Shown: piece after piece, positions 1 through 16,070 of the stretch
Layout: the number at the start of each line of letters is the position of its first letter
Numbering within the stretch: position 1 is the stretch's first letter
Source of the DNA: Candidatus Eiseniibacteriota bacterium
GTDB taxonomy: Bacteria; Eisenbacteria; RBG-16-71-46; CAZAMP01
Length of the DNA stretch: 16,070 nucleotides
NCBI GenBank assembly: GCA_965224245.1
Contig: CBDCYW010000012.1
Location: 1 to 16,070 of the forward strand
Reading direction: 5' to 3'
Program-made: the position numbers and the translations under genes
The notes under the pieces: model-generated
Database searches by the model: none
What the model was told of the DNA's origin: nothing
What the model saw: the letters and a program-made list of their open reading frames with translations, nothing else

Positions 1-70
1 GGTACCTATCCTTCATCAAACCAGGAACGTCGACCACCGAACGGCGGCGCAGGAAAGGAAAGACGAAGCC

Positions 71-310
71 ATGACGAAGAAGCCCAACTACAGCGTCGGG
101 CCCCGACCTGACGGTGGGTGGCAGGTGAAGCGCGACGGCGCCGACCGGGCCAGCTCCACCCACGATCGGAAGGTCGACGCGGTCGAGCGCGGCCGAGACC
201 TGGCCCGCAAGAGCGAGGGAGAGCTCCGTATCAAGGGCAAGGACGGACGCATCCAGGACTCGGACTCGTACGGTCGGGATCCCCACCCGCCGAAGGACAA
301 GAGGCACTGA
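71..310 (+). CDS. DUF2188 family small protein
   Basis: 79 aa with the typical pattern V.P...GGWQVKRDGA.RAS..H..K..A...GR.LA......L.I.G.DGRIQ..DSYG.DP.PP; purine-rich RBS-like AGGAAAGGA upstream. Confidence 0.9.
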   Translation: MTKKPNYSVGPRPDGGWQVKRDGADRASSTHDRKVDAVERGRDLARKSEGELRIKGKDGRIQDSDSYGRDPHPPKDKRH

Positions 311-328
311 ACTAGCGAAGAACGAACT

Positions 329-871
329 ATGCTGCAGGCAATCTACAAGGCACTCTCGGATATCTCACTCCTCCAGTGGGTCATCGTGACCGTGATCTGG
401 ATCGTCTTGGCGGTCGCGGTCGCGGCGTCCTTCATGCGCTGGACCTTCCGACGGCACTGGCGTCTCTACAAGAATCTCAAGCGTCCCGTCATCGTCCTCG
501 AACCGCAACATGCATCGGGGGCGCCCGTACCCGACGGCTCGCTCGCCCCCGTGATCGAGATCATGCGGAAGAGCGGCCTTCTCAACGTCAAGAATCAACC
601 CTCGGATCATCGGCACTTCGACCCGTCTGGGAAGCACTGCGTCGTGGTTCTCGGCTACAGGCCCAGCATGACCGGGCTGGAAGACATTCTCACCCGGATT
701 AAGTCGCACCATGTTCCTCTGATCGTCTACACGTACGGGAGCAACAAAATCACCGGCGAAGACAAGGCCAAGCTCGACGGCTACCCGTTCACGCTCTACG
801 CAAACTTCCCGCTGACGCTCCTCAACCACATTTTCGCAACCGTAGCGAGCTACCCCTATGACCCGAAGTGA
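329..871 (+). CDS. Single-pass membrane protein with alpha/beta (Rossmann-like, NARF-like) cytoplasmic domain; putative CBASS effector/sensor
   Basis: Hydrophobic helix LLQWVIVTVIWIVLAVAVAASF followed by a basic stretch, then beta-strands PVIVL, CVVVLGY and PLIVYTYG alternating with helices; stop overlaps the cyclase start by 14 nt. Confidence 0.7.
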   Translation: MLQAIYKALSDISLLQWVIVTVIWIVLAVAVAASFMRWTFRRHWRLYKNLKRPVIVLEPQHASGAPVPDGSLAPVIEIMRKSGLLNVKNQPSDHRHFDPSGKHCVVVLGYRPSMTGLEDILTRIKSHHVPLIVYTYGSNKITGEDKAKLDGYPFTLYANFPLTLLNHIFATVASYPYDPK

Positions 872-2273
872 CCTCGAGCAGTTAGTCGTCGGCTTCATCC
901 GCGACAACCTGTCGCCGACGGAGGGGGAGCGGTCGGAGATCTCGACGCGCTACTTGCAGCTCCAGGATTTCCTCGCGGGGCGCACCTTCCAGAACGGATC
1001 GTACGCCCGGTTCACGTCGACGACCCCGGTGAATGACCTCGACGTCATCTACGTGCTCCCGCAAGAGGTCGTCAAGTCGATCACCGTCGCCCGGGCGATC
1101 GACACTTCGAAGCTGGACATCCATCGGATCATCGAGTCCCTCGCGGGCGAGCTGAGAGTGCACTACGGCCGGTCGGCGACGATCAAGCTCCAGCCCCACT
1201 CCGCGGGCATCTACTTCGGCCGCGAGGACGAGTTCTCCATCGATGTCGTACCAGCAGTTCCGACCGACGACGGGATGTTCTGGGTGCCCGAAATCGCGCA
1301 CCTCTCCGTTGCGAAGCGCCGAGGACTCTACCGCACACATGCCGCCCATCCGCCGTCTCCGAACTGGATCAAGTCGGATCCCAAGGGCTACATCGCCCAA
1401 GCCAAGGACACCGATGAGCGGTCGGACGGTCGCTTCCGCAAAGCGGCCAAGGCCATGAAGCGGTGGCGATGGGGATGCAAGGCCGGAGACGACTCGTTCC
1501 GCCTCAAGTCCTTCCACCTGGAGCAGGCGGTCACCGGGCTCTTCGGAGCAACCCCAGCGACGTCATGTTGCGATGCCATCGGCAGAACGCTCGAAGGCGT
1601 CCCGGACCTCATCGCCAGACCGCAGATTCCCGACAGAGCCGACCGGACACGATTCATCGATGAGTACGTGTGCACCCTCACCGCGGAGGAGCGGAAGACG
1701 ATCCAAACCGCCCATCGGCTCGCGATGTCCCACTGGGCGTCCGTCTTGGAGGCTGGCACATCAACGGAGGCACGACGCGCCCTCGCCACGTTCTTCTGCA
1801 TGAATCCTGTGTTCCCCGTTCGAGCGGTGAGCGGAGCGAGCGCGTCCCCAGTCCCGCGGGGTCTCGTCGCTACGAACGGTAGAGACCCTGGAGAGCAGTT
1901 CCTCCAGGACAACGGCGTTTCGACCGACCTTCGTCATGGAGTGCGGATCAATGCCCGGGTGACCCAGAACGGATTCCGTCCCTTCAACCTGCGGGGCAGC
2001 ACGAAGCCCCTTCTCAAGCAGCGCCACCTCGAGTTCTTCATCGACTCATGTGATGTTCCGGAGCCCTATGATGTCCGATGGAAGGTGAAGAACACGGGAC
2101 CGGAGGCGGCGGCGAGGGGGGACCTGCGTGGGCAGATCTACGCCGACGCAGGTCGGCACCGGCACACCGAGAACACCAAGTACCGGGGCAACCACTACGT
2201 GGAGTGCTACATCATCAAGGATGGCGTTTGCGTCGCTGCTGACCACATCGATGTTGTGATCGGTCGTTCCTGA
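858..2273 (+). CDS. cGAS/DncV-like nucleotidyltransferase (CD-NTase/SMODS) fused to a C-terminal AGS-C domain
   Basis: Pol-beta NTase motifs GSYARFT..PVNDLDV, SIDVVPA, WIKSDP and LKSFHLE; C-terminus YDVRWKVKNTGPEA...LRGQI...E.T.YRGNHYVECYIIKDG matches the AGS-C pattern. Confidence 0.92.
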   Translation: MTRSDLEQLVVGFIRDNLSPTEGERSEISTRYLQLQDFLAGRTFQNGSYARFTSTTPVNDLDVIYVLPQEVVKSITVARAIDTSKLDIHRIIESLAGELRVHYGRSATIKLQPHSAGIYFGREDEFSIDVVPAVPTDDGMFWVPEIAHLSVAKRRGLYRTHAAHPPSPNWIKSDPKGYIAQAKDTDERSDGRFRKAAKAMKRWRWGCKAGDDSFRLKSFHLEQAVTGLFGATPATSCCDAIGRTLEGVPDLIARPQIPDRADRTRFIDEYVCTLTAEERKTIQTAHRLAMSHWASVLEAGTSTEARRALATFFCMNPVFPVRAVSGASASPVPRGLVATNGRDPGEQFLQDNGVSTDLRHGVRINARVTQNGFRPFNLRGSTKPLLKQRHLEFFIDSCDVPEPYDVRWKVKNTGPEAAARGDLRGQIYADAGRHRHTENTKYRGNHYVECYIIKDGVCVAADHIDVVIGRS

Positions 2274-2427
2274 CCCACTCAGGTGGAGGTCAGGTTCTCA
2301 GAAGCCAGGTCAACCACGCAGCAGCCAGTCACTTAGGTGATTTCTGGACCTGACGCGTCAACTACAGTGCTCGCAACGCCGATACCTGCGATAGAACGGT
2401 GTGGGCGGGTCTCGCGAGGTGGTGTTG

Positions 2428-3351
2428 ATGCTCGACTACTCAGAAGTCGATGGAACGAGATTCGAGCAGCTCGTACGAGAACTTCTTCTTGTTCTTGGGC
2501 TGGCACCAAGATGGTCCGGGGAGGGCCCTGACCAGGGTCGCGATATCATCGCGACCGAGTCTTTCTCGGGCCCGGTTTCCAAGACGAAGCGAGTGTGGCT
2601 GGTTCAGTGCAAGAACACGGCGTCGGCGATTGGACGACCCGATCTAGCGTCGGTGGTCACGGATTGTCAGCAGATCGGTGCTGATGGCTATCTGCTTGTC
2701 TGCTCGAAAAACCCGACGTCGAGTGCCGTGCAGCTCCTCGAGGAGTTGGACAGGAACGGCAGTCCCGTTACTCGGTACTGGGACGGTGTCGAACTCGAGA
2801 AGCGCCTGAACGAGCCACGCGCTTTCGGGATCGCCCAGATGTTCTTTCCTAAGTCGCTGGGCGGAACCCCGTGGCGGGTATACAACGCTGGCTCCCCATC
2901 CATATGGGCCGCCCACTACCGTGGCCACTTCATCTACTTGTGTTGTCGAGATGGCGCAACGTTTCCCTGCCTGAGCTGGGTGGAGCCGCTTGTCGCTCGC
3001 TTCGAGAAACTGACGGCGGGGGAAGATGAGTACCTTCGGCTCCGTGCGGTGTACTTCGACGACAAGCACTGTCAGCTGTATGTGTTCAGCGACTACCTGC
3101 ATCCGGCTAACTCAGTCCCTACTATCTCTCCTTTGCAGTTCAGCGAGGTCGTCGGAGATGGCTATTGCCCGGATACGTGCCTGCAAACGTTGTGGGAAGT
3201 GCGGAGGGTTACGAGCTACCCGTCCGGCGATCACTTTCACGTTGACCATCACGTGTTCTACGAGCCATACATCCGAAACTTTCGGGAAGGCACGTTTCGC
3301 GACATGCCGCTAAGCACCTACGTCTTTCATGGCGGTGAGTGGTCGGTGTGA
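2428..3351 (+). CDS. Mrr-like (PD-(D/E)xK, Mrr_cat) restriction endonuclease domain fused to an unknown C-terminal domain
   Basis: DGTRFEQLVRELL...GPDQGRDIIA...WLVQCKN and later YWDGVELE; ATG at 2428 preceded by GAGGTGG (ORF track starts at GTG 2401). Confidence 0.85.
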   Translation: MLDYSEVDGTRFEQLVRELLLVLGLAPRWSGEGPDQGRDIIATESFSGPVSKTKRVWLVQCKNTASAIGRPDLASVVTDCQQIGADGYLLVCSKNPTSSAVQLLEELDRNGSPVTRYWDGVELEKRLNEPRAFGIAQMFFPKSLGGTPWRVYNAGSPSIWAAHYRGHFIYLCCRDGATFPCLSWVEPLVARFEKLTAGEDEYLRLRAVYFDDKHCQLYVFSDYLHPANSVPTISPLQFSEVVGDGYCPDTCLQTLWEVRRVTSYPSGDHFHVDHHVFYEPYIRNFREGTFRDMPLSTYVFHGGEWSV

Positions 3352-3389
3352 CGGCTCCGGCAACTTCCGTCCTACCATCCGCGTTTGAC

Positions 3390-3567
3390 CTACTCGGCTA
3401 TCCAGGGCTTATGACACGCGTGCCGCGCCTTCCCCCGGGCTTGCTGCCGGCGTTTCATCTGCCGGATGATGCTCTGTGGGCGGTTTTCCAGGATGTAATT
3501 CGGCCATTGGATCAGGAGAGGCCTGTCTGTAAAAAGGTGCGTATTGTGTCTACTACGGTGAGCCACC
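3390..3567 (-). pseudogene. Orphan second copy of the serine recombinase 3' end (about 58 codons, one 1-bp indel)
   Basis: Reads WLTVVDTIRT(F/fs)TDRPLLIQWPNYILENRPQSIIRQMKRR...; the intact LSR tail reads WLAVVDTIRTLFTENPQLIQWPKYIQEQSLDVSIRQLRRR. Confidence 0.85.
3536..3567. repeat. Direct repeat copy 1 (att-like core) GGTGCGTATTGTGTCTACTACGGtGAGCCACC
   Basis: 31/32 identical to 5564-5595; a second shared block GGCCATTGGATCAG lies at 3502-3515 and 5529-5542. Confidence 0.95.
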
Positions 3568-3610
3568 GGGAATCGAATGCCGCCGAGGGCAATGATGGAC
3601 AACACGCATG

Positions 3611-3641
3611 AACACCGCCAGGATTGGCGGCGTTTTTGTTT
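3611..3641 (+). terminator. Putative intrinsic terminator
   Basis: Stem CCGCCA-GGAT-TGGCGG (extendable with AAC/GTT) followed by TTTTTGTTT. Confidence 0.6.
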
Positions 3642-3784
3642 GCGGTGAGTGATGGTCCAGTATCAACAGGTCGGGAGCTGTCCACAGGGCATCCGGGAGG
3701 TTCGAACCCCGAACCTGGACGAAACCCAATGGGTGTGCTTGGCTTAAGGTGTCGACCTTACTTTGAGCTGAAGAAATGTAGTCT

Positions 3785-5365
3785 ATGTCAAAGAAGAGAA
3801 GGAAAAAGCGTCAGAAGGCGCGCCAGGGTGGGGGGTACAGCGCGCTCAGGAGACATCATAAGAAGGGGTCTCGACTTTACTCGCCCGGCGATGAACTCAG
3901 GTTCACCGATGTTCAGTGGATGCGCGACATGGTACCCGAGCACCTGTGGATCGGCGCGCTAGCTATGTTCTACGGACCGAGGAAGGCCGAGTGGCCAAAC
4001 ATCTATGGCGAGATGATGGACGCACTCGACGAGGTTGTCGGGGACCAGAAACTCCCGCCACTTGGAATGGTGTCGGACTTCTCCCTCGTTCCGGCGGACA
4101 CGCGTGAACGGTTCCGAAAGCAACATGAGGCCCTGATTCAAAAGGCCGTGCTTCTTCCGTTTGGGAGAGTGGCCGCGTTCTATCCTGACTGCCCCATGGG
4201 ATGGTTGATCGAAGAGGACTGGCTCGAGGCCGGAGGCCCGCTAGATCCCGATATGGAGCTCGGTCAGCTATCGACGCTTCTTGCGCTCCTGTTCGACGGC
4301 AAGGAGCTGACGACCGGGCACGTGCGAGCCGTTCCGCTAAACCGATTGTTCAAGCACAACAAGCTGTTTATCACGAGGGGCGTCTCGGACGATGTGGTCA
4401 AGCTCCTCCCGAAGTATCCCGCCGAGTGCAATGAAGAAGAGCTCTACAGAGTTCAGCAGTGGGCGCGAACTGCGCTTAACGTGATGTACACGATCGACGG
4501 CCGTTACGTAGATCGTGCCTGGCCGAAGTACTTCTGGAGGCAGAACTACAACCTCGCACCATGTGGCCCGCGACGAGTGCAGCCGTCCGGATCCGAAGGC
4601 GTGGATCGGGATGATGTCAGGTCCGTCATGATCCAGAACGCTAGATGTGTCAAAGGGTACCTTGACAGTCTTGTGAGTGTTCCGCCGGTGGACCTCTACG
4701 ATCCACGACGAGATGAGGTTCTATTGGGTCTGTTTGCACGACTCACACGCTTGGTAGTGACACTGGCGCAGAACGAGTCATTGTGGGCTCGAGACATGGC
4801 TGGCATTCTGCTGCGGTGCATAGCCGACACGGCAATCACATTCGTCTACTTAGCGAAGGACGGAACAGACCAGGAGTTCGAAGACTTCTGTCAGTATAGC
4901 GAGGGCAAAGAGAAGCTGTTGATGCTTCACCTTCAGGACTCGTATCCTGACCGATTGTCTATCGATGGTCGCGATGTACAGGCAATCGGAGACGACTTAG
5001 GTGGCTTCCTCGCGGAGGTCATGCAAATCGAATTGGATAGCTGGACTAAGAAGTCCGCGCGGACCTTGGCTCAAAGAGCTGGCCTTGAGGAGTACTACAG
5101 GTTGGTTTATGACCCCACGAGTGCGGATCTTCACGGTTCGTGGATTAGCGTCCGTGAGTCGAATCTGACGTACTGCGAGACCCCGCTCCATCGGTACCAC
5201 AGGTTGCCTTCGTACTCTGATCCGCCCGTGTACGTGGGCTACCTGGGTGCTGCGATACGACTCTATCGGGAATGTCAACGAGTAGCCGTGGATGTCCTGA
5301 AATTCCCAGCCCCCAAAGAGCGCGTGCTGAGAATGCCTGGCGACGAGAGGGAGCACGAGGCCTAG
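3785..5365 (+). CDS. DUF5677-like (HEPN-related) protein, candidate defence factor
   Basis: 526-aa ORF; C-terminal half has A.ILLRCIADTAITFVYL ... LA.RAGLEEYYRLVYDPTSADLHGSW, typical of DUF5677-type helical domains; basic N-terminus. Confidence 0.75.
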   Translation: MSKKRRKKRQKARQGGGYSALRRHHKKGSRLYSPGDELRFTDVQWMRDMVPEHLWIGALAMFYGPRKAEWPNIYGEMMDALDEVVGDQKLPPLGMVSDFSLVPADTRERFRKQHEALIQKAVLLPFGRVAAFYPDCPMGWLIEEDWLEAGGPLDPDMELGQLSTLLALLFDGKELTTGHVRAVPLNRLFKHNKLFITRGVSDDVVKLLPKYPAECNEEELYRVQQWARTALNVMYTIDGRYVDRAWPKYFWRQNYNLAPCGPRRVQPSGSEGVDRDDVRSVMIQNARCVKGYLDSLVSVPPVDLYDPRRDEVLLGLFARLTRLVVTLAQNESLWARDMAGILLRCIADTAITFVYLAKDGTDQEFEDFCQYSEGKEKLLMLHLQDSYPDRLSIDGRDVQAIGDDLGGFLAEVMQIELDSWTKKSARTLAQRAGLEEYYRLVYDPTSADLHGSWISVRESNLTYCETPLHRYHRLPSYSDPPVYVGYLGAAIRLYRECQRVAVDVLKFPAPKERVLRMPGDEREHEA

Positions 5366-5422
5366 GCGTGGAGCGACCGCTCGTGGCAACCTCGTCCCAC
5401 TATCCCCGCTTCCAGTCCTCCG

Positions 5423-7060
5423 CTATCCTGAGGGTGACATCGACCGAGGCCGCTTCTTCCTCGCGGCTCGCTTCCGGCGCCTGAGTTGTCGGATGCTGAC
5501 ATCGAGGCTCTGTTCCTGGATGTACTTGGGCCATTGGATCAGTTGGGGGTTTTCGGTGAAAAGGGTGCGTATTGTGTCTACTACGGCGAGCCACCCCGGA
5601 ACGTGAGGCCCCTTCGCCATGAGCGAGAGGGGCTTTTTGGCTTCCATTCGCAGTGTCTTCTGAGACAGCACCGGGTTCGAACCGACTGCCACGAAGATCT
5701 CACGCTGGATCTGAGGATCCCCATGTTCGAACGCACTTACCGCTGACGTTAGTAGAGAAACACCGCGAGCCGAAGGTTCGAACCATTCGTCGCCCAGGTC
5801 CGATCGGCGGATCCGTTCGCGGGCTCGTGCGGCTGCCGCGACGAGCTCATCGCGCTTGGTGCGATACTCGTCATCGGAGACAAGGTCGCGAAGTCGTAGG
5901 TCAGTCAACCGATCGATCTGCTTTCGGGCGTCAACCTCCGCGCTCTCGATGCTCCGCCGATGGGCGGCGCGTGCGGCCTCACCGCTTGTGCGCTGGCCGA
6001 GTAGCGTCTTCATGACGTAGTCGGCGTCTTTCGGGTGAAGCGCAATCGTCCGAAGAAAGTCCAGCGCCTGCGCGTGGAGAGCCTCGGCTCGGATCGACGG
6101 CTCGCGGCAGACGTCCCGACCACGGCGCTTTGTGCAGTGGTAGTAGGTATAGCGCGTGCCATGGCGGTTCTGCTTGGTCTCTGCCGTGACGGAGAGGCCG
6201 CACGATCCGCACCGAATGAGACCTGTGAAAGGAAACACATGGTCGGGTCGCCGCGGGCGGCGGCGAGGACGGCCAAGCGCCTCCTGGACGGCTTCGAACT
6301 CCTCGTGGGTGACCATGAGTTCGTGAGCGCCGAGAAAGCGCTCCCCGCGCCGTTGGATGACCCCACAGTAGAAGGGATCGGCGAGCATCCGGTAGAACGA
6401 ACTAAGCGCTACGGGGCGGCCACCCTGGCGGCGTCGCTTGGGCGTGCGTAGGGAAAGGTCGGTGTTGGCCCACCGGAGCACCGCTGACGGCCGTTCGCCG
6501 GCAAGCACGCGTTCCCACATCTGGCGCACAAGGTGGAAGCGGTCAGGATCAGGCACGATCGTCTTGGTGGCTAGGTCGTTCAGATAGCCCAAAGGCGCCG
6601 GGCCGGGTAGCCAACCCTGTTCGAGCTTGGCCCGGTTGCCCCGCCGCACATTGTCCGAGAGATCGTCGACGTACTTCTTGGCCATGCCGAACTCGAGCTG
6701 CATCCAGAGCTTGTCGTCGGCCGCGTTGCGGTAGGTTCGGCCCGGCGTGGCGATCTCCTCGAGCTGCCCTTGGTCCAAAGCCCAGATGATGGCGCCCCCG
6801 TCGATGGGGTTTCGCGCCAATCGGTCGAGTTTCCAGCACAGCACGCCAGTCGCCTCGTGACGAGTAAGCGCTGCCATGAGCTGCTCGAAGACGGGCCGTC
6901 CGGGGCTCTTCGCCGAGCGAGCTTCCTGAAACACGCCGGCGACATCGATGTCGCGGGAGCGGGCAACCGTCTGGAGTTCGGAGATCTGCGAGTCGATGGA
7001 CAGCACCTGTCGATCTTCGGACTCGGATGACTTGCGAGCGTAGAGTAGGTGGCGAGGCAT
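5423..7060 (-). CDS. Large serine recombinase (resolvase catalytic domain, recombinase domain, zinc ribbon, coiled coil)
   Basis: YARKSSESEDRQVLSIDSQ (catalytic Ser), SAK.PGRP.F, WKLDRLARN, GPAPLGY, FTGLIRCGSCG...YYHC...C zinc ribbon. Confidence 0.97.
   Translation of the reverse strand: MPRHLLYARKSSESEDRQVLSIDSQISELQTVARSRDIDVAGVFQEARSAKSPGRPVFEQLMAALTRHEATGVLCWKLDRLARNPIDGGAIIWALDQGQLEEIATPGRTYRNAADDKLWMQLEFGMAKKYVDDLSDNVRRGNRAKLEQGWLPGPAPLGYLNDLATKTIVPDPDRFHLVRQMWERVLAGERPSAVLRWANTDLSLRTPKRRRQGGRPVALSSFYRMLADPFYCGVIQRRGERFLGAHELMVTHEEFEAVQEALGRPRRRPRRPDHVFPFTGLIRCGSCGLSVTAETKQNRHGTRYTYYHCTKRRGRDVCREPSIRAEALHAQALDFLRTIALHPKDADYVMKTLLGQRTSGEAARAAHRRSIESAEVDARKQIDRLTDLRLRDLVSDDEYRTKRDELVAAAARARERIRRSDLGDEWFEPSARGVSLLTSAVSAFEHGDPQIQREIFVAVGSNPVLSQKTLRMEAKKPLSLMAKGPHVPGWLAVVDTIRTLFTENPQLIQWPKYIQEQSLDVSIRQLRRRKRAARKKRPRSMSPSG
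5564..5595. repeat. Direct repeat copy 2 (att-like core), inside the LSR coding sequence
   Basis: GGTGCGTATTGTGTCTACTACGGcGAGCCACC encodes WLAVVDTIRT on the - strand; 2028 bp from copy 1. Confidence 0.95.
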
Positions 7061-7065
7061 GGGAG

Positions 7066-7074
7066 TGTGGATAA
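7066..7074 (-). promoter_or_regulatory. Consensus DnaA box TTATCCACA just upstream of the LSR start
   Basis: TGTGGATAA on the + strand, 5 nt from the ATG at 7060; single copy. Confidence 0.3.
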
Positions 7075-7113
7075 GTTATTCTGCATTCAGCGTATCGAGA
7101 ACGGAAGAAACAG

Positions 7114-7308
7114 TCAAACCGGAGGATGTTCGAACCCTCTATGCGTTCCGTCACGGCGGCGTCGCGCGTCGTAACGGGCCAAGCTCTCCCAGAGGCGTAC
7201 GAGCCGATGGAGCCCCTCGGACGCGTCCTTGTAGCTTAACCACTCGCCGGTAGCTCGAAGGTGGACGCGACGGAACTCCTCGATCCTCTGACGTGGTAGG
7301 GGCAGCAT
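7114..7308 (-). CDS. Small helical protein upstream of the LSR (possible directionality/accessory factor)
   Basis: 64 aa MLPLPRQRIEEFRRVHLRATGEWLSYKDASEGLHRLVRLW; I recall this 'I.EF..I.....G..LS..EA....L..L' pattern from small ORFs preceding LSRs; co-oriented with the LSR. Confidence 0.6.
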   Translation of the reverse strand: MLPLPRQRIEEFRRVHLRATGEWLSYKDASEGLHRLVRLWESLARYDARRRRDGTHRGFEHPPV

Positions 7309-7537
7309 TCTGTGATCATAGCTGCACGTCCCAGCGCCGCCAGGAGGACGACAGTGTCGCGTGCGGGCCAACCAGCCGGGTCACGATGCCTGGCTCTAGC
7401 CTGCTGGTTTCTCCTCGGGGTTTGCCGCCTGCGGCACACCTGTCCGACTTCCCAGCTCGCGTTTTCACCTGTACCGTAAGAGTGTGGACCGACGCTGTGA
7501 CGCCTGAGCGTCCTTCGGGCCACGAGGAGGACTGCCT

Positions 7538-7807
7538 ATGGTGTATCTACGAACACGGCTTCGGAAGTACCGCTTGGCGACCGGGCTCTCGCGTCCGGAG
7601 GTCACAAAGATCTTAGGTCTCAAGAGCGTGGCGTCCCTATGCCGCTGGGAGCGTGGGGAACGGACACCGAGCCCCGAGCGTCTCCTGGAGCTGTCGGCGC
7701 TCTATGGACGGCTGGTGAACGATCTCTTGTGGCCGCAATATGACCGGGCGCGCAAGCGCGTGCATATCGCCCGACGACGAGCCCACATCAACGACCATGC
7801 CGCATGA
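7538..7807 (+). CDS. XRE-family helix-turn-helix transcriptional regulator
   Basis: LRKYRLATGLSRPEVTKILGLKSVASLCRWERGERTPSPERLLELSALY; RBS GAGGAGG upstream. Confidence 0.93.
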   Translation: MVYLRTRLRKYRLATGLSRPEVTKILGLKSVASLCRWERGERTPSPERLLELSALYGRLVNDLLWPQYDRARKRVHIARRRAHINDHAA

Positions 7808-8513
7808 GGAAAGCCACACAATTTCACGCCTAGCGCGACTAGCACGCGCCTGCCCAGAACACCCCTGGATCGAGTCGCTCCCTGGTCTTCTCACGAAAAA
7901 TGGCGAGTCGGAAGCGCTCTCGGATCCCGCACTTCGACTGTATCTGGTGCTTTGTCTGCTGGCATATGCCGGTGCGCACGTCCTCGTCGATCGTGTGGGG
8001 CTTGAGGGCATTCTAGGCGTACCACCGGACAAGGCGCTTTCTGAGCTCGAAGCCCGGGGGCTCATTCGTGTCACCGAGCGGGGCCAGGTCCTTGCACTCG
8101 CCGTGCATTCATGGTCTGGCGGACCGCAACATCCGGCGGCTGTAGCGTCTGTGAGTGCAGAACGGTCTTCTGCCCTGCAGGAAAGAAAGCAGAGCAGACT
8201 CTGCAGAACTGCAGGAAGTTATGAAAGCAGGCAGAAAGCAGAGAACTCTACTCCTGCAGAGCAGAAGAGGGGCACGAAGAGCTCCGATCAACCGGCAGCG
8301 GACTGGCTCGAGGGCTTCGTCGACCAGCTGGTCCGCGTGCTTGGTGCCGAGGACGAGCGTAGCTCCTACCGTTCGTTTTGCACCCAGTATCCGCGGCAGA
8401 TCCTAGAAGCGGCACTGGCGCGCGTCAGAGCCACCCCCAAGTCACAGATCCGCAAGAGCCGAGGCGCGCTGTTTACCTACCTGGTAAAGACGTTCAGCCA
8501 AACGCAGCAATGA
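7797..8513 (+). CDS. Putative replication initiator-like protein 1 (N-terminal wHTH, low-complexity linker, helical C-terminal domain)
   Basis: LSDPALRLYLVLC...ALSELEARGLIRV wHTH-like segment; C-terminus ILEAALARVRATPKSQIRKSRGALFTYLVK; ATG 7797 overlaps the XRE stop. Confidence 0.6.
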   Translation: MPHEESHTISRLARLARACPEHPWIESLPGLLTKNGESEALSDPALRLYLVLCLLAYAGAHVLVDRVGLEGILGVPPDKALSELEARGLIRVTERGQVLALAVHSWSGGPQHPAAVASVSAERSSALQERKQSRLCRTAGSYESRQKAENSTPAEQKRGTKSSDQPAADWLEGFVDQLVRVLGAEDERSSYRSFCTQYPRQILEAALARVRATPKSQIRKSRGALFTYLVKTFSQTQQ

Positions 8514-9046
8514 TTCATATGTCGACCCAAAAATACGGAATCGTGAAGCAGGGTCTCGTTCGAGATCCGGAGGCGAAGCATGTCCGACGCATGCGCCAGG
8601 CAGTCTGGCTCTTCCTCTTCCTGATCGTGTCGGTCAACCGTCAGACGGGCCGCCGTCTGATCTCTCCGGTCGTCGTGGCCCAGGAGATGGGTCTCCCCGA
8701 AGCGACCGTACGCTCCTGGCTGGGACACCTGCGCAAGGCCGGATACCTCTCCACACAACGGCAAGGACGTCTGGTGCGGGTGAAGATCGTTCGTTGGCCG
8801 CGGATCGCCGTCGCTGACGCCGTGACCGGTGATAGCGGTCCTGCTGCTGGTCACGCAGCGGAAGCTCACCGCCTGGCCGAAGCGCTCGGTGGAAACCCGG
8901 ACGATCCCATGTGGGCCGACGTTCTACGGGACCATGCACCCGACGAGATTGAACGGGCCAGGAAGAGGGCCCTGGCCGTGCCGGCGCAGGAGGTTCGCAA
9001 GTCCCGGGTCGCGCTCTTCCGCTACTTTCTCCATGCTCATTCGTAA
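8510..9046 (+). CDS. wHTH protein 2 with a C-terminal domain related to the preceding ORF
   Basis: AVWLFLFLI...VAQEMGLPEATVRSWLGHLRKAGYL HTH; C-terminus IERARKRALAVPAQEVRKSRVALFRYFL; ATGA coupling with the previous stop. Confidence 0.7.
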   Translation: MIHMSTQKYGIVKQGLVRDPEAKHVRRMRQAVWLFLFLIVSVNRQTGRRLISPVVVAQEMGLPEATVRSWLGHLRKAGYLSTQRQGRLVRVKIVRWPRIAVADAVTGDSGPAAGHAAEAHRLAEALGGNPDDPMWADVLRDHAPDEIERARKRALAVPAQEVRKSRVALFRYFLHAHS

Positions 9047-9058
9047 TCATGAACTCTC

Positions 9059-9571
9059 ATGCACAACGACACTCTCGCGATCGACCCGGGCCTTACCGCC
9101 ATTGGCGTCGTGGTCATCGACCGCGGCGGTGACCTCAAGCACTATGAGGTCATCACCACTTCCCCGCACCTATCGACTATCCCGAAGACTGCGCGCAGTC
9201 GACCGGCGTTTCACCGAGCTGTTGGAGGCTGTTTCAGCCGGGATCCGTCGTGCTCGAAGCCACCTGGCCGACCCGGCACCCCGTCCTTTCGACTGTGCAT
9301 CGCGTTGCGCGGCTCTGCCGTCGCCGGGCACAACGGCGCGGGATCCCGGTCGACGCCATCCCCGGCGGCGACGGCCCGGAAGTCTGTGACAGGCTCGGGA
9401 CGGACGCCCAAGGCAGAGGCGGCGCGGATCTTGTGCCGGACCTATCCCGATCTTCGCATCTATCTCCAGCAGACGCGCGCCTGGAAGGAGCGGCACTTTC
9501 TGAACATCTTCGACGCCCTGGCGATTGCGCTCCATCACCAGGCTCGCACGAACCACACCGGCTCCAACTAA
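9059..9571 (+). CDS. RuvC-like Holliday junction resolvase 1 (internal frameshifts, probably sequencing errors)
   Basis: LAIDPG...GVVV, then VVLE in another frame, RKSVTGSGRTPKAE and FDALAIAL; indels near 9180, 9230 and 9362. Confidence 0.8.
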   Translation: MHNDTLAIDPGLTAIGVVVIDRGGDLKHYEVITTSPHLSTIPKTARSRPAFHRAVGGCFSRDPSCSKPPGRPGTPSFRLCIALRGSAVAGHNGAGSRSTPSPAATARKSVTGSGRTPKAEAARILCRTYPDLRIYLQQTRAWKERHFLNIFDALAIALHHQARTNHTGSN

Positions 9572-9704
9572 TCCACCGAGCTCCCTACCGCCGTGATCGA
9601 CGGCCTCCGACTCACGCTTGCCCGTGGGCTGGATCGGGGTCCGTGTCGGCTTGCTGGCAAGGCAGCGGCACGCGACTTGGGGGAGCTCACCTTCTCTCTG
9701 CTAT

Positions 9705-10235
9705 ATGCCCACATCATGGCGTCCTCGACATAATCCGATCCTTCTCGCCCTCGATCCCGGCACCCGAAACACCGGTGTCGTGGTCTTCGACGGCGTGGAC
9801 ATCGCCGACTACCACGTGCGCACGTTTCGGCAGGCACGGGGCGCCACGCGCCTTCTCAAGGAAGTAACTGCCGCGATGCGGGAGCTTTTGGCCGAGATCG
9901 AGCCGGGCACGGTTGTGATCGAGCGCCCCTTCTTGGCTCCGACCAAGCGCTCGGCGCTCCTCAACGTCCTGGTTGACGAGCTTCGATCTCTGGTGTCGGT
10001 GGGCACGATCCGTCTCCGGGAGTACGGCCCGCGTGAAGTCAGAGAGGCACTTCTGGGCAACGCGCGCGCGACCAAGCGTGACGTTGCCCGTCACATCATC
10101 GAGCGCTACCCGGAGCTTCGGCATCGCTTTCATCCTGGGGACTTCTGGCGGGAGCGCTACTGGTCACACGTCTTCGACGCCGCTGCCCTTGGCCTGGTCG
10201 AGCTCGACCGCCGCCAACGGTACCGACGCCGGTGA
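9705..10235 (+). CDS. RuvC-like Holliday junction resolvase 2
   Basis: LLALDPGTRNTGVVV, VVIERPF, EYGPREVREALLGNARATKRDVA and FDAAALGL give the RNase H-fold D/E/D residues. Confidence 0.88.
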   Translation: MPTSWRPRHNPILLALDPGTRNTGVVVFDGVDIADYHVRTFRQARGATRLLKEVTAAMRELLAEIEPGTVVIERPFLAPTKRSALLNVLVDELRSLVSVGTIRLREYGPREVREALLGNARATKRDVARHIIERYPELRHRFHPGDFWRERYWSHVFDAAALGLVELDRRQRYRRR

Positions 10236-10288
10236 CTTGAACACACCGGAGGTCGTTCTTTCTCACCCAATCCAGAAGGAGAGCTGAC

Positions 10289-11018
10289 ATGTCAGCAAGC
10301 CTAGTCGTCCATGCTGGTGGCTGGCCGGCTGCACGGGAGGACCTTGAGTCCGTGCCCGTGCCCGAGCCGACCACCAGCTTACCATCCCGTCCCGTACGGC
10401 CGGTTCCTGGAGGAGATCGAGCTGCACGTGCCGCGGTTCGGGCTCACGGTCACCGATCGTCGGTTTGCGCTGGCGCGCGACAGCAATCAGATGTTCGGCG
10501 TCTTGACGTGCCGCAACGGCGGCCCCGACACCGACTACGCTCTGGCCATCGGCGTGCGGAACTCCTACGACCGCTCACTGTCCGTCGGACTCGTGGCCGG
10601 GGCTCGGGTGTTCTGCTGCGACAACCTTGCTTTTTCTGGCGAGGTCCAGGTGGCGCGCAAGCACACGGTTCACGTCTTTCGCGACTTGCCGGATTTGATC
10701 TATCGAATGCTGTCGCAGGTTGGGTCCATTCGCGATCGAACAAGCCACGAGATCGAGACCATGAAGGCGACCACGATTACAGATGAGAGGGCCCACCACC
10801 TGATGGTTGCAGCAGTCCGCCGGCGCGTAGTGCCCGCCTCCTGGCTGCCAAAAGTAATTCGGGCATGGGACACTCCGCAGCATGAGCAATTCGAACCGCG
10901 CACTGCTTGGTCTCTCTACAACGCCTTCACGGACGTCATGAAGTTGCGATGTGCACGCGCGCAGATGGAGGGCGGGCTTCGACTGAGCGGGGTCTTTCGG
11001 GAGCAGGTGGCGCGCTGA
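10289..11018 (+). CDS. DUF932 family protein of mobile elements (one frameshift near 10379)
   Basis: VPVPEPT.SYHPVPY...MFGVL...IGVRNSYDRSLSVGLVAGARVFCCDNLAFSG...RKHT...RTAWSLYNAFT; RBS AAGGAG. Confidence 0.85.
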
Positions 11019-11021
11019 ACT

Positions 11022-11050
11022 ACGCGTCGGGATCATTGATCCCGACGCGT
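11022..11050. repeat. Perfect 14-bp inverted repeat with a 1-nt spacer
   Basis: ACGCGTCGGGATCA-T-TGATCCCGACGCGT immediately after the DUF932 stop. Confidence 0.9.
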
Positions 11051-11192
11051 TCTCGCAGAGTCGGAGTTGCTGACAGCAGTCCCCAACGCGGAAGGGCGCT
11101 CACGCTTCAGTGAGCGCTGCCACACCCTAGGGTGCACAGTGACTGGATCAGCCATGACGGCACATCTTTTCAAGAATGTGCCAGGTCCCCCT

Positions 11193-11221
11193 TTGACAAC
11201 CCATGCCGGCTGGGGTAGAAG
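11193..11221 (+). promoter_or_regulatory. Sigma70-type promoter for the tyrosine recombinase/helicase unit
   Basis: TTGACA (11193-11198), 17-nt spacer, TAGAAG (11216-11221), ending 45 nt before ATG 11266. Confidence 0.55.
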
Positions 11222-11265
11222 AGCCCTAGAGTGCCATCTATGGCACGTTACCCACAAGGTGCGCC

Positions 11266-11851
11266 ATGGCAAAGCAGTATCAGCTCAAAGACAGCGAGTT
11301 CTATTTGAAACCGGCGGCCCTTGAGAAGGTCATCTATGCGGCGGACTCGTTTCGTGACCGCTGCATCCTCAAGACTCTGGCTCAGACCGGTATCCGCCGT
11401 TCCGAGCTTGCGAGTCTCGACATTCGTGACCTTGACCTCGAACGTCGCCGAGTGCGCGTCTGCGAAGGTAAGGGCGCCAAGGAGCGACTTGTCCCGATTA
11501 CCGGTGAATTAGGCTCGGATCTCTCTCACTTGATCGGGAGGTCGAGCCGCGGGCCCCCTGTTCCTCTCCCTTCGAGGTGGTGCGATCTCACCGCGTTCGG
11601 TCAATCGAATCGTCACCACTGCGGGCGAGCGCGCAGGCGTGGAGAATCCCAACCCAAAGTACGAAGGCCGACTTACTTGCCACCTCTTCCGGCATACCTT
11701 TGCCCGAAACTGGAAAGCAAAGGGTGGATCGATCGAGAGTCTCTCGAAGATTCTCGGTCACTCGTCGACGGCGACGACGGTTGACCTATACGGAACGGAA
11801 AGTATCGACGACGTCCAGGCCAATTACGACGCCATCATGCAAGAGCAATAG
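11266..11851 (+). CDS. Short tyrosine recombinase (catalytic domain only; one frameshift near 11555)
   Basis: RDRCILKTLAQTGIRRSEL, GKGAKER, HLFRHTFA and LGHSS...TVDLY give the complete R-K-H-R-H-Y set across two frames. Confidence 0.9.
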
Positions 11852-11926
11852 ACGGCTCTGTGGTGCTCAGGCGCCACTCATCGACCTGCGGGTTCGGAAG
11901 ACGGCGGTCACATTGCAGGAGGAACG

Positions 11927-14900
11927 ATGAACGTTTTCGATACCCACAGGCAGGTTGTCGATGACTACTCGCGGTACATTCGCAGCTTCATCAACATAGC
12001 TGACCCAGAGATCGCGCGGGAGGTCGAACAGTCGCTCTCCGAAGGGCGTCTCTGGCCGCAGCCGCTCCTACAGTTCAATCCTGCCTATGAACAGGCCGGT
12101 ACGGTCGAAGAGATCGTCGCGTCAGGACAGCTGCATGAGCACATCCGTCACATCTTCAAGGGCTACACCCTTTACCGGCACCAGCTGGAGGCCATCCAGC
12201 TCGGAATGACGGGTGAGGATTTCGTCGTCACCTCGGGTACGGGATCCGGGAAGTCCCTCACCTACATCGGTTCGATCTTCCATCATCTCCTTCAGAACCC
12301 GAATTCGCCGGGAGTGGCCGCGATCGTCGTCTATCCGATGAATGCGCTCATCAACTCCCAAACGAACGAGTTTCGTGGCTACCAGCGAAACTTCGAGGGC
12401 GTCAGTGGTCGGGAGTTCCCGATGAGCTTCGCCCAGTACACGGGGCAGGAGGGCGAGGAAAGGCGTCAGAAGATGCGGGAGAATCCTCCGCAGATTCTCC
12501 TCACGAACTACATGATGCTTGAGCTCCTGCTCACGCGCTTTCAGGAGCGACGCATCCGCGACGCGAGTCTACAACAATCTGCAATTCCTCGTCTTCGACG
12601 AGCTGCACACCTACCGAGGCAGACAGGGCGCGGACGTCGCGATGCTGATTCGTCGCGTCCAAGCCCAATGCGAGCACAAGCTGACGTGTATCGGAACCTC
12701 GGCGACCATGGTGTCGGTCGGGAGCCTGGCATCGCAGCGAGAGGAAGTGGCCGCCGTCGCGACCACGATGTTTGGCCGACGGTTCAAGCCGGAGCAGATC
12801 ATCAATGAGACTCTCGCTCGGTCGCTTGGCTCGTCGGGAGCTTTGCCGAGCAAGACGGCGCTGTCCGACGCGATCAGTCGGGGCGTCGACGTCAGCGCGG
12901 GCGAAGTTGATCTCAAGTCACATCCAGTCGCGATCTGGCTGGAGAATCGCGTGGCGCTCGAGGAGCGCGAGGGGCAGATCGTTCGGCGCACGCCGCAGCG
13001 GATTGGAGAGGTGATCTCGATGCTGGCCGAGGATTCCGGCGCCTCGGAGCAAGACTGTCGTCGCAATCTGACGGACCTGCTCCTCTGGGTCAGCAAGGTC
13101 AATCAGAAGATCCAGGAGAGGGGATCGCGTTACACAATCCTTCCGTTCAAGCTCCACCAGTTCATTGCGCAGACGGGATCGGTGTACACGACGCTCGATC
13201 AGGGCGACGAGCGCTTCATCACCCTGGAGCCAGGCATCTACAAGGAAGACGACGAAGACAAGCGGCCGATCTTCCCCAATGTGTTCAGCCGTGCCACAGG
13301 ACACCCATTCATTTGTGTGTCGCGGATCGGAGACCGTCTCGAGCCCAGGGAGTTCCGGGACGGGCTCGGATGAGGCGGGCGAGGCGACGGATGGCTACCT
13401 GATCCTTGGAGAGGAAGTCTGGGATCCGGTCGAGGATCTCGACTACCTGCCGGAGGCCTGGATTAGGACGCGAAAGCACGATCGGGTGCCCGATTCCAAG
13501 AAGGCCGACCGCTTCCCCCAGAGGCTCCACTTCGACGAGTTCGGGCGCTGCTCGGAAACGGAGCCGATGAAGTACTGGGGCTGGTTCATGAAGGCCCCGC
13601 TCCTGTTCGACCGACGGGTGGAGTCTTCTTCGAGACCAGGACGAACGAGGGTACAAAGCTCACAAAGCTAGGAAGTGAAGGCCGCAGCACGTCCACGACG
13701 ATCGCGGCGTTCACCATCCTGAACCAGCTGCATGATGCGGGCTTCCACCCGCGCGATCAGAAACTCTTGAGCTTCACGGACAACCGACAGGACGCAGCGC
13801 TTCAAGCCGTCACTTCAACGACTTCGTCCAGGTCATTCAGCTTCGAGCAGGCATTCGGAAGGCGCTGGGGGCCAGCCCTGACAACACGCTGGAGTTTGCT
13901 GGAATCGGTAAGGCCATCTTCGATGCACTAGAGCTTCCGTTCTCTGACTTCGCAAACCGTGAGGACACCGATCTGGCGACGGTGAAGCGCAGGTATGAAG
14001 AGACGTTCCAGAAGTACCTCCTGTATCGCGCTCTGGCTGACTTGCGCCGCAGTTGGCGCATTGTACTTCCGAATCTGGAACAGTGCGGGCTTCTCCAGAT
14101 CGACTACCTCGATCTGAGGGAGATTGCGGCAGAAGGCGGCTTCTGGGCCGATGTGCCCATCCTGGGCAACATGACCCCGGCGAATCGACAGGAACTCCTG
14201 TCGACGATTCTTGACTTCTTCCGGCTGGAGTTCGCGCTTCACAGCGAGAACTTTCTGACGCCGACAAGGCTCAAGGAAAACGAGAAGCACTTCAGGGAGC
14301 AGTTGAGGCCCCCTTGGACGTTGGACCGAAACGAGGGCCTGAATGAGCCCTACGTCATCCGTCTCGATCCACTCCACCGGACGGCGAAGCTCTACTCGAA
14401 AATGCATGGGCCCGGTCAGTTCTCTCGGGAAGTACATCAAGCACATAGCCAAGCGTGAAGGCCTGGATCCGGAAGTCCTGAAAGAAAATCGCTATCGGGA
14501 GTTTATCCTCCAGCTGATGAGTAAGCTCACGGAGGCGGACTACCTGCAGGAGCAGACTGCTCGGAGCGCTCAGAACGACGAGTTCCCGTCTACCGGCTCC
14601 GCATCGAGAAGTTGGTCTGGAAGCTGGGGGGACGGTCAAACCGTCAAACCGGATGTGATCAAACGACGCTCGTACATGGATCAGACGCCGAAGCCGAACG
14701 AGTTCTTCCGCGATCTCTACAGCCGGGATTTTGCGCGAGGCAAGCGCCTGCGCGCAGAGGATCACACCGGCCAATTGGGTGTCGATGATCGTCTGGACCG
14801 GGAAGATCGTTTCCGGGCCGAGTGGTACGTGGAGGGAAGCAACAGCGAGCTGGATGAGAAAAAGATCCACAGCGAGTCGATCAGTGCCCTGTCTGCTCAC

Positions 14901-16070
14901 CTACGATGGAACTTGGGGTCGACATCGGCGGCCTGAGTGTCGTTCATCTCCGAAACGCTCCGCCGAATGCCGCGAACTATGCGCAGCGATCCGGGCGTGC
15001 GGGGCGAAGCGGGCAGGGGGCCCTCGTCTTCACCTACTGCTCCGAGCTATTCGCCGCACGACCGGCACTACTTCCAGGATCAGGCCAACTTGGTGGCGGG
15101 TGCCGTTCAGGCGCCTCGCATTGACTTGTGCAATCGCGAGCTTCTACTCACACACCTCAACGCGCTGGCGATCAGTGAGTAGGCCTACAGGGCCTGGAGC
15201 CCCAAGATGGCCAGAGGCCGTCTCTGATGCGTCCTTGTCGTGGACGACAACGCTGATATGCCTCTGGATCCAGCGGTTCGCGAGAGCCTGCAGATTACTC
15301 CCGGGATGTACTCGACTCTCAAGTCGACATTCCGTCGCGTCGTGGGGGATTTCACGCACGAGTTGAGACGCGGGGCAGCTCCTGGTACACGGACGACTGG
15401 ATTGATCAGAATCTGGCCAAGATTGCAGATCACGTGGACGATGCATGATCCGCTGGCGCAAGCTTTACCGGTCCGCCCGCGCCTTGCTGACCCGTGCGAC
15501 GCAGCCGATCGAGAGCGGTCGTCTGAAGGTCGGCAGCGACGAGTACAAGAAATACAAACGCCACCAGGACCAGGCGAATCGGCAGCTCAACCTGCTCCGC
15601 AACGACATGGGCGGATCGATGGAGCTCTCGGAGTTCTATCCCTACAGATATCTCGCCTCCGAGGGCTTCCTCCTGGATACAACTTCACGCGTCTTCCGCT
15701 TCGGATCTTCGTTCCGAGCGGCGACACGACGGGAGATTCATCTCGCGACCGCGTTTGATTGCTCTGCGCGAGTTCGGTCCTCTGAACGTGATCTATCACA
15801 ACGGTCGCAAGTACCGCGTATCACAGCTCGTGGTTCAGGACGCCGAAACCTCGACCACTGAGGCGAAGATCAGCACGAAGGCCGGGTACTTCCTGACGGG
15901 CGCGCAGAAGGACCTCGAGATCTGCCATTCTCCGGTGCAAACCTGAGCGACAACGCCAACAAGGATCACCTCCACGACTTGCTCGAGATGTCCGAGTCGA
16001 GATCAGAGGAAGTAGACAGGATCTCCTGCGAGGAGGAGAGCGCATCTCCCGGGGGTTCGAGATCCGGACT
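11927..16070 (+). CDS. Large SF2 DEAD/DEAH-box helicase, YprA/DUF1998-like defence-associated family; partial at window end, more than 10 frameshifts
   Basis: TSGTGSGKS (motif I), [23 protein letters not shown] (II), SAT (III), [18 protein letters not shown] (V), [10 protein letters not shown] (VI) and LPGYNF spread over successive frames; RBS GGAGGA. Confidence 0.9.

Follow-up and report, generated by a model that had tools for sequence, protein, structure and literature searches.

The closest described counterparts of the locus analysed here belong to CBASS and to type III CRISPR, both of which use cyclic-oligonucleotide signalling. Within type I CBASS, '1TM' is one of the effector classes set out by Millman 2020, according to 10.1101/2022.04.27.489752 and PMC9090908, in a scheme that PADLOC and DefenseFinder implement. 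Amongst the accessory genes of type III CRISPR, cluster 59 (C3a59) is labelled 'trans-membrane (TM)' (Shah et al. 2018, PMC6546367), and Cam2 is described as having an N-terminal TM region that varies in length and, at the C terminus, a REC-like domain, without a histidine kinase; its authors predict that it senses cA3 and disrupts the membrane (Hoikkala, Graham & White 2024, PMC11229360). The same account states that a few output modules (NucC, TIR-SAVED and SAVED-CHAT) are common to CBASS and type III CRISPR. Cap15 (CBASS 2TM) and the type III CRISPR proteins Cam1 and Csx23 are described as coupling ligand binding to membrane disruption or depolarisation.

The product of the gene at 329-871 is a member of a catalogued family of putative effectors, one that type III CRISPR systems use as well. 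Together with the cyclase gene that it overlaps, this gene would form a type I CBASS operon of two genes against phage, with a membrane pseudo-receiver effector, carried on a small contig resembling a mobile element and acting by the mechanism proposed below, a reading to which we give a probability of about 70%. The window, by which we mean the whole stretch of DNA analysed, is an entire contig of 16,070 bp with only 328 nt preceding the effector–cyclase pair, and its ends neither overlap nor have any 14-mer in common in a terminal-repeat check. The features relevant here are as follows.

71..310, + strand: DUF2188 protein, 79 aa (Pfam DUF2188 2.3e-23; PADLOC candidate PDC-S16 1.2e-29)
329..871, + strand: effector gene, 180 aa, single-pass membrane protein of the C3a59/'1TM' family (ORF from ATG 329 to TGA 869-871)
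368..436, + strand: single TM helix, residues ~14-36 (Kyte-Doolittle, one segment; best 19-residue window 18-36, score 2.74)
476..868, + strand: (beta-alpha)5 receiver-like domain, residues 50-180 (AF2 model, mean pLDDT 85.6)
858..871, + strand: overlap of effector stop and cyclase start, 14 nt (sequence)
858..2273, + strand: cyclase, CD-NTase (SMODS)–AGS-C fusion, 471 aa (ORF starting at ATG 858)
858..1793, + strand: CD-NTase (SMODS) catalytic core, residues 1-312 (Pfam SMODS 3.3e-10, residues 14-146)
1893..2261, + strand: AGS-C domain, residues 346-468 (Pfam AGS_C, PF18134, E 8.3e-38)

The preliminary description of this DNA presented the two overlapping genes as a CBASS-like pair, with a single-TM, Rossmann-like protein upstream of a cyclase that has intact NTase motifs and a C-terminal AGS-C-like domain, and all of these points are borne out by the data given below. 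The HMM and structure search of 329-871 that it proposed was run. The best model is the CRISPR-derived PADLOC C3a59 (PDLC01057, E 8.9e-18), which is matched over its full length (effector residues 1-175 against profile positions 1-163 of 167), whilst the match to the PADLOC CBASS effector model '1TM' (PDLC00664, E 1.1e-5) is weak and partial, covering effector residues 78-178. The locus is nevertheless organised like a type I CBASS with a '1TM' effector, being a two-gene operon of cyclase and effector with one predicted TM segment. Membership of C3a59 is by sequence only and the setting differs: the partner here is a CD-NTase, and none of the window ORFs scanned is a cas gene. The pair had also been called atypical, a label that we drop: PADLOC has models for both parts, '1TM' is a named category, and AGS-C fusions are reported in ~40% of type I CBASS (preprint 10.1101/2023.05.21.541620). 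As for the proposed kinship of the upstream protein to a family called NARF (nucleotidyltransferase-associated Rossmannoid fold), the name was not found in the literature searched; Burroughs 2015 lay outside that search.

The effector has 36 homologues besides itself at E<=1e-3 and 168 representative clusters, and the family occurs in a 1-TM form (about 160-190 aa) and a 2-TM form (about 250-330 aa). No Pfam or NCBIfam family matches the product, a PDB search with its profile gave nothing credible (best E 0.063), and the literature searched yielded no experiments on any member of the family. Searches of plasmids by tblastn with the effector (P0001) and with the 2-TM relative P0138 gave no match, and the PADLOC model Mem_02 had 0 matches in 401 Patescibacteria genomes, where the control was likewise without a match. 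The N-terminus is a single long helix (residues 2-50) in the AF2 model, and the Kyte-Doolittle scan shows one hydrophobic segment. This segment is followed by the Arg/Lys-rich stretch RWTFRRHWRLYKNLKR, with seven Arg/Lys among residues 37-52. Under the positive-inside rule a basic juxtamembrane stretch lies on the cytoplasmic side of the membrane, and the C-terminal soluble domain is therefore predicted to be cytoplasmic.

The soluble domain is modelled as a three-layer alpha/beta fold of receiver type. Its best match by VIA-align is the FixJ receiver domain (1d5w_A, Z 11.0, rmsd 2.9 Å over 115 residues), and the 50 matches listed are mostly receiver domains, many others of which score at Z ~10; identities are 9-18% and the fold is a very common one, so that these matches give no function. 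Foldseek against the PDB returned weak receiver matches only (best 1dbw_A, E 1.1e-3). The domain thus has the common (beta-alpha)5 fold of response-regulator receivers (REC/CheY-like) and differs from them in its pocket. In a 32-sequence alignment (A1), the end of beta3 is an invariant G109-Y110 in place of the phospho-acceptor Asp, beta5 is followed by an invariant A158-N159-F160 with no Lys, and the acidic pair after beta1 is not conserved. None of the invariant positions in these 32 sequences is Asp, Glu, Lys or Ser, His103 and Cys104 are at least 90% conserved, and in a broader 76-sequence alignment (A2) the near-invariant residues are M1, N49, P130, Y152 and L164 only. The absence of the phospho-Asp, of the Lys and of a canonical acidic pocket, taken with the small number of invariant residues, argues for the domain being a sensor rather than an enzyme. 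A two-copy complex prediction made with A1 (score 0.01, mark 0.42) allows no reading either way.

This sensor would be of a different kind from those of the other membrane effectors named above. Cap15, Cam1 and Csx23 are, like the window protein, described as an N-terminal TM region joined to a small cytoplasmic domain, but their sensor folds are a beta-barrel, a CARF domain and a novel tetrameric domain, respectively, and none of the three was matched by the effector in the PDB profile search, Foldseek or VIA-align. No match to CARF, SAVED, STING or the Cap15 barrel was found with Pfam, PADLOC or the PDB profile search, or among the Foldseek and VIA-align matches listed. A distant kinship with CARF or SAVED is conceivable, and the relative P0090 has a weak match (E 2.2e-4) to PADLOC Mem_04, whose annotation reads 'could be a CARF domain diverged beyond r...'. 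The architecture of Cam2 as described is that found here, an N-terminal TM helix with a REC-like domain, and the window ORFs scanned include no histidine kinase. Cam2 may accordingly belong to the family of the window effector, to which it is likened by description. The passages of PMC11229360 that describe it make no mention of CBASS partners.

The cyclase is matched by the PADLOC model PDLC00785 (3.4e-80). Its CBASS-type active site, GS ... [DE]x[DE] ... D, is intact, with G47-S48, D60-L61-D62 (nt 1035-1043) and D129 invariant across 40 aligned homologues (alignment A3). The AF2 model has a pLDDT of 89.7; the AGS-C region is confidently modelled as all-beta over residues 362-468, and the linker that joins it to the core, at 318-335, has a pLDDT <50. 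By profile (6p82 4e-17; 6p80 CdnC 4.9e-13) and by fold (Foldseek best CdnC 6p8v_G E 1.6e-13, then P. aeruginosa CdnD 6p8u_A 5.1e-13) the nearest solved cyclases are CdnC and CdnD, with a Foldseek E-value gap of only ~three orders of magnitude to CdnG, DncV and CdnB. CdnC and P. aeruginosa CdnD make cAAA. E. cloacae CdnD is a cyclic trinucleotide synthase according to PDB entry titles. The placement sits badly with the AGS-C domain, because clades A, C, D and E of the type I cyclases are said to lack one (10.1101/2023.05.21.541620). The overlapping or abutting arrangement of effector and cyclase genes recurs in several related loci (L002, L003, L007, L009, L022, L024, L026 and L027), and the two genes are likely to be translationally coupled.

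Co-occurrence of the TM protein with CD-NTases, which the preliminary description had set beforehand as a test, holds. We collected 20 loci with a member of the effector family, the window included, and left out three (L005, L006 and L011) in which the TM gene lies within ~170 nt of a contig end. As the 76-sequence alignment was too divergent for the locus scan, A1 was used, and the loci from metagenomes are therefore confined to close relatives. In 15 of the 17 evaluable loci a SMODS gene lies immediately downstream of the TM gene. Type I, E2-only and Cap2/Cap3 CBASS are all represented among these loci: the cyclase carries a fused AGS_C in five of the 15 (the window, L002, L003, L022 and L024), is followed by an E2-only gene in four (L007, L008, L013 and L027) and by a ThiF-type Cap2 and a JAB gene in two (L010 and L012), and stands alone or at a contig end in four (L009, L023, L025 and L026). 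The outer neighbours vary from locus to locus, and nothing but the TM gene and the cyclase stays constant. Beyond these loci, 13 of the 36 non-self TM-protein homologues agree with a listed cyclase homologue in the length given for the longest contig, from which a common contig is inferred, and one such pair has consecutive locus tags (TRIP_C20074/20073). It is as the conserved partner directly upstream of a SMODS cyclase that the TM protein is the likely effector or receptor, as had been suggested for it.

The remaining two evaluable loci are type III-B CRISPR loci on Gloeothece plasmids, where the homologues, true occupants of such loci, lie between a cas10-cmr operon and cas1-cas2. Sequence identity is 62% and 50% between these two and the CBASS-linked protein of L022, and 25-28% between them and the window protein (E 4e-10 in pairwise comparison, 95.5% probability by hhalign). 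In a tree of 15 rows rooted at the midpoint, the clade of the window protein is CBASS-linked in eight of eight rows and the CRISPR-linked proteins fall in the other deep clade, which makes transfer of a cOA ligand to the window protein a long reach. No match to Cas10 (TIGR02577, TIGR02578) was found in the source genome, which is 97.4% complete, and the adjoining cyclase is thus the obvious source of a signal.

To the left of the pair, the DUF2188 gene ends 18 nt upstream of the effector gene and may be co-transcribed with it; it is a putative neighbour, with no membership of the system implied, and none of the neighbours scanned at related loci was reported to be a DUF2188 gene. A scan of 1-3800 for promoters and terminators gave none above shuffles. 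The pair adjoins an Mrr-like nuclease gene, a DitA-like gene and a serine recombinase gene (Pfam/PADLOC). The Mrr-like nuclease gene (2401-3351) was considered as an effector and rejected because of a 127 nt gap and because no Mrr_cat match was found among the neighbours scanned beside related loci.

The role of the TM protein could be other than that of an effector. It might be a membrane anchor or regulator that localises the cyclase or holds it inactive, toxicity being elsewhere or absent; the single TM helix and the lack of any catalytic or pore-forming feature in its sequence are in keeping with this, and membrane tethering has been proposed as a role of uncharacterised membrane proteins encoded in type III loci (Shmakov et al., 10.1101/270033). 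We regard this as unlikely, given that PADLOC classes relatives as CBASS effectors, that the family is retained where Cas10 systems replace the cyclase, as a portable output module would be, and that the 15 CBASS loci have no further constant gene and hence no alternative effector. The flavodoxin-like fold class is common to TIR and related nucleotide-processing domains. The receiver-like domain could thus be a membrane-tethered enzyme of this class, a TIR- or LOG/SLOG-like NAD+/nucleotide hydrolase that kills by a metabolic route and not by membrane damage, with the His103-Cys104 pair of the close subfamily in its favour. This seems quite improbable: those two residues are not near-invariant in the 76-sequence alignment, the 32 sequences have no invariant acidic residue, the best fold matches are receivers and not TIR, and TIR, SLOG and other enzyme families were not detected amongst Pfam, NCBIfam and PADLOC families.

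The window ORFs scanned, which include 328 nt of left flank, contain no patatin, SAVED, NucC, TIR, Cap2/Cap3 or HORMA gene, in line with the earlier observation that no canonical effector adjoins the cyclase, and no TRIP13 or other ancillary CBASS gene. As the contig starts so close to the pair, the true effector might lie beyond its left end with the TM protein as an accessory, and in L002 a TIR_2-domain gene is indeed found two genes upstream. That gene is present in one of the 15 CBASS loci only, and the immediate upstream genes elsewhere encode LexA-like repressors (six loci), an HTH+M78 protein (one locus), R-M proteins or unrelated products. Since the left neighbours differ among related loci and include no conserved effector, it is unlikely that a canonical one stands just beyond the left edge of the window, and an accessory role for the TM protein beside it is very improbable. 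The pair could finally be a housekeeping second-messenger system with no role in phage defence, receiver-like domains being typical of ordinary signal transduction. Its patchy spread (one of 206 genomes of the source phylum, seven of 401 sampled Patescibacteria), the nuclease, DitA-like and recombinase genes beside it, and the setting of related loci amid R-M genes, integrases and Cap2/Cap3 or E2 CBASS accessories leave this explanation with hardly any weight.

On the preferred reading of the pair as a CBASS operon, the AGS-C domain would probably tune the sensing of phage by the cyclase, which upon infection would produce a cyclic oligonucleotide, our best guess being a cyclic trinucleotide such as cA3. 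The co-translated effector would be anchored by its one N-terminal TM helix, with the non-phosphorylatable receiver-like domain in the cytoplasm. Binding of the signal by this pseudo-receiver domain would shift the oligomeric state or conformation of the effector, such that its TM helices damage the inner membrane, with abortive infection or growth arrest as the predicted outcome.

For annotation, 329-871 should read CBASS effector and not 'hypothetical protein'. This locus and its relatives mark the small TM pseudo-receiver protein as a further module common to CBASS and type III CRISPR, with partners that comprise an AGS-C cyclase here, E2-only or Cap2/Cap3 CBASS elsewhere, and Cmr systems on cyanobacterial plasmids. 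More tentatively, and at somewhat less than even odds, we suggest that the pseudo-receiver is a distinct class of cyclic-oligonucleotide receptor on a portable one-helix effector exchanged between CD-NTase (CBASS I and II) and Cas10 systems. With a soluble domain of ~130 residues and an operon of 1.9 kb, this is an easy system in which to ask whether a receiver fold binds cyclic nucleotides. If the suggestion is true, this lineage of AGS-C cyclases would produce a signal like that of Cas10, cA3 for instance, and nucleotide sensing would be within the reach of receiver domains.

The TM gene and the cyclase gene probably form a standard type I CBASS operon, and the predicted effector belongs to a catalogued family of transmembrane (TM) pseudo-receiver proteins that type III CRISPR systems also use. 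The pair lies on contig C13, all 16,070 bp of which make up the window, in a genome of 6.9 Mb and 27 contigs.

Genes of the window (strand where assigned).
71-310; DUF2188 gene (79 aa), ending 18 nt 5' of the TM gene; match to PADLOC candidate defence singleton PDC-S16, 1.2e-29
329-871, +; TM gene (ORF, 180 aa), TGA at 869-871
858-2273, +; cyclase gene (ORF, 471 aa), ATG at 858
2401-3351; Mrr-like nuclease gene, Mrr_cat-type restriction endonuclease-like; PADLOC PDC-M58A, 3.4e-12
3785-5365; DUF5677/DitA-like gene; PADLOC DitA, 8.3e-25
5423-7060, -; large serine recombinase (Resolvase + Recombinase + zinc ribbon)
11266-11784; short tyrosine-integrase fragment
11927-13373; DEAD-box helicase in two overlapping frames, 11927-12808 and 12519-13373

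The ORFs of the pair overlap by 14 nt, in agreement with the overlapping genes of the preliminary description. Since the CBASS pair is followed by the Mrr-like and DUF5677/DitA-like genes, this region is a small defence island. HTH, RuvC-like and DUF932 genes are also found on the contig, and the splitting of the DEAD-box helicase is likely a frameshift. The contig as a whole looks like a defence-laden, partly decayed mobile element; its two ends have no repeat in common.

The cyclase matches Pfam SMODS (3.3e-10) and, as previously proposed for its C-terminal domain, AGS_C (8.3e-38), with a best score of 3.4e-80 against the PADLOC CBASS cyclase models. An alignment of 40 homologues shows no variation at G47-S48, D60-L61-D62 or D129, indicating that the active site is intact, as had been noted from the nucleotidyltransferase motifs. 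In the AlphaFold2 model (pLDDT 89.7), residues 318-335 form a disordered linker between a CD-NTase core and a C-terminal domain that is all-beta. By both profile and fold the closest solved cyclases are CdnC and CdnD, with fold E-values to other clades only ~1000-fold worse. The cyclase of the Patescibacteria CBASS locus L022 has the same SMODS + AGS-C architecture and is a full-length homologue (30% identity, E 1e-55).

For the TM protein, neither Pfam nor NCBIfam gave a family match. It is recognized over its full length by the PADLOC model PDLC01057 'C3a59, trans-membrane (TM)' (8.9e-18) and over its soluble part by the CBASS 'Effector, 1TM' model PDLC00664 (1.1e-5). There is one hydrophobic segment, consistent with the single-TM assignment made earlier, and the Arg/Lys-rich stretch that comes after it suggests, by the positive-inside rule, that the C-terminal domain is cytoplasmic. 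The AlphaFold2 model (32-sequence alignment, pLDDT 85.6) has a long helix (residues 2-50) followed by a (beta-alpha)5 domain, for which the top structural matches among representatives are receiver domains of response regulators (best match FixJ 1d5w_A, Z 11.0, rmsd 2.9 Å over 115 residues). The 50 structural-match rows are mostly receivers; the others, cobalamin-binding domains among them, are also flavodoxin-like. Foldseek is weakly concordant with this fold (best E 1.1e-3). Since the fold is very common and identities are 9-18%, the match speaks of shape and not of function. In contrast to response-regulator receivers, the TM protein lacks the phospho-acceptor Asp, the end of beta3 being an invariant Gly109-Tyr110, and the Lys after beta5, which is replaced by an invariant Ala-Asn-Phe; the same 32-sequence alignment contains no invariant acidic residue. 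In a wider set of 76 more distant relatives, near-invariance is confined to M1, N49, P130, Y152 and L164. With receiver chemistry absent, we read the soluble domain as a probable sensor or structural domain, neither enzyme nor phospho-receiver.

We gathered 20 loci encoding the TM protein or a homologue: the window, 2 species genomes, 9 metagenomes, 6 further Patescibacteria genomes and 2 plasmids. Three loci (L005, L006 and L011) in which the contig ends ~170 nt or less from the TM gene were left out, and 17 were judged. In 15 of these a SMODS gene lies directly 3' of the TM gene, mostly overlapping it, so the co-occurrence with CD-NTases on which the preliminary description had staked its reading holds. 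The TM protein is the sole constant partner of the cyclase, over CBASS types I and II.

Arrangement of the cyclase gene in loci with a TM-cyclase pair.
Cyclase with AGS_C; window, L002, L003, L022, L024; 5 loci
E2-only protein after cyclase (PADLOC E2 down to 1.7e-32); L007, L008, L013, L027; 4 loci
ThiF-type Cap2 and JAB protein after cyclase; L010, L012; 2 loci
Cyclase only, or cut by contig end; L009, L023, L025, L026; 4 loci

The L013 cyclase (165-1209, on a metagenome contig) is split into two overlapping ORFs of 163 and 204 aa, which a frameshift or a sequencing error would explain. In Patescibacteria, L023 (153-920) and L025 (3258-4025) encode unusually short SMODS proteins of 255 aa, with neither AGS-C nor a downstream accessory gene. 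Among the TM protein's 36 non-self homologues, 13 have a 'longest contig' length identical to that of a cyclase homologue, from which we infer that the two lie on one contig; one such pair has consecutive locus tags.

The outer neighbours vary, and include LexA-like repressors, an HTH + M78 pair, restriction-modification genes and integrases, with a TIR gene two genes 5' of the TM gene in L002 only. DUF2188 was not reported in the scanned neighbours of the related loci. A LexA-like repressor (Peptidase_S24 + LexA DNA-binding domain) adjoins the pair in 6/15 CBASS loci, which suggests that this CBASS lineage is under DNA-damage-linked control; in L003 an HTH + M78 peptidase pair takes its place. 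We found no mention of LexA in the CapH/CapP preprint.

LexA-like repressor genes.
L002, 5107-5727
L007, 5382-5999
L022, 6612-7232
L023, 1487-2110
L024, 5350-6006
L027, 4914-5540 (S24 only)

The earlier account was sound in its observations and right about the co-occurring partner, but not in calling the pair atypical. The Millman 2020 scheme, as cited by Lau et al. (10.1101/2022.04.27.489752) and DefenseFinder (PMC9090908), has '1TM' among its established effector classes. According to Richmond-Buccola et al., ~40% of type I CBASS operons have an AGS-C fusion, and they suggest a role for this Ig-like domain in modulating how phage is sensed (10.1101/2023.05.21.541620). The family name 'NARF' suggested for the upstream protein was not found in our literature search. 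The same genome carries a second, unrelated type I CBASS on contig G000:C26 (L032, 4065-5550, minus strand), with a 294-aa cyclase (PADLOC PDLC00786, 1.8e-142) and a 2TM effector (PDLC00696, 9.1e-76).

A link to type III CRISPR is given by C3a59, which Shah et al. 2018 list as cluster 59, with 7 members (representative Nos7107_2826) that occur with subtypes III-A, III-B and III-D, and describe as 'trans-membrane (TM)' (PMC6546367). Longer relatives of the TM protein match PADLOC C3a55 and Mem_02, and a 172-aa, 1-TM relative (P0090) matches Mem_04, a model for a membrane protein that PADLOC places 'in type III operon'. The L022 effector matches two plasmid proteins of Gloeothece verrucosa PCC 7822 (62% and 50% identity), both annotated 'hypothetical' (L028, NC_014534.1 241083-241592; L029, NC_014533.1 842242-842775) and both encoded in a type III-B locus, with the cas10-cmr3-cmr4-cmr6 operon on one side and cas1-cas2 on the other; the cas10 gene of L028 has a TIR-domain gene beside it. 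The full length of the window's TM protein can be aligned to one of these two, at 28% identity over 172 columns (pairwise E 4e-10; hhalign probability 95.5%). A midpoint-rooted tree of a small sample (15 rows) has two well-supported clades, one of 8 rows that includes the window's protein and is entirely CBASS-linked, the other uniting the 2 CRISPR-linked proteins with 5 CBASS-linked ones from Patescibacteria. The family also fits the published description of the 'Cam2' that Hoikkala et al. 2024 report in 26 type III loci, with a TM region of variable length and a REC-like domain described as lacking a kinase, and for which they predict cA3 sensing and membrane disruption (PMC11229360).

The family is small, with 37 sequences including the query (E<=1e-3, 90%-clustered collection), or 168 clusters at 50% identity, 77 of them at <=1e-10. 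Most members have a single TM segment and a length of 160-190 aa; a minority of 250-330 aa have two and the same C-terminal domain. Occurrence in 1/206 genomes of the phylum (the window's own) and 7/401 sampled Patescibacteria is patchy and fits horizontal spread.

No Cas10 was detected in the window's genome (completeness 97.4%), which points to the neighbouring cyclase as the natural source of signal. Our best guess is a cyclic trinucleotide, because close relatives of the effector work with Cas10, whose reported products are cyclic oligoadenylates (and SAM-AMP), and because CdnC and CdnD are the closest solved cyclases. Against this, the effector's own clade has no CRISPR-linked member, the margin in fold E-value over other cyclase clades is slender, and AGS-C is stated to be missing from type I cyclases in clades C and D (10.1101/2023.05.21.541620). 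We infer a three-step mechanism in which the cyclase would make a cyclic oligonucleotide, AGS-C modulating the cues to which the enzyme responds; the cytoplasmic pseudo-receiver of the TM protein would bind this molecule; and perturbation of the membrane by the TM helices would follow. Cap15, Cam1 and Csx23 are reported to work by this logic, with sensor folds other than the pseudo-receiver.

Follow-up and report, generated by a model that had tools for sequence, protein, structure and literature searches.

Introduction

The described systems closest to the locus reported here are tandem cassettes that are moved by a large serine recombinase (LSR) and bounded by copies of the end of its target. 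In SCC and SCCmec elements, the LSRs CcrAB and CcrC drive tandem cassettes that lie between direct repeats of the target 3′ end, and many SCC-like cassettes are without recombinases and carry anti-phage defence genes (Hossain et al. 2024, PMC11470126). In the ssrA islands of Dehalococcoides, the serine recombinase DsiB targets the T-loop region of the tmRNA, and the tandem islands are bounded by 20-bp 3′-end repeats; 15 of them lack an integration module and have been proposed as cis-mobilizable elements, a class that is named together with site-specific accretion by McMurdie et al. (2011, PMC3146451). Chromosomal integron arrays rich in defence genes have also been reported (10.1101/2024.07.02.601686).

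The DNA analysed in this work, referred to as the window, is a whole contig of 16,070 bases with an LSR gene whose own 3′ end is repeated further downstream. In the literature searched we found no publication describing this LSR family.

SCC cassettes enter the 3′ end of a host gene, rlmH (orfX), and preserve its reading frame. Classical cis-mobilizable elements and the accretion of ICEs depend on tyrosine integrases and on a target gene of the host; the elements are excised or transferred along with a neighbouring element or by its recombinase, and are thought to be decayed full ones. An attP inside the integrase gene is found in the Myxococcus phage Mx8 (intP) and in Sulfolobus SSV1, where integration alters or splits the gene's own 3′ end; both integrases are tyrosine recombinases, the whole virus integrates, and we know of no arrays of recombinase-less units associated with integrases of this type.

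Anatomy of the repeat and of the segment between its copies

The window contains two direct copies of a 32-nt core, which match at 31 of 32 positions and are spaced by 2028 bp (Table 1). These values, re-measured, are identical to those of the earlier note on this DNA, which had also called for a search for further copies: the whole genome contains just these two, and extra copies are present in the corresponding loci of related genomes. The longest exact run in the pair is only 23 nt and an artefact of k-mer assembly is therefore unlikely. On the left the two copies continue as diverged coding tails with 71% identity over 116 nt (89 of 146 bases by an ungapped count), and BLAST pairs them over ~227 nt, beyond both stop codons and as far as the stops of the cargo genes. 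On the right the similarity stops abruptly, as had been described, with 28 of 100 bases matching between the outer (X) arm and the flank in the LSR body, which is the random level. Were the 71% identity of the tails to hold in the core as well, the probability of at least 31 matches in 32 would be P ~2.4e-4. In the LSR gene the core opens with the Trp codon (5591-5593) of WLAVVDTIRT; the boundary is at TGG, with two shared bases before it.

Table 1 Features of the window (positions on the 16,070-base contig)
Feature	Position	Strand	Evidence and remarks
att core copy inside LSR gene	5564..5595	-	31/32 identical to 3536-3567; joins LSR body to current tail
Second att core copy	3536..3567	-	Repeat alignment; joins X arm to displaced tail
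Current LSR C-terminal tail	5423..5563	-	LFTENPQLIQWPKYI... to stop; homologous to 3390-3535
Post-tail intergenic stretch	5366..5422	.	Homologous to 3352-3389; alignment and 227-nt BLAST pair pass both stops
Displaced older tail	3390..3535	-	LFTDRPLLIQWPNYILEN...; translation, alignment, tblastn
X arm (outer arm of segment)	3568..3784	.	Unrelated to LSR body
LSR, 545 aa (P0001)	5423..7060	-	Pfam Resolvase, Recombinase, Zn_ribbon_recom
DUF5677 protein, 526 aa, cargo of 2028-bp segment	3785..5365	+	PF18928 E 3e-19; PADLOC DitA
Older CBASS-like cargo behind displaced tail	329..3351	+	Pfam, PADLOC
TM effector	329-871	+	PADLOC C3a59, E 9e-18
SMODS/AGS-C cyclase	858-2273	+	Pfam SMODS and AGS_C; PADLOC Cyclase E 3e-80
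Mrr_cat nuclease	2401-3351	+	Pfam; PADLOC PDC-M58A/PDC-S02
Small ORF, 85 aa, just upstream of LSR	7114..7371	-	Weak homologues upstream of other LSRs

The interval 3568-5563, flanked by the two att-like sites, holds a single cargo gene and no recombination genes, and a search of it for a second recombinase or a remnant of the LSR body found neither. The contents listed in the earlier note thus stand as far as the one DUF5677 gene, the LSR tail and the lack of a recombinase are concerned; the terminator-like hairpin that it also listed is present with its T-run in the X arm (3615-3630, + strand, fold z-score -2.2) but is not significant alone, since chance alone would give 1.7 sites of this kind in the stretch. 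The promoter of the cargo presumably lies within the X arm. Both tails end convergently after a + strand cargo gene (3351/3390 and 5365/5423), again as noted earlier, and no tRNA or Rfam match was found in the window. The current and displaced tails share ~61-71% of their nucleotides and 48% of their amino acids, and we read the current tail as having probably arrived together with the cassette.

The recombinase has the domain order of an LSR (PF00239 at residues 6-149, PF07508 at 173-262 and PF13408 at 277-336), and its N-terminal catalytic-serine motif is present, with Y7, R9, K10 and S11 invariant across 19 homologues; we take S11 to be the nucleophile, from what is known of the family. The DUF5677 protein matches PADLOC DitA with E 8e-25 over profile positions 4-446 of 486, and has one other homologue in 206 genomes of the phylum, again positioned downstream of an LSR of the same family and in convergent orientation to it. 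The older cargo combines a CD-NTase-type cyclase with an adjacent effector, the arrangement by which CBASS is recognised, and the Mrr_cat nuclease adjoins them. In 10 other loci a weak homologue of the 85-aa ORF (E 2e-6 to 6e-3) precedes the LSR by ~60-350 nt, and searches of it against Pfam and PADLOC gave no match; its product is a candidate accessory or directionality factor.

The attachment site within the recombinase gene

The end of the LSR gene overlaps a convergent tRNA gene in 25 related loci, and in all 14 of these in which CCA is encoded, the TGG that opens the overlap is the antisense of that CCA. The analogy with islands on tRNA genes is in this respect closer than the earlier note assumed. 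The near-identical LSR ends of two loci, one followed by its own tail (L104) and the other by tRNA-Asn (L097), part ways after TGGCTCCG, placing the crossover within 8 nt of TGG. With the more distant relatives located at tRNA 3′ ends, where CCA read in antisense gives the TGG, these alignments indicate that the att site of the LSR family is inside its own gene. The motif W....D.RT is conserved at the protein level across the family, and its Arg is encoded by CGA or AGA in 33 of 40 loci, whereas these two codons make up 26% of the remaining Arg codons in the genes concerned; codon choice at this position is, on this evidence, constrained at the DNA level.

The T(C/A)GAAC motif that this codon choice produces is found at +24 in 20 of 40 tails, and the T-loop of the tRNA at +19 in 14 of 14. 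On the assumption that T(C/A)GAAC is the ZD motif, this 5-bp shift matches the one between attP and attB half-sites given by Rutherford et al. (PMC3783163), where the ZD motif is ~5 bp nearer the centre in attB. Both sites in the window bear the same, attP-like, type of right arm. Canonical serine integrases recombine attP with attB only, and need a directionality factor to reverse the reaction, so two such sites would call for relaxed pairing; Ccr and TnpX are LSRs with relaxed pairing.

Extra tails and their cargo in related loci

The sample consisted of 42 related tail-type LSR loci with at least 2 kb of downstream sequence, of which 2-8 kb was fetched; the tail-type class was assigned by regular expression and a few of its members look misfiled. 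Direct extra tails, as one or two copies 0.7-6.3 kb downstream, are present in 12 of these loci and an inverted copy in one, the other 29 having none inside the fetched 2-8 kb, and as the loci are related to one another these counts and the p-values overstate independence. A complete absence of extra tails from homologous loci, which the earlier note had named as the outcome that would count against it, is therefore not what was found. The sample drawn separately from the window's own phylum, and included in the 42, has extra tails in 4 of 11 loci, and the layout recurs in distantly related bacteria. The extra tails mostly retain open frames of similar length. The stacking that had been envisaged is seen most fully in L161, a complete one-contig genome, where three tails stand in a row ~1.0 kb apart.

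Recombinase-less tandem segments bounded by direct repeats of the target end are thus found in the window and in 11 further loci. In all 12 loci whose extra tails are direct, the DNA downstream of the LSR was free of any remnant of an LSR body. The segments between their tails likewise lack recombinase remnants and mostly hold defence genes, in keeping with the defence-type cargo proposed at the outset, and the cargo of most arrays is oriented convergently to the recombinase gene.

Precision of the junctions

Twelve pairs of tails could be aligned (the window, L020, L023, L027, L041, L045, L154, L155, two from L161, the inverted pair of L030, and L013). In 11 of the 12, identity begins at most 4 bases before, or directly at, the TGG of the W....D.RT motif, to whose codons the earlier note had assigned the att site: the copies agree at 23-30 of the 30 bases from TGG onwards, compared with 3-13 of the 30 before it, and the identical bases directly preceding TGG number 0-4. 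These sharp pairs come from ten loci; the exception, L013, is older, with 19 of 30 bases identical.

The backbones of L020 and L045 are 89% identical over 5.8 kb until 75 nt past TGG and are unrelated from there on, so that wholly different cargo, the variability that had been anticipated, and differing outer arms lie behind closely similar backbones. The extra tails of these two loci are homologous and have nothing in common 5′ of TGG beyond 1 base, and the boundary between X arm and TGG is on that account a recombinant joint. Their units pair the same type of tail with unrelated cargo, which implies that another exchange process also acts. For the tail pairs, dN/dS is 0.02-0.52 and dS 0.14-0.94 in 9 of 10 (dS was not estimable for L154); from such short sequences these values are indicative only, and they suggest tails that diverged under purifying selection rather than fresh duplicates. 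Comparison of the outer X arms with each other and with the LSR-side arms gave no clear common motif, and we treat them as putative half-sites. The public runs consist of contigs at a depth of ~2 and are uninformative; no joints, circle, empty site or polymorphism were seen in them.

Proposed capture of cassettes at the recombinase's own 3′ end

The anatomy, its recurrence and the exactness of the junctions are observed directly. The reading that we prefer, with a probability of roughly 0.55, is that recombinase-less cassettes, each made of a replacement tail, cargo and an outer arm, have been inserted site-specifically at the att site of the LSR itself. The att site would lie within the last part of the LSR's own gene, from the conserved Trp codon onwards; in distant relatives it would recombine with the 3′ end of a tRNA gene, and in the window's clade the same site would take up small recombinase-less segments. 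In each segment the att core and a replacement C-terminal tail would be accompanied by a short spacer behind the tail, by cargo in the form of a single gene or a few genes that converge on the LSR, and by the outer arm. A crossover within the first few bases from TGG would keep the LSR frame open and shift the former tail with its cargo outward, and repeated insertions would give rise to arrays. In the window, the DUF5677/DitA segment (3568-5595) would have entered between the LSR body and the older tail with its CBASS cargo. The scheme would further involve a circular intermediate and catalysis by this LSR, possibly assisted by the 85-aa protein; insertion may be reversible and the system still active. 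The overall interpretation of the earlier note is thus partly supported.

More tentatively, and with the balance slightly against so broad a claim, the system may be the serine-recombinase counterpart of an integron, in which the last codons of the LSR, evolved to mimic the end of the tRNA acceptor and T-arm, form a reusable docking site; cassettes of promoter, defence gene and spare tail would be taken up, accumulate in tandem and leave again at this site, and mobile elements in several phyla would thereby exchange immunity genes.

A different history, which we consider unlikely but deserving of serious attention, is that whole LSR elements accreted in tandem at the att site, as they do at tRNA genes in this family, and that later deletions left only tail and cargo, the segments never having been small mobile units and now being fixed. 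Tandem stacking of whole elements is indeed seen in L030, where the LSR runs into the tail of a second element; the intact LSR of that element lies beyond the inverted repeat and sits on tRNA-Lys. L078 keeps a 62-nt fragment of the end of the LSR body together with a tail at its far end, an instance of the decay of tandem elements that does take place in the family, and in L041 a third tail is present that is partial and lacks a core. In the window itself a 1-nt deletion right after the old core has put the displaced tail out of frame with that core, so this array may be fixed. Against such a history, the deletions would all have to end within 4 bases of TGG in ten loci and to have removed the LSR body in 12 of 12, and the segments are only 0.7-6.3 kb long with tails that are mostly still open.

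The second site could instead be a resident partner with which the LSR carries out programmed deletions or inversions, by which a tail is switched or cargo is shed or flipped, and not the record of a capture. The inverted copy in L030, 94 nt long, 100% identical and starting exactly at TGG, would suit this role, as would extra tails that remain in frame. The synonymous divergence of the direct copies, however, indicates that they come from different lineages, and the differing cargo and outer arms on 89%-identical backbones require an import of DNA. Moreover, the LSRs of tRNA-type relatives end in arbitrary antisense-tRNA residues, so the identity of the tail is unlikely to matter much to the enzyme. 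We regard this explanation as improbable. Ordinary duplication, or a patch of homologous exchange between related islands with the core kept merely through conservation of the protein motif, is more doubtful still and already disfavoured: the motif is conserved and tails at 70-95% identity could act as homology arms, but identity stops 0-4 bases from the same codon in ten loci and is random beyond it, the Arg codon is constrained as DNA, and the same position is the junction of element and chromosome at the tRNA ends of relatives.

If the segments of the preferred reading are mobile, they represent a second, mechanistically unrelated route, besides integrons and SCC, by which one recombinase gene gathers a defence library, and a coding 3′ end is under two constraints, those of an open frame and of an att site imitating the end of a tRNA. 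The arrays occur in poorly studied phyla and mark candidate defence genes, among them DUF5677/DitA, DUF2971-TPR, PIN-TPR-GreABC and several of unknown kind. The family also supplies natural att-site pairs with tRNA and non-tRNA partners, which bear on how serine integrases discriminate between types of site and on their use in genome engineering.

Comparison with known systems

The likeness to an integron is functional only, one recombinase gene standing beside a growing array of promoter-proximal cassettes. Integrons have the tyrosine recombinase IntI, attI × attC recombination with a folded single-stranded attC, a common Pc promoter and co-oriented cassettes, whereas the window has a serine recombinase, double-stranded repeats in the recombinase's own coding region, and convergent, apparently self-expressed cassettes. 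The term 'integron-like' in the earlier note therefore holds as an analogy of function, and the features that define an integron are absent. Like cis-mobilizable elements, the segments are att-flanked, have no recombination genes of their own and are stacked beside an autonomous element.

The tRNA-targeting relatives (L036-L114) belong to the same family, at 36-49% identity, and share the TGG att position in the LSR gene and the defence cargo adjoining the tail. Their partner is the end of a tRNA, and the repeats enclose the complete element with its LSR; in the window the partner has a further tail attached, and no LSR is present in the intervening segment. The junction repeat formed by the 3′ part of a tRNA in tRNA-restoring islands is found in the 25 related loci and not in the window.

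The ssrA islands share an LSR, a tRNA-like site and tandem units bounded by 3′-end repeats; they differ in targeting ssrA, in being larger and in not replacing the tail of the enzyme. With SCC, the locus shares an LSR and tandem recombinase-less defence cassettes between direct repeats. The target here is the LSR gene's own 3′ end and not rlmH/orfX, and every unit supplies the enzyme with a replacement tail. The arrangement is thus tandem accretion of the kind seen in SCC-like cassettes and ssrA islands, in a new variant.

The core repeat and its surroundings

The window is a complete contig of 16,070 bases in a genome of 6.9 Mb, and its large serine recombinase (LSR) gene contains one of two copies of a 32-nt core that lie in direct orientation and are identical at 31 of 32 bases. 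On the lower-coordinate side of the cores the likeness persists, at 71% over 116 nt and for ~227 nt by BLAST, beyond both stop codons; on the higher-coordinate side the sequences are unrelated (28/100 bases match). This confirms the repeat described in the earlier note, with a coding tail on one side and unrelated DNA on the other. Read on the minus strand, the core opens with the TGG codon of a tryptophan and encodes WLAVVDTIRT in the LSR and WLTVVDTIRT in the left copy, after which a 1-nt deletion puts the homologous old tail (LFTDRPLLIQWPNYI...) in a different frame. The interval between the cores is taken up by the current tail, by a single gene, that of a DUF5677 protein matching PADLOC model DitA, and by 217 nt in which a terminator-like hairpin lies; as the earlier note says, it has no recombinase of its own. 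Behind the old tail stands a CBASS-like set of a TM effector, a SMODS/AGS-C cyclase and an Mrr_cat nuclease.

A search for more cores in the window's genome gave none beyond these two, and no other close LSR. Ten distant LSR paralogues (22–27% identity to the window's protein, P0001), mostly on small contigs (C1, C6, C9, C10, C11, C18, C20, C22 and C23 of G000, the window's genome), suggest many separate LSR-bearing elements. A truncated tyrosine-integrase ORF and a split DEAD-box helicase suggest decay of the backbone of the window's element. RuvC-like and DUF932 genes accompany the LSR, as they do in the related locus L020 (G001:C2 region, L131, L132), whose element additionally encodes ParA, a full tyrosine integrase, two Replic_Relax proteins and TraG/TrwB-like coupling proteins. 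Both elements appear to resemble integrative mobilizable or conjugative elements, and their integration may use another enzyme.

The window was ruled out as a circular contig, having neither terminal overlap nor terminal inverted repeat; no tRNA or known RNA was found in it, and by eye the core could not be folded as a tRNA end. A 229-nt marsh-metagenome contig, with 7 differences, comes from a relative of the LSR end and tells nothing further. Positions 2500–7200 were compared with Logan contigs of three public runs, which at a depth of ~2 gave no joints and are too thin to bear on circles or empty sites.

Coordinates of features in the window and in related LSR loci
Feature	Position	Strand	Remarks
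Old (displaced) tail	3390–3535
Left core	3536–3567
Outer arm	3568–3784		far end of the segment
Current tail	5423–5563
LSR, 545 aa	5423–7060	minus	Resolvase, Recombinase and zinc-ribbon domains
Core in LSR	5564–5595
Match of marsh-metagenome contig	5501–5729
LSR-side inverted repeat	5611–5635
RuvC-like and DUF932 genes	9618–11018
Tyrosine-integrase ORF	11266–11784		profile positions 12–86 of 172 only
DEAD-box helicase	11927–13373		frames 11927–12808 and 12519–13373, overlapping
Post-tail motif	L020:7700–7745, 10425–10470
Post-tail motif	L045:8289–8332, about 11075–11118
Post-tail motif	G001:C2:49481–49550
Inverted repeat	L030:1431–1524, 3588–3681		94 nt, 100% identical
Second LSR	L030:3821–5299
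tRNA-Lys	L030:5258–5333
tRNA-Gln-anchored element	L078:276–460, 5469–5567
Genes converging on LSR	L157 (G136:C21:187–4794)		four, co-oriented

Extra tails and their cargo in related loci

Relatives of the LSR were taken from species-representative genomes (24 loci), metagenomes (80) and viral contigs (11, with 3 members of the family among them), and 12 more loci were added from the window's own phylum. After removal of the exact duplicates L058 and L082, the LSR is complete in 94 loci. It ends in its own W....D.RT-type tail in 52 (a class set by regular expression, in which a few look misfiled) and on a convergent tRNA gene in 25; eight have a tRNA-like ending uncalled by aragorn, five are short or broken and four are other.

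The extra tails for which the earlier note would have homologous loci compared are present. Of the tail-type loci, 42 have at least 2 kb downstream; 12 of these, the window included, carry one or two direct extra tails 0.7–6.3 kb downstream, and one (L030) carries an inverted one; in the phylum sample alone the count is 4/11. The named records are annotated as Ignavibacteria, Gemmatimonadaceae, Parcubacteria or uncultured bacteria, and four come from the window's phylum. Stacking, likewise foreseen, is found in L161, a locus in a one-contig 3.6-Mb genome, where three tails follow one another at intervals of ~1.0 kb, all of them open frames of about the same length. A candidate third tail in L041 was rejected as partial and coreless. 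In none of the 12 loci that carry an extra tail in direct orientation was a remnant of an LSR body found downstream of the LSR. The best LSR match among 206 phylum genomes is 53% identical and the family contains just one other genome, which leaves no near-identical backbone, carrying the segment or lacking it, for comparison.

In L030 the inverted repeat begins exactly at the TGG and encloses the gene of an Ltp-type lipoprotein. A second complete LSR lies beyond it, adjoining the repeat, and its end overlaps a tRNA-Lys gene.

Cargo was inventoried in the segments and in the DNA directly behind the last tail. It comprises CBASS (the window; L161, with a Cap15-type effector and an E1/E2-like protein), AbiE (L041, L045), TIR and DUF2971-TPR/PDC-S31 (both L013), PDC-S06 (L020), PIN-TPR-GreABC with a LexA-like repressor (L154), a type I restriction subunit (L155), DUF4062 (L160) and the lipoprotein of L030, together with the non-defence genes AhpC, disulfide reductase and CsoR (L155) and unknown genes. 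A PADLOC match at E below 1e-5 was obtained in 5 of the 12 first segments. The sole other DUF5677 homologue in the 206 phylum genomes (28% identity) lies in L157, downstream of and convergent with an LSR of the same family and among the co-oriented genes that converge on it; no extra tail was found beside it.

Cargo varies at the same position in L020 and L045, which are 89% identical across 5.8 kb (upstream genes and LSR) to 75 nt past the TGG and unrelated beyond. There L020 has an AAA_13/PDC-S06 ATPase and L045 an AbiEii protein and an unknown one; behind the second tails one locus has a SEC-C protein and a type III restriction system, the other a NACHT-like ATPase and PDC-S18. Between the two loci the second tails match at 84% over 190 nt, a homology that sets in 1 base before the TGG; at least one of the loci must therefore have a recombinant joint where outer arm meets tail. 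Units of the same tail type have unrelated cargo after a conserved post-tail motif of 44 nt, so that another exchange process also acts. In this lineage a conserved motif of 44–70 nt stands behind each tail and contains, on the opposite strand, a perfect DnaA-box-like TTATCCACA. A third copy in the genome of L020 (the fifth of the lineage), 18 kb from the LSR, was discarded as the 70-nt motif only, coreless.

The junction and the nature of the att site

In 11 of 12 aligned copy pairs, 23–30 of the first 30 bases from the TGG are identical and 3–13 of the 30 preceding bases match, with 0–4 identical bases directly abutting the TGG. The junction in these pairs is at the TGG or at most 4 bases before it, at the start of the WLxVVDTIRT codons in which the earlier note places the att site. 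Decay has gone further in L013, and in L038 and L160 the start is slightly different. Protein similarity upstream of the W in extra copies proved to be spurious extension only.

Neither a common motif in the outer arms nor a likeness to the LSR-side arms was found consistently; short palindromes lie beside the TGG in some outer arms (L027, L045, L041). At −40 to −16 from the TGG, the LSR-side arms of many loci have an inverted repeat CCCTTC...GAAGGG, and those of another subgroup GCTCC...GGAGC instead. This repeat lies within the coding region, directly before the att core, where the protein motif is KPF..L..G, and may be a DNA-level feature.

Where the LSR ends on a tRNA, its frame enters a convergent gene for Asn, Gln, His, Arg, Ser, Glu, Leu or Trp, and in the 14 loci with an encoded CCA the antisense TGG is in frame and gives the same conserved Trp. 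L104, with its own tail (...VRAH/WLRVVNDART), and L097, ending on tRNA-Asn (...VRAH/WLRGWDSNPRP), are 44/45 identical before the TGG; the identity continues through TGGCTCCG and is lost after it. If the geometry is common across the family, this comparison and the tail pairs together put the crossover among the first 8 bases counted from the TGG.

T(C/A)GAAC is found at +24 in 20/40 tails by strict pattern, and the tRNA T-loop is at +19 in 14/14. If T(C/A)GAAC is taken to be the distal motif, this offset would agree with serine integrases, in which, according to Rutherford et al. (PMC3783163), that motif in attP is shifted 5 bp outward with respect to attB. The Arg codon making the motif is CGA or AGA in 33/40 tails, compared with 26% of the other Arg codons of the same genes (binomial p = 8e-14, overstated since the loci are related). 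From this bias and the 5-bp shift we read the tails as attP-type arms that mimic the end of a tRNA; what is conserved as a "protein motif" would in large part be a signal in the DNA. For catalysis the tail is probably dispensable, since the tRNA-type relatives end in arbitrary antisense-tRNA residues. At the far end of the 5-kb element L078, ~26 codons of an LSR body end are fused to an own-type tail (NLWDEVRVF...), a complete attP-like site without a recombinase.

Proposed history and alternatives

The simplest history for the window's layout would be the insertion of a small circle (arm/core-tail2-cargo2) into the LSR's own site, with the resulting order body/core-tail2-cargo2-arm/core-tail1-cargo1. 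Had a whole element been inserted, an LSR body should remain between the cores, where there is none. We give a probability of about 0.55 to the reading that recombinase-less units dock at the LSR's own att site. Against it, neither a circle nor an empty site nor a polymorphism turned up in the public runs, and both sites have the same right-arm type, which a strict attP × attB rule forbids. LSRs with relaxed site pairing, Ccr and TnpX, exist, and the window's LSR would need pairing of that kind. The outer arms share no motif, the window's old tail is frameshifted, tandem elements do decay (L078; the partial third tail of L041), and the same-tail units with unrelated cargo in L020 and L045 imply the further exchange process.

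It is possible, though doubtful, that the segments are fixed relics of tandem accretion; such decay is seen, but the deletions would need to end at the TGG or at most 4 bases from it in ten loci. Built-in spare sites for programmed rearrangement are a good deal less probable; the inverted repeat of L030 may mark a segment that can invert, or provide a spare att site. Simple duplication or homologous exchange is very improbable. Tail copies differ mostly synonymously in 9 of 10 pairs (dN/dS 0.02–0.52, dS 0.14–0.94; indicative only, the sequences being short, and dS could not be estimated for the L154 pair), which indicates copies that diverged under translation and in different lineages, not fresh local duplications. 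The earlier interpretation finds partial support: what it predicts of the structure is borne out in many loci, and docking of units at the LSR's own site stays at the level of a proposed mechanism.

Comparison with known systems

The earlier comparison with an integron-like defence array stands as a functional analogy only; the defining features of integrons are not present here. In tycheposons, cargo is stacked at tRNA ends by tyrosine recombinases. Cis-mobilizable elements and accretion provide the general concept that covers the tail arrays. A search of the openly accessible literature gave no account of an LSR that takes up recombinase-less cassettes at the 3' end of its own gene. The closest systems are SCC/SCCmec, with tandem recombinase-less defence cassettes (PMC11470126), and the ssrA islands of Dehalococcoides, whose Ccr-like LSR has the T-loop of tmRNA as its target and which include 15 tandem islands without an integration module (PMC3146451). 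The tail arrays differ from both in that the target is the recombinase's own coding end and every unit has a replacement tail. Judged by their sequences, they are LSR-driven tandem accretion with a new target, the end of the recombinase's own gene, and would be of high interest if the units prove mobile.
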